IMG/VR virus record: IMGVR_UViG_3300025909_000005 | DNA: 64,000 nucleotides | Source of the DNA: a virus | Taxonomy: Duplodnaviria > Caudoviricetes | Direction: 5' to 3' (one strand) | Shown here: piece after piece, positions 1-64,000 of the stretch | Layout: the number at the start of each line of letters is the position of its first letter | Position numbering within the stretch: position 1 is the first letter of the stretch | The notes under the pieces: model-generated | The model's input: only the letters and a program-made list of their open reading frames with translations | Told to the model about the DNA's origin: nothing | The model's database searches: none | Program-made: the position numbers and the translations under genes

Positions 1-1
1 C

Positions 2-823
2 GCTGACTTCGCTCACAACCTGGCAACGAACAACGTCGTCATCACGCTGTACGACACGTCTGACAACTCAGTCGTTACGGCTGACTCGGTCGTTCTGACG
101 AACACGAACACGGTTCGCGTCACCGTTGTTGGCAACACCCGCACCCTGCGCATCGTCGTTGTGGCAAACGGTCTTGCGATCAACACGGCTACCCAGTCAG
201 CTGGCACGATCACGACCGCCCTCTCAGGTGTCAACGTCTCGACGGCCGCCTCTCGACTGAACTTCCAAGGTCAGGCAGTCTCGGTCTCTGATGCTGGCTC
301 AGGCACGACCAACGTTACGATCGGCGCCCGCTTCTCGTACTTCGCCGCGTCGCTTGATTCGCCAATCAACTCCGACTGGGCAGTGAACGCGCTGGCACCA
401 ACAGTCACTGACCCAACGTACCCATCCCTGACGGTTCGCCAGTTCAGCAACACGACCGAACAAGGCGTCGGCCTGCTGCTTTCTATTCCGGCTGGTGCAA
501 CGACTGCAACCTTCCGCTTCCGTGGTCGTGCAGGTGCTGCTCCGGCCTCCGCCTCGGTTGCAGGCATGCGCATCTACCAACGTCTCATCCCTTCAGGTTC
601 CGCTGTCGGTGCTTGGTCGGCTGTCCACGAAATCGGTGAAATCCCACTGCCAGTCACGACGCAGTACTTCCAGTATGCAACCTACACGATCTCACTTGCA
701 ACGCTTGGCATGACCGCCAACAACATGTATCAAGTCGAACTCACGCGCCGCGTCTCTGGAACAACGGGTACAAACCTTGCTGCAAACTTCCTGCTGGCGG
801 AAGTGACAGTGGAGCTCTCGTAA
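2..823 (+). CDS. tail fibre/structural protein, 5'-truncated, carries HNL module
   Basis: Frame is open from position 2 (ADFAHNLATNNVVITLYDTSDNSVV...) into the 161..823 ORF; Thr/Ser/Ala-rich; same HNL module as the 58.6-63.8 kb proteins. Confidence 0.7.
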   Translation, partial: ADFAHNLATNNVVITLYDTSDNSVVTADSVVLTNTNTVRVTVVGNTRTLRIVVVANGLAINTATQSAGTITTALSGVNVSTAASRLNFQGQAVSVSDAGSGTTNVTIGARFSYFAASLDSPINSDWAVNALAPTVTDPTYPSLTVRQFSNTTEQGVGLLLSIPAGATTATFRFRGRAGAAPASASVAGMRIYQRLIPSGSAVGAWSAVHEIGEIPLPVTTQYFQYATYTISLATLGMTANNMYQVELTRRVSGTTGTNLAANFLLAEVTVELS

Positions 824-1515
824 TGGCAGTGGTCTGCAATGCAACCGACTCTCACCTTACGTCAAACGTTGCAGGTCTTCCAAGCGCAGGCAGTCCAATT
901 AGCTTGACGACCTGGATGTCAGGAATCTGGTCAACCGCAACGACCGCCGCGAAGTCGTTTGTAGGCGTGTACGGCCCCGCTACACCCACAACGGCGATTC
1001 AAATTGGCTCACGCACGACGAACGGTACATGCCAGGTCTGGACGTGGGGCGGCGGCGCCATGGTCGCTACACCTGCAATCATGGTCGACAACCAACTGAC
1101 GTTCATTGCCTATACCTATGACGGCACGAACCACAATGTCTACATCAACGGTGTGAATCAAGGAACGTCGACAACGGCTCTGCTTCCAGGTCAGTACACG
1201 ACGTTCTACATCAACGGCTACCCGACCGGGCTGACGAATGAAACTTCCACTCACACGGTTGAAAGCGTTTCGCTCTACAACCGAACTCTGAGTGCAGATG
1301 AAATCATGACGATGTACAACTCACGTGGATTCCGCCACAGCATCGTAAATGGCCTGCTCTCACACTACGAGTTCGATGAGGCCGGTGCTGGTGCAACCGC
1401 CAGCACCATCATCGACCTTGCTTCTACGCCAAGCAACTTGACATGGGCCGGTGCTGGCACGGTCATGACCTATACATACTCTAATGGCGATACTTCTTTG
1501 AGGCCTGTTCTCTAA
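823..1515 (+). CDS. LamG/concanavalin-like domain virion protein
   Basis: LamG pattern: FIAYTYDGTNHNVYING, VSLYNRTLSADEIMTMYN. Confidence 0.75.
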   Translation: MAVVCNATDSHLTSNVAGLPSAGSPISLTTWMSGIWSTATTAAKSFVGVYGPATPTTAIQIGSRTTNGTCQVWTWGGGAMVATPAIMVDNQLTFIAYTYDGTNHNVYINGVNQGTSTTALLPGQYTTFYINGYPTGLTNETSTHTVESVSLYNRTLSADEIMTMYNSRGFRHSIVNGLLSHYEFDEAGAGATASTIIDLASTPSNLTWAGAGTVMTYTYSNGDTSLRPVL

Positions 1516-2303
1516 TGTCAACACATCTTGGTAAAATCTCGTTCCTTGACACCCCTGATGTCAACGGCGATCTCGTGCTCACGAGCACGACAGGTGTCGC
1601 GGCAGGTGGCGTTACTGGCACGTCGAACGCGATCACTGTCACCGGAACAACCAGCCCGATCATCGACATTGCCGACAACCCAATCATTGGTGGCACGGCT
1701 GGCATCTCGATTCCAAGCGGCACGACAGCTCAACGCTCAGGCACTCCCTCGATCGGCACGCTTCGCTTCAACACGTCTCTTGGCATCACAGAAATCTACA
1801 CTGGTAGCTCTTGGGTTCCAGAAGGCAAAGTTCTTCAATCCGTAGCCGGCAGTGTTGGTTCATTTTCCACGACAGCGGTACCCCCTAAGACATCTACATC
1901 CATTCCTTTGACAACCGATGGTGGCGTAACAATCTTTACGCAGGCATTTACACCAATCTCTGCATCATCTAGCATCGTCGTTCAGTTTGCTCTTACAGGT
2001 TATCTTGCTGTTTCAGGTCGAGCAATGTACAGTGCAGTATTTGCTGGCTCCACGTGCATTGGCATGACAACCGTTTCAACTCCAGCTGTCGGCGGAACCC
2101 TCGGCATCGGCACTGTGCCGCTCACGATGCAGTGTGTTTACCAGCCTGGCAACACGACAGCTATCACCTTTACAGGTCGAGTGGGCCACTTGAACGGCAC
2201 CGCCGGCAACACAACAACAGTAGGTGTCAACAACGTCGGTACATCTGGTAATTACGGTGGCGCAGCAAATACTGAATATCGTATCTTGGAGATCCTCTCA
2301 TGA
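1515..2303 (+). CDS. tail fibre protein
   Basis: IPSGTTAQR..GTLRFNT...EIYTGSSW fibre motif; Gly/Thr-rich; followed by chaperone-like gene. Confidence 0.65.
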   Translation: MSTHLGKISFLDTPDVNGDLVLTSTTGVAAGGVTGTSNAITVTGTTSPIIDIADNPIIGGTAGISIPSGTTAQRSGTPSIGTLRFNTSLGITEIYTGSSWVPEGKVLQSVAGSVGSFSTTAVPPKTSTSIPLTTDGGVTIFTQAFTPISASSSIVVQFALTGYLAVSGRAMYSAVFAGSTCIGMTTVSTPAVGGTLGIGTVPLTMQCVYQPGNTTAITFTGRVGHLNGTAGNTTTVGVNNVGTSGNYGGAANTEYRILEILS

Positions 2304-2836
2304 TCACGCTTCCAAACTACATTGACGTACTTGAGGAAAAATATCCGAATCTCAGTGTCACGATTACGGGTGATCCGACAATTTATGGGAACTTGGTTCT
2401 GGTAGATCCGACACAAACCTTGCCTGATCAGCAGACGCTAGACGCAGATCTCCATTCTCTTCTGCAGACTCGCGTCTGGGAAGCCATCAAGGATCTTCGT
2501 GACTACAAGACGCAGAACGGCGGTTCGCACGTTGGCAACTACTGGTATCACTCAGATCAAGCATCTAGAACACAACAAATAGCTCTCGTCATTCTGGGAG
2601 CAAACATTCCCTCTGGCCTGATGTGGAAGACGATGTCTGGTCAATTCGTAAACATGACGCCAACACTTGCCTCACAGGTTTTTGCGGGTGCTGTCACGCT
2701 CGATCAAACAGCTTTTGGCGTGGCAGAGCAACATCGCCAAGCGATGCTTGCATCTGCTGATCCGGCAAACTATGACTTCACTACTGGTTGGCCGCAAACC
2801 TACGATGAAGCCAAGGCGGCTGGCCAAACCCTTTAA
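2300..2836 (+). CDS. DUF4376-type tail fibre assembly protein
   Basis: WYHSDQASRTQQ...WKTMSGQFVNMT...AF..AEQH pattern; directly after fibre gene. Confidence 0.7.
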   Translation: MITLPNYIDVLEEKYPNLSVTITGDPTIYGNLVLVDPTQTLPDQQTLDADLHSLLQTRVWEAIKDLRDYKTQNGGSHVGNYWYHSDQASRTQQIALVILGANIPSGLMWKTMSGQFVNMTPTLASQVFAGAVTLDQTAFGVAEQHRQAMLASADPANYDFTTGWPQTYDEAKAAGQTL

Positions 2837-2845
2837 AAGGAACAC

Positions 2846-3391
2846 ATGCAAATCCTCGTAAGCCCAACACCATTTGATTTTGATGTCTCAAGCATCTCTT
2901 TGATGGGAACTGCTGACTTTGCTTCAGTCTATGAAATTGGAGCACCAATTAACGATGGCGATCCTCTTCCTCCAATGACTGGCTCCCCTGTGTTTGAAGG
3001 TGCGAGTGGCTATCTTGTTGAAGGAACAGACTACACCGTGACAGGTGGGACTTTCAACCTCCTAACACCGCAAACTAATGTTGGCATTTTGTATGTGTCG
3101 GATACCATGCCAACACCCCCAACATCTGTTGACATTGAATTTGAAATTCAATCAACGGATTTTGATGGTGACGTCGGCACCACCTTTTATCTAACAAAGA
3201 CCTTCACTATCATCGACTCTGGCAAGTTGAGTCTGTTCAATCTGCCAGTTTACTACGTCAAGGACTCATTCTCACTCGCAGATCTTGGTGTTACATCACT
3301 GACCATTCCTACAGGCGGAAGCTATCTCATCTCGCAAAACACAATGAGTGTAGTGTCAGTGCTGTCATACGTGATTGGTGATCCTGTCTAA
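2846..3391 (+). CDS. hypothetical structural protein
   Basis: AAGGA SD; beta-rich composition; within structural operon. Confidence 0.55.
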   Translation: MQILVSPTPFDFDVSSISLMGTADFASVYEIGAPINDGDPLPPMTGSPVFEGASGYLVEGTDYTVTGGTFNLLTPQTNVGILYVSDTMPTPPTSVDIEFEIQSTDFDGDVGTTFYLTKTFTIIDSGKLSLFNLPVYYVKDSFSLADLGVTSLTIPTGGSYLISQNTMSVVSVLSYVIGDPV

Positions 3392-3822
3392 TGTCCATCA
3401 ACTTCTGTACTCTCGCTGCGACGACAGTCAACACCTTCTGCGGAAACCAGAGGGCGAAGATTCTCGCGCGCTTGATTACGGAAGCAGGCCATGACATCGT
3501 TGTACCACCAGCACCGCCTCCAATTGGTCACGGCGCGTCTGGTGGTATCGACTTCGTTCCAGCAACTGGCTTCAACCTCCCAACCACGCGTGCTCCGCTG
3601 CCAACGTGGCGTCGCCCTGATGAAGACAAGTTCCAGCAGCCGCTTGAGTCCACTGTCATCTCTGTTTCGGTCAGCGATGCCCTCGGCTTCTCTGGCACAG
3701 ACACGATCCACCTCGACAACCGTCTCGACTTCGTTACTGTCACTGACCTTGAAATTCAACCTTTCGGCCGCGTCCCAGCGTCTGAGGAGGTCACTGTAAA
3801 TATCTCAGAAATGGAGATGTAA
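3391..3822 (+). CDS. hypothetical protein
   Basis: Translationally coupled (TAATG), typical codon usage. Confidence 0.55.
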   Translation: MSINFCTLAATTVNTFCGNQRAKILARLITEAGHDIVVPPAPPPIGHGASGGIDFVPATGFNLPTTRAPLPTWRRPDEDKFQQPLESTVISVSVSDALGFSGTDTIHLDNRLDFVTVTDLEIQPFGRVPASEEVTVNISEMEM

Positions 3823-3824
3823 CC

Positions 3825-4679
3825 ATGCTGCAAATCGGTCAAGCAAACGAAGTCAAGTTCAACGTCAACGTGAGCGGCACCTCCACGACTCCCTCTGTCA
3901 AGCTCATCATCGGTGCTGGCCAGACAGAGCTTGGTTTCAAGGCCGAACCAGTCCTGAATGAACCGAACCGTTGGTTCTCTGAGGTCAAGATCCCTGAGAA
4001 CTTCCAGCCAGGTTCCTACGACTTCCGAGTCGAGGTCCTCCTGAACAATCGCCTCTTCGTACCTGTCAAGAACAAGGTCATGATCGAGAGCCCGACGCCT
4101 GCCGCCGCCACTGAGGAGCAGATCCCTGCGAAGCCAGCAACTCCAACGCAAACGCCAGATCAGACCCACGAGTGGGAAGGTGAAGGCGGTGCACTGCCAG
4201 CTACCAAGGAAATTCCGAAGCCACTGCCACCAGAGCACGTCAATCCACCGACCACGCCCGCTCCGAAGCAGAGCCTGCTCAAGACCTTTGAGAAGGCCGA
4301 CAAGGTCGTCATTCCAGATCCTCGCCGTCTTGACAAGGTGAAGTTCAACACACCATACGCTGAGACCGGTCAAGATGGTTTCCAGCAGCGCCCAGAGCCG
4401 ACTTTCAATGGGCGCAAGACGTCTGATGGTAACGTCAAGCCACCAAAGAAGAAGTACAGCGTCAAGACACCGCTGCCAAAGCCAGGCGTAACACAGACGA
4501 CACCTCTGCCACAGAAGATCAACATGTTGAAGTCTGTGACTCAGGAATCCGCAGCGAAGTTTGACAAGGACCTCGTTGAATCTGGCACGTACGAATCTCC
4601 AGTTCGCGCCACCACATCCATCAATATCACACCAAAGATTCCTGTGACCCTTAAGAAGGGCGAGGTAGTATACGAATGA
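3825..4679 (+). CDS. hypothetical late protein, Pro-rich C-terminal part
   Basis: TAAATA at 3797-3802 and GGAG SD upstream; globular N-terminus then P/K/T-rich region. Confidence 0.6.
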   Translation: MLQIGQANEVKFNVNVSGTSTTPSVKLIIGAGQTELGFKAEPVLNEPNRWFSEVKIPENFQPGSYDFRVEVLLNNRLFVPVKNKVMIESPTPAAATEEQIPAKPATPTQTPDQTHEWEGEGGALPATKEIPKPLPPEHVNPPTTPAPKQSLLKTFEKADKVVIPDPRRLDKVKFNTPYAETGQDGFQQRPEPTFNGRKTSDGNVKPPKKKYSVKTPLPKPGVTQTTPLPQKINMLKSVTQESAAKFDKDLVESGTYESPVRATTSINITPKIPVTLKKGEVVYE

Positions 4680-4825
4680 AGACCTATAGCGACCACGTTG
4701 TAACCAAGGAAGAGCTCAACGCCTTCAAGAAAGAGCAAGAAGACACCAACTACACCCTGAAGGGAATGCTGCTTGCGTCCTTCGTGGTCAATGTCGTTCT
4801 CTCAATCGCGCTCTACCTGCACTGA
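4676..4825 (+). CDS. small single-TM protein (49 aa)
   Basis: ATGA overlap; MKTYSDHVVTKEELNAFKKEQEDTNYTLKGMLLASFVVNVVLSIALYLH; below ORF-track cutoff. Confidence 0.55.
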   Translation: MKTYSDHVVTKEELNAFKKEQEDTNYTLKGMLLASFVVNVVLSIALYLH

Positions 4826-4840
4826 GCTGCACCGGCGACT

Positions 4841-4846
4841 TATAAT
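4841..4846 (+). promoter_or_regulatory. -10 box TATAAT, 6 nt before ATG 4853 (leaderless)
   Basis: TATAAT-cgccgt-ATG, no SD. Confidence 0.55.
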
Positions 4847-4852
4847 CGCCGT

Positions 4853-5170
4853 ATGCGCAAGCTCCTCTTCTATACCCTCCTCCTGCCGATCACCCTCATC
4901 ATGGTGGCCTATGAGCTTCTGCTCTGGCCGATCACGGTGATCCTTTGCCTGCGCGAGGTGCTCTACGCCCTCAGCTCCAGGTTTGAGCACTGGGCCTACA
5001 GGGTGCCGAAGGAGTACTTCATCAACTCGCCGTACAAGCGGACCCTCCGCCAGATCTTTGAAGATTCCTGGTCTGGAGTGAGTTGGGGCATCCTCAATAA
5101 CCGCACCCACTCGGACTACGTTCGAAACGGTGGTGATGCACGAAAGTTGACGCAGAGCGACATTCTTTGA
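4853..5170 (+). CDS. small membrane protein
   Basis: Hydrophobic N-terminal 35 aa. Confidence 0.55.
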   Translation: MRKLLFYTLLLPITLIMVAYELLLWPITVILCLREVLYALSSRFEHWAYRVPKEYFINSPYKRTLRQIFEDSWSGVSWGILNNRTHSDYVRNGGDARKLTQSDIL

Positions 5171-5195
5171 CACGTCTCGCCAGACGTGATATAAT
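5167..5195 (+). promoter_or_regulatory. consensus sigma70 promoter TTGACA-N17-TATAAT
   Basis: Perfect consensus with extended TG; ATG 5202 follows after 6 nt. Confidence 0.85.
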
Positions 5196-5201
5196 GGGCT
5201 C

Positions 5202-5618
5202 ATGAAACACCCTCAAGCCCACATCATCGAGGCGTACGCAGACACCGCGTACCTCTTCCCCTCGCTCGCAGCCCGCGCGTTGTGGGTGGAAAGCAAGCAC
5301 TTCCCCGGCGTCTGGGATCGTACTCACATCGAGTACGTGATCACCCATCCTGAGGGGAACTACGCCATCGGCGAGCGCCCCGCGTCGAAGGAGAAGCCTG
5401 TTCAGCTCAAGCCTGGGCAGACCGTCTACATCAGCGTGCCGTCCGTCGGCAACTTCGTCTTCAACCCTGACGAGTGGAAGCTCATGTCGACGATGTCGCG
5501 TGATCAGCTTCTCATGAAGATTGAGCACGACTTCGGCGGTGACTCGTACTTCGACCACGACCACGCCGAAATCACCGCTGACTACATCCTCCATCGTTTC
5601 CTGAAGGACTCGAAGTGA
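5202..5618 (+). CDS. hypothetical early protein coupled to RNA ligase
   Basis: Starts at predicted TSS; GTGA overlap with ligase. Confidence 0.65.
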   Translation: MKHPQAHIIEAYADTAYLFPSLAARALWVESKHFPGVWDRTHIEYVITHPEGNYAIGERPASKEKPVQLKPGQTVYISVPSVGNFVFNPDEWKLMSTMSRDQLLMKIEHDFGGDSYFDHDHAEITADYILHRFLKDSK

Positions 5619-6805
5619 ACTTCCCGAACATCAGCACCCTGAACGACCTCGTGCCGTTCATCGAATCGAACCCGCAGTTCCGCATCCAGAAGCAGCCGAA
5701 CGGCTTCACGGTCGTTTGCTACATGCTGCAGGACGAGGACACGTTCATCGGCGAGAACGAGGCCTACGCGAAGGAGTGCCGTGGCATCACCTTCGATCGT
5801 GAAGGCAACATCGCGTCGCGCACGCTCCACAAGTTCCAAAACGTCGGCGAGAACGAGCAGACGCAGGAGCACCTGATTCCGTGGCATGACATCGTGCGTG
5901 TCATGGACAAGCGCGACGGCTCGATGATCACCTTCGTGGAGATCGACGGCAAGATCGTCGGCAAGACGAAGAAGACGTTCACATCGGCCGAGGCCATCGC
6001 CGCCACCGAGTTCCTGTACAAGGACCCGGAACGCGTGGAGTGGGTGCGACGCAGCCTGCAGTCGGGCATGACGCCGACCTTCGAGTGGACATCGCCGCGC
6101 TTCCCGATCGTGCTGACGTACGACAAGGACGAGCTGACGCTCCTGCAGGTTCGCGACAACGTGACCGGTGAATACGACATGGACCTCATCTGGTGGGGCG
6201 TTCGAGAGGACTGCAAGAGCATGTGCCCGTTCCCGGTCATCGAGAACATCATCGACCAGTTCACGTGGAAGATGGGCGGCAACGGCGAGGGTCCGTACAC
6301 GGAGGAGTTCGACTTCCCGCGAATGAAGGCGCTGCAGCTCACGAAGACCGGCGTCGAAGGCTGGATCGTGCAGGCGAAGAACGGTGAGATGTGGAAGGTG
6401 AAGACCAAGTGGTACTGCGACCTCCACCACTCGGTGACGTTCACGCGCTGGCGTGACGTGGCCCGCACGGTGCTCGAGGACAAGTCGGACGACCTGAAGG
6501 GCGCCTTCGCCATGACGGGTCGCTCGATCGAGCCGATCCTTGAGGTCGAGCGTCAGATCAAGGAGAAGATCGCCAAGGTGCGTACACGCGTCGAGGAGTT
6601 CGTCGAGATGGGTCGCGTGGCGAACCGTACGCCGAAGGACATGGCACTGGCGCTGAAGGGCGACGCCCACTTCGGTCTGATCATGCGGCTCTTCCGTGGT
6701 CAGGAGATCAACTGGATGGACTGGTTCCTGAAGGAGCACATCAATGACTTCGGTCTTGAGGTGATCCCGACGTCGGTCCAGAACGAGGACACGGAGGCCA
6801 TGTGA
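5615..6805 (+). CDS. rnlA: RNA ligase, T4 Rnl1 family
   Basis: RTLHKFQNVGE, motif I DKRDGSMI, TFEWTSP..PIVLTY, motif IV EGWIV, motif V WKVKTKWY match the T4 Rnl1 layout. Confidence 0.9.
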   Translation: MNFPNISTLNDLVPFIESNPQFRIQKQPNGFTVVCYMLQDEDTFIGENEAYAKECRGITFDREGNIASRTLHKFQNVGENEQTQEHLIPWHDIVRVMDKRDGSMITFVEIDGKIVGKTKKTFTSAEAIAATEFLYKDPERVEWVRRSLQSGMTPTFEWTSPRFPIVLTYDKDELTLLQVRDNVTGEYDMDLIWWGVREDCKSMCPFPVIENIIDQFTWKMGGNGEGPYTEEFDFPRMKALQLTKTGVEGWIVQAKNGEMWKVKTKWYCDLHHSVTFTRWRDVARTVLEDKSDDLKGAFAMTGRSIEPILEVERQIKEKIAKVRTRVEEFVEMGRVANRTPKDMALALKGDAHFGLIMRLFRGQEINWMDWFLKEHINDFGLEVIPTSVQNEDTEAM

Positions 6806-7440
6806 CCGAAGAACGCCATGGTGGAGGTGCTGACGACCAGATGGGTCGCGGCATCTTCATGGTCGTCATCCTGCCCATGCTTCTTATGGGCGCCTTGTCC
6901 TTCTGGCTGGCGATGCGAGCAACCATGGCAGGCGGTAAGTGGTGGCTCGTTCGGCTTCTGGCCTGGCCAGGTGCCTTCCTCGCCACCCAGTTCCTAGGAG
7001 CGTGGATATTGGCGATCAGTGGCTTCATCATTGTCTTCTTCAACCACGACCTAGGGAACTTCCTCTTCGCTAACTCCCTACAGCTCTCAATGTACCCGCT
7101 CATGGTACACGTTCTAGGCTGGCACGATGTCTGGTTCAGTGCAGGTCTAGACCCGATCTGGATCGTCGTCTGGCAGTTCTCGCTCTGGTACATCATGGGC
7201 CGGCACATGCTGAGGGCCTGGACCATTGGAATCTACGACCTGGGTTTCGTCAGGCGGTGCCAAGCTAAGGATGCATCTCCGGGACTTGCGCGCGGAATGC
7301 GCTTAAAACTTGATCGCGGGTATGCAAAAGCGAACGCTTTCTACGCCAAACGTGAGTCAATTCCACTGTTTTCCGCGCTGTTCGTGGCAGCCTGTGGGGA
7401 GAACCCGGTCGATTACTACGAATGCCGCATGAGCCTCTAA
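6802..7440 (+). CDS. multi-pass membrane protein
   Basis: About 4 hydrophobic segments; atypical CTA-rich codon usage. Confidence 0.55.
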   Translation: MTEERHGGGADDQMGRGIFMVVILPMLLMGALSFWLAMRATMAGGKWWLVRLLAWPGAFLATQFLGAWILAISGFIIVFFNHDLGNFLFANSLQLSMYPLMVHVLGWHDVWFSAGLDPIWIVVWQFSLWYIMGRHMLRAWTIGIYDLGFVRRCQAKDASPGLARGMRLKLDRGYAKANAFYAKRESIPLFSALFVAACGENPVDYYECRMSL

Positions 7441-7474
7441 ATAGGACCATACGATCCTATAGGAGAGCTCGAGA

Positions 7475-8122
7475 ATGCGCAAACGTGAACTGATGGGTGA
7501 GAGCGAAGACCTCGCAATCCCCTACGAGATGATCACCCTTCAGTCCCTCGGAGCCTACATGCTCTTCGGCGGGATTGACCAGCAGACGTCCTATGAGACC
7601 TGCGAGTTCATCATCAAGGCGAACCTGATTCAGCAGTCGCGCAACCCACTCAACCTGATCATCAACTCAGAGGGTGGGCACGTCACAGATGGCTTCGCCA
7701 TCATCGACGTCATGGAAACCTCCCGGCTTCCAGTTCAGACCATCGGTACTGGCATGATCGCCTCGATGGCCCTTCTCATTCTCTCAGCTGGCTCCAAGGG
7801 GAACCGCGTGATCACGAAGAACACCGAGATCATGGCCCACCAGTGGTACGGCGGCATGGAAGGAAAGTTCCATGAACTCATGGCCGTAACGAACGAGCAC
7901 CTTCGACTGAAGGAAACGTTCATCACTCACTTCAAGCGCCACTCGAAGATGAACGAGAAGCAGATCGTTGACATCCTCTTCTCGCCATCGGATCGCTGGC
8001 TCACTCCTCAGGAGTGCAAGAAGTACGGCCTCTGCGACAAGGTGACTGAGTTCATTGAGATTCAAGACCCAGTCAAGCCAAAGCGCGTCAGGACTTCCCG
8101 GCGTAGCGCGCCTGGAGCATGA
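7475..8122 (+). CDS. clpP: ClpP-family serine protease
   Basis: INSEGG, catalytic ASM, MAHQ, DRWLTPQE..YGLCD. Confidence 0.9.
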   Translation: MRKRELMGESEDLAIPYEMITLQSLGAYMLFGGIDQQTSYETCEFIIKANLIQQSRNPLNLIINSEGGHVTDGFAIIDVMETSRLPVQTIGTGMIASMALLILSAGSKGNRVITKNTEIMAHQWYGGMEGKFHELMAVTNEHLRLKETFITHFKRHSKMNEKQIVDILFSPSDRWLTPQECKKYGLCDKVTEFIEIQDPVKPKRVRTSRRSAPGA

Positions 8123-8324
8123 GCTCCAGTTTCTGAAGACCTTCGTTGAGGGCCTTCGAGATTGCAGGGTTCTTTGCGAAGGCCCAAGCCTTCTCTTGCA
8201 GCTGTGACTTCACGTCGATGAGCTCGTTAGTGGTGAGCTGGTGCCATGTATCACGTGGTGGAATTGGCTTCTGCGCCTGATCGAGGAAGAACTCACCTTC
8301 ACCTGGCTGTAGACCTGTATCCAT
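8088..8324 (-). CDS. hypothetical late protein
   Basis: AGGAG SD and minus-strand TAAATA (8351-8356) upstream. Confidence 0.55.
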   Translation of the reverse strand: MDTGLQPGEGEFFLDQAQKPIPPRDTWHQLTTNELIDVKSQLQEKAWAFAKNPAISKALNEGLQKLELMLQARYAGKS

Positions 8325-8424
8325 TTACATCTCCTTGTTGACGATGTTACTATTTACTAAGCGCAGAACACAAGCAGAACGTGGACCACAGATAAATAGG
8401 ACATGATCACCAGCTGAGACTAGA

Positions 8425-8793
8425 ATGAAGCTACACCGCGCAATCATCTCCGAAATGACGGGCCCAATCCCTTACGAGCTCACGCTCGGAGAGATCATCT
8501 CTGCTGGCGACACAACAGACAATTACCAGGTTTACGTACTTTCACTCCTATCCGGCTTCTTCGCGTCTGGCCAAAACTTCGCCACGCTGACAGCAGACGG
8601 ACTAGCACCCCTCTCTTCTGACGCGACCTCGACCCGCGCCATAGAGTCCATCAAGAGCCTATCCCCCTCCGACAAGGTGAAGTTGGCAACGTACCTCCTC
8701 GATTGCATCGCGGCAGGCTACTCAGCCCTCCACAACACGTACATGAGCTCCTCTGATTGGATCACTCTCATCCTTCGTGGCAACAACGTATGA
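8425..8793 (+). CDS. hypothetical late protein
   Basis: TAAATA at 8393-8398; N-terminus MKLHRAIISE resembles the candidate internal-protein leaders. Confidence 0.55.
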   Translation: MKLHRAIISEMTGPIPYELTLGEIISAGDTTDNYQVYVLSLLSGFFASGQNFATLTADGLAPLSSDATSTRAIESIKSLSPSDKVKLATYLLDCIAAGYSALHNTYMSSSDWITLILRGNNV

Positions 8794-8836
8794 CACGATG
8801 AGGTGAGCTCTGTCATCCCATTTCCAGGAGGATCTA

Positions 8837-9622
8837 ATGGGAAGAAAACTCGCTTTGGCAAAACAGAAGTACCCGCAACCCGTCAACCCTGAAGGAACCC
8901 ACGCCATTCACCTCAAGTTCCGCCCAACTCCAAAGAGCGAATCCCAACGCTTCTACATGGAGTCTCTGCAAAACGCAAAGTTGACGATCGGTACTGGCCC
9001 AGCCGGTTCAGGCAAATCGTTCCTCTCGATGGCAGTCGCCGTCGAAAAGCTTCTCAACGGTGAAGTATCGAAGGTCGTGATCACGCGCCCTATCGTAGAA
9101 GCCGGCGAATCCCTTGGCTTCCTGCCAGGCACCTTCGAAGAGAAGATCTCACCCTACCTCCTCCCTCTCCTTGATGCACTGAATGATCTCGTTGGTCCGA
9201 CGATGGCGAAGAAGCTCCTCGACGGTGGCAAGATTGAATTTGCGCCTCTCGCGTACATGCGCGGTCGCACGTTCAACAACAGCTACTGCATCTTGGACGA
9301 AGCGCAGAACACGACCGTCGAGCAGATGAAGCTGTTCGTCACGCGTATCGGCGAGTACTCGCAGTTCGCTGTCAACGGTGACGCATCACAGACCGACCTC
9401 CGTGGAGTGCCTGAGAATGGCCTCGACTGGGTGGCTCGCAAACTGCGTGGCTGCTCCTCTGAGATCAACGTGATTGAGTTCACGAACTCGGACGTCGTTC
9501 GTTCGGCAATCGTGAAGACCATTCTGCATCACCTCGAATCTCCTGAGCCGCGTGCCCAAGAGAAACGCCGTGGTGGCACTCGTCATGAGTTCACCGCTCC
9601 CGCAGTTCTGCAATCAGCCTAA
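8837..9622 (+). CDS. phoH: PhoH-family ATPase
   Basis: GPAGSGKS Walker A, RPIVEAGESLGFLPG, RGRTFNN, ILDEAQN, GDASQTDL. Confidence 0.95.
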   Translation: MGRKLALAKQKYPQPVNPEGTHAIHLKFRPTPKSESQRFYMESLQNAKLTIGTGPAGSGKSFLSMAVAVEKLLNGEVSKVVITRPIVEAGESLGFLPGTFEEKISPYLLPLLDALNDLVGPTMAKKLLDGGKIEFAPLAYMRGRTFNNSYCILDEAQNTTVEQMKLFVTRIGEYSQFAVNGDASQTDLRGVPENGLDWVARKLRGCSSEINVIEFTNSDVVRSAIVKTILHHLESPEPRAQEKRRGGTRHEFTAPAVLQSA

Positions 9623-9638
9623 CTTCCACAGCATAATC

Positions 9639-9658
9639 AACGGGCCTTCGGGCCCGTT
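9639..9658 (+). terminator. stable hairpin with cUUCGg loop
   Basis: AACGGGCC-TTCG-GGCCCGTT after phoH; U-tract weak. Confidence 0.6.
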
Positions 9659-9748
9659 GTGGGGTCCAGCACTAAATAGAAGCAAGCAAGGAACACCCAT
9701 ACAGACAGCCGGGCGGGTGCTCCTCAACTTACCCGGCAGGAGATCCTC

Positions 9749-11314
9749 ATGTACTTGCTCTACTGGACCAGCCCTTCCATTCCTTCGAAGGCTGCGCCCC
9801 TCACGGTGCCCGTCGGTACCGTCGTTTCGAACCTCGCACCGATCAGCCTGACCGGTAAGGGTGCTGCCAGCTACGGTATCATCCAGCAGCAGAACCTGCT
9901 GCACATGCTCGAGAACTTCGCGAGCCCAACTGCACCAGATAACCCAACAATCGGCCTTGAGTGGTACGACAGCGTCAACAACATCCTCAAGGTCTGCGTC
10001 GACGTTTCTCCAACTGTCAAGTGGAAGTCCCTTGGCGGCGTTCAAGTTACGAATCCTGGTGATCCATCTCCAACGCCTGCTGCCCTTGGTGACCTCTGGT
10101 TCTCCCGCACTGGCACCGCCTCGGGCGTGCTCTACCTCTACACTGGCCTTGGTCGCTACCCAGAAAACGCTGGCGCGATCGGTGGCTGGGAACAGATTTG
10201 GCCACAAGTTGAAACAGTTGCAGGTCGTGAAGAGTACAACACCCTCTACGGCATGCTCAACTCGATCATCGGGGATCCAGCAACTGCTGGCGGCTCAGGT
10301 GCTCTCGGCAAGATCGTGGGTGTCAATAACCTCCTGTCGCTTGATGCATCGAAGCAGGCCGCCTTCAATGCTTTGTCGCCGAAGGATCCAAGCGTCCTCG
10401 TTCCGACAACTGACTCAACAAGCGAGCTGCTCGTAGACACGAACTCGAACGACTGGGACCTGCTCCTCGCAGCAGCGAAGTATGCCGTCAGCCGCCTCGA
10501 GCTGCCCGTCGGCTACGCAAGCGACATCTCACCGGTTCCTTTCGTCAGCGACGGTCTTCCTCCTCCAACGACCCTCACCGCGCTGTCGACTTCTGACATT
10601 CGCTACCCATCTCTCGAGCGTCGCTCAAACCGTCGCTTTGGCATCGTGACACTGCTCCGTACGTTCCAAGAAACCGCGAACGTGCTGAATACTGCAGTGA
10701 CGAACCGTTTCTCGCTCAAGGGTATCAACGGTGCTGGTGGCACGAACACCGCCTTCGACTCCTCTGTCACCACGACGACGTATGTCACGGTGTCTGGAGC
10801 TGCAGCAAACTCAACCACTGCCAACGTCACGCTGAAGTTCTCGTTTGCGTCCAACAGCGATCTCGTTGCTTTCTTGGCTGCAGGCTCGGCAATCCAGGTG
10901 GAGATGACTGACACTGGTGGCTCCCTGACGGGTGACACGAACATGAAGGCGCTCTACGACCAGCGTGGCGTACTGCGCCTGACTGGTGACAAGATTCGCA
11001 CCTTCTCCTCCACTCTGCCAACGTCTCAGTCCGCTGCGATCGTTCAGAGCGGCATCCTGAACTCTGGCACGGTCTCGTACACGATCAATGGCGCGACCTA
11101 CACGTTGACGACTTCGTACACCGCGGGCGCCTCCTTCTTCACCGTCGCCATCACAAGCACGTCGACTGGCGCAATGAACGGCACGATCGCCTTCACCTTC
11201 AAGGTCATCCGCGACACTTCGACGTACGGCTCCAGCCAGGCGATCTACCCGAATGTTTCAACCTACACGACAGCAGCTGTGACCTCCAAGTCAGCTTTCC
11301 TCGTCGCACCGTAA
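9749..11314 (+). CDS. virion structural (baseplate/fibre-like) protein
   Basis: TAAATA 9673-9678; GKG..SYG..QQQNLLHMLENFASPTAP.NP.IG.EWYD motif typical of large-phage structural proteins. Confidence 0.65.
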   Translation: MYLLYWTSPSIPSKAAPLTVPVGTVVSNLAPISLTGKGAASYGIIQQQNLLHMLENFASPTAPDNPTIGLEWYDSVNNILKVCVDVSPTVKWKSLGGVQVTNPGDPSPTPAALGDLWFSRTGTASGVLYLYTGLGRYPENAGAIGGWEQIWPQVETVAGREEYNTLYGMLNSIIGDPATAGGSGALGKIVGVNNLLSLDASKQAAFNALSPKDPSVLVPTTDSTSELLVDTNSNDWDLLLAAAKYAVSRLELPVGYASDISPVPFVSDGLPPPTTLTALSTSDIRYPSLERRSNRRFGIVTLLRTFQETANVLNTAVTNRFSLKGINGAGGTNTAFDSSVTTTTYVTVSGAAANSTTANVTLKFSFASNSDLVAFLAAGSAIQVEMTDTGGSLTGDTNMKALYDQRGVLRLTGDKIRTFSSTLPTSQSAAIVQSGILNSGTVSYTINGATYTLTTSYTAGASFFTVAITSTSTGAMNGTIAFTFKVIRDTSTYGSSQAIYPNVSTYTTAAVTSKSAFLVAP

Positions 11315-11336
11315 AAGGTTCAATCAGCTTTTCAAA

Positions 11337-11366
11337 TTGTACATTTTCACCACGTGGAACTATAAT
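11337..11366 (+). promoter_or_regulatory. early promoter TTGTAC-N18-TATAAT
   Basis: Intergenic; opens the early accessory region. Confidence 0.7.
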
Positions 11367-11372
11367 TGTTAC

Positions 11373-11390
11373 ATGTCAGCCGCCTGGTAG
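11373..11390 (+). other. leaderless 5-codon uORF (MSAAW) inside a hairpin
   Basis: ATG 6 nt after TATAAT; GTCAGC/GCTGAC stem encloses the uORF. Confidence 0.35.
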
Positions 11391-11417
11391 CTGACTTGTT
11401 AACGGAGATCCACACAC

Positions 11418-11681
11418 ATGAACCCCACCAGGTCACCCCTCATTCTCGCTGGCCAACTCTACTACAATGGCCAGGTGAATGAATACCTGATCGTCACAAG
11501 CAACAATCGAGGCCAAGTTTCCTACGAAGGCGTAGGTTTCAAAGGACAGGCAGAGGACATCACCTTCATCGAACGGTTTCAACCAGTGAACCCGAACGAT
11601 GTCGATGAACAAGAGCTCTCAGGGCTCCTCGCCTTCTGCCCACCAGGAACGACACCGCAGGTAGGATACATCCTCGACTAA
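11418..11681 (+). CDS. hypothetical early protein
   Basis: GGAG SD, phage codon usage. Confidence 0.6.
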   Translation: MNPTRSPLILAGQLYYNGQVNEYLIVTSNNRGQVSYEGVGFKGQAEDITFIERFQPVNPNDVDEQELSGLLAFCPPGTTPQVGYILD

Positions 11682-11693
11682 GGAGAGTGTGTC

Positions 11694-12161
11694 ATGAAGA
11701 TCGTTAGCCGCATGAATCCCGAAGAACGCCAAATCGAGCGCCTTCAAGAAATCATTGAGGCCGCCACTGGCGGTGCAATTGGACCAGACGGTGAGTACGA
11801 ACTCGCCGACGATCTTCATGGACTTGTCACACAAGTTGACACGGCCTGTGCTTCCTTGATGGAGGCGAACGCCAAGCTTGAGCGCAGGATCAATCGGCTG
11901 CTCAACGAGAAGCACCACCTGAACCTCAAGCTTGCTGAGGCCAATGACTTCCTTCAGCCAATCCGCAACGGCGTGTCCTACGACGAACACCTCGACGAGG
12001 CCACTGCCGAGCTGATGCAGGCGTTTCTCGCTTCAGGCGCCGCGTCTGATACCTTCGATGGAGAGATCACCTTCGACTCGGAGGTGGTCTTCAGTCGCGC
12101 GGACCTGAAACCCATTCTCAAGCACGCCATCGAGGCGTGGCTGAACTCAAAGACTCTCTAA
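11694..12161 (+). CDS. hypothetical coiled-coil protein
   Basis: AAGGAG SD; heptad-like segment. Confidence 0.65.
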   Translation: MKIVSRMNPEERQIERLQEIIEAATGGAIGPDGEYELADDLHGLVTQVDTACASLMEANAKLERRINRLLNEKHHLNLKLAEANDFLQPIRNGVSYDEHLDEATAELMQAFLASGAASDTFDGEITFDSEVVFSRADLKPILKHAIEAWLNSKTL

Positions 12162-12553
12162 TGCATTGGGTTGTTCTAGAACAGATCATCACCTCGAACT
12201 ACCCGCCGGTGGTGCGTGACGCAGCCATCAAGCTGGCTGATGCGACCTACACGGACGTGGGAACGTTCCTGAGCGAGCTCAGCACACAGGACCTGCATGA
12301 GCTCATGGGCTACTGCAACCGCATTGCAGTGAAGACCGACATGGACTTTGAGTACGACTCAATCGTCATTCTTGGCGAGATGCTGGCTCAGGCTGAAGGC
12401 GTCGTCCTCGAGGACATGTCTGTCGAACGGTCTGCCAACCTCATCATCCTCCTCAACTTCGAGGACATGGCGCGTCGAGGCATCATCGACTTCAACCGAG
12501 AGAAGGCCACCCTTGCAGGTGAACTTCCTCCTGACATTGCGAAAATAAAGTGA
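12161..12553 (+). CDS. hypothetical protein
   Basis: Start corrected to TAATG-coupled ATG 12161. Confidence 0.6.
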   Translation: MHWVVLEQIITSNYPPVVRDAAIKLADATYTDVGTFLSELSTQDLHELMGYCNRIAVKTDMDFEYDSIVILGEMLAQAEGVVLEDMSVERSANLIILLNFEDMARRGIIDFNREKATLAGELPPDIAKIK

Positions 12554-12570
12554 GAAAATGAGGTTGGGGA

Positions 12571-12599
12571 GTGTACACCAACCGCCAAAGCGTTATAAT
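12571..12599 (+). promoter_or_regulatory. early promoter GTGTAC-N17-TATAAT
   Basis: Followed by CA-rich leader GATTCATCATCAACAAAC. Confidence 0.75.
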
Positions 12600-12671
12600 G
12601 ATTCATCATCAACAAACAGCCGTTAGTTGGTGAAACAACCGCAAATCATCAACTCTTTGGAGAATTTTCCC

Positions 12672-13019
12672 ATGGCAAAGACCAGCAAGAAGGCCGACGT
12701 GTCGGCAACCGAATCCGCCGTCGCGACCGTCAAGGCTGCGAAGACCGCCGTCGAGAAGGCCGCCCGCAAGCGCTTCAGCTTCGGCCCGGTGTGGAACCAG
12801 GCCGTGATCGCCGGCACCGTCAAGGACACCGAGAAGCTCGTCGCGCAAGGCGTCAAGCTGAAGCTCGGCACCAAGGACGAGCTCGCCGCTCTGTCGCACG
12901 ACTCCATCATGGCCAAGGTCGCCGCCGCCCTCGAAGCTGGCATCACCGGCGACGAGAAGACGGAAGACACGACCGCTGCTTCCACCGAGACGGCCGGCGC
13001 CGAAACCGCCGAGGCCTGA
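12672..13019 (+). CDS. Ala/Lys-rich early protein
   Basis: GGAG SD before ATG 12672; strong codon bias; basic N-terminus, acidic tail. Confidence 0.7.
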   Translation: MAKTSKKADVSATESAVATVKAAKTAVEKAARKRFSFGPVWNQAVIAGTVKDTEKLVAQGVKLKLGTKDELAALSHDSIMAKVAAALEAGITGDEKTEDTTAASTETAGAETAEA

Positions 13020-13031
13020 TCCCCGCTGACC

Positions 13032-13085
13032 GCACCACCCGGGCCTACTTGATTCGTCAAGCCCATCTACCCGACCGGGTGGTGC
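13032..13085 (+). promoter_or_regulatory. long intergenic stem-loop (11-bp outer stem, inner UUCG hairpin)
   Basis: GCACCACCCGG/CCGGGTGGTGC enclosing CTTGA-TTCG-TCAAG; ends 3 nt before AAGGA SD. Confidence 0.65.
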
Positions 13086-13098
13086 CTCAAGGATTCCC

Positions 13099-13356
13099 AT
13101 GCGCACGATCACCGTGTTCATCCGAGCGCGAGACATCCCGCTCGGAAAGTTCGTTCAGCGCTCCATGGGCGGTGAAGAATTCCGCCTGACAGACGCCATC
13201 CGCATCGGTGACGTAGAAGTCCCAGCGCCCGCTGGTTCTGTCTTCCTCGTGCCGAAGAACGCTGGCAACATCCTCACCGCCAGCGAACAAGACGGCTTCA
13301 TCGTCGAGCTGACGGAGCTGGAAGTTTCCAACTACTTCGAGAGCTTCGAAGCATGA
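13099..13356 (+). CDS. hypothetical early protein
   Basis: AAGGA SD. Confidence 0.6.
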   Translation: MRTITVFIRARDIPLGKFVQRSMGGEEFRLTDAIRIGDVEVPAPAGSVFLVPKNAGNILTASEQDGFIVELTELEVSNYFESFEA

Positions 13357-13703
13357 GCGTCAGGCCCCTCCTCGCTGACAAGGATCGATCACCCGACGGC
13401 TGCTACGTCGTCTACTGGGTGTCGTCCAGCAACCGCCTGATTCAAGAGCATCAGTGGTGGCGTCGCACGAAGTTGGGGCAGAATGACGCACGCATGCGGC
13501 AGTTCGACAGCTACGGCGCAGCCGTCAAGTTCCATTCGAAGCTCGTGAAGCTTCGTGACGAAGGTGGCGCCTACCTCGCCCGCACCGTCCTCCACGTTTC
13601 CCCACCCGTTCCGGCCACACCAATGCCGAAACCTGAACCCGTTCCTGATGGCATGATTCGCTGGCCTGATGGCTCAGTGACATGGGATCCGGAACTCGAA
13701 TGA
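13353..13703 (+). CDS. hypothetical protein
   Basis: ATGA-coupled. Confidence 0.55.
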   Translation: MSVRPLLADKDRSPDGCYVVYWVSSSNRLIQEHQWWRRTKLGQNDARMRQFDSYGAAVKFHSKLVKLRDEGGAYLARTVLHVSPPVPATPMPKPEPVPDGMIRWPDGSVTWDPELE

Positions 13704-13710
13704 AAGAAAA

Positions 13711-14202
13711 ATGAAGCACCTCATCGCCCTCGCCCTCGTGGCCACCTCTGGCCTCGCCGCTGCGTCGACGCAAGACCCGACTGTTTCTCTCTCCACCGGC
13801 TACATCGCCGGCGTGACGAGGGGCGCGGTCTCGTACGACTTCAACGAACACCACTTCAACCGCTACTTCTCGGTCGTCCCGGAAGCAACGCTCGGCTACA
13901 TGCGCGACAACGCCACCGACAACCACAGCTGGGAAGTCAACATCAATCCCCAGTTCCGCGGCTACGTGACACCGAACCTGTACGCTGAACTCGGCGTCGG
14001 CATCGCCTACTTCAACAACCCGGCCTTCGCCTCGCCGTCGATCAACACGCGGTTCCAGTTCTCGGACATCGCAGGCGTCGGCTACAAGCTCTCGTCCAAG
14101 ACGGCCGTCGGTGTGCGCTACGAGCACTTCAGCAACGCTGACATCCGCAAGCCGAACCCTGGCGTGCAGGCACTCGAGCTGATCGTCACGAAGAAGTTCT
14201 GA
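13711..14202 (+). CDS. pagL: PagL-like lipid A 3-O-deacylase (outer-membrane beta-barrel)
   Basis: Signal peptide MKHLIALALVATSGLAAA; FQFSDIAGVG; catalytic RYEHFSNADIRKPNPG; C-terminal Phe. Confidence 0.85.
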   Translation: MKHLIALALVATSGLAAASTQDPTVSLSTGYIAGVTRGAVSYDFNEHHFNRYFSVVPEATLGYMRDNATDNHSWEVNINPQFRGYVTPNLYAELGVGIAYFNNPAFASPSINTRFQFSDIAGVGYKLSSKTAVGVRYEHFSNADIRKPNPGVQALELIVTKKF

Positions 14203-14396
14203 TGGACATTGCCTTCCATCTCTACTGGTGGATCATCCCTGCAGTCCTTGCAGGGATCGGTGCCATCGTGTTCGCGGCCATTGGAGGGGAGCCGTTTGGC
14301 AGCCCCGGGCCCGACGTAGAGTGGCAGGCCATTCGCGCAGGTCTCTTTTGGTGGGTGCCTGCTCTCTGCATCTGCCTAGGACACTGGCTGCAATGA
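14202..14396 (+). CDS. small membrane protein
   Basis: Two hydrophobic segments; HLYWWIIPA motif. Confidence 0.6.
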   Translation: MDIAFHLYWWIIPAVLAGIGAIVFAAIGGEPFGSPGPDVEWQAIRAGLFWWVPALCICLGHWLQ

Positions 14397-14557
14397 CGTT
14401 CACAATCCACATTCTCTGGTGGTACATCCCAGCCGCCATCGCTGCGATCGGTTTGTTGTTCGTACCGTTCGCCCCTGGTGGCATTCTCGTCTCCATCGTC
14501 CTCTGGATCGTCGCCGTTGCGATGGTCATTGGGCACTACACGGCGTTCATGTCATGA
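14393..14557 (+). CDS. small membrane protein, paralogue of preceding gene
   Basis: Start corrected to ATG 14393; HILWWYIPAAIAAIG. Confidence 0.6.
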   Translation: MTFTIHILWWYIPAAIAAIGLLFVPFAPGGILVSIVLWIVAVAMVIGHYTAFMS

Positions 14558-14742
14558 TCATCCTGCTCATCCAAACTGTCGCGTACGACGAAGTTGGTCG
14601 CGTCATCACGTCGAACGCAATCGTGCACCAGACTGACCCACGAACTGCAACGCTGATGCAGCGCAATGCTGCCGAGCTCGACCGCACCCGATTTCCTCGC
14701 GTCGATGTCACCATCATGGAACTTGCAGACACGAATCGCTAG
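14554..14742 (+). CDS. hypothetical protein
   Basis: Start corrected to ATGA-coupled 14554. Confidence 0.5.
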   Translation: MIILLIQTVAYDEVGRVITSNAIVHQTDPRTATLMQRNAAELDRTRFPRVDVTIMELADTNR

Positions 14743-14770
14743 TGTACTTTCGGATTGAGCGTGGTATAAT
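14742..14770 (+). promoter_or_regulatory. early promoter GTGTAC-N17-TATAAT
   Basis: Extended TG; AAGGA SD downstream. Confidence 0.75.
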
Positions 14771-14797
14771 CGACTCCTCACCTAAGGAAAAGTACGA

Positions 14798-16258
14798 ATG
14801 AACCTCGCGACCCTCTGCCACGACGAAGCAACTTCCACCTGGTACGCCACCTTCAATGGTGAGACGGTGATGAGCTCAGTCGGTGGCGAGTCATCACGGA
14901 AGTACATCATCGAGCGCATCACGCAAGGCAAGTCTGCCAAGTGTCGCAAGCTCGGCATCGTCGGCTTCGACAACGTGCGCGAAGCCTTCGCACCCAACCC
15001 CCTCGCCAAGTCCGTCAGCCAAGCGTACGTTGAGCCTGTGAAGGCGAACAACGAGCTCTCCGTGCAGGAGCGCTACGACCTCCTCGACGAGTGTGTCGAA
15101 ATCGTGCTGCAAGGCCACGTGACCTCGCTCATCATCACCGGCCTCGGTGGTCTGGGCAAGACGTACCACACGAAGGCGAAGATCAAGGAACACAACCTCG
15201 TCTCGGTCGATGAAGCCAAGCTCATCGAGGAGACCCTCTCCGAAGAAGACCGCGACATCATCGAGCGCATCGAGCTGAAGATGGCCCAGTGCAAGTACAT
15301 CGCCGAGGCCTTCTACAAGACGCACGACAGGGACGCCAAGCCGCTGAAGAAGGCGAAGTCGAAGGAGGACGATGACGAACCCGAAGAGGAGCTCGAACTT
15401 GAGCTGAACTTCGGCAAGGTTAGCTACGACCTCCAGAAGTCCGACGACATCAAGGACCGCCGTTGTGCCGGCCAGTACTACCCGGGCACCCACGCCTACC
15501 GCTTCAACCTCACGCTGGCAAAGGAGAACCTCGACGACTTCATCGAGATCGTCGTGCCTCATGAGATCGCCCACCAAATCGACCACATCCTGCACCCGAA
15601 GGAGTCCGCGAAGGCGCCTCATGGCAAGAACTGGCAGACTGTCATGACGAAGTGCTTCAAGATTCCGGGCGACCGCTACCACACATACGATATTTCCACG
15701 GTCAAGAATACGCCTGAGCTGAAGGGCGACTACCACTACATGAAAGGCTACTCGTCGGCGAAGGGTCTCTACCGCACGCTGTACGAGAACCGGAAGAAGC
15801 TGGTAGTGTTCGACGACTGCGATGCGGCGTGGAAGAACGAAGTCGGCGCGAACATCCTCAAGGCCGCGCTTGACACCGACGAAGACCGCTGGGTCACGTG
15901 GAACGTCGAGCAGAACATGAACGACGATCTGCCGACGAGCTTCCTGTTCGAAGGCCGAGTCATCTTCATCTCTAACGTCCGGTCGCAGGACTTCCCTCAG
16001 CCGCTTGTCTCACGCGCCCTCCGCGCTGACATCGAGCTCACGACCGAGGAGACTTTCGAACGCATGCGTCAGCTCCTCTCGAGCGAGAGCTTCGCACCCG
16101 GCATCTCGATGGAGGTCAAGCAAATGGGCTACGACTTCCTCTACGAGAACCGAGACCGGGCGGCGGAGCTGACGACTCGCTCGCTGCTCAACGTCATCAA
16201 GGTCGCCAACACAGGCTCGAAGCTGTGGAAGCGGATCGCTCTCTCGAACATTCAATAA
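14798..16258 (+). CDS. AAA+ ATPase with inserted SprT-like Zn metalloprotease domain
   Basis: Walker A ITGLGGLGKT; SprT FIEIVVPHEIAH, APHGKNW, RYH; then KGYSSAKGLY and Walker B VVFDDCD. Confidence 0.85.
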   Translation: MNLATLCHDEATSTWYATFNGETVMSSVGGESSRKYIIERITQGKSAKCRKLGIVGFDNVREAFAPNPLAKSVSQAYVEPVKANNELSVQERYDLLDECVEIVLQGHVTSLIITGLGGLGKTYHTKAKIKEHNLVSVDEAKLIEETLSEEDRDIIERIELKMAQCKYIAEAFYKTHDRDAKPLKKAKSKEDDDEPEEELELELNFGKVSYDLQKSDDIKDRRCAGQYYPGTHAYRFNLTLAKENLDDFIEIVVPHEIAHQIDHILHPKESAKAPHGKNWQTVMTKCFKIPGDRYHTYDISTVKNTPELKGDYHYMKGYSSAKGLYRTLYENRKKLVVFDDCDAAWKNEVGANILKAALDTDEDRWVTWNVEQNMNDDLPTSFLFEGRVIFISNVRSQDFPQPLVSRALRADIELTTEETFERMRQLLSSESFAPGISMEVKQMGYDFLYENRDRAAELTTRSLLNVIKVANTGSKLWKRIALSNIQ

Positions 16259-16264
16259 GGTCAC

Positions 16265-16423
16265 ATGGAAGGTTTCTACACCATCATTGTCGGCATCTGC
16301 GCTGTCCTTGGCACGATGGCGTGGGGTCCGGCAGGCATCCTCTTCGGAGCTCTCATTGGCGTGGTCCTCTGCACGCTGTGCTGGTGTCTGCTCTGGTGGC
16401 TCATCTACTTTCGAAAGCACTGA
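16265..16423 (+). CDS. small membrane protein (52 aa)
   Basis: TAAGG SD; MEGFYTIIVGICAVLGTMAWGPAGILFGALIGVVLCTLCWCLLWWLIYFRKH. Confidence 0.55.
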   Translation: MEGFYTIIVGICAVLGTMAWGPAGILFGALIGVVLCTLCWCLLWWLIYFRKH

Positions 16424-16591
16424 ATGGAACCAATCAGCTTGCCTGCCAATCCCGCTGACGGCCAAGTCGCGGTAGTTGATGGGAAGAAGTACGTGTGGCG
16501 CGACCGTTACACGTCGTGGTTCTTCATCGATGAGCCACCCGAACTGCCGGTTCCTCCGTTGCTTCGAATCCCGTTACCAAGAGAGGTGTAA
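16424..16591 (+). CDS. small hypothetical protein (55 aa)
   Basis: Abuts previous stop; MEPISLPANPADGQVAVVDGKKYVW... Confidence 0.5.
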   Translation: MEPISLPANPADGQVAVVDGKKYVWRDRYTSWFFIDEPPELPVPPLLRIPLPREV

Positions 16592-16605
16592 CAGTTGATG
16601 GAGAT

Positions 16606-16634
16606 GTGTACATCTGGAGAGATGTGCTTATAAT
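16606..16634 (+). promoter_or_regulatory. early promoter GTGTAC-N17-TATAAT
   Basis: Leader GAATTCATCAACCAAAC similar to that at 12600. Confidence 0.75.
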
Positions 16635-16667
16635 GAATTCATCAACCAAACAACCTGGTTCCCCAAC

Positions 16668-17099
16668 ATGACCAAGCCGATCAAGCAAACCGCTCGCCAA
16701 ACCTACGAAATCCTGGAAAAGCTGCGGAAGATGCAGGCAGCGAATCCCACCGTCGAACGCGCCGCCCAAATCGAGAAGATGAAGATCGTCGCGGACTCGC
16801 TGATGGACAGCGAAATGGCTGCGAAGCTCAAATCCTTCGAAGCCAAGCACCAAGGCGCCGACTGGTGGCAGATCATGGAGGCCAACTACCCCGTGATCAA
16901 GGACGAAGCCCGCAACTCGTGGGTCGTCACCAGCAAGGCCCGCGAATGGGAAAACGCCCCCGAGTGGGAGTTCCACTACAAGTACGACGCGTTGGCAAAG
17001 GTTCAGCAGCTCGTGCGTTGGATCGCTGATGGCCGCCGCCGCGGCTTCGGCGATGTCGAAACCGATCTGGAGAAGTTCCATGCCAAATTCGCAGCCTGA
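16668..17099 (+). CDS. hypothetical early protein
   Basis: Downstream of promoter; strong codon bias. Confidence 0.65.
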   Translation: MTKPIKQTARQTYEILEKLRKMQAANPTVERAAQIEKMKIVADSLMDSEMAAKLKSFEAKHQGADWWQIMEANYPVIKDEARNSWVVTSKAREWENAPEWEFHYKYDALAKVQQLVRWIADGRRRGFGDVETDLEKFHAKFAA

Positions 17100-17199
17100 A
17101 GGCGACAAGGACGACAGCGTCTGTCCTGAGCTTTCGGTCGGACAACTGATCCTAATCGCAATCGTGGGGGCAGTCGTCTTCGCACTGTTTGCGCATTGA
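17080..17199 (+). CDS. micro membrane protein (39 aa)
   Basis: GGAG SD; C-terminal LILIAIVGAVVFALFAH. Confidence 0.45.
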   Translation: MPNSQPEGDKDDSVCPELSVGQLILIAIVGAVVFALFAH

Positions 17200-17366
17200 T
17201 CAGCTTCACAACTTTCCTGGCATACGTGATCGTGTGCCTTCTCTGCTCGATCGCCACCATGATCGGGCTTTTCCTGTTGACCTTCTTCGGTGTCATCGTG
17301 CTCCTGTGGTTCGAGTCCCGTCGAGAAATAAGAGAGCGATACGACGATGATGCTCATCACCACTGA
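17196..17366 (+). CDS. small membrane protein (56 aa)
   Basis: TTGA-coupled; long hydrophobic stretch then WFESRRE. Confidence 0.45.
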   Translation: MISFTTFLAYVIVCLLCSIATMIGLFLLTFFGVIVLLWFESRREIRERYDDDAHHH

Positions 17367-17718
17367 ATTGATGGAGGTCGAGTGCCTCCTGTGGTACGAT
17401 GGTCCCCTCATGTCCCACTATCAGCAGGGAGATGACCACTTCATCTCCCTCTGGGTGGACACCGAGGAGCTCAGCGATGACCCGCCAGTCTATCATGACC
17501 TTGCGTTGATGATTCGCGCGCCACTCGAATCGATCGAGCTGCTGAAGACCAACAAGCTCTTCGTGCGTGACTTCGAGGAGCACCACGCCCTCGAGATGGC
17601 AATCTACGACTACGACAAGTTCGAAGGCGAGGGCGACCCTGCCGACTTCGCAATGATGGTGGAACAGAACTGGGCTGCCTCGCCCGGCTACTACCTTCAC
17701 TACGTTCCAAAAGAGTAG
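17347..17718 (+). CDS. hypothetical acidic protein
   Basis: ORF with phage codon usage. Confidence 0.6.
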   Translation: MMLITTELMEVECLLWYDGPLMSHYQQGDDHFISLWVDTEELSDDPPVYHDLALMIRAPLESIELLKTNKLFVRDFEEHHALEMAIYDYDKFEGEGDPADFAMMVEQNWAASPGYYLHYVPKE

Positions 17719-17746
17719 TGTACACCTGCGCGCGTCTTGATATAAT
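17718..17746 (+). promoter_or_regulatory. early promoter GTGTAC-N17-TATAAT
   Basis: Extended TG; leader GGATTCATCGCAAC then GGAG SD. Confidence 0.75.
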
Positions 17747-17771
17747 GGATTCATCGCAACGGAGTCCATCC

Positions 17772-18083
17772 ATGAACACCTTCATCGGCACCACGATCTC
17801 GACCTCCCGCTTCACCTTCTCGCCCAAGAGCGGTGAGTTCGTCACCGAAGCATCGGACCTCCACGGCATCCCCACCTTCATGTCGCAGCTCTACGCCGAC
17901 TCCGGCGAGATCGGCTTCCGCATGGAGAACCACCAGACGGGTCGCTCTGTCGACTTTGTCATCTCCGACCAGCGCCGCAACGCCGAACAGGAACTGCAGT
18001 ACTGGGAATTCAAGCCGTCGGCGGCGGACCTCGCCTTCGATCGCAACCTGGCCGACATTCGTGTCGTCATCTTCAATGACTGA
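17772..18083 (+). CDS. hypothetical early protein
   Basis: Start corrected to SD-led ATG 17772. Confidence 0.6.
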   Translation: MNTFIGTTISTSRFTFSPKSGEFVTEASDLHGIPTFMSQLYADSGEIGFRMENHQTGRSVDFVISDQRRNAEQELQYWEFKPSAADLAFDRNLADIRVVIFND

Positions 18084-18438
18084 AAGCGAAGACAAACCCA
18101 CGTGCATGCCGCCGTATGCGCCACCGCCGACGATCATGCCGGCGCACCTCGTGCGCAGCGTGGACTACGCCAACAACGGACTCCTCTGGATCATCGACCG
18201 TGGCTTCGGCGGGATCGATGAGCTGAAGCTCGTCATGCCCGAGTACAAGGAGCCGGTCCTGTTCCACCACGTGGAAGATCACGCGCCGAATGGGGCGCCG
18301 TGCCGCGAGTTCAAGAACGAGGAAGGCAACCTGACCTTCCGTGTGTACAACTGGGGCTTCGGCCCGGTTGACCTCAAGAAGGACCTGACGCGACTGCCGT
18401 CGATCCCGAACGACGGGGTCTCCGAATGGCTGAAGTGA
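18076..18438 (+). CDS. hypothetical protein
   Basis: Start corrected to ATG 18076. Confidence 0.55.
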   Translation: MTESEDKPTCMPPYAPPPTIMPAHLVRSVDYANNGLLWIIDRGFGGIDELKLVMPEYKEPVLFHHVEDHAPNGAPCREFKNEEGNLTFRVYNWGFGPVDLKKDLTRLPSIPNDGVSEWLK

Positions 18439-18692
18439 TTCGGCTGTGGGGTCACCTGCGTCGCATTAGTCTCCTTGACGTCATTTCACTCGGTGGGGCC
18501 GTCATTGGTTCGCTGTTGCTCGCCTCGAACACACAGTACTCCAAGTGGGGCTACATCTTCTACATGGGTGGCACGTTCGCCTCTATCTGGATCATGCTTC
18601 ACTCGAACGTGAGTCGCTCTCAGGTCATCATCAACTTCTGGTTCATAGGCATGAACACGCTTGGTATCGTGCGCTGGTTCGGCATTCTGTGA
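18426..18692 (+). CDS. 3-TM membrane protein (PnuC-like small family, tentative)
   Basis: GGAVIGSLLLA..SKWGYIFY...W...Q.IINFWFIGMNTLGIVRW pattern. Confidence 0.45.
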   Translation: MAEVIRLWGHLRRISLLDVISLGGAVIGSLLLASNTQYSKWGYIFYMGGTFASIWIMLHSNVSRSQVIINFWFIGMNTLGIVRWFGIL

Positions 18693-18720
18693 ACACGCAG
18701 GATAGCCTCCGGCTTATAAT
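18689..18720 (+). promoter_or_regulatory. promoter GTGAACACG-N13-GGCTTATAAT, leaderless ATG 18726
   Basis: Identical architecture at 25264-25295. Confidence 0.6.
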
Positions 18721-18725
18721 GAACC

Positions 18726-18911
18726 ATGAATAAGCCGAAGAGATTCAACTTTTGGACATGGAAGGTCGCCTTCACCACGGGCGTGTGCTTCGTGTTCCTT
18801 GCCGGCTACCTTGGTGAGGAGGGCCATCCAGGCCTCACCATGGCCGCTGCCACGACGGCGTTTCTCTTCTTTACATTGACCTTCGCGCTAGCGCTGGCCA
18901 GCGATGACTGA
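18726..18911 (+). CDS. small 2-TM protein
   Basis: Hydrophobic; ATG 5 nt after TATAAT. Confidence 0.55.
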   Translation: MNKPKRFNFWTWKVAFTTGVCFVFLAGYLGEEGHPGLTMAAATTAFLFFTLTFALALASDD

Positions 18912-19125
18912 CCTGCTCGACACCACCCCATGCAAACTGCACCAGTACTGGCCAGTTCGCTGGTTTCTGGGCGGTTGGTGGCTCATGATGAAGGACGATG
19001 AGAAGTGGTACCCAGCGCACCGCGTCAACCTCTACGAGGGAGAGAGCGGGTCGTTCTTCCTGACACGGGCGACGACGATCAACCTCAAAGACCCGCGAAT
19101 TCTGAGAATCGAGAAACTGAGATGA
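18904..19125 (+). CDS. hypothetical Trp-rich protein
   Basis: Coupled ORF. Confidence 0.5.
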   Translation: MTDLLDTTPCKLHQYWPVRWFLGGWWLMMKDDEKWYPAHRVNLYEGESGSFFLTRATTINLKDPRILRIEKLR

Positions 19126-19313
19126 AGTTCACGCGGATCATGAGCGCTGACGAAGAGCACATCACCTTCGTGATCGATGGTGAAATTGCGAGCAGGACCT
19201 CCTACGACGAGGTTGGCTCAGAGGGCATGCGCTCGATGAGCAAGATGTTCGAGGCGATGGCCAAGATGCTTGGCGAAAAAGTCGTTGACGAATTCGAAGA
19301 TTGGGAGGAGTGA
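19122..19313 (+). CDS. hypothetical protein
   Basis: Start corrected to ATGA-coupled 19122. Confidence 0.5.
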   Translation: MKFTRIMSADEEHITFVIDGEIASRTSYDEVGSEGMRSMSKMFEAMAKMLGEKVVDEFEDWEE

Positions 19314-19549
19314 TGGCATTTCTTTGGATCGCAATCTACGTCCTGATCTTCGGCACGGCGCTCTCGCTCATCGTCTCAGGCGGCATCTTCCTCCTCATCT
19401 GGTGGGAGGCGCGCTCGCGCGCCAGAACTTCACGAAGCTGGGGTCTCACGCGTATGGAGACCTGGCTCATGAGCACCGTTGGTTTCCTCTTCACTGCCCT
19501 CGGAATCGGTCTAATCGGCTACGGGGTCTACCTCATCTTCTCGAAATGA
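19313..19549 (+). CDS. small 2-TM protein
   Basis: GGAGG SD, TGATG coupling. Confidence 0.6.
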   Translation: MAFLWIAIYVLIFGTALSLIVSGGIFLLIWWEARSRARTSRSWGLTRMETWLMSTVGFLFTALGIGLIGYGVYLIFSK

Positions 19550-19713
19550 AATACGCACTCATCTCCATTCTCTCGATCCTCTGCGCCTTCTTCATCATCG
19601 GCGTGGTAGTGAAGCTGTCCATCCTAGTCGCTGAGATTATCGTCCTTGCGCTGTCCATCGGCGCCATCTACCTCGTCATCAAGCTGATGAACAAGCCTGA
19701 CAAGGCGAAGTGA
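19546..19713 (+). CDS. small 2-TM protein
   Basis: Start corrected to 19546; almost wholly hydrophobic. Confidence 0.55.
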   Translation: MKYALISILSILCAFFIIGVVVKLSILVAEIIVLALSIGAIYLVIKLMNKPDKAK

Positions 19714-19952
19714 TGGTTGACAATCTCACCAAGCTAAAGGGCAACACGGTCAAAATGGCCACTCCAGTTCTGGAGTGGGATGACCCAAAGAAGGGCCCAA
19801 AGTCAGAGTTTTCGATGCTCACGCACGACACGGCGGGGCAGGGCTGGATCTTCACGGTGATCGCGGAGCTTGACAAGAACGGGAAGCCAGTTCTCAAGAT
19901 CAAGCGCTCCAAAGAGAAATTCATTCCCTTGATCCAGCCTGTTCGATTCTGA
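19710..19952 (+). CDS. hypothetical protein
   Basis: Coupled ORF. Confidence 0.5.
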   Translation: MMVDNLTKLKGNTVKMATPVLEWDDPKKGPKSEFSMLTHDTAGQGWIFTVIAELDKNGKPVLKIKRSKEKFIPLIQPVRF

Positions 19953-19999
19953 GTGGTTCCTCTCTGCAGGCGTAAATACCTGCAGACAAGGAGACTCAC

Positions 20000-20407
20000 A
20001 TGAACAATACCCAACCGCACGAGGTGCTGATCGATCAGGCAAACCGTGCAGCGATTCAGATGATGAGAGGTGTCGGTGACCTGATCGAGATTGCAGGCGC
20101 CTACATGGAACAGGGGGAAGTCGTCACCGAAAGTGACGCCATCAAGCGTGAAGGTATCACGTCCGCTGTTGAAGAACTTGCCCGCCTGACAAAGCTCCTC
20201 GGAGCTGAAGTCGTGCGTTGGAAGAAGGAAGAGCCACGGATTATCAGCCGCTCCGGTATTGAGGGCGATATCCTGAATGAGCTCATGGCGAACGTGGAAT
20301 CATCCCTGATGTTCTTCATCATGGAGAACCAGGACCTCGGAAACTTCAATCGTGATGAGATGAAGGCCGCGTACTCCGACCTCGTAAGGTGTAACCAACT
20401 CCTCTGA
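20000..20407 (+). CDS. hypothetical protein
   Basis: TAAATA 19973-19978 and AAGGAG SD. Confidence 0.65.
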   Translation: MNNTQPHEVLIDQANRAAIQMMRGVGDLIEIAGAYMEQGEVVTESDAIKREGITSAVEELARLTKLLGAEVVRWKKEEPRIISRSGIEGDILNELMANVESSLMFFIMENQDLGNFNRDEMKAAYSDLVRCNQLL

Positions 20408-20410
20408 GTG

Positions 20411-20439
20411 TTTACGCTGCGAGGAATCAGGAGTATAAT
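20411..20439 (+). promoter_or_regulatory. early promoter TTTACG-N17-TATAAT, leaderless ATG 20445
   Basis: TATAAT-gaacc-ATG. Confidence 0.7.
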
Positions 20440-20444
20440 GAACC

Positions 20445-20582
20445 ATGTTCAGAAAAACCTTCGCCATCACCTTCTTCGTGCCATGCCTGCTCTGCCGCTG
20501 CGTCGTTGACGCGGGTAGGGCGATGAAGGAGGCCGCTCGAATGGAACTTCGAGGGCTCAAGCGTATCCTTCGTGGATTCTGA
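20445..20582 (+). CDS. small hypothetical protein (45 aa)
   Basis: MFRKTFAITFFVPCLLCRCVVDAGRAMKEAARMELRGLKRILRGF; missed by ORF track. Confidence 0.5.
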   Translation: MFRKTFAITFFVPCLLCRCVVDAGRAMKEAARMELRGLKRILRGF

Positions 20583-20775
20583 GAAGAAGGCTTCGGCCCT
20601 CGAGTCAGTCGTAACGAACGCGATCGGGTTCGCGTACACCGTTGCGCTCTCCATGATCTTCTCAGATCAGGACTTCTGGAAGAGCGCAGAGTTCAGCTCG
20701 TTTATTCTCGTGCTGAACATCATTCGTTCGTTCGTTGTGAGCGTGATCTTCAAGAAGATCCGCGGTAAGGATTAG
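20572..20775 (+). CDS. small 2-TM protein
   Basis: SALESVVTNAIGF.Y...conserved-looking phage membrane motif. Confidence 0.55.
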   Translation: MDSEKKASALESVVTNAIGFAYTVALSMIFSDQDFWKSAEFSSFILVLNIIRSFVVSVIFKKIRGKD

Positions 20776-21287
20776 TCGGCTAGGTAGCCGCCCTTGGCGC
20801 TGAACTCACCCATCTTTTCGTCGCCGTCGAAGGCGGCCCAAGTTTCGTCGCCATCTTCCTTGTTGCCAGCAATCTTCTTGACCTGGAAACCGGCTGCCTT
20901 GGCCTGCGTTGTCCACGTCTGCTGATCACCTGGCTCGAATGTTTGGCGGTCCTCACGCATCGTGCGGTGCTGGGCGTAGTCGTCGCGCTCCTTACCGTTG
21001 AGGCTTGGATAGCCACCCTGTGGGTAACCCTTGTCGTTGCCCCTCTCTGTGCGTTCCTTGGCCTTCAACCATTCTTCGTCGCGCTTCTTCTTGAGAGCAT
21101 TGCGACGATCTTCATCCGCCTTCTTCTTGTCAGCAAGCTTCTGCTGAGCAAGGGTGAGCTTCTCCTTCTTGCCTTCCTTGTCTTCGGACCTGCCGAAGAT
21201 CTTGCCGAAGACCTCGTCGATCTTTTCTGCCGAAGCGTCGACGGTGTTGTCGATGAAGGCGTTGAACTGCTTGAAGGAGACGGTCAT
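20772..21287 (-). CDS. late, charged protein; candidate head internal protein
   Basis: Exact TATAAATA on minus strand (21320-21327); N-terminus MTVSFKQFNAF resembles T4 internal-protein leaders. Confidence 0.6.
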   Translation of the reverse strand: MTVSFKQFNAFIDNTVDASAEKIDEVFGKIFGRSEDKEGKKEKLTLAQQKLADKKKADEDRRNALKKKRDEEWLKAKERTERGNDKGYPQGGYPSLNGKERDDYAQHRTMREDRQTFEPGDQQTWTTQAKAAGFQVKKIAGNKEDGDETWAAFDGDEKMGEFSAKGGYLAD

Positions 21288-21403
21288 TGGGATCCCAGTG
21301 TGTGGATTCTAGATGCGGGTATTTATATCGGTCCTGAACAATCAAGTGACCCGAGTGATCAAAATGTTACAATCAGCCATCAAGACGAACAACCGGAGGA
21401 TAA

Positions 21404-22060
21404 ATGGCACGTAAATCAAAGGACCTGGCAATCGAGCTCTTGAGCCACTCGATGCTTTCAAGTGGACTCTTCAGCGAGGGCGCGGTCAAGCTGGTTCAAG
21501 ATTGCAAGGTGACGAAGGACGAAATCGACTCGGCTCTTCGAACCGCCTGGTCAGACCTACTTCCTGACCCCCATCCTGTAAAGGACCGCTACGTCATCGG
21601 CTTCATCTTCGACGAGGAACGCAAGCACGTTCTCCTGGTCTGGAAGAACCGTCCGGCATGGCAGAATGGGAAGCTCAACGCCCCAGGTGGCAAGGTCGAG
21701 GAAAACGAATCGGCACTTCTCGCAGTTCAACGTGAGATCGCGGAAGAGACAGGCATCAAGACCGACTTCCACCACTGGCGCTACGTTGGTCGCCGCTTCC
21801 GTGCAGCAATGTCTCCGAAGCAGGACTTCTCGTACAGCCTCCAGATGTTCGTTACCGAGGTTCCGCTCGTGGACATGAAGGCAGCACAAGAGTGGCAGAC
21901 CGATGAGGAGGTCGTGGCCCTGCCACTGAACATGGAGATCATCAAGCGCCGCGGCGTACCGTCCCTGGTCTGGGCCACAGACGCAGCGCTCGCGGCTCTC
22001 GACACCGGCCTGATCATCGAGGTTGAGGATCCGGCAATCTTCCCAGAGGATGACCAGTGA
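21404..22060 (+). CDS. NUDIX hydrolase
   Basis: Nudix box GGKVEENESALLAVQREIAEETGI; extended -10 TGTTACAAT and GGAGG upstream. Confidence 0.9.
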   Translation: MARKSKDLAIELLSHSMLSSGLFSEGAVKLVQDCKVTKDEIDSALRTAWSDLLPDPHPVKDRYVIGFIFDEERKHVLLVWKNRPAWQNGKLNAPGGKVEENESALLAVQREIAEETGIKTDFHHWRYVGRRFRAAMSPKQDFSYSLQMFVTEVPLVDMKAAQEWQTDEEVVALPLNMEIIKRRGVPSLVWATDAALAALDTGLIIEVEDPAIFPEDDQ

Positions 22061-22410
22061 AAGAACGAACCCTCATCAAGGTCGTCGCCACCATCATCAC
22101 CGGCATCGGGAATGGCAGGATGAAGACCGAGCTGGGGCGTGGCATTGTACCGCTCAAGCGCGGTGTTTCTCTACTCGACTTCATCTCCGCCTTCTTGATC
22201 GAACGTGACGTCTCGGCTACCCTTGTGCAACGCGAGGAGAACCTGTGGGCCACCGCGCCCATCATGTCACTGAACACCGAGCCAAGGCAGGTGATGACCT
22301 TCCACTTCATGACCTTTCCAGTGTCAGAGCTCGGCTACTATGCCAAGGACCTGACCAAGGCGGAGCTTGAACGTGACATGAAGCAACTCAAGAGGTTGAT
22401 CAATGGCTGA
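22057..22410 (+). CDS. hypothetical protein
   Basis: Coupled ORF. Confidence 0.5.
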   Translation: MKERTLIKVVATIITGIGNGRMKTELGRGIVPLKRGVSLLDFISAFLIERDVSATLVQREENLWATAPIMSLNTEPRQVMTFHFMTFPVSELGYYAKDLTKAELERDMKQLKRLING

Positions 22411-23011
22411 CGTAATCGGGCTGAGCGGCCCACAAGGTGGCGGTAAGACCACGCTTCTCAACGGCCTTGCAGGCGAGAACATTATCGTGGATGACTTCAA
22501 GGTATCCCGTGCGGTTCAGGCTCAGCTCGGCTGGTCAACTCTCGAGAACGTGCTGGAAGATCCAGTCACGATGAAGCAGTTCCAAACTGCCATTCTCGAG
22601 CAGAAGATCGCGCGCGAGAAAGAGAACAAGCTGCGTGAAGATGTCAAGTACATCTTGACAGAGCGAACGTTTGCTGACATCGCCGCCTACACACAGCTCT
22701 GGTGCTGGGAGCTCGCACATCAGAACAAGTGGTCGATCGCGGATGCCGTTGACTTCTCGCTTGGCTTCATTCAAGAATGTGCACGCGCTCAACACATCTA
22801 CTCAGGCAACATCTACCTTCCATCCATGCCGCACGTTCAGTGGCAGGCCGACCCGCACCGCGCCAAGCAGGAGCACACGCAGTTCATTACGGATGAGCTC
22901 GAGGGCTTCTTTGCGCGCAAGCACCCAGAGAACGTTCCTGTCTTCAGGATCACTGAGGGCTCCGTGCAGGGTAGAATTGATCAAGTGAACAAATGGCTGT
23001 CGACCCTCTAA
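22403..23011 (+). CDS. P-loop nucleotide (dNMP-like/AAA_28) kinase
   Basis: IGLSGPQGGGKTTL Walker A, LTERTFAD. Confidence 0.75.
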   Translation: MADVIGLSGPQGGGKTTLLNGLAGENIIVDDFKVSRAVQAQLGWSTLENVLEDPVTMKQFQTAILEQKIAREKENKLREDVKYILTERTFADIAAYTQLWCWELAHQNKWSIADAVDFSLGFIQECARAQHIYSGNIYLPSMPHVQWQADPHRAKQEHTQFITDELEGFFARKHPENVPVFRITEGSVQGRIDQVNKWLSTL

Positions 23012-23196
23012 CGGCATACGCGGAAGGGATCAAGGCAGGCCACAAGTCGTTTCGCGAAGGTGAGCATGTTGAGAACCCCTATGAACGCCACAGTCCTGAA
23101 TGGCACGCCTTTGAAGAGGGAGCCTGCCATGGCTGGGGTGACGCGTACTATTACGAGTACCAGATCGACGATGATGAACAACCTTGGGGTGGATGA
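22993..23196 (+). CDS. small hypothetical protein
   Basis: AYAEG..AG...ENPY...W..FEEG pattern (ribosome-modulation-factor-like repeat, tentative). Confidence 0.45.
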   Translation: MAVDPLTAYAEGIKAGHKSFREGEHVENPYERHSPEWHAFEEGACHGWGDAYYYEYQIDDDEQPWGG

Positions 23197-23561
23197 TGTG
23201 GCCAAGGCCTGAAGACTACACACGGTTCAAGAACTTGGAACCCATTGAAGATCTCCCTGGCTGCTATCAGCTGAAGCCTGAAGGTGAGCGAACTGGCGAG
23301 CCCATGTCTCCTGAGCGGCGTGAGAAGATCAATGCAGCCATTGCCAAGTTTCAGACTGACACGAACAAACTGTTAGAAGAGCTTCGTCCCAAGTGGGCAG
23401 AAGAAGCCCGCATGTTGGCCGAGCACCGCGCGCGTATCGCTGAAGGGCGACGTAGAGTCGAGGAAAGAATCGAACGCGAGCTTGCAGAAGAACGAGAACA
23501 GGCCAGGTGGGAGAAGCTTTCTCTCTGGCAGAAATTCAAGGAATGGTGGAAATCCGCATGA
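23184..23561 (+). CDS. hypothetical coiled-coil protein
   Basis: E/R-rich helix. Confidence 0.55.
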   Translation: MGWMMWPRPEDYTRFKNLEPIEDLPGCYQLKPEGERTGEPMSPERREKINAAIAKFQTDTNKLLEELRPKWAEEARMLAEHRARIAEGRRRVEERIERELAEEREQARWEKLSLWQKFKEWWKSA

Positions 23562-24169
23562 CAAGAAAGACAACATACACGCGAGCCCACCCGGGCAAGT
23601 TCGGGCTGGCGATCGACTGGGAGACCAGCGGTTCCAACTTCGGCGGGGACTCCTCGAAGGACTACCAGGGGCTGGCCTTCGGCGCGATCATCTTCGACAC
23701 CACGACCTTCGAACCGGTTGCTGAGCTCTACCGCGAGCTGCACTTCGATGACAAGAAGTACAAGTGGTCAGACGAAGCCGAGAAGATCCATGGCCTATCG
23801 CGTGAGCACCTGAAGGAACATGGTGTTCCTCGTGAGGAGGCGCTCGTTGACCTCCTTGAGCTCGTGATGCAGTACATCGGCACCGAGTCCAAGATCATGT
23901 TCCTTGGCCACAACGTGGACTTTGACATCGACTTCACGGTTCAACTGGCTAACGATCATGGCATCGAGCTGCAGATCCACCACGTCAAGCTCGAGACGTC
24001 AGGCACGGCCTTCATTCTGGCTGGTGTCTATCGTTCGAACGACGTGTTTGAGGCATTCCTCGGTGAGGTACGTGAAGGCAAGCACAACGCTCTTCAAGAT
24101 GCCCACATGGCCCTAGAGGTCGTGCGCAACATGAAGGCGATCTTCGCGGTCGGTTTGGAGAACGGCTGA
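23558..24169 (+). CDS. DEDDh 3'-5' exonuclease
   Basis: AIDWETSG (ExoI), GHNVDFD (ExoII), HNALQDA (ExoIII); start corrected to 23558. Confidence 0.85.
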   Translation: MTRKTTYTRAHPGKFGLAIDWETSGSNFGGDSSKDYQGLAFGAIIFDTTTFEPVAELYRELHFDDKKYKWSDEAEKIHGLSREHLKEHGVPREEALVDLLELVMQYIGTESKIMFLGHNVDFDIDFTVQLANDHGIELQIHHVKLETSGTAFILAGVYRSNDVFEAFLGEVREGKHNALQDAHMALEVVRNMKAIFAVGLENG

Positions 24170-24255
24170 TGCTTCACGTAACTCTGCTCCTCATTTTCGT
24201 TTTCCTTGCTGGCGTGATTGTTGGCATGGGTATTCTTCAGATCCTCGACAAATGA
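24169..24255 (+). CDS. 28-aa single-TM peptide
   Basis: TGATG-coupled; MLHVTLLLIFVFLAGVIVGMGILQILDK. Confidence 0.45.
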   Translation: MLHVTLLLIFVFLAGVIVGMGILQILDK

Positions 24256-24473
24256 ACGCGCTGAACAAACTCCTCACTACGATCAGTGAGGCGCCCGAGT
24301 CCCAGATCCACCCTGAAATCTGCAAGAAGATCAAGGGCCTGATTGGTTGCCCACCTGAAATCGTTGCCTTCAACCTGAAGGAGATTCGCGACCAGTGCGT
24401 TGCTGAGGCTCTCGCTTCAGGCTTCGCGCTGAACGTCATCAGCGAGACCATCAACATCGCAGAGACCCAGTGA
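24252..24473 (+). CDS. hypothetical protein
   Basis: Coupled ORF. Confidence 0.55.
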   Translation: MNALNKLLTTISEAPESQIHPEICKKIKGLIGCPPEIVAFNLKEIRDQCVAEALASGFALNVISETINIAETQ

Positions 24474-24562
24474 TCTACGACATCATCATTCTCTGCTTCG
24501 AGTCCTTCATGGCCGGTCTTCTCGTGGGGATCGGCGTCACCTACTGGCTTCTACGACCATGA
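24470..24562 (+). CDS. 30-aa single-TM peptide
   Basis: GTGA/ATGA-coupled both ends; FMAGLLVGIG resembles 24169 peptide. Confidence 0.45.
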   Translation: MIYDIIILCFESFMAGLLVGIGVTYWLLRP

Positions 24563-25086
24563 AACTCATCACAGCACCTGAAGACATCCACAAGTACCGA
24601 GTTACACGCAGTGGGTGGGACGTTCAGCCACGGCCAACTCTCTTTCTTGGCGGCTCTATTGAGCAGGGCAAGGCAGAGTTCTGGCAGGACGCCGTCGCTG
24701 AATCGTTGAAGGACGAGAGCATTCTCCTCTTCAACCCACGTCGGCAGGAATGGGATGAACTTGCAGACGAGAAGTTCATTCGTGCTCAGATCCGTTGGGA
24801 ACTAGCTGCTCTTGAAGAGAGCGACGCAGTCCTGATCTACCTTCAGCCTGGCACCCTCTCGCCGATTAGTATGCTCGAGTTTGGCTTGTATGCCCGGGCT
24901 CCACGACGGAAGCTCGTAGTCGTCTGCCCTCCAGGTTTCTGGCGCAGAACGAACATCGAGGAGACTGCAGCTCGCTTCGGCATTCCACTCTACGACACGA
25001 TCGATGAAGGTGTGAAGAAGGCGGCAGAGCTGGCGAAGATCAACTACATCCATGACAACGACTGGGCTGGCCCGCTCTATGACTGA
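24559..25086 (+). CDS. nucleoside 2-deoxyribosyltransferase-like protein
   Basis: LFLGGSI..WQ..FNPRR.EW..QIRWEL.AL..SD...F...SPISMLEFGL pattern. Confidence 0.8.
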   Translation: MKLITAPEDIHKYRVTRSGWDVQPRPTLFLGGSIEQGKAEFWQDAVAESLKDESILLFNPRRQEWDELADEKFIRAQIRWELAALEESDAVLIYLQPGTLSPISMLEFGLYARAPRRKLVVVCPPGFWRRTNIEETAARFGIPLYDTIDEGVKKAAELAKINYIHDNDWAGPLYD

Positions 25087-25267
25087 CGACACCCCAACTG
25101 ACACCTACATCTACGATGACCTCGAGGTGAAGACGACGGGCCGTACCGCGTCGAAGGACCTGCCTGGTGGAAAGAAGGCGGTGATGCACGAAATCACCCC
25201 GCTTGACCAAGATCAAGGCACATGGAAGAAGTGGGTCAACCTGGCTGCGCTGTTCCGAATTCAGTGA
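25079..25267 (+). CDS. small hypothetical protein
   Basis: Start corrected to 25079. Confidence 0.5.
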   Translation: MTDDTPTDTYIYDDLEVKTTGRTASKDLPGGKKAVMHEITPLDQDQGTWKKWVNLAALFRIQ

Positions 25268-25295
25268 ACACGGCCATGGTAGAGTGGCTTATAAT
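25264..25295 (+). promoter_or_regulatory. promoter GTGAACACG-N13-GGCTTATAAT, leaderless ATG 25302
   Basis: Twin of 18689-18720. Confidence 0.6.
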
Positions 25296-25301
25296 GGGGG
25301 T

Positions 25302-25538
25302 ATGACACGTTATACCAACCTCACAGCCGTCCAGTTGTTCATGTTGGCGATCCTCATGTCGCTTCTAACCGCAGTCTTGGTGTCCATAAATACCTGGTAC
25401 ATGGACTACCGAATGCTGCCCATGGTCTACAAGGACGCCGCTGGTACCTGCCTCAAGGTCGAAAACCTCGAGAACGGCCAGGCCTTCAACTGCAATGACG
25501 TCAACGTAACCCTGAGGCGGTACAAAACCGCCAAGTGA
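25302..25538 (+). CDS. single-TM exported small protein
   Basis: Start corrected to 25302; TM then CLKVEN..FNC. Confidence 0.6.
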   Translation: MTRYTNLTAVQLFMLAILMSLLTAVLVSINTWYMDYRMLPMVYKDAAGTCLKVENLENGQAFNCNDVNVTLRRYKTAK

Positions 25539-26668
25539 AAAAGTACCTTCGACTTACCTGCACCATCTGCAAGCGCAGCATCGACAAGCTCGTCGATCTG
25601 ACGCACTACGCGCCTGACGAATGCACGATCACCCTCAACTGCGAGGGTCGCCTGCTTCCGATCGAGTACCGCTCGAACGCGGAGATTGCCGTCGCGCCAG
25701 CCCTCGGTGTCACCGACTGGCGTCCACGCGGCACGAAGGTCTTCAACTCACCGACGGACACGAATCCAAACCTGATCGCACTGGAGACGGGAACTCTCAA
25801 GCAGCTTACGCTGGGCGTAGCTCTTGCCTCTGATCCTGGTGAAGGTGCCACACACAACGTGACCTTCTCAGTTCGCGCTGACACACCGAAGGCCTATCGT
25901 CAGTATGTCTACCGCATGGACCAGTCGTTCGACTCAGTCGCTGGCGTTGAGAGCGGGCTGGAGAAGAAGTCACTGCGGTTCACCGCCTACGGCGCCAACC
26001 CAGACCTGGTCGAGGTCTACGTCAACGGCGTGAAGCGCGCTGAAGGCACAGGACCCGACGACTACCAGGTGTACAACGGTTCGAACGGCATCCTGCCAAA
26101 CACAATCAAGTTCAACTCCTCGATCGTTCAGGCAGGCATCACACAGGTCGACGTCATCGTCTCAAAGGAGCAGGCGTCGAACGACGTTACGCTCACGTTC
26201 ACTCGCAACGCGCTCGATGAATCGCGTGTAGGAACCGGCGCCTACGAGAACGTCTCGTACGTCGATCGCTTCGATGAAACGCTGGCAGCTCCGCACCAGC
26301 GCCGCTACTACCTCTTCCACCTTGACCTAGACACGGCAACCCAACTGTCGCTGAACTCCATTCTCGTTTCACCGTCGACGAACACCGATGCGATCTTCCT
26401 GCTGGCACGCTCACCGTACAGCACGCTCGATCGTTACACGGACCTCGTCGTTGAGCTGTCAGGCATGGATGAGGAACGCGACTACATCAAGTTCTATGCC
26501 GTGAACTCCGTCACCACTGCTCGCGTCACACAAACCGCGATCTCAACGATCTACCCACCGCTGACACTCGGCAAGTTCGTTGTCGAGAAGACGATCAAGA
26601 CCCAACTCCCAGGAGTTACGGAGCAGATCACCATCGACGGTGCGGTCATCACAGGACCAGACGCATGA
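25535..26668 (+). CDS. putative structural protein
   Basis: TAAATA 25387-25392 upstream; N-terminal CxxC..C..C; beta-rich. Confidence 0.55.
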   Translation: MKKYLRLTCTICKRSIDKLVDLTHYAPDECTITLNCEGRLLPIEYRSNAEIAVAPALGVTDWRPRGTKVFNSPTDTNPNLIALETGTLKQLTLGVALASDPGEGATHNVTFSVRADTPKAYRQYVYRMDQSFDSVAGVESGLEKKSLRFTAYGANPDLVEVYVNGVKRAEGTGPDDYQVYNGSNGILPNTIKFNSSIVQAGITQVDVIVSKEQASNDVTLTFTRNALDESRVGTGAYENVSYVDRFDETLAAPHQRRYYLFHLDLDTATQLSLNSILVSPSTNTDAIFLLARSPYSTLDRYTDLVVELSGMDEERDYIKFYAVNSVTTARVTQTAISTIYPPLTLGKFVVEKTIKTQLPGVTEQITIDGAVITGPDA

Positions 26669-27120
26669 TCAATCCCCCAACCGACTGCTTCTTTGTCATT
26701 CAGCTTCACGGTGAAGCTGCTGAGTACGTGGCTAGCACGCTCTCGGAAAGCACGCTCTCTGACATTCGCGAAGCCGTCATGATCTCTGAGGACTTCTCCA
26801 ACGACATCGCAGCGGAGGTCAGCATGGACAACGCCGTGCTGAATGTCAAGAACTCCCTGATGGGTGAAGTTGAGGAGCTGATCACGATGAATCCTCTTTA
26901 CATTCCCTCTGGTCCCGACGCCATTCGTGACGTGCTTGACGGCGACTTCAAGTCGGACACGTTGAAGTTCACCGGCATGGATGGCAACCCCTTCACGCTC
27001 AAGACGACCAGCCTGACGTCGAACGACCAGGGCGTGCTTGAGGCCAAGGTTGCCTGCAAGCCGTTCGAGCTGCCGTCCTACGAGGACATCATTGCTGGTC
27101 AAACGAAGGGGCTCAACTGA
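26665..27120 (+). CDS. hypothetical protein
   Basis: Coupled ORF. Confidence 0.6.
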   Translation: MINPPTDCFFVIQLHGEAAEYVASTLSESTLSDIREAVMISEDFSNDIAAEVSMDNAVLNVKNSLMGEVEELITMNPLYIPSGPDAIRDVLDGDFKSDTLKFTGMDGNPFTLKTTSLTSNDQGVLEAKVACKPFELPSYEDIIAGQTKGLN

Positions 27121-27512
27121 TGGACATCACGCAGTTCGACTTCGCGTACAACGCGACGATCAAGATCAGTGAGGTTGGTGCTTCAAAGGCGCTGGCCCTG
27201 TTCCCTGGCGTGACGGATGTTTCGCTGAACTCTCGCACCTTCTCCACCTACGTCGAGTGCGCCAACAGCGTCAAGCACCTGATGGAAGACGTGGCACGAG
27301 CCGCAAGCAATGAAACAATCGAGTTCGCTGTCACCAGCGAGATTAACCCAGCCCACACAGGTGTTGAGACCCGCTCAAAGGACTGGGCTGACGATGAGGT
27401 CGCGCGCCTCTGGCTCTTTGACAAGAGCTTCGAAGGAAAGCTGGCAATTCACGCGGTTGGTCAAGCTCGCATCTTCGCGATGGACAAGATCGACAGCGTA
27501 ACGATCAACTGA
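27120..27512 (+). CDS. hypothetical protein
   Basis: Coupled ORF. Confidence 0.6.
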   Translation: MDITQFDFAYNATIKISEVGASKALALFPGVTDVSLNSRTFSTYVECANSVKHLMEDVARAASNETIEFAVTSEINPAHTGVETRSKDWADDEVARLWLFDKSFEGKLAIHAVGQARIFAMDKIDSVTIN

Positions 27513-27701
27513 TCATTCTTGCGAGTTGTAGATCTCGTCAGAGACCGCCTCTTCACGGGCCCAGGCGATGAGCTCATCGAGCTGCTTCCGTCGCTCCAGG
27601 CTGTCTCCACAGATTGCGTCGTAAAGCTCTTCCATCTGCTTGACTTCGGCTGCCTTCGTCTTCCAGAAAGCGAGCGCGTGGACAGGGTGCATGCCTTGCA
27701 T
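27513..27701 (-). CDS. small hypothetical protein
   Basis: Start corrected to TGATG-coupled 27701. Confidence 0.5.
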   Translation of the reverse strand: MQGMHPVHALAFWKTKAAEVKQMEELYDAICGDSLERRKQLDELIAWAREEAVSDEIYNSQE

Positions 27702-27850
27702 CAGAAACTCCAAAGAACCGAAGTATGTTCCAGACCGCCGCACACGATGTAGTGTTGCGCGACCTGAGTGTGCGAGATCCGATCCCACCAGGCTTCGCGC
27801 CAGGCTTCTTCACAGGAGATTCGCGCTTGCTGGATGAGGGTTTCGTTCAT
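27701..27850 (-). CDS. small leaderless protein (49 aa)
   Basis: Minus-strand TATAAT (27861-27856) then gaatc-ATG; MNETLIQQARISCEEAWREAWWDRISH... Confidence 0.5.
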   Translation of the reverse strand: MNETLIQQARISCEEAWREAWWDRISHTQVAQHYIVCGGLEHTSVLWSF

Positions 27851-27925
27851 GATTCATTATACACACTTTCCACAGGTTTGTGTCATGGTACAATGTAACA
27901 ATCAACCAGCCAACAAGAGGACAAA

Positions 27926-28258
27926 ATGGCAAAAGACCTGACTGGACAGTCAACCAAGTTCCGTGAAATCAAGGAAATCATGGAGCAGCCTTCGATGAAG
28001 GCACTCCTTAGCTCCTTCGTCGATGAAGCGGTCAAGTGCAAGCACAAGATCTCTCACGAACAGGAGAGCATCAAGGGACTGCGTGACAACGCCCTCGATC
28101 AGCTGGGTCTCAAGCCAGCGGTGTTCAATGCGTATGTCGCGATGGTCTACAACAACGACTACGTCCAGCGCAAGGACAAGCTCGAAGAGCTCATCGACCT
28201 CTGTGACTACGTCATGGAAGAGAACAACCTACTACCTGGCCCGCGTGCCGACGACTGA
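27926..28258 (+). CDS. T4 DsbA-like dsDNA-binding protein
   Basis: EAVKCKHKI...IKGLRDNALDQLG...FNAYVAM aligns by eye with T4 DsbA; GAGG SD, extended -10 at 27886-27894. Confidence 0.65.
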   Translation: MAKDLTGQSTKFREIKEIMEQPSMKALLSSFVDEAVKCKHKISHEQESIKGLRDNALDQLGLKPAVFNAYVAMVYNNDYVQRKDKLEELIDLCDYVMEENNLLPGPRADD

Positions 28259-28266
28259 GGAATCAC

Positions 28267-28557
28267 ATGACTGACAAGACTGCAATCGAAGCCAAGATCC
28301 GTGGCGCCATTCCATACATCATGCAGGCCATCGATGACGTGCGTGAACAGAATCCAGGAACGACCATCAAGCTGATGGTGGCAGCTGAGAATCCAGATGG
28401 GTCGGGCAAGGTGGCCTTCCGCATGGACACGGCTGAGTTCATGGAGGACATTGCCAAGCTCGTCGGCTACGAGCGTCCCTCTATCGAGGAAAAGGCCCGC
28501 TTCTTTGTTGAGAAGCACGGTCTAACCGTCGTTCGCGCAGAAGATCTCGATGCCTAA
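28267..28557 (+). CDS. hypothetical protein
   Basis: GAGG SD. Confidence 0.6.
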   Translation: MTDKTAIEAKIRGAIPYIMQAIDDVREQNPGTTIKLMVAAENPDGSGKVAFRMDTAEFMEDIAKLVGYERPSIEEKARFFVEKHGLTVVRAEDLDA

Positions 28558-28741
28558 GGAGCTGAGCGGACGCGCGTTCCGCTACCTGCACTGCCAGCAC
28601 AGGAACATGCAGTCCTTCACGGAGTGCTGCCTCGACTGCGGCGAGAACATCTGGACCACGGTGGCAGAGATTGAGAGGCAGGAGCAGCAGAAGCAGGAAC
28701 AGGTAGACGAACGAGCAGGGTGGAATGATGGACCGTGGTGA
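28550..28741 (+). CDS. small Cys/His (Zn-finger-like) protein
   Basis: CQH...CLDCG. Confidence 0.5.
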   Translation: MPKELSGRAFRYLHCQHRNMQSFTECCLDCGENIWTTVAEIERQEQQKQEQVDERAGWNDGPW

Positions 28742-29033
28742 AATCGTTGAACGCGTCATGCGCCTCGGAGCATATCGCGACCACACTTTCCAGGAACTTT
28801 GGACCATAGCTGAGAGGCAGCTCGCTGCTCGTCCAAAGGATGACGACGTCGTGCCAATCTACAAGAATCTTGAGGATTGGTTTACAGGTTCGACATTCCA
28901 CTACGCTTTCACGTACATCAGTAACAAGCTCACTGTGATTCGGATCGATGATCCAAGTCATGCAAAGCTCGTCTCTTGGAGACGAGGACTAACGATTTGG
29001 CCCGTGGTTGAACTCGCGCGCAAACGGTCGTAA
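28725..29033 (+). CDS. hypothetical protein
   Basis: Coupled ORF. Confidence 0.5.
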   Translation: MMDRGEIVERVMRLGAYRDHTFQELWTIAERQLAARPKDDDVVPIYKNLEDWFTGSTFHYAFTYISNKLTVIRIDDPSHAKLVSWRRGLTIWPVVELARKRS

Positions 29034-29101
29034 ATACACACGTGCGAGAAGCACGTTCAAGCATGGTCGCAGCGCCTTAAAAGGCTGCACACTGGAGAAG
29101 A

Positions 29102-31945
29102 ATGACACAAGCCAACTACGTAGGATCCTACTACGATTGGGACACGGATGCGGTGATGATCTGGGAACGCGATGAGAATGGTGTTCGCTCGGTCAAGCCC
29201 TACTACGCTCCCTACTATTTCTACGTCCCTGATGAAGACGGTGAGTACACCGCGATCGACCGCCGCAAGCTGAAGAAGCTGGTGTTCGACAACAAGGACG
29301 AGTTCAACCAAGCCACGAAGCAGTACGATCGCCGTGATCGCTACGAGAGCGACATCGCCCCGATGTTTCGCGTGCTCATGGACGAGTACTACGATCTCCC
29401 AACCCCCGTCGTCCACTACGCGTTCCTCGACATTGAGGTCGACTACAACTCGAAGCTCGGCTTCTCATCACCTGAGAACCCATACGCGCCCATCAACGCC
29501 ATCACGATCTACCAGTCGTGGTCGAAGCGCTACATCACGTACGCGGTCCCGCCGAAGAAGTGGAAGGGTGGTGAGACGTTCAGTGCCGACATCGCGAAGC
29601 TCTGGGAAGAGCACAAGCTTGGCTTCAAGCCAGAGGTCGTGCTGTGTGAAGACGAGGCGCAGCTCCTAACGTACATGATCCGAGACATTCAAGACTCGGA
29701 CATCATCTCAGGCTGGAACTCAGAGTTCTTCGACCTTCCGTACATCATGAAGCGGCTCGAGATCGTGCTGCCGAAGCTGATGCACAAGATGAACTTCATT
29801 GGCTGCCGCCCTGCTCGCATGTCAACGGTTGAGAGGTTTGGTTCCCCGCAGATCGTCTACGCGCTCAATGGCCGTACCCACCTCGACTACCTGGACCTCT
29901 TCAAGAAGTTCACGTTCGAAGGTCGTACGTCCTACTCCCTCGCGAACATCGCAGGTGACGAGCTCGATATCCCGAAGCTGCACTACGATGGCACCCTCGA
30001 GCAGCTCTACAACCGTGACTTTGCCCACTTCGTGGCGTACAACGCCCGAGACGTTGAAGTTCTGGTGAAGCTCGACGACAAGTTCAAGTTCATCGCCCTC
30101 GTGAACCAGATGGCCCACGAGAACACCGTTCCGTTTGCAGCAATGCTGGGCACGGTGCGCTACGTTGAAACGGGCATCACGAATCGTGCCCACTACGTTC
30201 ACGGTCTCCGCGTTCCAGACAAGATGATTCTGAACGACGGCATTCCTGTTGAAGGTGCCCTTGTCCTCTCACCGAAGGTTGGTCTCCACGACTGGCTCGG
30301 TTCGGTCGACATCAACTCGCTGTACCCATCCGTCATTCGAGCACTCAACATCTCGCCTGAGATGTTCCGTGGTCAGTTCGAACGTGAAGGTGACGCGTGG
30401 CGCGGCATCATGGAGATGTCTGAAGAGACGTTCAACTTCGTCTCTCGTGACGGTGAACCGCTGTCCATGACGGGCGAAGAGTGGTGGATGTGGCTCATCG
30501 AGCGCAAGTACGTCATCACCGCGTTCGGCACCGTCTTCGATCAGAGCCAGGGTCTCGGCATCGTCCCAGAAGCTATCGCCTTCTGGTACTCGGAACGTAA
30601 GCGTCTTCAAGCAGAAAAGAAGAAGTACCAGGTCCTGCTCAAGGAGTGTACCGACGACGTAGAGAAGTCTCGTCTGAAGAAGCTCGTCGAGCACTACGAC
30701 CTGCTCCAGCTCACGAAGAAGATTCAGCTGAACTCCACCTACGGTGCTCTGCTGTCTCCACACTTCCGCCTGGGTCGCAAGGAAATGGGTGCGTCTGTTA
30801 CAGCTTGCGGTCGTCAGATCACGACGAACATGATGCAGTGGATTGGCGAGCTTGTCACAGGCCAGCCAACGAAGATCATTCGCACCATGCTCGTTGACCC
30901 GTACAACCCGAAAGCGGGCTACCGGTCAACAATCGACGGCAAGGAGATCACGCAGGAGCAACGGTACGAGGAAGTCGTGGTGAAGGGTGGGGCTCGAGCT
31001 CTCGCCATCATCAAGCCGAAGAAGACTGCGGGCTCAGCGCACGACGATGAAGGTCAACACAACGACCACAACGGTGTTCTCTACGAGTCCAACAACCCGG
31101 TCATTCTGCTCTCTGACACTGACTCATGCTACTTCAAGACGCAGGCACCCACGAAGCAGGAGGCGATCGAGGTCGCTGATGCTGTGGCCGAGGAGGTGAA
31201 CGACATGTTCCCTGCTGCCATGCGAAAGTGGTTCAACTGCCAGCCAGGCCATGATGACCTCATCAAGGCAGGCCGTGAAATCGTTGGCTCACGTGGCCTC
31301 TTCCTGAACGCGAAGAAGAAGTACACCATCAAGGTGATGAACCTCGATGGCTTCGACATCGAGGGCGGCAAGCTCAAGACCGTCGGTTCGGAGATGAAGA
31401 AGGCCGATACACCGAAGGTCATTCAAGACTTCCTGAAGACGATGATGGACATCATCCTAGACGGTGGCACGTACGCTGACGTCGAGAAGTATGTCAATGA
31501 GCAGCGAGGAGTTCTCATCACGAAGATCGAGAACCCAGTCGCACTCGGTACCGCGAAGTCAATCAACAACCTCGACTCGCTCTACGCCGAATGGCAGAGG
31601 ACTGAGAAGATCGGCAAGGGAAAGGTGACACTCCCAGGCCACGTACGAGCCGCCATCAACTACAACGAGATGGTGCAGAAGTTTAACACGGGTGAGAAGC
31701 TCATGCGAGCTGGTGACAAGGGTCTCGTGTTCTACCTGAAGCCGAACGACTTTAAGCTCAAGTCGATCGCCTTCCCCGCGGACATCGACCGCTTCCCTGA
31801 CTGGTTCACGGAGAACTTCCGGCTGGACAAGCCACTGACAGAGCAGAAGATGATTGACAACAAGCTTGAAGGAACGTTTGAGGCACTCAATTGGGAGATC
31901 CCTACGCCACAGAAGACGTTCGTTAAGAAGATGCTGGAGTTTTAA
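29102..31945 (+). CDS. family B DNA polymerase (T4 gp43-like)
   Basis: ExoI LDIEVD, ExoII GWNSEFFDLPYI, ExoIII YNARDV, DINSLYPS, KIQLNSTYG, SDTDS. Confidence 0.97.
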   Translation: MTQANYVGSYYDWDTDAVMIWERDENGVRSVKPYYAPYYFYVPDEDGEYTAIDRRKLKKLVFDNKDEFNQATKQYDRRDRYESDIAPMFRVLMDEYYDLPTPVVHYAFLDIEVDYNSKLGFSSPENPYAPINAITIYQSWSKRYITYAVPPKKWKGGETFSADIAKLWEEHKLGFKPEVVLCEDEAQLLTYMIRDIQDSDIISGWNSEFFDLPYIMKRLEIVLPKLMHKMNFIGCRPARMSTVERFGSPQIVYALNGRTHLDYLDLFKKFTFEGRTSYSLANIAGDELDIPKLHYDGTLEQLYNRDFAHFVAYNARDVEVLVKLDDKFKFIALVNQMAHENTVPFAAMLGTVRYVETGITNRAHYVHGLRVPDKMILNDGIPVEGALVLSPKVGLHDWLGSVDINSLYPSVIRALNISPEMFRGQFEREGDAWRGIMEMSEETFNFVSRDGEPLSMTGEEWWMWLIERKYVITAFGTVFDQSQGLGIVPEAIAFWYSERKRLQAEKKKYQVLLKECTDDVEKSRLKKLVEHYDLLQLTKKIQLNSTYGALLSPHFRLGRKEMGASVTACGRQITTNMMQWIGELVTGQPTKIIRTMLVDPYNPKAGYRSTIDGKEITQEQRYEEVVVKGGARALAIIKPKKTAGSAHDDEGQHNDHNGVLYESNNPVILLSDTDSCYFKTQAPTKQEAIEVADAVAEEVNDMFPAAMRKWFNCQPGHDDLIKAGREIVGSRGLFLNAKKKYTIKVMNLDGFDIEGGKLKTVGSEMKKADTPKVIQDFLKTMMDIILDGGTYADVEKYVNEQRGVLITKIENPVALGTAKSINNLDSLYAEWQRTEKIGKGKVTLPGHVRAAINYNEMVQKFNTGEKLMRAGDKGLVFYLKPNDFKLKSIAFPADIDRFPDWFTENFRLDKPLTEQKMIDNKLEGTFEALNWEIPTPQKTFVKKMLEF

Positions 31946-31946
31946 A

Positions 31947-32267
31947 ATGAAGATCACCACTCGTAACAAGAAGAAGCCAGAAGCCCCAAAGAACTGGCCA
32001 CACCCTGCGAGTAACCCTGTCCCTGACGTTGTTGTTCCCGAGATCTTCGAGGAGCTGATGGAAGCCGACTTTGAGGAGGTCCTTCGACGGACAGTCGAAG
32101 GCGTCGACGTCAACTACATCGACTTCGGCGACGATGCATCCGGTTTTCGAGTCATCTACGATACTCCTCTTGAGCCAACGCACCGGACCCGAGAACAGAT
32201 TCACGCTGCCGTTGAGTCAGTTGTTAGGTCCGAGAGAGTGGCCTCACATGTTACAATTCATTCATGA
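31947..32267 (+). CDS. hypothetical protein
   Basis: Start corrected to 31947. Confidence 0.5.
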   Translation: MKITTRNKKKPEAPKNWPHPASNPVPDVVVPEIFEELMEADFEEVLRRTVEGVDVNYIDFGDDASGFRVIYDTPLEPTHRTREQIHAAVESVVRSERVASHVTIHS

Positions 32268-32983
32268 AGCTAACACCAAAAGACATTGAGGGCCTGAGGT
32301 CGGCCCTTTCAGCGACCAAGGTTGTTGGAGTTGAAGGCATTGTCTTCAACGACGGCAAGGTCATGGGTGCCCGCATCTCTCTTGATGCGGCCATCATTTC
32401 AGCATCTGGCATGGACTTCAATCCCGAGTATCGACTCGGTGTCGGTCGTGTTGATGAGCTTGAGAAGCGTCTCGCACTCTTCTCTGGCCCCATCGAAATT
32501 GATGCAAAGGTCTCCGATGCTGGTGACGTGAGCCTGCTCACCATCACCTCAGGCAAGACGAAGGTTCAGTTCCGCTGCACCTCTGCTGCGCTGATGAAGT
32601 ACCCGAAAAAGAACAACGACCCAGCCTTCGCAGTCGTGTACCTGTCACGAGCTGAAGCTCAGCAGGCATCCAAGGCAGCGAAGAGCCTGAAGTCGGACCG
32701 TCTACTTCTGCAGGTTGGACGCGACGGAAACGTCAGGTTGGAATGCGTAGATAGTTCTAATGATCGATTTGAGATCGAGCTAGCAAAGCAGGCCGACTAC
32801 ATGGACGAAGCCGACAGCGCCGTTCACTCGTACATCGCGAACGTTCTCACAGACGTGTTGGACGCAGCTGCCAAGGACGCTGAAGAAATCAGCCTCATTC
32901 TTGGTGCAGATGGCTCGATCACAACCACCGCGCGTGGTCACGAGCTCATCGTGTTCCCGCAAATCAATGGAGAAGAAGAATGA
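32264..32983 (+). CDS. putative sliding clamp (gp45-like)
   Basis: Size 239 aa, MKLT..DI..L start, alternating beta pattern, next to polymerase; leaderless after TGTTACAAT (32249-32257). Confidence 0.55.
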   Translation: MKLTPKDIEGLRSALSATKVVGVEGIVFNDGKVMGARISLDAAIISASGMDFNPEYRLGVGRVDELEKRLALFSGPIEIDAKVSDAGDVSLLTITSGKTKVQFRCTSAALMKYPKKNNDPAFAVVYLSRAEAQQASKAAKSLKSDRLLLQVGRDGNVRLECVDSSNDRFEIELAKQADYMDEADSAVHSYIANVLTDVLDAAAKDAEEISLILGADGSITTTARGHELIVFPQINGEEE

Positions 32984-33342
32984 ACCAAGACTTCGAGAAG
33001 TCGCGCGTCGAGTACGTCACCCGCATCGAGCTGATCAACCAGACGCTGCAGCGTGAAGTCGCCGAGCTCAAGCTCATCGAGAAGTGGGAGCCTCGCGTCG
33101 CCACCGTTCTCGATCCTGCCAACAACGAAGGTCGTCTCACGCTGTCCTTCGGCGGCCACAACATGACCGTGCAGCTGCCATACTCATCGCTCGCCGAGGT
33201 AGACACTGCAACGCTGGTTAACGCGGTGCTTGACTCTGTCTTTGCCAACCTCGTTCGTGACCGTCTCCGCACTGTCATCGAGCCTCAGGTGAAGAGCATG
33301 CAACAAGGGGTGCAGGCGACAGCAGGAGCCGGCAAGTGGTAA
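32980..33342 (+). CDS. hypothetical protein
   Basis: GGAG SD, coupled. Confidence 0.6.
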   Translation: MNQDFEKSRVEYVTRIELINQTLQREVAELKLIEKWEPRVATVLDPANNEGRLTLSFGGHNMTVQLPYSSLAEVDTATLVNAVLDSVFANLVRDRLRTVIEPQVKSMQQGVQATAGAGKW

Positions 33343-33644
33343 AGAACCTGCTACAGAAGGCGCTTAACTGGCGTCACAACGCGTCTACAGATCCATGGGC
33401 TTCCTTCGAGATTATGGGCTTCGAGCCTGATGGTCGCATCAAGGTTTCCACAAACTGGAACGACGCCTTCATCAAGAAGATCCACGCGCTTGGCTTCCAG
33501 GCTGAAACGCCAGAAGAGAGCGTCCAGCTCTTCTTCTACACCGCGCAAGCGCGTCCAACCGAGATGGACTCTGTAGATCCAGGTGAGGCCATCTCTAGTG
33601 GCCACCCGAACCTGTCAGCTGACACGAACATGCTGAGGACGTGA
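33336..33644 (+). CDS. conserved-type large-phage hypothetical protein
   Basis: DPW...G...V..NWNDAFI..I..LGF motif. Confidence 0.6.
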   Translation: MVKNLLQKALNWRHNASTDPWASFEIMGFEPDGRIKVSTNWNDAFIKKIHALGFQAETPEESVQLFFYTAQARPTEMDSVDPGEAISSGHPNLSADTNMLRT

Positions 33645-33817
33645 TGGAAATCGAAGATGACTGGGTCGCGATGATTGAGCCACGTGAGGGTCAAGAATAT
33701 GAATGCAAGTTCTGCTTCGACTACGGTGGGCTCATGCTGAAGAACGCAAGCGACGACAACGGCGAACCCTTTACGCAGACCTGCTGGCACTGTCAGACAC
33801 CTTCCGATCTGGACTAA
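33644..33817 (+). CDS. small CxxC-CxxC zinc-finger protein (57 aa)
   Basis: CKFC...CWHC; TGATG-coupled; missed by ORF track. Confidence 0.5.
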   Translation: MEIEDDWVAMIEPREGQEYECKFCFDYGGLMLKNASDDNGEPFTQTCWHCQTPSDLD

Positions 33818-33818
33818 A

Positions 33819-34121
33819 ATGTACGAAACCGAACTGGACATTGAGGAATACACAAAGGTCCTCGATGATGTGTGGGGCCTGCTAGAGTGCCACGACATCT
33901 TCCGCTCCTTCAACGATGACTTGAACTTTGCTGCGCTTGATGCACGCCTGGCCGAGATTGACGCGGAGCAGATGCACATCGAACGCCTCGTCAGCTACCT
34001 TCGATTCAGCTGGCGCTACAAGGAACACCTACCTCACTGGCAGCCCCTTCTTGAGGCGTCGCATGTTAGAATTATACAAATGGGCATCGATCCAAGAGAA
34101 TTACTAGAAGGAATGCTATGA
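33819..34121 (+). CDS. hypothetical protein
   Basis: Fills gap to RNase H. Confidence 0.55.
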   Translation: MYETELDIEEYTKVLDDVWGLLECHDIFRSFNDDLNFAALDARLAEIDAEQMHIERLVSYLRFSWRYKEHLPHWQPLLEASHVRIIQMGIDPRELLEGML

Positions 34122-35137
34122 AGAAGCGTATGGTTGTTGACACCGCGAACATTCTGTTTCGCGTTGCGTCAGCTCATGGAAAGTATAATCAAGGCGGCTC
34201 AGCGGAAGACCAAGCAGGTCTGGCCCTCCACATGGCTCTCCAAACCCTGAAGTCGCACTACAACCGCGTCAAGCCAGACCAGGTTGCCCTCACGTTCGAA
34301 GGTACGAACAACTGGCGCAAGACCTACACGAAGTCAGATGAGTGCGTATCGAAACGGATCTACAAGGCAAACCGAGTCAAGGACGACTCAATGATTCCGT
34401 TCTTCGAGCTCATCAAGGCCTTCGAACAACTCGCACGCGAACACACCTCACTCGTCTGCTTGTCGAACCCACTCTGTGAAGGCGACGACCTGTTCGCGGC
34501 CTACGTCGAGAAGTACACGGGTGAGGGCGACGAAGTCGTCGGTCTCTCAGGCGACAAGGACTTCGTGCAGCTCATCAAGTACCCGAACTTCACGCTTCTG
34601 AACCCAGACAAGCTGGGAGCCGATCGCCACACCGACAAGGATGGCAACAAGATCGACCCAGAGTACTTCATGTTCGAGAAGGCGTTTCGCGGAGATTCGG
34701 GCGACAATGTCATGGCAGCGTATCCACGAGTTCGCTCGACTCGCCTGAAGAAGGCGTTCACGGATCACTTCGAGCTGACAAACATGCTGAACGAAAGCTG
34801 GACGTTCAATGAGCCATCGACGGGCGAGGAACGCATCTTCCGTGTCGGTGACCTCTACGAAGAGAACCACAAGCTCATGAACCTCTCACGGCAGCCTGAC
34901 TACGTGCGTGATGAGATGTTCCGCACCGTCAACGAGAGCGCAATCGACCACGGTCACTTCAGCCTATTCCACTTCCAGAAGTTCTGCGGCAAGTACGGCC
35001 TCAAGAAGATCAGCGAAGAGGTCACCAACTTCGTACCGCTGTTCTCCAACTCTGGCAAGAACTCTGAGCACCGTGAAGAAACAAAGGCGCTGCACGTCGC
35101 AAAGAAGGCCGCACGTTCGACGACCATGGAGTTCTAA
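34118..35137 (+). CDS. rnh: RNase H / 5'-3' flap exonuclease (T4 Rnh-like)
   Basis: VVDTANI, WRK...YKANR, CEGDDL, LSGDKDFVQL, GDSGDNV. Confidence 0.9.
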   Translation: MKKRMVVDTANILFRVASAHGKYNQGGSAEDQAGLALHMALQTLKSHYNRVKPDQVALTFEGTNNWRKTYTKSDECVSKRIYKANRVKDDSMIPFFELIKAFEQLAREHTSLVCLSNPLCEGDDLFAAYVEKYTGEGDEVVGLSGDKDFVQLIKYPNFTLLNPDKLGADRHTDKDGNKIDPEYFMFEKAFRGDSGDNVMAAYPRVRSTRLKKAFTDHFELTNMLNESWTFNEPSTGEERIFRVGDLYEENHKLMNLSRQPDYVRDEMFRTVNESAIDHGHFSLFHFQKFCGKYGLKKISEEVTNFVPLFSNSGKNSEHREETKALHVAKKAARSTTMEF

Positions 35138-35153
35138 TGTGATATAATGGGCC

Positions 35154-35351
35154 ATGACCAAGACCATCGCAGCCGAAGCCACTGAGCTCTTTGACCAGTT
35201 TCTGGAGACGCTCGAAGACGATCCGATTCCCCTCCTGGAGGTGAACTGCCGCCTGGACGTCTGGACGCGGGAGGTGGTTCCTGTCACTCACCCGAAGCGT
35301 GACCTGCTCATCGACGCCATCTACGAACGGTATGATGAGCATTGCTCTTGA
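35154..35351 (+). CDS. small hypothetical protein (leaderless)
   Basis: TGATATAAT (35140-35148) then gggcc-ATG. Confidence 0.55.
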   Translation: MTKTIAAEATELFDQFLETLEDDPIPLLEVNCRLDVWTREVVPVTHPKRDLLIDAIYERYDEHCS

Positions 35352-35604
35352 CATCATCGGCTGGCTCGGGAGCGCCATGCTGATGGTGTGCGCGATCCCC
35401 GAAGCTATTCTCGCCGTGAGGCGTAAGCACACCCACATGCCCTGGAACATGATCATCCTCCTTGGTGGGGGAGAGTTCTTCATGTTCATCTATGTCCTGC
35501 CAAAGCTGGACTGGCCCCTCATTGCCAACTACGGCGTGAACATCATCTCGATGTCGGTGATCCTCTACTACAAGACGAGGAAGCACCCGCACAATCGCGG
35601 GTAA
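35335..35604 (+). CDS. PQ-loop/SemiSWEET-like 3-TM protein
   Basis: IIGWLGS.....CAIPEAI....K, PLIANY.VN; start corrected to 35335. Confidence 0.7.
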   Translation: MSIALDIIGWLGSAMLMVCAIPEAILAVRRKHTHMPWNMIILLGGGEFFMFIYVLPKLDWPLIANYGVNIISMSVILYYKTRKHPHNRG

Positions 35605-35605
35605 T

Positions 35606-35623
35606 AGCATTAGTGGCTAGATA
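35606..35623. repeat. 18-bp intergenic repeat AGCATTAGTGGCTAGATA, copy 1
   Basis: Identical to 41529-41546. Confidence 0.8.
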
Positions 35624-35653
35624 GCGGGTGCGGAAAGGTGACCTCCGATCTGC

Positions 35654-35661
35654 TATAAATA
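35654..35661 (+). promoter_or_regulatory. T4-type late promoter TATAAATA
   Basis: Exact T4 late consensus, intergenic. Confidence 0.75.
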
Positions 35662-35730
35662 CCTCTGAGAACAGGTTCGGCACTCGCCGATAAAACGTAC
35701 TACGTTGACCTGGCCTACGGAGAATAAACT

Positions 35731-36228
35731 ATGGCTAACCAAGAACAACTCGCTATCGGTTCGTCCGGTGCCAAGGCAGCCCCAGCCCGCATCGAAAAGC
35801 GTCCGACAGACATGCACCACGTCTTCCTGATCGACTGGAACGACGACGGTCGCCCACGTGAAATCGCAGTCGTCATGGAAGCACCAGACGGCACGATCTA
35901 TGGCATCGAAATCGAGCGCCTCCACCCAATCGACAAGGCCCGCCTGAAGAAGTTCCTCGTGTCCATGCACGCGGACAAGTACCCACTGTGGGAACTTCTG
36001 GCCAACGGTCAGCTCAACAACGGCATCAACCCGCTGGACTTCTTCCACATGAACTACGTTCGTGTCAAGCGTCCTCGTGGCGCCATCCTCGGTGGCGGCC
36101 TGGCTTCGGTTGAGGTCTACTCCGGTTCCGACAAGCAGATCGGCTCCCAGTTCTCTGACCCACGTGGTGCGGTTGTGACGAACGAGAAGCCAGTTCTCGG
36201 CGGTGGTAGCGGCAGCAGCTTCTCGTGA
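35731..36228 (+). CDS. conserved-type large-phage late protein
   Basis: GGAG SD, late promoter. Confidence 0.7.
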   Translation: MANQEQLAIGSSGAKAAPARIEKRPTDMHHVFLIDWNDDGRPREIAVVMEAPDGTIYGIEIERLHPIDKARLKKFLVSMHADKYPLWELLANGQLNNGINPLDFFHMNYVRVKRPRGAILGGGLASVEVYSGSDKQIGSQFSDPRGAVVTNEKPVLGGGSGSSFS

Positions 36229-36446
36229 TCAAGGAAGTCGACCTAGCGAAGGACGACATCGTCGTTTTCTACGTCGATGTCGGCAACCTGCCTCCAGCTC
36301 GAGTCAAGGAGTACCTTGGGAACATCAAGGCAGAGGTTGCAGCGAACATCTTCGGCACCGAACAGAAAGTCATGTTTGTGCCGCGGGTTCGAGAAGCAGA
36401 CGGAATCAGGCGCGATACTGACATCACGATCATTCACCGCGTCTAA
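36225..36446 (+). CDS. small hypothetical protein
   Basis: FYVDVGNLPP..V.EY motif (resembles a T4 portal segment). Confidence 0.5.
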   Translation: MIKEVDLAKDDIVVFYVDVGNLPPARVKEYLGNIKAEVAANIFGTEQKVMFVPRVREADGIRRDTDITIIHRV

Positions 36447-36464
36447 GGTCTTCGACCTAGCAAT

Positions 36465-36486
36465 AAGGGCCTTCGGGCCCTTTTTC
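36465..36486 (+). terminator. rho-independent terminator
   Basis: AAGGGCC-TTCG-GGCCCTT then T-tract. Confidence 0.9.
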
Positions 36487-36602
36487 ATTCCCCCTTCTCT
36501 TTAACACGCCGTTCACACGGTAGTGTAAAATGTTCTTTCAGCTGATGAAGGCTGAGGCAAGTACTTTGCCCTTTCCAGGTCAGAGCAACTACAGGAGATC
36601 AG

Positions 36603-37229
36603 ATGACAAAGGTAATCGCAATCATGGCGCTAGTCGTGACGGCAGCCACATCCGCAGCGTACAAGCTTTACCAGTACGTCCCACAACCCGTTCCAACCGC
36701 CGTCATCGGCGAAAAGCAAGAGAAGACCCTCGGTGGTTCCGCCGCAGTTCTGCTGCCCGAGAACCTGAACAACAAACAGGCCGTGCTACTGAACTCAGCC
36801 TACGCCATCGCCAAGGCAGAAGGCTTCAAGAACCCTGAGATCGTGCAGAGCATCCTACTTCAGGAGACACGAGCCGGTGGCATGAAGTCCTACAACGTGG
36901 CGAACGCAGGACCGGACGCGTACTACGGTCCGATGCAGATCAAGCTTGCGGCAACCCGTGACGTGCTCGCACGTGATCCGTCTCTCTACACGAAGTACGA
37001 CTTCCACACCCACACCGACGATGAGGTCAAGGCCAACCTGATCCTCAACCACGACTTCAACATTCGAGTTGCAGTTCGGTACCTCGAGATTCTGCAGAAG
37101 ACCTACGGTCTGTCGGGTGCCAACCTTGTGAACGCCTACCAAGCCGGCCCTGGTGGACTCGGCACTTCAGACGGCTCCTACGCACGTGGAGCTGCAGAGA
37201 AGCTGGCGGCGTACAAGCACAGGACGTAA
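36603..37229 (+). CDS. lytic transglycosylase (SLT) with SAR-like N-terminus
   Basis: ILLQET catalytic Glu, YGPMQI, NIRVAVRYL, AYQAGPG. Confidence 0.8.
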   Translation: MTKVIAIMALVVTAATSAAYKLYQYVPQPVPTAVIGEKQEKTLGGSAAVLLPENLNNKQAVLLNSAYAIAKAEGFKNPEIVQSILLQETRAGGMKSYNVANAGPDAYYGPMQIKLAATRDVLARDPSLYTKYDFHTHTDDEVKANLILNHDFNIRVAVRYLEILQKTYGLSGANLVNAYQAGPGGLGTSDGSYARGAAEKLAAYKHRT

Positions 37230-37256
37230 ATAGGGGATCCCAACCAAGGATCCCAA

Positions 37257-37601
37257 ATGAAAGTATCAGACCTTCTTGAAGACTGCGACTGCTCAAAGAG
37301 CGACAGCGCAAACCGCGATGACGAAAAGCTGGCGCTAGCCCGCAAGAAGACGAAGGACGAGATCGCAAAGATGCGTCAGTCCTATGCCGACAAGCGCCGT
37401 GCACGTTCCACCGAGCAGACGACTGAGGCCCTCGTTGGTGCAGATGGCAAGCTTGGCACTGGCGGTGGCAAGAAGACCGCACCAGCCCAATCGAAGAAGA
37501 CCATTGCCGCAAAGCGTGCAACCGGCGAGATCATGCCGAAGGGTCACTTCCACAAGAAAGGCGAGGACTGGGAGTCAACCAAGGTTACGAAGGCCAAATG
37601 A
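37257..37601 (+). CDS. basic late protein, candidate head internal protein
   Basis: TAAATA 37227-37232; MKVSDLLED; internal TTEA. Confidence 0.6.
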   Translation: MKVSDLLEDCDCSKSDSANRDDEKLALARKKTKDEIAKMRQSYADKRRARSTEQTTEALVGADGKLGTGGGKKTAPAQSKKTIAAKRATGEIMPKGHFHKKGEDWESTKVTKAK

Positions 37602-38761
37602 AAGTCTCTGAGCTTCTCGAGGGCTTGAAGGATATCGCCGCTGAGCTTGATGATGAGAAGCACTTCTCCATGGAGAAGATGCAGACATCAATCGAGAATG
37701 GTGTCGTTGTTCCCTTGTCGAAGCTTGACTTCCTTTCAAAGACTCAACTCGCAAAGATCGATGGGTGGATTCATGATAGCGACTGGGACCTCGGCCCATG
37801 GCTCGCTGCCGAAATCCTTGGTCTGAAGAACATGAACCAGTTGGAGCTCGTTGATAAACCATCTGACAGCTCCTACACCAGTTCTTCCTTCGACAACTTC
37901 TCTAGAGCAAGCGGCCTCCCAACTCACGATGAGACCTGGGACGCACTCATGGACTCGTTCAAGGTCACTCAGGGCGAGACTGAGGGCGGCAAGCTCTTTC
38001 ACGTTACCACACAGGTCGGCACTGCTACGCCATTGAAGGGCAAGTCGCAGAGAGTTGTTCTCACGAAGGAGAACGGCAATGTGTGGTTTGCTTGGGCAAA
38101 GAAGCCAAAGGTCAATGAGGCGCTGAAGGACCTCGCCTCGCTGGCAGATCAGCTCAGCGCGCTCGAGATCATCGCCGCTGGTGTGAAGGACCGCTTCAAG
38201 GAGCAGGCCGATTACATGAAGCAGTTCTTCCCTGGAGAAGATCCAAAGGACCATGCTGAAATGGTCCTTGCCAAGATCAAGGAATACAACGGTGAGAAGG
38301 TCCTCATCCTGAAGCCTGATCCTGAGTGGCAAGAATGGGGTCGCGGTAGTGCAAAGTGGTGCAGCAACCGTGTGCAAGCAGTAGCCCGTGAGAACAACAT
38401 CAAGGTGCGCTCACAGATGAACCCATACAATCGTCATGAGGTTGACGTCACGCTGATGTCATCTGGTGCCTCTGTCTCTCCTGAGAAGTTCGACTCCATC
38501 TTCAAGAACGTCGAGAGTGACATCCACGACAGCACCGTCGAAAAGGCGACAGCCCACCTTGACTCTGGCAAGTCGATGACCATCACGTGGGACCAGAAGC
38601 CGAAGAACAAGCGTTACGCCCACTTCTGGGAATCGAATGCTCGCAGCCTGTCCACCTCATACCGTGGTCTGGCTGCCAAGGCCGGCTTCCGGATCAAAGC
38701 AACTATCGACAAGCAAGCGAAGACCCTGACGATCACACCTGCTGACCAAGGTCGCGAGTAA
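37598..38761 (+). CDS. candidate head internal protein with duplicated E(G/A)LKD leader
   Basis: MKVSELLEGLKDIA and internal VNEALKDLA. Confidence 0.6.
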   Translation: MKVSELLEGLKDIAAELDDEKHFSMEKMQTSIENGVVVPLSKLDFLSKTQLAKIDGWIHDSDWDLGPWLAAEILGLKNMNQLELVDKPSDSSYTSSSFDNFSRASGLPTHDETWDALMDSFKVTQGETEGGKLFHVTTQVGTATPLKGKSQRVVLTKENGNVWFAWAKKPKVNEALKDLASLADQLSALEIIAAGVKDRFKEQADYMKQFFPGEDPKDHAEMVLAKIKEYNGEKVLILKPDPEWQEWGRGSAKWCSNRVQAVARENNIKVRSQMNPYNRHEVDVTLMSSGASVSPEKFDSIFKNVESDIHDSTVEKATAHLDSGKSMTITWDQKPKNKRYAHFWESNARSLSTSYRGLAAKAGFRIKATIDKQAKTLTITPADQGRE

Positions 38762-38807
38762 CCAGACTTCAGGACATGTCCTTGACACGTGAGTGTTACA
38801 ATGGTAC

Positions 38808-39815
38808 ATGCTCAAGCAAAAGACACTTGAAGACCTCATTCGTGAGAAAGTATTCCTAGGAGGCGTTAGCGGCTCCGGTTGGTACTACCTCAACTGCCCG
38901 CTCTGCGGGGACTCACGGCTGCGTGGGGGCTTCAAGTTCGACGGTGACAACACGGGCTACTCCTGCTGGAACTGCAGCGCAAAGTTCAAGTACGAGGAGG
39001 GTTCAGGCAAGCTCTCGAAGAACGCGAAGGAGATCCTTGAGGCATGTGGAGTTTCTCGTGAGGACCTGCAGGAGCTGACCTCACCGATCTTCTTGAAGAA
39101 GGCCGAGGAACCGACGATCACGATCGACAACTTGACGAAGGTCAAGACTCACACGCCTGAGGTTGCCTTCCCAGATCGCAGTCACCCCCTGCTCTCCTCA
39201 GTTCAAGAGGACATGCAGGCACCAATCCTTGAGTACCTCCTTGCACGACAGATCGACCCACTCAAGACGACGTTCTACTTCAGCCTCGACCCGAAGTTCC
39301 TACGTCGAGTCATCATCCCCTACTGGCGTGATGGCAAGCTCATCTACTGGCAGGCCCGAACGATCGATGAAGGTGTGAAGCCGCGCTACAGAAACTGCGA
39401 GATTGCCAAAGATGCAGTCATCTACGGTTACGACAAGCTGTTCACGCACGAGAACTCTCCGCTGTTCGTGACCGAAGGCGTCTTCAACGCGATCATGGTC
39501 GATGGCATCTCCGTGATGGGTGCCACGCTGAACGCATCGAAGATCGAGCTACTGAAGAAGACGAAGCGGCGCCTGATCTTCGTTCGTGACCGTGACTCTC
39601 AAGGAGACGTCCTCTCGAAGCAGGCGCTTGAGAACGGGTGGGAAATCACCACCGTGGACAAGCGAGTGAATGACATCAACGAATCAGTAACCACATTTGG
39701 GTTGCCCTACACCGCGTACAGCCTCATATCCAACGCGCAGCGACCATCTGACAAGTTACAATCTTCTGTTAGCCTGGATATTTGGGGCCTGGAAGACCGA
39801 CTGAGAAAGCGATAA
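38808..39815 (+). CDS. DNA primase (gp61-like)
   Basis: Zn finger CPLC...CWNC, TOPRIM VTEGVFNA, DRDSQG; start corrected to ATG 5 nt after TGTTACAAT. Confidence 0.9.
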   Translation: MLKQKTLEDLIREKVFLGGVSGSGWYYLNCPLCGDSRLRGGFKFDGDNTGYSCWNCSAKFKYEEGSGKLSKNAKEILEACGVSREDLQELTSPIFLKKAEEPTITIDNLTKVKTHTPEVAFPDRSHPLLSSVQEDMQAPILEYLLARQIDPLKTTFYFSLDPKFLRRVIIPYWRDGKLIYWQARTIDEGVKPRYRNCEIAKDAVIYGYDKLFTHENSPLFVTEGVFNAIMVDGISVMGATLNASKIELLKKTKRRLIFVRDRDSQGDVLSKQALENGWEITTVDKRVNDINESVTTFGLPYTAYSLISNAQRPSDKLQSSVSLDIWGLEDRLRKR

Positions 39816-39818
39816 AGC

Positions 39819-41174
39819 ATGAACGTTCCACTGATGGATGAAGACGCGCAGCGTCTCTACATCAACTCGATGATCTCGAACCCTGAGCTCTTTACTCAGG
39901 TGAACGCGATCCTTCGTCCGACGTACTTTGACCCGCACCTTGCGAAGGGCGTCAAGTACTTGCAGGACTACTTCTACGAGAATCACGCGGTGCCTGATGC
40001 AGCGATCTACAAGGTCGCAACGAAGCTTGACACCGAGTTTACACCGCTCCTTCCTGCAGACAAGGAGTTCGTGGCGAACCAGATCGCCGAGTTCTGCAGG
40101 TTCCAGGCCTGCATCGACGTGATCAAGAAGTCTACGGGCAAGGACGGCTACTTCGAGAAGGGCGACCTCGGTTCGATGGTCGCTGAGATGAAGAAGGCGT
40201 CTGAGATTGGTCTCGACACCGACTTCGGCATCAACTACTTTGAGAACGTCATGGAGCGCCTCGTGAACAACGAGGTTGAGGACCCTGTCATCTCAACTGG
40301 CTGGACCACGATCGACGAGGTGATCGGTGGAGGCATCGGTCTTGAGGAGCTTGTGCTCTTCCTGGCTCCATCTGGCGGTGGTAAGTCGGTCTCGATGCTG
40401 AACCTTGCATACAACCTTCTCGAGCAGGGCTACGACGGCGTCTACATCTCGTTGGAAATGCGGGACACGAAGGTCTCCAAGCGCGCCGACCAGATGATTG
40501 CGCGGATCGCCAGCAACCAGATCCCAGACAACAAGGCGATCGTTGCAGATGAGATTGAGAAGTTCCACCAGAAGTCTGGTGCCGACTTCTTCATCAAGCG
40601 CATGCCTGCGGGTACGACGAATGCGAACGACATCATCGCGTACATCCGCAAGCTCAAGGCGGCAGGTCACCTCAAGAAGCTGGGCTTCATCGTCGTTGAC
40701 TACCTCGACATCATGGCACCAGTCCAGCGTGGCGCTGGCGAGTCGATGTTTCTGAAGGACAAGTACGTCTCTGAAGAGGTCCGTGAAATCGGCCACCTCT
40801 TCAAGTGTATCATGATCTCGGGCTCTCAGCTCGAGAAGGGCGCGACGGAGAAGATCAACGACGGTCAGAAGATGCACCAAGGTAACGTCCAAGGTGGCTC
40901 CTCGAAGACAAACACGGCCGACTTGATGATCGCAACGGTGAAGACAGACGCAATGCACGAGGCAGGCGAGTACCGCTTCGAGTTCCCGAAGGCACGCAAC
41001 TCGGATGCAGGAACCAAGCAGGTCACGATGGCTTGGAACAAGGTAACCCTGAAGATCTCGGACCTGGGGACCCAGCTTGTTCTCAAGAAGAAGGCGAGCA
41101 GCCTGACCCTAACCGCAGGAAAGCCAGGAGAGAAGAAGCAGACCCTCGATGAGTTCGCAAAGAAGTTCGAGTGA
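39819..41174 (+). CDS. DnaB-family replicative helicase (gp41-like)
   Basis: STGWTTID, APSGGGKS, YISLEM, IVVDYLD, SQL. Confidence 0.93.
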   Translation: MNVPLMDEDAQRLYINSMISNPELFTQVNAILRPTYFDPHLAKGVKYLQDYFYENHAVPDAAIYKVATKLDTEFTPLLPADKEFVANQIAEFCRFQACIDVIKKSTGKDGYFEKGDLGSMVAEMKKASEIGLDTDFGINYFENVMERLVNNEVEDPVISTGWTTIDEVIGGGIGLEELVLFLAPSGGGKSVSMLNLAYNLLEQGYDGVYISLEMRDTKVSKRADQMIARIASNQIPDNKAIVADEIEKFHQKSGADFFIKRMPAGTTNANDIIAYIRKLKAAGHLKKLGFIVVDYLDIMAPVQRGAGESMFLKDKYVSEEVREIGHLFKCIMISGSQLEKGATEKINDGQKMHQGNVQGGSSKTNTADLMIATVKTDAMHEAGEYRFEFPKARNSDAGTKQVTMAWNKVTLKISDLGTQLVLKKKASSLTLTAGKPGEKKQTLDEFAKKFE

Positions 41175-41232
41175 CCTCACTTTCTGATCGATAAATAGCC
41201 CCATCGAATAACCAAACCCAAAGGACTCCACC

Positions 41233-41520
41233 ATGGAACCAACACGCACCATCACCCTCGACGGCATCTCGTACGACGTTACCCAGTTCTCGCAGGGTGT
41301 CCAACAGGCGGTCATGATCTACAACAAGTTTTCTGCGCAGCTGCAGGACCAGCAGCTCGAGGTCATGAAGACCCAGGCCGCCATCTCCCAGGTCGGCAAC
41401 CAAATCTCCGAGGCAGTTCAGAAGGAACTCGCTGCGAAGAAGGCTGCTGCAGCACCGGCCGCAAATGATCAGGTCGAAGACGCACAAGTTGCGAACGGTG
41501 CCGATCACCACCCAGTCTGA
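41233..41520 (+). CDS. small late coiled-coil protein
   Basis: TAAATA 41192-41197; AAGGA SD; TITLDG.SY motif. Confidence 0.65.
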   Translation: MEPTRTITLDGISYDVTQFSQGVQQAVMIYNKFSAQLQDQQLEVMKTQAAISQVGNQISEAVQKELAAKKAAAAPAANDQVEDAQVANGADHHPV

Positions 41521-41528
41521 GCGCCACA

Positions 41529-41546
41529 AGCATTAGTGGCTAGATA
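41529..41546. repeat. 18-bp intergenic repeat AGCATTAGTGGCTAGATA, copy 2
   Basis: Identical to 35606-35623. Confidence 0.8.
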
Positions 41547-41570
41547 AGGGGCACTGAGTGCCCCTTTGTT
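41547..41570 (+). terminator. terminator hairpin
   Basis: AGGGGCAC-TGA-GTGCCCCT then TTGTT. Confidence 0.7.
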
Positions 41571-41593
41571 GTACCTGGCTCATAAATAGGCGC

Positions 41594-42013
41594 ATGAAAC
41601 TCAAAGATCTCCACGAAGCCAGCATCCTTGGCCGAATCTCCAAGGACTACGACGCAGATGACGCACTCGTCTACCTGCTCTTCCTTGCCACCTCAGACAT
41701 CGGTGATGTTCGGCGTCAAGTTGATCAGAATGAAGACCTGCCAGAGAGCAAGCGCGTCATCGACGGTTCGATCTACGCAGTCTACGAGAAGTTCATTCCG
41801 TACAAGCTGCACAGCATGACGGAGCACCAGAAGGAAGAGCTCTACGACAAGATCTGCCAGGACGAGATTCCATCTCAAACTTCTGACGAGTCTGTCGATG
41901 TGCTGCTTGACCTGGATGGAGACGTCTCAGCGGTCTACACGAACTATGACAAGCGCGAGAAGTTCCCGCACAAGGTTCTGACCATTGAGCTTGACGAGGG
42001 CTACTCAGCATGA
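41594..42013 (+). CDS. acidic late protein, candidate head internal protein
   Basis: TAAATA 41583-41588 then 5 nt then ATG; MKLKDLHEA. Confidence 0.6.
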   Translation: MKLKDLHEASILGRISKDYDADDALVYLLFLATSDIGDVRRQVDQNEDLPESKRVIDGSIYAVYEKFIPYKLHSMTEHQKEELYDKICQDEIPSQTSDESVDVLLDLDGDVSAVYTNYDKREKFPHKVLTIELDEGYSA

Positions 42014-42438
42014 TCCTCGAGGATCTCAAGAAGCTTTCTGCGGTCGCTGATGCTGGCGGTGGTGAGATCCACGTGATCCCTATCACTGAGAAGATCATCA
42101 ATGAAGCTGTTGACTGGGATTGGCGGCCAGGTCATGGTGAAGCGACCATCCATTCTTGGCTGATGACTCAGGGCACCTTCAAGAAGCTTACCTTTGCTGA
42201 CTCAGCAAAGGAGTTCAATGAGAAGCCTGGCATGAGGAAGCGCCACTTTCAACAGCAGCTTGAACGACCAAGCGCCAAGGAAGTTTCTGAGAACCACATC
42301 AAACAAGGCACGGCCTTCGTGACTTTCAAGTACGCCACGCCAATTGCCGCCTTCGATAAGAAGGGCGGTGAGAAGCTCAAAAACGTCTACTTCATCGACA
42401 TCGATGACTCGTGGACTGACCGGGACATTCCAGACTAA
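42010..42438 (+). CDS. hypothetical late protein
   Basis: Coupled; MILEDLKK, IINEA. Confidence 0.6.
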   Translation: MILEDLKKLSAVADAGGGEIHVIPITEKIINEAVDWDWRPGHGEATIHSWLMTQGTFKKLTFADSAKEFNEKPGMRKRHFQQQLERPSAKEVSENHIKQGTAFVTFKYATPIAAFDKKGGEKLKNVYFIDIDDSWTDRDIPD

Positions 42439-42439
42439 C

Positions 42440-44800
42440 ATGGGCATCGCACACCTAGAAGACCTCCCACTTGGCGAATTCATCCACGTCGTCAAGAACA
42501 TCGGCTCGATGCACGCATCTGAGAAGCTGGACGGCGCGAATCTCTGGATGGGTCTTGACGAACAGGGAAAGCTCTTCACCTCCCGACAGGGCAAGCGCAA
42601 GGGCGCCAAGAACTTCTACAGCGAGGCCGAGTACCCGTACTTTGCCGCGTACAATGGCTTCCGTGCGGCACAGGCCGCCTTCGAAGAGAAGATCGAGGAT
42701 GTCAAGCGCATCATGCAGCCTGGCCAGACGGTCGAGTGCGAGGTTCTCTTCGGTCGCCAACCGAACGCGGTCACCTACGGCGCCGACGACAAGTCCTACA
42801 TCGCGTTCCTGCGCGGCGTAGATGGCACTCCTGACATCGTTGCAGACCAGCTCTCTACATCCCTCGGTGGTCAGTCGGTCACCGTTCGCGTCAAGATCGT
42901 GGACACGACTGATGGCGAAGACCTCGAGCTCGTTGACACAGATGTCACGTACCAGTTCACGGGTGCGCAGCAGATCCCAACTGAGAAACTCAAGGACGTC
43001 GACCTGAACAAGCAGGTCGAGGAGCTTGAGAAGTTCCTTGAAGCACCAGCGGGGCTTGAATCCCACCCAGAGCTGACCAACTGGCAGCTTATCACGAACT
43101 CGCTCGGCACGATCCCAATTGACGTGCGTCCTCAGGCCAAGGAGCTGAAGGCAGACATCATGGCACGCGTCATGACTGACTTCAAGCTGCCAATCAAGAA
43201 GGACCTCCTTCTAAACTACGTCGCGAAGATCAAGCCACAGCTTGGCGCGGCCGACGTTACAACTGATGAGGACGTCGGCATTGAAGGTGTCGTGCTTCGG
43301 GATCCTACGAACGGCGACATGATTAAGCTCGTCGACAAGGACACCTTCACGACCATCAACACGTTCAACCACTCGGTTCGGAACCAGATCTCTGGTGTCG
43401 TTCGCACGCTTGACTCAACCGCGCCGCTTGAATCACGTGGTGGCATCCTCGGCAACATGAAGATCCAGATCGCTGACCTGCTCGGTGAGCCAGACCTGGC
43501 CCGCGGTGGCCCAGGCAAGAAGCTCATGGACAAGGCACGTGGCAAGGATGCAGTCGAGACCGTCAAGCGCTTCGCAGCCAACCTGGACATCGAGGACTTC
43601 CAAGGCACGAAGCGCAAGGTGCTGGCCTTGATCGCACAGGCGGCCAAGGAAATTCATGAGCTGCTCGTAGACTTCAAGGCCCACGTCGGTGACTTCCAGC
43701 TGAAGCTCAAGAATGGCAAGGTTATCGGCATCTCTCCTGAGATCCAGAAGCGCACGCTGCTGGTGTTCGCTGAAGCTCGTCGTAACGTCTCTGACCAGTT
43801 CAACAAGGTCAAGGCGTGCAAGACACCTGCCCAGCTCATCGCAGTTCTCTACGGCCACTACGCAACCGCTCTCTTCTCGGACGTTAACGACGATACCCCT
43901 TCCGAAGTTCAGGAATCCCACCTGATCCGCGAGTTCGAGGAGATGCTGACTGAGAAGAAGAACGACACGGACAAGGGTCGGTACAAGGGCAAGCAGGCCA
44001 AGACCCTGCTCGACTACTACTTCGCAACGGTGTTTATGTCTGTCCTGTTCTTCAAGGCAGACGACGCAGTCGGCATCAAGATGCTGCGTGACAAGGTTCA
44101 CTACATGATGGATGCCTGGTCTCCACAGATGTCCCAGCTAAACTTCTGGGGCTACCCAATCTGGCACGCGTCTCAACCTGTGGTGAAGAAGCTGGTCGGT
44201 CCAAAGGCCACAAGTCAGATCTTCAAGATCACCCGTCAGATCCCGCTGACCAAGTGGCGCTCTCTGCACAAGGACCTCTCCTTTGGCAAGGACAAGTCGT
44301 TCGACTGGACAGAACACAAGCACGTCCTACAGCTCCTCCAGCAGTTCGACGGGATGAAGACGGACCGCATAAATACCCTGATGGATGGTGTGTTCAAGTT
44401 TGATAAGCTCGACCATGATGATAAGGTCAAGCTGTTGGACAAGCTGCACACCTATGTGGCAATGACCCTTCCTAACTCGCCGCTGTTCACTCGCTTCAAG
44501 ATCCTTCAGAAGGCAATCAAGCGCGAGGACGATGATGACGAGAAGGATGACGACACAGTCAAGGAAATGAGACTCTTCAATACAATCAACGCGCTCGTGG
44601 AAGATGAGACCAGCGATGCTGCGAATGCTCAAGCAGCTGGACCTCAGGTTGACATGGTGAACCTGGCAACTCGCAGCGCGGACGTGACAGACAAGACCTC
44701 TGCTCCCACTGTGAACAAGAATCGACATGTCGTCAAGCGTCGTCGGAACCCGGCCGTCAAGAAGGCAAAGTTCCCGAAGCCAGAGGACTCCACGGTATAA
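42440..44800 (+). CDS. ligase-fold (KxDG) nucleotidyltransferase-like protein with large C-terminal domain
   Basis: AHLEDL, SEKLDGANL, ECEVLFG, IEGVVLRD, IKLVDK; start corrected to 42440. Confidence 0.7.
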   Translation: MGIAHLEDLPLGEFIHVVKNIGSMHASEKLDGANLWMGLDEQGKLFTSRQGKRKGAKNFYSEAEYPYFAAYNGFRAAQAAFEEKIEDVKRIMQPGQTVECEVLFGRQPNAVTYGADDKSYIAFLRGVDGTPDIVADQLSTSLGGQSVTVRVKIVDTTDGEDLELVDTDVTYQFTGAQQIPTEKLKDVDLNKQVEELEKFLEAPAGLESHPELTNWQLITNSLGTIPIDVRPQAKELKADIMARVMTDFKLPIKKDLLLNYVAKIKPQLGAADVTTDEDVGIEGVVLRDPTNGDMIKLVDKDTFTTINTFNHSVRNQISGVVRTLDSTAPLESRGGILGNMKIQIADLLGEPDLARGGPGKKLMDKARGKDAVETVKRFAANLDIEDFQGTKRKVLALIAQAAKEIHELLVDFKAHVGDFQLKLKNGKVIGISPEIQKRTLLVFAEARRNVSDQFNKVKACKTPAQLIAVLYGHYATALFSDVNDDTPSEVQESHLIREFEEMLTEKKNDTDKGRYKGKQAKTLLDYYFATVFMSVLFFKADDAVGIKMLRDKVHYMMDAWSPQMSQLNFWGYPIWHASQPVVKKLVGPKATSQIFKITRQIPLTKWRSLHKDLSFGKDKSFDWTEHKHVLQLLQQFDGMKTDRINTLMDGVFKFDKLDHDDKVKLLDKLHTYVAMTLPNSPLFTRFKILQKAIKREDDDDEKDDDTVKEMRLFNTINALVEDETSDAANAQAAGPQVDMVNLATRSADVTDKTSAPTVNKNRHVVKRRRNPAVKKAKFPKPEDSTV

Positions 44801-44811
44801 CAAGGACCCAC

Positions 44812-47283
44812 ATGTCACTACTCCAAGACATTCTCAGCACTCCACTCCAAGAAGTTAAGGCATCTCCGATTCAATTTGATCAGAAGGCGGATGCAGAACG
44901 CTTCATTGATTGGCTGACGAAGAACGGCTACGATGACTACTCGCTTGACGACATTCAGACTCAGGGTAAGGGCTTCGTGATTCCAATCCTTGATCTATAT
45001 TCTCATGACGCGAAGAAGCTCTCTGACAAGGCAATTGGGATGACAATGAAAGAAAGCCTCATTCGTGAATTCACCAGCAATCAAGCCGCGCTGAAGACCT
45101 CTGACGGTTCAGACGCGGGAAAGTCAGACGTCATCGACAAGGCGCTTGCCGGCTCTGACGTTCAGTTCTCACTCATGCGCAACACCATCAACTCTGATGG
45201 CGGCGTAACCGGTTCGGACGTCTCTGACTACATCGAACGCGCTGAAGACCTGAACGACGAGGTTGACACCGTTCCGTTCGGCCTGGAAACTGACGATGGC
45301 CAGATTGTCAAGGTCTACGTGAACGCTGAGCAGGCAGACGCCTTCGAGGGCGCCATGAAGAACATGCTTGGCATGGAAGACGACATCGAGGCTGCCATCA
45401 ACCGCCTCACGACTGAGTTCGACATCGTCGACGTGGTATGGCCATCTGGTGGTGACGAGGGTGAGGGTGAAGAGGGTGCCGAAGAGGATCCTGATGCTGA
45501 CCTGACCATCGACAACGCCGCTGACGATGACTTCTCAGATGAGTCTGATGACGACTTCGCAGACGACCAGTACGACGTGATTGCCGCAGCTGACGACAAG
45601 ACAGACGACACCACGGATGACTCGTCAGAAGACGACGGCGATGCTGACAATGACGGTGATTCCGCCGATGACGACACCGACAACGACGATGAAGAAGAGC
45701 TTGACGACAATGGCAAGCCCAAGAAGAAAAAGAAGAAGGCACAACCAGCCGAACCGTCGGATGACGACACTACCAAACAAGAAAGCCTCAACATGACAAT
45801 TGGCTCATCATTCCTCAAGCGCGTTCTCAATGAGGCGCCTGCTGCCATGAACACCGATCAGTTCAAGAAGTTCAAGAAGTGGTCAAACGACTACTCACTT
45901 GCGCTGCTGAACGCTGGTGACAAGACTCCTGCAGCGGCGCTTGCAGCTGAAAAGAAGATCCGCGCCATGGACAACGGCGATGCTCTCATGGGAATCGCAA
46001 AGAAGGCTCACAAGACGTACATGAACCTGGCCGGTCCAGCTCACAGCGTTGGTGGTGCCATCGATCCTGCTGACATGAAGAAGGTCGACGCGATCATTCA
46101 AAAGGCCGCCGGTCTGATGGTGACGGCAAAGCCGACGAAGGTCACTGAGGATGCCGTTGATCCATCTCCAAACACCTCTCAAGACCAGGACGGCGTCAAG
46201 GACGGCTTCAACATCCCTCTCGACTCGCAGCAGCGCGCCCTGACCGGCAAGCTGAAGCTCCCTTGGGCAAAGCGCCTCATCGCCTTCCACGCAATGTGTG
46301 GTATCCCAGGTCGCTACCTGAACAACGAAGAAGCTGAGGGCTCCATCATGGGCGCAGCTGACATGCTGCGCAAGAAGGTTTCAGTTCGCCGCGCGTTCCT
46401 TGACTTCTACGACGCCTTCGCAACTGCCAAGGGCTACACGATCCCGGCATCGGAGCCAACAGTCACCGCTGAGGGAATCATGGAAGCTTCTGTCAAGAAG
46501 CGCGGTTCGTACCTGCAAAAGCTCCTCGAGTCGGTCATGATCGAACTCGGTCTTCCACCTGCTCTAGTTGCCAACACCGGCCCATCTGCAGTTGGTACTG
46601 CGATCTACCGCACGGCTGAGATGCTCGAGCAGTCCTCAGACCTCGAACGCATGATCCGCACTCTTGCAGCACGTCTTGGCATCAAGCCAACGGATGTGGG
46701 TGCTGACGTTGATGACGAGAGGGGTGGTGCTCCTGAAGAAGACGAATCGGTCACAGAAGCCAAGAACCACCTCGGCGAGCCAGAGCAGACGACCTTCGCT
46801 GGTTGGAAGCGCGCGTGCAAGCAGCTGGACCCAAAGGTCTGGTTCGAAGGTGACAAGGACATCTGTGAAGCGTTCGTCGGTCCAAACCCATACAAGCGCG
46901 GTGAGACGAAGTCCATCGGCCAGTGGGACGGTGACAAGGGCTCCATCTACAAGGACAAGGTCACTGAAGCCGTTGACCTCGGTAGCGATGACCCGTATGT
47001 GACTGCTGTCTCGAACCTGATGTCGCAACTTGGTGTTCCGGACGTCGTGCTGAACTCCCGTCGCGCAGCTGTTGTTCAAGGTCTGCTTGCCCAGAAGCGC
47101 GCTGTACGTGCGTCGACTGTCATGACGGCCATTGGCAAGCTGTCGAACGTGATCACTGCCAACAAGATCCAGACCCCTTCGACGCAGCAGAACACGCAGC
47201 AAGGCCAACAGAACAATCAACAGCAGGGTCAGGCCAATGAGGCTGCATCCCGTTGGAAGTTCCTCTCGGCTCTCAAGGACTAA
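44812..47283 (+). CDS. multi-segment acidic prohead core/internal protein
   Basis: AAGGA SD; long Asp-rich linker; repeated LIRE, LNEA, VTED, VTEA, ANEA motifs. Confidence 0.6.
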   Translation: MSLLQDILSTPLQEVKASPIQFDQKADAERFIDWLTKNGYDDYSLDDIQTQGKGFVIPILDLYSHDAKKLSDKAIGMTMKESLIREFTSNQAALKTSDGSDAGKSDVIDKALAGSDVQFSLMRNTINSDGGVTGSDVSDYIERAEDLNDEVDTVPFGLETDDGQIVKVYVNAEQADAFEGAMKNMLGMEDDIEAAINRLTTEFDIVDVVWPSGGDEGEGEEGAEEDPDADLTIDNAADDDFSDESDDDFADDQYDVIAAADDKTDDTTDDSSEDDGDADNDGDSADDDTDNDDEEELDDNGKPKKKKKKAQPAEPSDDDTTKQESLNMTIGSSFLKRVLNEAPAAMNTDQFKKFKKWSNDYSLALLNAGDKTPAAALAAEKKIRAMDNGDALMGIAKKAHKTYMNLAGPAHSVGGAIDPADMKKVDAIIQKAAGLMVTAKPTKVTEDAVDPSPNTSQDQDGVKDGFNIPLDSQQRALTGKLKLPWAKRLIAFHAMCGIPGRYLNNEEAEGSIMGAADMLRKKVSVRRAFLDFYDAFATAKGYTIPASEPTVTAEGIMEASVKKRGSYLQKLLESVMIELGLPPALVANTGPSAVGTAIYRTAEMLEQSSDLERMIRTLAARLGIKPTDVGADVDDERGGAPEEDESVTEAKNHLGEPEQTTFAGWKRACKQLDPKVWFEGDKDICEAFVGPNPYKRGETKSIGQWDGDKGSIYKDKVTEAVDLGSDDPYVTAVSNLMSQLGVPDVVLNSRRAAVVQGLLAQKRAVRASTVMTAIGKLSNVITANKIQTPSTQQNTQQGQQNNQQQGQANEAASRWKFLSALKD

Positions 47284-47284
47284 C

Positions 47285-47644
47285 GTGAAGATCTCTGAGC
47301 TTCTCGAAGCCAATCTTGACAAGCTCAAGGCGCATGCTGATGATCCGAAGAACCACCCGGTTTTCTCGGATCATGTGAGCAAGCGCGTTCAAGACATGGA
47401 GCAAGATGAAGCTTATGAGGCGGCCGAGGAAATCATTCGCCGACTTGCTAAGAAGGCGGGAGCTTCCTATGCTTCTGTGTCTTCCTACTGGCTCGGCGGC
47501 GGGATGCCAGGTGACGACTACGCACAGTACATGGAAAAGCAAGACATTCATCTTGAAGATGGCTGGGACTACAACAAGGAAAAGCTAAACAAGATGGGCA
47601 TGTCAAAGCAGGACTACATGATTCTTCTGAAGGCATCCGAGTAA
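47285..47644 (+). CDS. candidate head internal protein
   Basis: GTG start 47285; MKISELLEA. Confidence 0.6.
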   Translation: MKISELLEANLDKLKAHADDPKNHPVFSDHVSKRVQDMEQDEAYEAAEEIIRRLAKKAGASYASVSSYWLGGGMPGDDYAQYMEKQDIHLEDGWDYNKEKLNKMGMSKQDYMILLKASE

Positions 47645-48360
47645 TGTGGCTCCTCAAAGAAATTACCAAGGCTGACGAGCCAGTTGAGAAGGCAGATCCT
47701 GCAGAGATCTCAGACGCCCCTGCGCCTGTCGAGCCAGATGGCTGGTCCATCGGCCACCTGGCAAACCACGGCGTTCTGCTCGCCTGCGACGGTTTCCAAC
47801 TGAAGCTTGACGCAAAGCAACTTGACAAGTTCTTCGACATTGCCGAGTCTGGGGACATAGGTGAGATTCGCGACCAGTCTGGTAAGATCGTTGGCGTTGA
47901 ACCAACCTCTGACTCCATTATCCTGACACGTGTCGGTGACCCAGTCTACCCATCTGGTGTCGTGCTCGACCTTGGCACCCTCAAGGACCTTGGCATCGAG
48001 CAGGACGAACAGGAACGCCAAGATGCAGAAGACGGTGAGGACGACAACGATCCTGCTCAAGACGCGCCTGACGATCCAGCGGATGATACAATTGACAACA
48101 AGGTGGAAGAAGGCGTCCACGTTGCCTACAAGCGATCCGGCAAGAAGATCGTCAAGGGTTTCCGCGTTACCTCTGGCTACCGCAAGGGCCGAGTTGTTAC
48201 GAACCTCAAGACCGCCTACAAGCCAAAGCCGCCTGCTGCAACTCGCATGAAGCTAAGTCGTGCAGCAAAGCGCCACAAGGTCGTCCGCGTGTTGAAGTCT
48301 AAGCGCACTCGTCGAATGTCAATCAGCAAGCGCTTGAAGCGCATGAACCAGGGACGATAG
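47644..48360 (+). CDS. prohead-core-like protein with basic C-terminus
   Basis: Acidic middle, VEEG then R/K-rich FRVTSGYRKGRVV...SKRLKRMN. Confidence 0.55.
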   Translation: MWLLKEITKADEPVEKADPAEISDAPAPVEPDGWSIGHLANHGVLLACDGFQLKLDAKQLDKFFDIAESGDIGEIRDQSGKIVGVEPTSDSIILTRVGDPVYPSGVVLDLGTLKDLGIEQDEQERQDAEDGEDDNDPAQDAPDDPADDTIDNKVEEGVHVAYKRSGKKIVKGFRVTSGYRKGRVVTNLKTAYKPKPPAATRMKLSRAAKRHKVVRVLKSKRTRRMSISKRLKRMNQGR

Positions 48361-48379
48361 GTTCAGAAGAAAACAACAG

Positions 48380-49057
48380 ATGAAGTTCCCATACCCAGAT
48401 CTCAGCACAGAGACATACAACAATCAGAGGTGGTACGTTACGCCAACTGGTGCCTATCCTTCGATAACCACGATCCTAGGCACCACCGCCCCTCCTGAAA
48501 AGGTTGCCTCGCTGCAGAACTGGCGCACGTCCCTTGGTGCTGCCAAGGCCGATGAGGTCTCCAAGAAAGCTACCGACCATGGCACAAACGTCCACCTTTT
48601 GGCAGAACGTTATCTCAAGGGTGAGGAAGTTCTGGCTCCTATCAATGGAAAGCCAGTGCCTCACCTCGACGTTGCTGCCTTTAATGCTCTTCGCCTGAAG
48701 CTCGACAAGATCGAAGAAGTTTGGGGTCAGGAGGTCGCTCTCTACTCCACGACAATTGAGGTCGCTGGCCGCTGTGACCTGATCGGCAAGTACAAGGGCC
48801 GACCCGTGATCGTCGACTTCAAGACTGCTTCCCGTGTCAAGGGCAAGAAGGACATCGAGGACTACAACCTGCAGCTTGCCTTCTACGCCATTGCCCACAA
48901 CGAGATGTTCGGGACGGACATCCAGCACGGCGTCATCCTCATGGTCTCTGACCTTGGTTTCCCTCAGGAATTCAACGTCAACCTCCTGGACCACTACGAA
49001 GAGCTCGGAAAACGAGTCGATTCCTTCTGGTCCAAAGCGATAAATAGTGTTGCATAA
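48380..49057 (+). CDS. PD-(D/E)XK (RecB/Cas4-like) exonuclease
   Basis: YPSITTIL, GTNVH, EVALY, AGRCD, IVDFKT, QLAFY. Confidence 0.88.
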   Translation: MKFPYPDLSTETYNNQRWYVTPTGAYPSITTILGTTAPPEKVASLQNWRTSLGAAKADEVSKKATDHGTNVHLLAERYLKGEEVLAPINGKPVPHLDVAAFNALRLKLDKIEEVWGQEVALYSTTIEVAGRCDLIGKYKGRPVIVDFKTASRVKGKKDIEDYNLQLAFYAIAHNEMFGTDIQHGVILMVSDLGFPQEFNVNLLDHYEELGKRVDSFWSKAINSVA

Positions 49058-49072
49058 TCTCTCGGAGAAGAA

Positions 49073-49480
49073 ATGACAACACAGACCACTGATGAGGACT
49101 ACGGCGACGTCGTTGCTCTGCCAGCCATCGCCCTTGACACCACTGGTGCCACCTCTGACGCAGCTGTCGAAGTTGCACCAGACCCAGCCGTCTCGACCTC
49201 GGTCATGGCTGAAATCAGCAACACCTCCTACGGTGGTTCAGATGACCTGGCGATGTTCGACATCGTCTTCACTGTCAGCTGCTACGGACAAGGTGACAGC
49301 AAGACCTTCAAGGTTGTGAAGCGCATCTCCGTTTCCAAGTCGAAGCTGCTTGCCGACGCGACTGGAGCCACCTCCCAAACGGTCGAATCTCAAGAAGATG
49401 AGACACCGGAACCAACCGTTGAGACTGGCAAGCCACGCTACAATCTCGAACGCCTCAAGGCCCTCTCCGGTCTCAAGTAA
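49073..49480 (+). CDS. acidic late protein
   Basis: TAAATA 49041-49046; GGAG SD; C-terminal LERLKALSGLK. Confidence 0.65.
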   Translation: MTTQTTDEDYGDVVALPAIALDTTGATSDAAVEVAPDPAVSTSVMAEISNTSYGGSDDLAMFDIVFTVSCYGQGDSKTFKVVKRISVSKSKLLADATGATSQTVESQEDETPEPTVETGKPRYNLERLKALSGLK

Positions 49481-49488
49481 GGAATCCC

Positions 49489-50142
49489 ATGGCCAAGATC
49501 ATTATCATCGCCCCATCTGACGCAGACGTTGACGACGCAGTCAAGCTCCTCAAGAACGCAGGTAACGACGTTGACGTCGAATCCCCTGACGGCAAGGCGC
49601 TTCTCCACATTCTCCTCGGCCTCATGAGCCCGTCTGCCTACGGCTTCGGTGCCGCCTATACCATCGGTCAAGTGAACCCAGGTTCCGACGATGACGACAG
49701 CGGTGACGACGATGACAAGGGCGGCAAGAAGGACAAGGGTGACGATGACACTCCTGCTCCAAAGGACGATGACAAGGGCAGTAAGGACGATGACACGTCT
49801 ACTGACGACAGCGGCTCGGATGCGGGTGGCGGTGACGACTTCAACTTCGAAGCTCTGAACCTCGCGACGACCGTTGACGGTGAGCGCATCCTAGCTGAGC
49901 GAGTCAAGTCCCCAACCTCTACGCTGCTCGTTCAAGAGCTCAAGACAGGTTCCAAGACCACGTATCAATTGAATGAGAGCATCTTCTCATTCTACCCGAC
50001 AGATGCCTCGAAGCTCGTTCAGCGCATTGACCTGAAGATCGAAGGCAAGCCAGGTCAGTCTCACGAGATCGCTATCGCGAAGTCAGAAGACGGCAAGGCC
50101 AAGATCCTGGTGGGTGACGACCTCGCAGACCTCTACAAGTGA
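49489..50142 (+). CDS. late protein with Asp/Gly-rich linker
   Basis: AAGGA SD; NFEA and LNES motifs. Confidence 0.6.
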   Translation: MAKIIIIAPSDADVDDAVKLLKNAGNDVDVESPDGKALLHILLGLMSPSAYGFGAAYTIGQVNPGSDDDDSGDDDDKGGKKDKGDDDTPAPKDDDKGSKDDDTSTDDSGSDAGGGDDFNFEALNLATTVDGERILAERVKSPTSTLLVQELKTGSKTTYQLNESIFSFYPTDASKLVQRIDLKIEGKPGQSHEIAIAKSEDGKAKILVGDDLADLYK

Positions 50143-50304
50143 AGATCAGCACAGGTCCTAAGATTCCACTTGACGGTGAAACAGGTGACCGTTGGTTGGA
50201 CAAAGACTGGAAAGATGGTCCAGTTTGGAGGATCTGTGATCGCTGGACCGCGGGTTCGCGGGTTTGGTCAATCGAAAAGAAGTCCCTAAAGAAACATACG
50301 CATA

Positions 50305-50949
50305 ATGACAAAAAGCCATAGCCCGTTCCATGTAGTCGAGGACTTCCTGTCCCCTGCATTCTGCGAGCACGTGATCAAAGAGTACGGCATCGCCGTTCCA
50401 TCTCTCGATGACAAGGAAAAGCCCATCAAGAATGAGCGCTTCACTGACATTGAGATCCTTGCCACTGTGCAGGATGGCCTGTACGAGCACCTCGCTGACA
50501 TTCAAGGTCGGTACAAGGGGCTCGCCAAGGAAATGGGTGACAAGACACCAATCTTCCGACAGTACTTTGAGAATCCCAAGGACGCAGCTGAACCGCACGG
50601 CTGCGAAGCCTTCACCTACTTCCGAAAGAAGTGGATCCAGAGCAAAGACGTTCACCTCGTTGGGTACATCTGGCTCAAGGACTACGGCAACGGTGTTCCG
50701 CTTGATCCACGCTTTGAGGTCTACGGTGGCAAGCTCGAGTTTCCTGGCTACGACTTCTCCCTGATCCCACAGCGCGGTACCCTCGTGCTGTTCCCTGCGG
50801 ATCCACACTTCATCACAGCCATCTCACCAATCCTGGTCGGCAGCCTTGAGCTGTTGAAGATCAGCATCAAGTTGGAGAACGCAGATGGCACTCACTGGCT
50901 CTACCAGCCAGCGAACTTCCCTGGCACCTACCAAGATTGGTTTGAATAA
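50305..50949 (+). CDS. 2OG-Fe(II) oxygenase-fold protein, degenerate metal site
   Basis: DFLSPAFC, YGGKLEF, IPQRGTLVLFP; HGC replaces HxD. Confidence 0.65.
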   Translation: MTKSHSPFHVVEDFLSPAFCEHVIKEYGIAVPSLDDKEKPIKNERFTDIEILATVQDGLYEHLADIQGRYKGLAKEMGDKTPIFRQYFENPKDAAEPHGCEAFTYFRKKWIQSKDVHLVGYIWLKDYGNGVPLDPRFEVYGGKLEFPGYDFSLIPQRGTLVLFPADPHFITAISPILVGSLELLKISIKLENADGTHWLYQPANFPGTYQDWFE

Positions 50950-51356
50950 TGGCATCTCTAGCAGACTTTGGCGTTCCTGGCTCCGGCTCTGGCATCCTTC
51001 ACCCGCTGATGGCCTACCGTTGGCGCATCATGTTTCCAGGTGCAGAGCTTATCACCGCGCAGGCGACGAAGATTGAGCTTGACCTCATCAACTGCTCCTT
51101 CACGCTCTACGCTGAGCAGCCGGCGATCAATGCAGAGAAGTTCCTGCATCAGATCACCAAGATCGGTGCTCGAAAGAGCGCAGGAAGCACGCGCTTCTCG
51201 ATCGATTTCTTGGATGGATCTGACGGTGTTCTGAGCCAAATCGAAGGCTACACCAAGATGCTATCGCATCAGTTCGTTCTGGACTACGCGAACACTGGCG
51301 TTGCTACGCACGTCATGAAGTTCGAGTACAACCCAGGCTCAGCGAACATTCAGTAA
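50949..51356 (+). CDS. tail-tube-like (gp19-family) protein, tentative
   Basis: LADFGVPG..GILHP...RWRIMF pattern. Confidence 0.45.
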   Translation: MASLADFGVPGSGSGILHPLMAYRWRIMFPGAELITAQATKIELDLINCSFTLYAEQPAINAEKFLHQITKIGARKSAGSTRFSIDFLDGSDGVLSQIEGYTKMLSHQFVLDYANTGVATHVMKFEYNPGSANIQ

Positions 51357-52291
51357 GGCTTCCAGTCCCCTTGGACTGAGTTGCTCCCTACCCATTCGTA
51401 GACGGTGTTGACATTGATCAGCGAGCCGTCGTACGCCTCACCGTAGTTCACGAACACGAGTGAGCGAATTGGGCCTGTCCGTTCCTGCACGGGAGTGCTA
51501 GGAAGGCCATCGCCGCCTGCGAGGTAGGTGTCGCCAAACGGAGTCAGGAACTCGGCATCCGATCCATCATCCTGAACGTCTGCGTTGGGGATCTGGGTGA
51601 CGTCAGTCGCTCCTACACCGGTCGAGCCTGGCGCAGAGTAGGCTCGTCTACCCATCATTTCGATCCACGGATTGTCAGCGTTGATCTTCGTTCGAAGGTC
51701 GTCGATGTCCCATCCCGTCTGAGGCGTTCCTCCGGGATCCGGCTGACCGTCACTTGTCGTGGGCGTCACTGTTTTTGCCACCAAATCGTACGTACGGGTG
51801 CGAGCTTGAATCGAAACGGTGTCGGTTGGGTTGATAACCGCAGTGTCCGGGGTGAGTTGAAGCCCTAGCTTGCTCGGAACGTAGAAAAGCTTGGTCCACG
51901 TAAACGGCTGCACTGAGACGATTTCGGGCGCTATCTTGCCACTAATGCTATAATTCGTGACGCGCCAGTTGCCGTCAACGTAGTCAATGATGTACTCGTC
52001 ATGCCACGTCAGCTGCTGGTCTAGAGAAAGAACAGACACCGGCCCCGTGACGTTCTCCTCAAACTTCGTATTGTGGTTCGTGACGACACACTTGCCTGTG
52101 AGCTCCCCACCATCTGGTGTCCACTCAAAGACCTCAATCGAGATGTTGTTGCCAGGAGCTCCGACGTCACGGGCACGGAAGTACGTGCCACCAGCCCAAA
52201 GACGGGCGCGGCGGGAGTTGTGTTGCTTGATATGGGGGTCGCCTCCTACGGCTGGAACGTAGGAGTACGTAGGCATCAATCCACTTGGCAT
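51350..52291 (-). CDS. putative structural protein
   Basis: Start corrected to TAATG-coupled 52291 after PAAR. Confidence 0.55.
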   Translation of the reverse strand: MPSGLMPTYSYVPAVGGDPHIKQHNSRRARLWAGGTYFRARDVGAPGNNISIEVFEWTPDGGELTGKCVVTNHNTKFEENVTGPVSVLSLDQQLTWHDEYIIDYVDGNWRVTNYSISGKIAPEIVSVQPFTWTKLFYVPSKLGLQLTPDTAVINPTDTVSIQARTRTYDLVAKTVTPTTSDGQPDPGGTPQTGWDIDDLRTKINADNPWIEMMGRRAYSAPGSTGVGATDVTQIPNADVQDDGSDAEFLTPFGDTYLAGGDGLPSTPVQERTGPIRSLVFVNYGEAYDGSLINVNTVYEWVGSNSVQGDWKPY

Positions 52292-52587
52292 TAGGCCTCG
52301 AATGAAACAGTTGCGGCCCCTGAGCTTGCCACACCATCGTGGCAGTGCTTGTGGCAGCAGTGGCGTGAAATCTTGGTCTTGCCGTTCAACGCCACAGGTT
52401 GATTGTTTACGAACACAGTGGACGTCCAAGGACCGATGAAGACGGTTGGTGGAAAGCAGCCGTGACCTGTCGTGTTCGGCTTTCCCTTGTGCGTGATCGG
52501 CATGCCGTTGGCGAAGACGTTGGCAGACCCGACCGCTGAGTGGTCTCCACAAGTTACAGAATCTCCGATGCGAACGACGTTTCCCAT
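52291..52587 (-). CDS. PAAR-motif spike tip protein (gp5.4-like)
   Basis: RIGD...GSANVFANG.P, GH.CFPP, STVFVN, HCC..HC; minus TAAATA 52608-52613. Confidence 0.85.
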   Translation of the reverse strand: MGNVVRIGDSVTCGDHSAVGSANVFANGMPITHKGKPNTTGHGCFPPTVFIGPWTSTVFVNNQPVALNGKTKISRHCCHKHCHDGVASSGAATVSFEA

Positions 52588-52640
52588 GCTGTTCCTAAGT
52601 TGTAGTGTATTTATCGGGACACGTGTGTTAAAATGGGCTC

Positions 52641-52844
52641 ATGCCAACAGTACAGCCACTCTTCGGAGTGAACAGCCAGGCAGAGATCGACGTTGACTCT
52701 CTGACCTCAATGGATGCCATCGAGTTCGCCGCGCAAGCTGCGTCCGCTGGCCTGTACGTGCGCTTCTTCGCCAAGGACGATAACCTCTGGGCAATCGTCG
52801 TTGGCCCCTTCGATGAACTGTCCGACTTCCTGACAACGCTATGA
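52641..52844 (+). CDS. small leaderless early protein
   Basis: TGTTAAAAT (52626-52634) then gggctc-ATG. Confidence 0.6.
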   Translation: MPTVQPLFGVNSQAEIDVDSLTSMDAIEFAAQAASAGLYVRFFAKDDNLWAIVVGPFDELSDFLTTL

Positions 52845-53209
52845 AACTCCTCGAACTGCTCGACGCGCTCCATGCGGTTGCAAACGAGCAAGGCAACATC
52901 GACACGTTCCACGACGATGCCGAGTGGGGTATCGGATCGCTGAGCTTCAAGCTCGGAAAGATCATCGATCGCCCGAACGGCTCGATGACGTACAAGTCCC
53001 TGGTCTCTCAGGAGGACTACGAGTTCGCACTCGAAACGCTGGCAAACAAGCTGACGGCAGAGGAACTCGGGAAGATGTGGGATGAGTCGCCGGAAGCTGA
53101 GCGCTTTATGTCGCGTGAAGAGCTCATCAAGAACAACCTCCAGTTCCAGGCTGAGCAGGCAGATGTAGTGAAGCAGTACGAAGCTGCTCCTTGGTCGGTG
53201 GTGTTCTGA
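52841..53209 (+). CDS. hypothetical protein
   Basis: Coupled ORF. Confidence 0.6.
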   Translation: MKLLELLDALHAVANEQGNIDTFHDDAEWGIGSLSFKLGKIIDRPNGSMTYKSLVSQEDYEFALETLANKLTAEELGKMWDESPEAERFMSREELIKNNLQFQAEQADVVKQYEAAPWSVVF

Positions 53210-53478
53210 TGAAACTATGGAAGCAAACCTGGCGGATCGTCAAGCTCTCCACGAAGGAGTACTTCGGCCCCATCTTCTGGTTCACGGCATGGGCGCTGTG
53301 GCTTCGCGGCCACGTCGAGTACCTCATGACGCGTTGCGTACCAGATTCCTGGACGTGGCTCGGTGAGACGATGGCCGAGGCCTACCTCGAGTCGATGCAC
53401 GATTCACAGGCCTTGCAGGAATGGGCCTGCAAGGACCTCGACGTGATTTTTCCAAAACTCTGGCCCTGGGGATTCTGA
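53209..53478 (+). CDS. hypothetical Trp-rich protein
   Basis: Start corrected to 53209. Confidence 0.5.
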   Translation: MKLWKQTWRIVKLSTKEYFGPIFWFTAWALWLRGHVEYLMTRCVPDSWTWLGETMAEAYLESMHDSQALQEWACKDLDVIFPKLWPWGF

Positions 53479-53666
53479 TGGAAGACGCACAAATGATGGG
53501 AGCTGTCACGATCATCGTGGCCCTCCTTGGTCTCCTGATCGGTGGCTGTGTCGGTGTTCACCTCGAACACGGCTTCTCACCTGACTGCTGGTGGGGAGCA
53601 CTGATCGGCGCAGGCTGCGTGCTTGGCGTCTGCGGCGTCGACGCAGTCGGTGATGTGGACTGGTGA
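53478..53666 (+). CDS. small 2-TM protein
   Basis: Start corrected to 53478; Gly-rich TM helices. Confidence 0.55.
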   Translation: MEDAQMMGAVTIIVALLGLLIGGCVGVHLEHGFSPDCWWGALIGAGCVLGVCGVDAVGDVDW

Positions 53667-53827
53667 TGATCGCGACCTACGCCTTCTATGACCATCTGCC
53701 GGTGCCCTGCGAGGGAGACGATCCCATCGCCCGCTCCATGAGGGTCGAGACAACGGACGCTGAAAAGACCCGCGACCAGCTGCAAGAGGAGCACGGCGGG
53801 TGGATCCAAATCTGGGACATCGAATGA
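53666..53827 (+). CDS. small hypothetical protein (53 aa)
   Basis: Coupled at both ends; missed by ORF track. Confidence 0.45.
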   Translation: MIATYAFYDHLPVPCEGDDPIARSMRVETTDAEKTRDQLQEEHGGWIQIWDIE

Positions 53828-54069
53828 CACTTCAAGAACTCATCGACTTCTGCGATGCCGAAGGCATCAGCCGTGATACGCACATCGCAATGCGGGCGAA
53901 GGACGACTACCTGCTCGTTCCCGAGCGGATCGAGCTTGACTTCCCGTACTTCGGCAACTGCGAGTACGGTGACGAGGTGCTCGACGAAATCTGCCCACGA
54001 GATGAGGACGGTGAGCGTGACTACGACAACTCACCTGACTTCATCATCCTGAACACGGGGCGAGGATGA
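53824..54069 (+). CDS. small acidic protein
   Basis: Start corrected to 53824. Confidence 0.55.
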   Translation: MTLQELIDFCDAEGISRDTHIAMRAKDDYLLVPERIELDFPYFGNCEYGDEVLDEICPRDEDGERDYDNSPDFIILNTGRG

Positions 54070-54788
54070 AATCCGGTCGCAAGCACTACGTCATCAGCGA
54101 TGGCTCGCTGAGGGATGCCATTCGACACCATCGGCAGCGCCGCAAGTCGCTTGCAACTCCGATGAAACCGTGGGCGCGTGTCACGCTGGACGCGAACTAC
54201 AAGGTGGTCACTGGCCCAATCCAGATTCGCCAAGAAAACACGCGGTCTGGTATGGCACTGGCTGCGAAGAAGAACCGCGCCTGCATCTACCCGAAGCGAC
54301 CTCGCCTGCCGATGCAGAAAGCTTGGAGCGAGCGCATGAAGCCAGGCAATCAGAGCAGCGCGATCAGCCGATCATTTCGCATCAACTTCATGCCAACGAA
54401 GTCCATGCGTGACAAGCGGTACTACGACATCTTCCCTCTGTCGTACAACATTCCGCGATCGACTGCGCAGCACTTCGACAAGATCTTCATCGACCCGCGC
54501 AGCGAGTACAACCGCAAGAAGCAGTACGAGGCGTACATGAACCAGATCGTGGCAGACGGTCTGACGCGCACGCAGTTCAATTTTCGCCAGCGGGTGGAGG
54601 ACACGCGCCAGCGGTTGAGAGATGCTCAGGGCTTTGTCTTTGACGCCTCGAAGGAAGTAGAACACATAGAGGCTCAGTGCCCTCACGTGCTTGGCCCAAG
54701 CACAAATGGATCTGGCTTCGCGCCATGTCGCATCTGTGGCAGGGGCTTTGACGTGCAAACAATGCGGCCATGGCCGTCTGAAGGCTGA
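54066..54788 (+). CDS. basic hypothetical protein with C-terminal C/H Zn-finger
   Basis: CPH...CRICG. Confidence 0.55.
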   Translation: MKSGRKHYVISDGSLRDAIRHHRQRRKSLATPMKPWARVTLDANYKVVTGPIQIRQENTRSGMALAAKKNRACIYPKRPRLPMQKAWSERMKPGNQSSAISRSFRINFMPTKSMRDKRYYDIFPLSYNIPRSTAQHFDKIFIDPRSEYNRKKQYEAYMNQIVADGLTRTQFNFRQRVEDTRQRLRDAQGFVFDASKEVEHIEAQCPHVLGPSTNGSGFAPCRICGRGFDVQTMRPWPSEG

Positions 54789-54789
54789 C

Positions 54790-55101
54790 ATGAAAGGTGG
54801 ACCACAAGTGGTGAGCAAGCTCATCCCAACAAACACAGACCCGATCAAGGGAATGCTCGATCAGGAAATCAAGCCTGGCGATGCGGTGATCACCTTCACG
54901 AAGTACTACGGAGGTGCCAGGGTCTCGAAGGGAGTCTACCTCGGTTCACGTATCCTCTACATTCGTGGTGGCCGATGGGAAGAAACCCGCTACATCATCG
55001 AACGTGAAGAAGGAAAGCGTACTGAGGTGCACCACGCCAGCAACATCGTGCTTGCGAACACCCCACTGGCCGACCTTGATGGCGTAGGAGTCGGCTCTTA
55101 A
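54790..55101 (+). CDS. hypothetical protein
   Basis: Start corrected to 54790. Confidence 0.55.
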   Translation: MKGGPQVVSKLIPTNTDPIKGMLDQEIKPGDAVITFTKYYGGARVSKGVYLGSRILYIRGGRWEETRYIIEREEGKRTEVHHASNIVLANTPLADLDGVGVGS

Positions 55102-55691
55102 TCGTTCGGGTTGATCAGGATCGTCGGCGCGATGCCGTGCTTCTGGAACAGAACGTTACGCAGCATACCTGGGCTCAGTGTCGTCGTGTCAAACGAAAGA
55201 CCACCTGCTTCCCATGCACGTGCAGCCGTCTCAGAGCAGACTGCGCCTGACGTCGACGTGTGAACGTTGTCGTAGCCGAAGAACTCCTTCAGCGCAATCT
55301 TGGGCAGGTCTAGGAAGGAGTATGGAGTGCCAATGCCACTGAGCATGTACTCCTCTACCTTACGTTCATCGACAGAGTCAGGACGTGGCGTCACCTCGAA
55401 CTTGTGGTCCTTGAAGTGTTCCATCTTCATGAGTCGACGGCCGATACCGATTGCCTCGCAGCAGTAGAGGTACTTCTCACCTGTGCCCGACGTCATCCAC
55501 AGGGCGATGGCGCTGTGGAAGATCTTGGAACCACAGCCGTAGAGGATAGGTACCGTTGTGCAGCGGTGCAGCCAAGAGTCCTCGTGAGTGTCAAAGAACG
55601 AGAGGAGATCCCCGTTCTTGATCATGTCAACGCCGACGGCGAACGAGACTTGAACGGCTGGTGTTGGAGCAGTGGGAGAGAGCACTGACAT
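55098..55691 (-). CDS. permuted papain-like NlpC/P60 (YiiX/YaeF-type) enzyme
   Basis: GDLLSF, FHSAIA (His first), IGTPYS, VCSE (Cys last). Confidence 0.8.
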   Translation of the reverse strand: MSVLSPTAPTPAVQVSFAVGVDMIKNGDLLSFFDTHEDSWLHRCTTVPILYGCGSKIFHSAIALWMTSGTGEKYLYCCEAIGIGRRLMKMEHFKDHKFEVTPRPDSVDERKVEEYMLSGIGTPYSFLDLPKIALKEFFGYDNVHTSTSGAVCSETAARAWEAGGLSFDTTTLSPGMLRNVLFQKHGIAPTILINPND

Positions 55692-55702
55692 AGGAAGGCC
55701 TT

Positions 55703-57289
55703 TTACAAAGATTGGACATATGCAAGAGACGCTCGTGCGCGCTTGAGCCAGCCAGCCAGATACTTGATCCGGTTAGGGTTCTTCGTGACAATGTTCTGCA
55801 TGAACTTGACGCGTGCCGTAGCCAGAGCCACGGCCGAGTCAGCATCACTGAGGGCGGCGATGTTCGCGTCCCTTAGAATGCTCGCGGCATTTCCATTTCC
55901 ATGGAGATAGTTGCAGTCGAAGAGCATGATTGCCGTCTTCGGCTTTGACGTTGCCAGGTCTGCAGGACCGTGGTTCAGCCAGTAGTTGTTGTAGCCGGTC
56001 TTCTTTGCAGGGTCATAGGGCATGGTCGTCACCTTGATAGATGGGTTCGGGCCCTGTGCGATGCCAAACTTCGTCTCACCACCTGGGAAGTTAGGTGTGT
56101 TGACGTAGCCGTCCTTCTTCTGTTGTGCTGTTGTTTCGATCAGACCAGCGGCAATCTCTGGATCTGAGGGTGAGCTTTGGGTCCACGCCGGACCAACCTC
56201 GTAGGTCATCGTGAAGTACCATGCACGCTCGAATGGATCCGTGATTGGTGACGATGGAACGTCAACAGGATCTGGAGCAGATGGGTCTCGTGGGTAATCT
56301 GGGCCAAAGGCCGCGCAGCCGTTCTGCTTTGCGTCTACGGTCTGCGGTGTGAGAACGCCGTTTTGAGTTTGAGGGGTGATCGTGCCCTTCGCGGTGTTGT
56401 CTGGGTTCGTGGCCTGTGCGACCTTGACCTGGCCACGAATGTACGGCAGTGGGTCAGTGATCATGCCGCTTGGCAAGAACATCTGGAAGTGGAGGTGCGG
56501 GCCCGTGGAAACACCGGTGTTGCCTTCCTTGCCGATCTTCTGACCAGCTACGACCTTCTGATCCTGCGCCACGTAGATCGAATCCAAGTGGCAGTACATC
56601 GTCGTGCAGAGGTGCTTACCTTGGCCGTTCAGGTGCTTGACCTTGATGTAGTTGCCTTCTGCACCACCTTGACCAGCAAAGATCACGACACCATCCGCGG
56701 CAGCAAGCACGTCGGCAGGCGGCAGCGGCTTCACAGAGAAGTCCACGCCATGGTGGTTGCTCGAGGCGCCAGTCGTTGGTGAGACACGAGGACCGAAGCG
56801 AGAGCTCACGTGCGCACCAGGCAGCGGGTGGACGAACGTGATGTCGTTCTTGCCAGTGCTTGGAGTTGCCGAGAAGGTGAAGGAGCGTGAGTCAACTACG
56901 CCTGCGTCGTCTGAGACGGTGACGAGCAGCGTGATTGGCTTGCCTTGAGCAGAGAGTGGGAACGTACCTGAGAGCAGACCTTGCGGGGTGAGCGTGATGC
57001 CTGACCAGCTTTGATCCATCGTCCAAGTCAGGTTGATGCTGTCAGAGCCAGGCGTCATCGTGAACTGCACGCTGACCGAGCAGTCAGCATGAACAGGAAT
57101 CTCGGTGTTCAGGATCTTGTTCTTCGGGTAGTCTGTCTTGTCGTCAAGCAGACCCGTGTCATTGCCAGACCGGGCCGCGTAGCAGTCAGCGCTCTCTCCT
57201 GGAAGGATCGAGGTGTCCTGTGCGTGGTAGTCAGCGTTGCTTGACCCACCGACAGAAATCTTGGGAACTTCTGGGCAGCACGCGGCCAT
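55703..57289 (-). CDS. modular peptidoglycan hydrolase: Ig-like + M23 peptidase + GH108 lysozyme
   Basis: GLLSGT Ig motif; HHGVDF, YCHL, STGPHLHF; GYVNTPNFPGGETKFGI, KYLAGWLKR. Confidence 0.85.
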   Translation of the reverse strand: MAACCPEVPKISVGGSSNADYHAQDTSILPGESADCYAARSGNDTGLLDDKTDYPKNKILNTEIPVHADCSVSVQFTMTPGSDSINLTWTMDQSWSGITLTPQGLLSGTFPLSAQGKPITLLVTVSDDAGVVDSRSFTFSATPSTGKNDITFVHPLPGAHVSSRFGPRVSPTTGASSNHHGVDFSVKPLPPADVLAAADGVVIFAGQGGAEGNYIKVKHLNGQGKHLCTTMYCHLDSIYVAQDQKVVAGQKIGKEGNTGVSTGPHLHFQMFLPSGMITDPLPYIRGQVKVAQATNPDNTAKGTITPQTQNGVLTPQTVDAKQNGCAAFGPDYPRDPSAPDPVDVPSSPITDPFERAWYFTMTYEVGPAWTQSSPSDPEIAAGLIETTAQQKKDGYVNTPNFPGGETKFGIAQGPNPSIKVTTMPYDPAKKTGYNNYWLNHGPADLATSKPKTAIMLFDCNYLHGNGNAASILRDANIAALSDADSAVALATARVKFMQNIVTKNPNRIKYLAGWLKRARASLAYVQSL

Positions 57290-57679
57290 TTAGTGAACCT
57301 TAGTAGGCTTCATCTGAATTGTGATCCATGCAATACGAGGACCCTCTGAAAAGTGCATGCTCATGTGAAGTGGCAGACTTTTCTGTAGGTCCTTTATTGC
57401 TGCGCGGAGGCTCGCCTGCATGTCAACATCGTCTGAAACAGCGGTAACTTTTAGAGTTTGCGAGTCATGATCTTTCTCGTGGCGTGCTGACGTTCCAGCG
57501 TCGCTGTACGTGTCGTCCAGGAGTAGATTGTATTTTCGAAGAATCTTGCGCGCGCCCTTAGTCATCTCAACACCCCACTTGTCGAGACGACCAGTGAAGT
57601 GACCAAATTCTTCAGGTGCGTTCTCGTCGTAGTCCTTCGAGAGATCCTTCAGGCCTTCAAGAAGCTCATCAAGTTTCAT
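57290..57679 (-). CDS. candidate head internal protein
   Basis: MKLDELLEGLKDLSKDYD matches leaders of 37598 and 41594. Confidence 0.55.
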   Translation of the reverse strand: MKLDELLEGLKDLSKDYDENAPEEFGHFTGRLDKWGVEMTKGARKILRKYNLLLDDTYSDAGTSARHEKDHDSQTLKVTAVSDDVDMQASLRAAIKDLQKSLPLHMSMHFSEGPRIAWITIQMKPTKVH

Positions 57680-58107
57680 TGTCCACGCAGGCGTTGAAGT
57701 GCGTTTGCGAAGCGAGAAGTTGGAGCAGATGCGGCTGAGGCAGGAAGAGCGGTCGTCTGTGGACGAATCACACGGCCTGCAGTTGGAGTCGGTGTGGCAA
57801 GCGGTGTAACCGGCTGCATCGTGCCTGCTTCTGCGGTAGTCACTGGCTTCTCGTAGAAGTTGACCAGAGTCTGGACCATCGCCTCTAGGTTTGCCACGTA
57901 CTCTTCCGTGTTGTTGATGAACTCAGCCACCTGCGAGTTGGTCGCGGTCTTTGGGTTCTGTAGCGTCGGTGGAAGAGGAGGCAGAGTCTTGAGGACGTCA
58001 GGTGCAGTGCGCACCACGTAGTGGGCGTCTAGCAGAACCTGAGTGTCAGGCTTCGTTGCGCAACCAGCGAGGGCTGCGACGGTTAGAAGTGAGATGAGGA
58101 GCTTCAT
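57676..58107 (-). CDS. o-spanin (lipoprotein)
   Basis: Lipobox LAGC, Pro-rich; 4-nt overlap with i-spanin. Confidence 0.75.
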   Translation of the reverse strand: MKLLISLLTVAALAGCATKPDTQVLLDAHYVVRTAPDVLKTLPPLPPTLQNPKTATNSQVAEFINNTEEYVANLEAMVQTLVNFYEKPVTTAEAGTMQPVTPLATPTPTAGRVIRPQTTALPASAASAPTSRFANALQRLRGQ

Positions 58108-58568
58108 TCTTTGATCCTTGCTGACGTGGCCGGGGCCGCGTTCTGGGTATCTGGCAAGCCACGACGCATGAAGCGATCGGACTGAACTGCCTGAATCATG
58201 TTGCCAACGACAGGTGCAGCTTGAGCTGCATTGGCTGGAACACCAGCACCTTGGGTGATGATCACCTGACGTGTCTGGCTGTTGGCATGGTTCGTGTCCT
58301 TAGCGGACTGCAGCGTATTTAGCGCGTCGTTGATGTTCTGCTTTTCCTGATTCAGGTTGGCGATGACAACTTCGTTGTCCTTGTTCGCCTGAATGGCCTT
58401 GTCAAGTTGGCCTTGGATCTCAGTGGCGTGAGCGACAGCTACGTCTCGAGCATTCTGGGCAGAGGTTGCCTGGTGCTTCAGGACAGCGATGTAACCGCCA
58501 AGCGCGATTAGCAACGCCAGGATTGCGAGGCCCTTGACGCCCCCAATCAGTGCTAGAAAAGCTGTCAT
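58104..58568 (-). CDS. i-spanin
   Basis: N-terminal TM then coiled coil; AGGAG SD, start corrected to 58568. Confidence 0.75.
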   Translation of the reverse strand: MTAFLALIGGVKGLAILALLIALGGYIAVLKHQATSAQNARDVAVAHATEIQGQLDKAIQANKDNEVVIANLNQEKQNINDALNTLQSAKDTNHANSQTRQVIITQGAGVPANAAQAAPVVGNMIQAVQSDRFMRRGLPDTQNAAPATSARIKE

Positions 58569-58583
58569 TCTCAATCTCCTATG

Positions 58584-58865
58584 TTATGGCGAAGTGACCG
58601 TGGTTGTCGCAGTCGACTTCGTTGAGTCTTGTGTGCTCGTGTTCAGGACTGACTTGTCTTGGCCGTAGAGTGAGACCGAGCCCGTCACTGGAATGGAAAA
58701 GCTGACGACGATGGTGTTCGCGTCAGAGTAGGTGATGGACAGCGGGAGAATCTTCTCCCGTCCGCCATTGTAGTCGACGATGACGTCAGAAATTGGATAG
58801 CCGTTCAGGTTGTGAGCGACTGTCCAGGTGTCTGAGGCCGAGGTTTGATTGAAGGTGTAAATCAT
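58584..58865 (-). CDS. single HNL-module protein
   Basis: SDTWTVAHNLN..P...DANTIVVSF..PVTG. Confidence 0.7.
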   Translation of the reverse strand: MIYTFNQTSASDTWTVAHNLNGYPISDVIVDYNGGREKILPLSITYSDANTIVVSFSIPVTGSVSLYGQDKSVLNTSTQDSTKSTATTTVTSP

Positions 58866-59083
58866 CCAGCCACCGTTGCAAAACCCGTTTCGGGAGCTGA
58901 GAAGCCCAACGTCACGGTGTTGTTGTCGACGAATGTAACCGTCTCGGGGAGCACCTTCTGAACGGTGTCGTCAGGTGCCGTTGTGTACACGTCAATCACT
59001 GGGTACGTGCCTAGATTGTGAACGATGGTCCATGTATCTGAAGCGACGTCCTGGACGTGCTTGTAGAGCATGATAGGGCGCAT
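58862..59083 (-). CDS. single HNL-module protein
   Basis: SDTWTIVHNLG.YP...DNNTVTLGF..PETG. Confidence 0.7.
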   Translation of the reverse strand: MRPIMLYKHVQDVASDTWTIVHNLGTYPVIDVYTTAPDDTVQKVLPETVTFVDNNTVTLGFSAPETGFATVAG

Positions 59084-59084
59084 G

Positions 59085-59687
59085 TTAGATCAGCTTAGCA
59101 ATGCCTGTGTAGGCCTGTGAAAACGCGATCACGAGCTCGTTGTTGGACAGGTGCGTGATCGATTGTGGCTGAACCTCTTGATTGCCAATGAAGACGCGCA
59201 CGATCGGTTCGCGACCGAGGTTGTGCACGATGTCCCATGAAGCCGAGGCGACAGTCTGTTCGTAGATGAATGAGTATGTCGGCTTGGTATTGCCATCGTT
59301 GTGGCCAGTGAGAACGATCGCGCGGCCTGTGATGGCGGTGCTGAACGTAACGGTCACTTGGTTGGCGTCGTCGATGGTGACGGAATTTGGAATGAGAACC
59401 TGGTTGTTCACGTCGAAGATCTGAACCTGAACCGAGGTCGTGTTGAGGTCGTGAGGAATGACCCACGTGTCAGAGGCCGAAGTCACCGTGTACGTAAACA
59501 GGGTGATCTCACGGGTGAGTGGGACCCACACAGGAAGAGCATCCGCAATGCTCACGCAGATGTAGAGAATGCTGTTGCAGAAAGCAAGTCGACCCACCTT
59601 TGGGTTCGCAGGGAATGCGGTTTCAACAGGAATGACGGCCTGCTGGAGTTCGTTTTGCTGGAGGTTGGCGTTACCGTAGAACTTCAT
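59085..59687 (-). CDS. double HNL-module protein
   Basis: Two modules (HDLN and HNLG); minus TAAATA 59722-59727, AAGGA SD. Confidence 0.7.
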   Translation of the reverse strand: MKFYGNANLQQNELQQAVIPVETAFPANPKVGRLAFCNSILYICVSIADALPVWVPLTREITLFTYTVTSASDTWVIPHDLNTTSVQVQIFDVNNQVLIPNSVTIDDANQVTVTFSTAITGRAIVLTGHNDGNTKPTYSFIYEQTVASASWDIVHNLGREPIVRVFIGNQEVQPQSITHLSNNELVIAFSQAYTGIAKLI

Positions 59688-59741
59688 TTCTTGTCCTTAG
59701 ATGGGCATGGGTTAGACTGGCTATTTATGGGGACGAGCATG

Positions 59742-59770
59742 AAAAAGGGCTGAAGATTTCTCTTCAGCCC
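59742..59770 (-). terminator. rho-independent terminator
   Basis: GGGCTGAAGA-GAAA-TCTTCAGCCC then TTTTT on minus strand. Confidence 0.9.
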
Positions 59771-59790
59771 TGATCTAGAAGTCTAGTGAC

Positions 59791-62322
59791 TTAGGCGTTC
59801 AGGCCCATGACAACGACCTTGCAGGCGATTGCCGAGTTGAACGTGACAGTCAGAGCATTGGCGCTCGTGAAGACGATCGATTCTGGAATGACGACGTTGT
59901 CGGTTGCATCCACAACGGTGACGTTGCAGTACTGTTGGCCCAGGTTGTGGGTAACGGTGTGCGACGAAGCCGAAGCACCAGTGTACAGGAAGTACATTGG
60001 CTTGTTGGTGAAGGCGCCACCCGAGTAGACGAGTGCATCACCGGTTGCTGGGGACGAGAGCGAAACGTCCGACAGCGAGGTGAGGTCCTTCTGAACCAGC
60101 GAAACTGCACCAGAGGTAACATCGAAGTCAGTCGACGAGAAGCTTGCGACACCCTTGACAGATGTCGTAGCATCACGAACCGAGATCGAGAGCGTGGTGC
60201 CCGTGACGTCGGTCGTAACTTCATCTGTTCCACCAACAATGGCGATCGAGTCGCCAAGGTTGACAGTGTCGGAACCAGTCGTACCCGTGACAGTGATCGT
60301 CGAGTTGGCCAGCTGAGCGTTCGAGACGCCAGCATCGCTGATCGTGACGTCACCGGCGGTAACCGTGAACGAAGCCGTATTGAACTTTGCGACGCCCTTC
60401 TGAGTTGCCGAAGCGTCGTCAGCAGAGATCGTGACAGTCTGACCCGAGACTGAGGTCGTGATACCAGCAGTCGACGTACCAGCGATCTCGAGTGTCTGGC
60501 CAAGGGCCAGTGTCGAGGTGCCAGTGTCGCCGTTCAGGCCAACAGAGCTGTTTGCCAGCATCGCGTTTGAGACACCGCTTGCGGCGATGTACAGACCACG
60601 AGCAGCTTGTGCCAGGCCCGAGGTGCCATCCGTGAGGAGGGCGAGCTGAGCATCAGCGCTGGTCGAACGGGTCGAACCGTCCGTGGTCAGTGCGATACCA
60701 CCAGTCGTTGGGTTGTAGAGGTCAAGACCAACGTCAGCCGTTGGCAGTTCCGCGATACCGGCACCGAGGGCGACCGAGACCGTGTTGCCAGAGACCGAGA
60801 GACCAGTGCCGAAGCTGTAGATCTGCGAGCCAGAGAACTGCGAGTAGGCGAGAGCTGTCGTACCGAGCGTGACGCCAGATGCGGTCTGAACCCATGCGGT
60901 GTCAGCCTGCGACGTACCTTGCTGGACGAAGACCGATTCACCGTCGACTTCCGCAGCAGAGTCGGAGTCAGTTGCACGGACCCATGCACCAGCGTGGGCG
61001 ACGTAAATGCCGTTCTGAGCAGCGGCTGTTTGGTTCTTGACAAGGACGCGGTCACCATCAACCAGGGTAACGCCATCGACGGTCAGGAGACCACCAGTTG
61101 CGAGGTCAACGTTTGCCGTGGTTGCTGCCTTGACAGCTGTCTTCCAAGAAAGACCAGCGGCGACCGAGTCAACGTAGGCCTTGTTGGCTGCGTCTGTGTC
61201 GTTGGTTGGAGCTGCGACAGAAAGAACCGAGTTGCCACCCATGTTGAGGTTGCCGGTCATCGTGTCGCCAGCGACGTTCACGTACGTGGCGTCAACGAGA
61301 GCAGTGATGTCAGCAGCAACAACTGGAGTGTTGCCAGTCACGCGACCGAAGCCGTCGAGAGTAACCTTGACGAAGTCGCCAGACGAAGCTTGCGAAACGG
61401 TGTCGAGATCAACAGTTGTGTCAGAAGCAACGCCGTCACCGTTCGTGACAACCGTGTTGCCTGCAACGCCAGTGATGGAGCGCGTGGTTGCCGTGCCGTC
61501 ACCAGTGCGGACGACGTAGCCAGTGGTCGTGAGACCTTCAAGAGCTGCGAGGTCGTTGGCAAGTGCGAACGTTGGGTTGCCAGCGAGACCAGCCGGATTC
61601 GTGATCGTGAGGCCTGCTGCAGGAGCAGTGAGCGTACGAGCGTTGAACGTGTCAGCAGCTGTCTGGACGATGATGCCCGTCGTTGCAAGAGCGGCCAGAG
61701 AACCGAGACCTGCGTCGGAAGCTTGCTTGCCATCAAGCTGATCTTGGATGGCAGAGGTAACGCCAGTGACGTAGTTGAGTTCGGTTGTCGAGACCGTTGC
61801 GCCGTCGAGGATGTTCAGCTCAGCGGCAGAAGCCGTGACGCCGTTGATGTCGGTGGTTGCGAGGGTGTGGTTGACCCACTTGGTACCGTTGTACTCGAGG
61901 AACTGACCAGACGTTGGCGTGGTGAGCGTAACGTCGAGGAGTTCAGAGAGCTGGTCTTTGCCAGAGATAGCTGCGTCAAGCTGAGCAAGAACGTCAGAAA
62001 TGCTGGTTGGATTCGTTACGTTGGTGAACGTAACGCCACCAACGTTCAGGGTGCCATCGGTATTGACGAGGGCGCCAAGAGCTGTTTCGATTGCATCGAC
62101 TTCGGTCTGCAGAGCAGCAGCGTTACCGCCAGTTGCCAGTGCAATCCAAGAAGTTGCACCGCCGAGGTAGATGACCTGGGTGCCAGTGATGTAGACGAGA
62201 CGGCCAACGTCGCCCGAGCCTGCGCCTGCGTGTGTTGGCAGGGATGAGAGCTTCTCGAGGCGTAGGTTCTCAATCTGTGAGAGGGCCGACGCGTCAAAGG
62301 AAAGCTTACCATTGATTTTCAT
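59791..62322 (-). CDS. long fibre/whisker-like virion protein with C-terminal HNL module
   Basis: KAATTANV..TVDGV...GDRVLVKNQT..QNGIY fibre domain; LSDV repeats; AGGAG SD. Confidence 0.8.
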   Translation of the reverse strand: MKINGKLSFDASALSQIENLRLEKLSSLPTHAGAGSGDVGRLVYITGTQVIYLGGATSWIALATGGNAAALQTEVDAIETALGALVNTDGTLNVGGVTFTNVTNPTSISDVLAQLDAAISGKDQLSELLDVTLTTPTSGQFLEYNGTKWVNHTLATTDINGVTASAAELNILDGATVSTTELNYVTGVTSAIQDQLDGKQASDAGLGSLAALATTGIIVQTAADTFNARTLTAPAAGLTITNPAGLAGNPTFALANDLAALEGLTTTGYVVRTGDGTATTRSITGVAGNTVVTNGDGVASDTTVDLDTVSQASSGDFVKVTLDGFGRVTGNTPVVAADITALVDATYVNVAGDTMTGNLNMGGNSVLSVAAPTNDTDAANKAYVDSVAAGLSWKTAVKAATTANVDLATGGLLTVDGVTLVDGDRVLVKNQTAAAQNGIYVAHAGAWVRATDSDSAAEVDGESVFVQQGTSQADTAWVQTASGVTLGTTALAYSQFSGSQIYSFGTGLSVSGNTVSVALGAGIAELPTADVGLDLYNPTTGGIALTTDGSTRSTSADAQLALLTDGTSGLAQAARGLYIAASGVSNAMLANSSVGLNGDTGTSTLALGQTLEIAGTSTAGITTSVSGQTVTISADDASATQKGVAKFNTASFTVTAGDVTISDAGVSNAQLANSTITVTGTTGSDTVNLGDSIAIVGGTDEVTTDVTGTTLSISVRDATTSVKGVASFSSTDFDVTSGAVSLVQKDLTSLSDVSLSSPATGDALVYSGGAFTNKPMYFLYTGASASSHTVTHNLGQQYCNVTVVDATDNVVIPESIVFTSANALTVTFNSAIACKVVVMGLNA

Positions 62323-62342
62323 AGTGTCTCCTGGGACCTAGG

Positions 62343-62570
62343 TTAGATGATCCGACGTGTAGCCGTCGTGAGTGCCTTAATGGCGTTATTGAATGAAACC
62401 GGTTCAACTAGGCACTTGCCCAAGTCGAAGTCGCTTAGAACGCTGTCATCGACGTCTGCAAAGCAGAAGATTCCTCGGTTGCCCTGCTTCTCGATGCGAT
62501 CCAGCTTGAAGTTCTTCACCTTCAAGGATGCTGCCAGGACGATGTCTGATGTTTCGATGTGGCGCTTCAT
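62343..62570 (-). CDS. DUF5659-like small protein
   Basis: ETSDIVLAASL, F.F, VEPVSF...IK pattern; minus TAAATA 62602-62607. Confidence 0.6.
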   Translation of the reverse strand: MKRHIETSDIVLAASLKVKNFKLDRIEKQGNRGIFCFADVDDSVLSDFDLGKCLVEPVSFNNAIKALTTATRRII

Positions 62571-62626
62571 GCCGCTTCCAGTCTGTTTTCTATGTCGAAC
62601 CTATTTATGGGCAGACCTTAGAAAAC

Positions 62627-64000
62627 TCAGAAAAGGATCAAAATGGCGCGGCCGGCTACAGGAGTGTTGAAGGAGATGGTGACCGAATTGAAGTCCACGA
62701 TCTGGATGGTGTCCGCGTAGATGACTTCATCGGTGTTGTCCCAGACCGTGATCTGTATCCGCTTCGAGTTCTGGTTGTGGGCAATGGTCCAGAGAGCAGA
62801 AGCACTGTTCTGAACGTGCTCATGGGTCTTGACCGAGCTGGCCACAACCGTGATGGCTTCGATCTCGGTTGCCAGCTCTTCAATGGCCGACTGGACTGTG
62901 GTGCCGGTGATCGGCGCAGCGTGGGTCGGGTCAAAAGAGACCTGGATCGCAGTGTGATCAATGGCTGTCCCAGCCAGATCAGTGTGTGCATTGACCTTGT
63001 TGGCCAGGGCCGTGATGTCAATGCCGTTGACGAGCGGAGCCGTCAGGTTCTGTATGAACGTCGTGCCGTTCGGCAGGATCGAGAAGACCGAGGAGCCACC
63101 AGAGGCGACCTTGATGTCGACGAGGTTGACCGTAGGCGTGATGCCTGGCTTCGGCTCGATCAGGAACGGAACGTAGTTGCCAGCAGACTGGTGGATCTGC
63201 AGCTTGGCGGTGTTCGTCTCGGTGTCGGTGACGACAGAGGTGGAGCCGTCAACGATCAGGTTACCGGTGATGTGAACATCACCCGTTGCAGCATCGATCG
63301 AGAACGCCTTGTTGTTCAGCGCCGAGACAACAAGGCTCTTGCCCGAAGTCAGGTTGATCGTCGCCGGCGCTTGAGAAGCGTTGTACGCGGTCTGAAGTGT
63401 AACCGCCGTGGCTGCTCCACCAGATCCGTCCGTGGTCGAACCGTCTGCGAAGAGCAGGGCCTTGCCGCCGACCGTGAAGGTCGATTGGCCGGTACCACCG
63501 ATGTTGATGATCGCGCCGTCAGGCAGCAGACCAAACTCACCTAGCGTTGGAACCAGGTAGATCGGGGACAGCACTGGAACGTTGCTTGGTGGAGGAGGTG
63601 GGGGTGGCGGTGGAGCTGCCGCAACAATCGTGAACGAGACAGTTCCTGTCGAGGACAGGCCGTTCTGCGCCATGATCGTGTACGTGAAGCTGTCAGGACC
63701 GGAGTAGCTTGAGGTTGGGGTATACGTGAACGTTCCGTCTGCATTGACCGTGACTTGACCGAACGACGGCTGAGTCGCAGCAGTGAAGGTGTGGTTCTCG
63801 CCTGCAACCAAAGTCGAGTTCGTTGCTAGGTTTCCAGTGTAGGAGTGCGCCTGGTTGATGCTCGTAGAAAGCGCACCTGCGACTGGAGAGATCGGTGTAA
63901 TCGTGATAGTGACCTGTGCAGAAGATGCGTCAGCCTCTACGTGGTAGACCTCGTAGTTGAAGGTGTCTGGGCCGGTTGCGCCAACGTTTGGCGTATAGGT
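62627..64000 (-). CDS. virion protein with tandem cadherin-like/Big repeats, poly-Pro hinge and C-terminal HNL module; 5'-truncated
   Basis: Frame open to window end; TYTP..TGPDTFNY and TYTP...SGPDSFTY repeats, PPPPPPPP. Confidence 0.75.
   Translation of the reverse strand, partial: TYTPNVGATGPDTFNYEVYHVEADASSAQVTITITPISPVAGALSTSINQAHSYTGNLATNSTLVAGENHTFTAATQPSFGQVTVNADGTFTYTPTSSYSGPDSFTYTIMAQNGLSSTGTVSFTIVAAAPPPPPPPPPSNVPVLSPIYLVPTLGEFGLLPDGAIINIGGTGQSTFTVGGKALLFADGSTTDGSGGAATAVTLQTAYNASQAPATINLTSGKSLVVSALNNKAFSIDAATGDVHITGNLIVDGSTSVVTDTETNTAKLQIHQSAGNYVPFLIEPKPGITPTVNLVDIKVASGGSSVFSILPNGTTFIQNLTAPLVNGIDITALANKVNAHTDLAGTAIDHTAIQVSFDPTHAAPITGTTVQSAIEELATEIEAITVVASSVKTHEHVQNSASALWTIAHNQNSKRIQITVWDNTDEVIYADTIQIVDFNSVTISFNTPVAGRAILILF

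Follow-up and report, generated by a model that had tools for sequence, protein, structure and literature searches.

A SprT-type metalloprotease core nested within the AAA+ ATPase domain of a NrdC.10-family jumbo-phage protein

Introduction

Can a protease be housed inside the fold of an ATPase, and if so, might the two activities be coupled? This question is raised by positions 14798-16258 (+) of a 64,000-nucleotide stretch of DNA from IMG/VR virus record IMGVR_UViG_3300025909_000005 (the whole stretch is called the window below), whose source is a rhizosphere jumbo phage of ~377 kb, a distant relative of Ralstonia phage RsoM2USA. A first-pass annotation, made from the sequence alone, had placed a SprT metalloprotease between the Walker A motif and the Walker B motif of an AAA+ ATPase. 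Pfam, alignments to insert-less relatives, and AlphaFold all confirm this arrangement: a one-chain AAA+ ATPase contains, within its ATP-binding domain, the whole catalytic core of a SprT zinc metalloprotease, which appears to be active.

The gene and its assembly

The gene is a single unbroken ORF of 486 aa (14798-16258, +); its product is an AAA+ ATPase of the NrdC.10 family in which a SprT protease core is nested. A ribosome-binding site, AAGGAA, can be read from the sequence at 14784-14789 (+), 8 nt 5' of the ATG. This site and N-terminal residues conserved in 46 homologues together support the start codon. The 64-kb window contains no homologue of NrdC.11.

One explanation for such a gene is an artefact: the reads may have been mis-assembled, the contig may be chimeric, or the gene may be decaying after a selfish insertion. 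We give this explanation practically no weight. Other contigs carry the gene at 99% identity (P0002), and it was assembled independently from other rhizosphere metagenomes (e.g., the X2 contig, which covers 14850-15783 with 2 differences). These contigs and assemblies, together with 46 diverged full-length homologues and a cultured phage genome, refute it, and both the continuous ORF and the confident fold throughout the protein also speak against it.

The upstream region

A promoter-like element, TGTACT-N16-TATAAT, was found by pattern match and reading of the sequence at 14743-14770 (+), with an extended -10 TG at 14762-14763; the distance from the end of its TATAAT to the ATG is 28 nt. The wider pattern TGTAC-N15-18-TATAAT has five matches, every one on the + strand (11338, 12572, 14743, 16607, and 17719). 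They cluster at 11.3-17.7 kb, where approximately zero would be expected (none occurred in 100 shuffles). The recurring motif came from a pattern search; the element at 14743 escaped a generic sigma-70 scan because its -35 hexamer is TGTACT. The gene had earlier been credited with a strong early promoter; this is only partly supported, by the putative promoter element 5' of the gene, whose strength and early timing are conjectural.

One metatranscriptome library has contigs that span 14744-15040 and 15046-15256 at 99-100% identity, which may reflect DNA carry-over. We rejected these contigs as proof of transcription because they begin 5' of the expected start site and their strand and ends are invisible. 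That the rest of the gene lacks coverage in that run carries no meaning.

The ATPase and its insert

The protein begins with an N-terminal domain (aa 1-57, 14798-14968, +) of three strands, two helices, and one strand, modelled at pLDDT 90-96. This domain is common to insert-less family members, and its W15 and G21 are conserved family-wide. The first piece of the AAA+ core (15062-15190, +) follows, recognised by invariant residues and modelled secondary structure, and consists of alpha0, beta1, Walker A (G-L-G-G-L-G-K-T, aa 115-122, 15140-15163, +), and alpha1.

The second piece of the core (15725-16039, +) is likewise defined by modelled secondary structure and by residues invariant in 119 sequences. 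It contains the K-G-Y-S-S-A-K-G loop after beta2 (aa 316-323, 15743-15766, +), Walker B (aa 335-342, 15800-15823, +), a hairpin-like element (aa 364-384, +), sensor-1 N393 (15974-15976, +), and an Arg-finger candidate, R406 (16013-16015, +), the last two assigned from position in the model and invariance. The helical lid of the AAA+ module (aa 415-486, 16040-16255, +) has four helices at pLDDT 95-98 and includes the invariant R461 (16178-16180, +), whose position in the model makes it a sensor-2 candidate. AAA+ matches reach residue 486, and neither Pfam nor AlphaFold places anything beyond the lid, so the AAA+ module has no protease domain on its C-terminal side. The motif positions proposed at first pass hold, with Walker A at 15140-15163, HEIAH at 15560-15574, and the VVFDDCD of Walker B (aa 336-342) at 15803-15823.

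Between the two pieces lies an insert of ~178 aa (aa 132-309, 15191-15724, +) in the alpha1-beta2 connection, delimited by alignments A1 and A4 and by motif spacing. Compared with insert-less relatives, including RB14 NrdC.10, the protein has ~170-180 extra residues between the Walker A helix and beta2. The Walker A-Walker B spacing is thus 220 residues here vs 40-102 in 180 insert-less members (motif-scored); it is 185 in P0122, a more distant insert-bearing relative. AlphaFold, which had been suggested as a check on domain insertion, shows the ATPase folding across the insert (full model pLDDT 90.6, pTM 0.78).

The full model matches many solved AAA+ structures (Z 10-12.7) over ~200 residues within aa 88-486. 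CbbQ (Z 12.7) and NorQ (12.6) are followed by dynein, ClpA, Lon, and FtsH (Z 10.6 for the FtsH and Lon ATPase domains), and the initiator and loader proteins Cdc6/Orc1, DnaA, and RFC score similarly to CbbQ and NorQ (Z 10.5-12.7). With Foldseek, HslU chains (nested I domain included) and Lon rank first for the whole model. The Pfam AAA profile (PF00004) reaches only aa 112-160 and misses its gathering score (16.5 vs 21.2 bits) because the insert splits the ATPase domain. A profile of the 46 homologues, searched against PDB sequences, reached neither a SprT nor an AAA+ structure; its matches to the myosin P-loop (E 5e-4 and weaker) were rejected as motif coincidence. An ESM Atlas feature search returned insert-less viral AAA clusters only, with scores below 0.9.

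The ATPase belongs with T4 NrdC.10, i.e., PHROG 1250, an uncharacterised family of T4-like and jumbo phages. The PHROG 1250 match comes in two stretches (E 1.5e-41; the best pairs aa 309-481 with positions 133-321 of the 327-position profile), and tblastn against RB14 nrdC.10 likewise gives two pieces flanking the insert. Its N-terminal domain recurs in this family, to whose members it is 27-41% identical, and so do Walker A, the loop K-G-[YF]-S-x-A-K-G, a Walker B of the DDxD form, sensor 1, the candidate Arg finger, and the helical lid. Ordinary NrdC.10 members differ from it in length (~290-350 aa) and in the spacing of their Walker motifs, which are 40-100 residues apart.

The protease core

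Within the insert, a SprT-type metalloprotease fold occupies aa ~149-303 (15242-15706, +), as indicated by Pfam, NCBIfam, an alignment to Salmonella SprT, and a structure match to SPRTN. Its elements are an N-terminal helix, a two-stranded sheet, the active-site helix, and C-terminal helices. Pfam PF10263 matches aa 212-294 over positions 23-107 of 108 (45.1 bits vs a gathering score of 25.6, E 9.7e-12). The NCBIfam SprT profile NF003421 matches over positions 46-124 of 170 (E 2.5e-19), at 69.5 bits vs the 175 of its equivalog cut-off, which is not reached. Against aa 33-109 of Salmonella SprT, the insert has 36% identity (E 6e-16), and an ESM Atlas search linked aa 147-385 to bacterial 'Protein SprT'.

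Structure comparison gives the same picture. Modelled by itself (pLDDT 85), the insert best matches human SPRTN (6mdx; Z 9.3, rmsd 2.9, 109 aligned residues), followed by minigluzincins (Z 8.5-8.9) and Wss1 (Z 6.6-6.8). Foldseek on the insert produced weak matches (E 0.1-0.5).

The zinc-binding and catalytic motif HExxH is present as HEIAH (aa 255-259, with H255, E256, and H259; 15560-15574, +). Downstream, HGKNW (15620-15634, +) supplies a candidate third zinc ligand, H275, as well as W279, both invariant, and aligns with HGKEW of Salmonella SprT. Bacterial SprT proteins (NF003421; PF10263 plus PF17283) have the same protease core with HExxH and HGKxW. Unlike them, the insert has no sequence counterpart of the initial ~30-45 profile positions or of any part of the zinc ribbon, is embedded in another domain, and has an extra K/E-rich loop. 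The absence of the C-terminal zinc ribbon is clear from the Salmonella SprT alignment, which ends at aa 109 of 151 with no Cys pairs beyond. The earlier description of a nearly complete SprT domain therefore applies to the protease core, which is complete, and fails for the missing zinc ribbon.

The K/E-rich loop, also noted at first pass, is real: a Lys-rich and then acidic low-complexity loop lies within the SprT fold at aa ~177-206 (15326-15415, +). It is the sole low-confidence part of the insert (pLDDT 62-73), and its length differs among homologues. A comparable loop occurs at the same site in the insert-less relatives P0054, P0056, and P0123.

Conservation, distribution and origin of the insert

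In the 46 insert-bearing sequences (53-65% identity), the ATPase residues G115, G117, G120, K121, T122, D339, D340, D342, N393, R406, and R461 are invariant, as are the SprT residues H255, E256, H259, H275, and W279. P0122, whose insert is only 27% identical, keeps the SprT motifs too, bringing the number of sequences to 47. Across the 119 sequences of the wider family, invariance extends to G115, G117, G120, K121, K316, G317, K322, R326, E330, D339, D340, D342, R364, W368, N393, R406, and R461. This pattern of conservation indicates that both catalytic centres are under constraint.

The insert is rare in the family, being found in two 50%-identity clusters vs 1590 representative proteins that match at E <= 1e-10. 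Homologues with and without it had been proposed as a test of whether it is sporadic; with ~47 insert-bearing relatives, it proves to be fixed in a clade and not a one-off. In an ATPase-only tree (insert columns removed), its presence maps as one change, the window's clade has a support of 100, and P0122 is sister to that clade with a support of 86. These relationships fit a single origin of the insert. As for possible donors, a search of proteins 30-266 aa long for short stand-alone relatives of the insert gave no match at E <= 1e-3.

Among phage genomes, tblastn matched 1294 records, essentially all over aa ~290-481 only (T4-type NrdC.10), and a megablast search with the gene, covering 50,697 phage records, gave no match. 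RsoM2USA is the only phage record matched by tblastn over the full length and the only cultured carrier. It has one copy of the NrdC.10 family, at one place in the record: gp429 (AVH85357.1), labelled 'hypothetical protein', which has the same nested architecture at 34% identity over the full length (SprT Pfam E 1.1e-9) and a shorter insert than the window protein. The same architecture is seen at 59% identity in WP_407303452.1 (P0011), from an Acinetobacter sp. contig, where it is labelled 'SprT-like domain-containing protein'.

The first-pass annotation knew of no described protein with this architecture, and we also found no account of SprT within AAA+ in the main text of published papers. 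The RsoM2USA paper mentions neither a SprT protein nor an ATPase. PMC7824862 describes SprT-like peptidases in jumbo phages of the same group and proposes that they cut host proteins.

Relation to known AAA+ systems

The closest architectural precedent is HslU (ClpY), in which an I domain of ~130-150 aa is nested in the AAA+ large subdomain, again between Walker A and Walker B. The claim of novelty is therefore sound for the nested domain being a protease, and not for nesting at this place. The HslU I domain has no catalytic role, and its insertion point falls between pore loop 1 and beta3. Like the SprT insert, it emerges at the N-terminal ends of neighbouring strands; unlike it, it is not itself a protease, so HslU needs the separate peptidase HslV, and the SprT insert precedes beta2.

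This precedent also suggests that the SprT insert could be a non-catalytic recognition or structural domain, with its HExxH serving as a structural metal site. HslU shows that a nested non-catalytic domain at this fold edge can recognise substrates (PMC7468587). However, none of the 47 sequences, even where insert identity falls to 27%, deviates at the catalytic Glu E256 or at any of the three His ligands, and a purely structural metal site needs no Glu, so the invariant E256 counts against this explanation. We consider it very unlikely.

FtsH (an AAA+ ATPase fused to an M41 zinc metalloprotease with HExxH) and Lon are, like the form we propose for the window protein, single-chain ATP-dependent proteases. 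They differ in having the protease domain C-terminal to the ATPase and in a ring of its own, in peptidase family (M41 or S16), and in a Walker B that ends in DE.

SPRTN/Wss1 and p97/Cdc48 also combine a SprT-fold zinc protease with an AAA+ ATPase, but as separate proteins, whereas the window protein is one chain with the protease nested and the DNA-binding modules absent. The SPRTN/Wss1 systems are ubiquitin- or SUMO-recruited and are activated by DNA through the ZBD and basic regions. In them, p97 unfolds crosslinked proteins for SPRTN (PMC9127365), and Wss1 is assisted by Cdc48 (PMC10308373).

Proposed mechanism and alternatives

We think it probable, if by a small measure, that the protein is a NrdC.10-type AAA+ ATPase whose captured SprT core acts as an ATP-coupled in-cis protease. 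An ancestor would have taken up a proteobacterial-type SprT catalytic core, without its zinc ribbon, in the alpha1-beta2 surface connection. The AAA+ module is probably an oligomeric ring, for which a two-copy complex prediction (aa 86-486 plus ATP) was uninformative, its score of 0.00 vs a mark of 0.42 being no evidence either way on oligomerisation. A protein target would be bound or remodelled via the N-domain and the conserved loops following beta2, and the in-cis SprT domains would cut it. These domains leave the same sheet edge as the HslU I domain, beside the strand bearing the pore-loop-like K-G-[YF]; from topology alone, we infer where the SprT cleft would lie with respect to the ring pore. 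Such a protein would be a functionally fused version of p97/Cdc48-SPRTN/Wss1 and a topological variant of FtsH, the fused AAA+ zinc protease.

Alternatively, the AAA+ module may be an ATP-dependent switch or scaffold which toggles the SprT domain or places it on a partner, with no substrate threading. A Walker B of the form hhhhDD, in place of hhhhDE, is seen more typically in slow, switch-like AAA+ proteins (e.g., DnaA), and the second acidic residue of V-V-F-D-D (aa 336-340) is Asp, not Glu, in 119 of 119 family sequences. This argues for a switch and against an ATP-coupled protease. So does the loop after beta2: its consensus, K-G-[YF]-[ST]-[ST]-A-K-G, departs from the aromatic-hydrophobic-Gly motif of canonical pore loops. 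The best structure matches also include remodellers of the MoxR type (CbbQ, NorQ) alongside Cdc6/Orc1, DnaA, and RFC. However, every one of the 119 sequences has Y or F at position 318, beside the invariant K316 and G317, at the site of pore loop 1, which is located between Walker A and Walker B (PMC9569914). HslU and Lon come first in Foldseek, and the family has tandem two-ATPase relatives (813-972 aa) that recall type II unfoldases. On balance, we regard a nucleotide-gated protease as fairly unlikely.

A further alternative, put forward in the first-pass annotation and which we rate as unlikely, is that the AAA+ module binds or tracks DNA while the SprT domain removes DNA-bound or crosslinked proteins of the host nucleoid or defences. 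SPRTN and Wss1 set a precedent, since both depend on DNA for proteolysis and act together with an AAA+ protein (PMC5127644, PMC9127365). The invariant K316, K322, R326, R364, and W368 would suit a nucleic-acid ligand equally well, which again weighs against an ATP-coupled protease; we infer that they are in elements that line the channels of nucleic-acid-translocating AAA+ proteins. Some family members are labelled 'clamp loader' in databases, and RFC and other clamp loaders are among the fold matches, but these labels are unsupported annotations. The insert also lacks the zinc ribbon or ZBD that confers DNA binding on SprT and SPRTN, Pfam and NCBIfam detect no DNA-binding domain, the insert carries a long acidic loop, and PADLOC defence profiles had no match.

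The absence from the insert of the modules by which DNA activates SPRTN and Wss1 bears on the preferred reading as well, and counts against it, since a promiscuous SprT core would need some other restraint.

Significance

To our knowledge, only a handful of kinds of ATP-dependent protease exist (Clp, HslUV, Lon, FtsH, and the proteasome), and in each the peptidase either forms a ring apart from the ATPase or follows it as a C-terminal domain. Nesting the protease in the fold of the ATPase would couple the two in a novel manner. The window protein would also offer, in nature, a 'cis' version of the AAA+-SprT partnership whose trans form serves eukaryotes in repairing DNA-protein crosslinks. RsoM2USA is a cultured carrier, so the question is directly testable.

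More tentatively, and with rather more doubt than confidence, we suggest that the protein may represent a new class of single-chain ATP-dependent metalloprotease, with SprT domains crowning the entry face of the ring, by which a clade of jumbo phages would pull out and degrade particular host proteins soon after infection, possibly DNA-bound defence or nucleoid proteins. The protease's substrate would point to what the whole NrdC.10 family acts on. If the reading as a new class is true, it would provide the first functional handle on the NrdC.10 family, which over a thousand sequenced T4-like phages possess.

A protease domain nested in an AAA+ ATPase

A single ORF at 14798-16258 (+), with a ribosome-binding site (AAGGAA) 8 nt 5' of its ATG, encodes 486 residues. 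It contains Walker A (G-L-G-G-L-G-K-T, aa 115-122, nt 15140-15163), HEIAH (aa 255-259, nt 15560-15574) and Walker B (V-V-F-D-D-C-D, aa 336-342, nt 15803-15823), which places all three motifs of the first-pass annotation where it had put them, in one ORF. Residues 212-294 match the SprT-like domain (Pfam PF10263, 45.1 bits vs a gathering score of 25.6, E 9.7e-12), and the Pfam AAA profile gives a sub-threshold match only, at aa 112-160. PHROGs family 1250, annotated as function unknown, is matched in two separate stretches (E 1.5e-41), the larger being aa 309-481. On the profile evidence alone, these matches therefore point to a single ATPase family interrupted by a protease domain.

Searched by tblastn against 50,697 phage records, the window protein matched 1294, essentially all over aa ~290-481 only. 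Beneath them lie nrdC.10 genes of T4-like phages, to which the label 'thioredoxin' or 'clamp loader' has often been wrongly given. RB14 NrdC.10 (322 aa) can be aligned to either side of a gap of ~170-180 residues, which opens directly behind the Walker A helix and closes at the strand preceding the conserved K-G-Y-S-S-A-K-G loop.

AlphaFold, using a 119-row alignment, gave a confident full-length model (mean pLDDT 90.6, pTM 0.78) in which only the linker at aa 58-80 and a K/E-rich loop are weak. In an exhaustive structural comparison, ~200 residues of this model between aa 88 and 486 align to solved AAA+ proteins, so the predicted ATPase fold, helical lid included, closes across the insert (aa 132-309), and the earlier reading that the ATPase resumes after it holds. 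The top matches were CbbQ (MoxR type, Z 12.7) and NorQ (Z 12.6), followed at Z 10.4-11.8 by the dynein and midasin AAA modules, ClpA, Cdc6/Orc1, NtrC-type activators, proteasome Rpt, FtsH, Lon and HslU; Foldseek ranked HslU chains with the nested I domain first, then Lon.

The modelled secondary structure runs from beta1 (aa 110-114) and the P-loop through alpha1 (aa 121-131), the insert, beta2 (aa 312-316) and its loop, alpha2 (aa 321-330), beta3 with Walker B (aa 335-339) and alpha3 to a hairpin-like strand pair (aa 364-367 and 381-384), beta4 (aa 387-391) with N393, alpha4 ending at R406, beta5 and a four-helix lid carrying R461. Read by position in the model, N393, R406 and R461 are candidates for sensor 1, the Arg finger and sensor 2, and all three are invariant in 119/119 family members. 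The strand pair preceding beta4 is similar to the pre-sensor-1 hairpin seen in the HslU/ClpX/Lon, MoxR and dynein group; assignment to this clade is tentative. There are two departures from a textbook unfoldase: Walker B is DD in every family member, and the post-beta2 loop is K-G-[YF]-[ST]-[ST]-A-K-G, its aromatic residue invariant, rather than the canonical aromatic-hydrophobic-Gly. We consider it possible but rather unlikely that the AAA+ module is of a switch type, with a non-threading mechanism.

The NCBIfam model of proteobacterial SprT matches the insert (E 2.5e-19), with a score of 69.5 bits that is far under the equivalog cut-off of 175 and covers only profile positions 46-124 of 170. 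By BLASTP, the insert is 36% identical to residues 33-109 of Salmonella SprT (E 6e-16), with HExxH and HGKxW aligned, and the match ends where the SprT zinc ribbon would start. Modelled alone (pLDDT 85), its best structural match is the human SPRTN protease domain (6mdx; Z 9.3, rmsd 2.9 A, 109 residues), followed by archaeal minigluzincins (Z 8.5-8.9) and Wss1 (Z 6.6-6.8); Foldseek alone gave weak rows for SPRTN, minigluzincins and Wss1. Because the SPRTN alignment begins within the long helix at aa 149-176, aa ~149-303 make up a single SprT protease fold, with the K/E-rich loop (aa ~177-206) as an excursion inside; the loop had already been assigned to the domain from sequence. The domain had also been called nearly complete; its catalytic core is complete, and the DNA-binding appendages of bacterial SprT and SPRTN are absent. 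The first-pass annotation proposed action on DNA-bound proteins, and we regard this as improbable: invariant basic residues around the putative channel speak for it, but it is weakened by the lack of a zinc ribbon and by the acidic loop in the insert.

HslU has a domain nested between Walker A and Walker B, FtsH is a fusion of AAA+ and zinc protease, and p97-SPRTN is a case of cooperation between an AAA+ ATPase and a SprT protease. Lon subfamilies, too, have variable insertions between the two Walker motifs (PMC9569914). Homologues of the window protein in public databases are unrecognised (labelled 'hypothetical' or 'SprT-like domain-containing'), and we found no description of a SprT-in-AAA+ architecture, across a corpus of 8.4 million papers, in the literature on SprT with phage, AAA+ or jumbo phage, on NrdC.10 or on the Ralstonia jumbo phage RsoM2USA, in agreement with the first reading. 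As far as we can tell, a SprT protease nested inside an AAA+ core is a new combination.

Homologues and origin of the insert

A word-indexed search of 5.8 billion proteins found 46 non-redundant full-length homologues (461-505 aa, 51-62% identical to the window protein), all with PF10263 and several on contigs of 350-375 kb, as well as hundreds of insert-less relatives of ~320 aa. One homologue is in RefSeq (WP_407303452.1, 'SprT-like domain-containing protein', on an Acinetobacter sp. contig). When 1.84 billion representatives of 50%-identity clusters were searched exhaustively with a profile, 1590 proteins matched at E <= 1e-10; only two clusters among the best 150 of these bear the insert, the window's own and that of P0122, a related protein which groups with RsoM2USA. 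From Walker A to Walker B, insert-less members have 40-102 residues, P0122 has 185 and the window's clade has ~220. This comparison of relatives with and without the insert, suggested at first pass, defines an insert-bearing clade of 46 homologues in which the catalytic residues of the two modules are all invariant, and P0122 also keeps the SprT motifs, at 27% insert identity. A non-catalytic insert is very unlikely, and we give almost no credence to the nested architecture being an artefact.

We also inferred a maximum-likelihood tree from 89 family members after taking out the insert columns. In it, the window's clade has a support of 100, P0122 is its sister (86) and RsoM2USA joins at the next node (90). 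Insert presence needs a single change on this ATPase-only tree, a pattern that fits one capture event, with deeper nodes not strongly supported. RsoM2USA has one copy of the family only; the insert-bearing form (gp429) replaces the ordinary gene there and is not a supplement to it. The nearest insert-less relatives (P0054, P0056 and P0123, on contigs of 325-356 kb) have a Lys-rich/poly-acidic low-complexity loop at the exact SprT insertion site, so additions are tolerated at the alpha1-beta2 junction in this branch. Their loop resembles the K/E-rich loop inside the window insert and may be a remnant or a parallel addition.

Three other NrdC.10-family relatives, P0141 (813 aa), P0218 (874 aa) and P0269 (972 aa), are longer by a factor of two to three. 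Each has 4-5 matched stretches and two or more P-loop regions; from sequence, they look like tandem ATPase modules.

Genomic context and transcription

The window DNA polymerase (29102-31945) shares 47% identity with the RsoM2USA enzyme and ~30% with those of other T4-related jumbo phages (XacN1, Xoo-sp13, SCTP-2, Atu_ph07 and GAP32). The window protein is recorded on a 376.6-kb contig, and window DNA is present in rhizosphere metagenomes of several studies. Upstream of the SprT-AAA gene, all on the + strand, are a phage-encoded ClpP (7475-8122, Pfam E 4.3e-36), PhoH (8837-9622, Pfam E 3.6e-73) and, two genes upstream, a PagL-like lipid A 3-O-deacylase/outer-membrane beta-barrel (13711-14202, Pfam PagL E 1.1e-20). 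A 349.7-kb contig with the homologue P0004 repeats this arrangement, with ClpP, PhoH and PagL followed by one small gene and the SprT-AAA gene. For ClpP and PhoH, this concerns position and order only and implies no functional tie.

RsoM2USA_428 (3962-5275, -, in the RsoM2USA record) is an annotated 437-aa ORF antisense to nearly all of gp429, and its window counterpart is a 280-aa antisense ORF (14894-15736, -); GC-rich coding sequence probably gave rise to both as annotation artefacts. Immediately 3' of the SprT-AAA gene, at 16407-16584, one rhizosphere contig (run X3) has 12 other letters for 176 nt, which takes away most of a small ORF (16424-16591), a case of strain-level indel variation among small genes.

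The first-pass annotation gave the gene a strong early promoter. A promoter-like element, TGTACT-N16-TATAAT with an extended -10 TG (14743-14770, +), does end 28 nt before the ATG, but 'early' and 'strong' are still guesses. Further TGTAC(A/T)-N16/17-TATAAT copies occur at 11338-11366, 12572-12599, 16607-16634 and 17719-17746, making five, all +, at 11.3-17.7 kb (6.4 kb of small genes), where approximately none are expected by chance. They are probably the phage's class of host-polymerase promoters, and their clustering, with one before the SprT-AAA gene, supports a putative separate transcription unit for it inside the small-gene cluster. Contigs from one rhizosphere metatranscriptome library match 14744-15256, and with it the first 460 nt (5' third) of the gene, at 99-100% identity, which is suggestive of expression in situ and not conclusive; such contigs cannot prove transcription.

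Proposed mechanism

Model and alignments together show that one chain contains two folded units, an AAA+ module and a SprT core, both with intact catalytic residues conserved clade-wide. We lean towards ATP-coupled proteolysis, in a general sense, as the activity. FtsH shows that an AAA+ module and a HExxH protease are able to work in one chain, although its topology and peptidase family differ. In the model topology, the insert exits the fold at the N-terminal end of beta2, an edge strand that bears the pore-loop-like K-G-[YF] motif at its C-terminal end and adjoins beta3, where the HslU I domain emerges. The HslU I domain serves substrate recognition (PMC7468587), and an analogous placement would put the SprT domains on one axial side of a ring.

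Functionally, the nearest counterpart is found in eukaryotes, where p97/Cdc48 serves SPRTN/Wss1 by unfolding or extracting proteins (PMC9127365, PMC10308373); in the window protein both activities would be fused. A comparative jumbo-phage survey proposed that the SprT-like peptidases found here and there among these phages cleave host proteins (PMC7824862); the nested form is not described in its main text. In the window protein, the SprT domains would cleave a bound protein in a manner coupled to the binding or hydrolysis of ATP by the AAA+ module, which is probably oligomeric.
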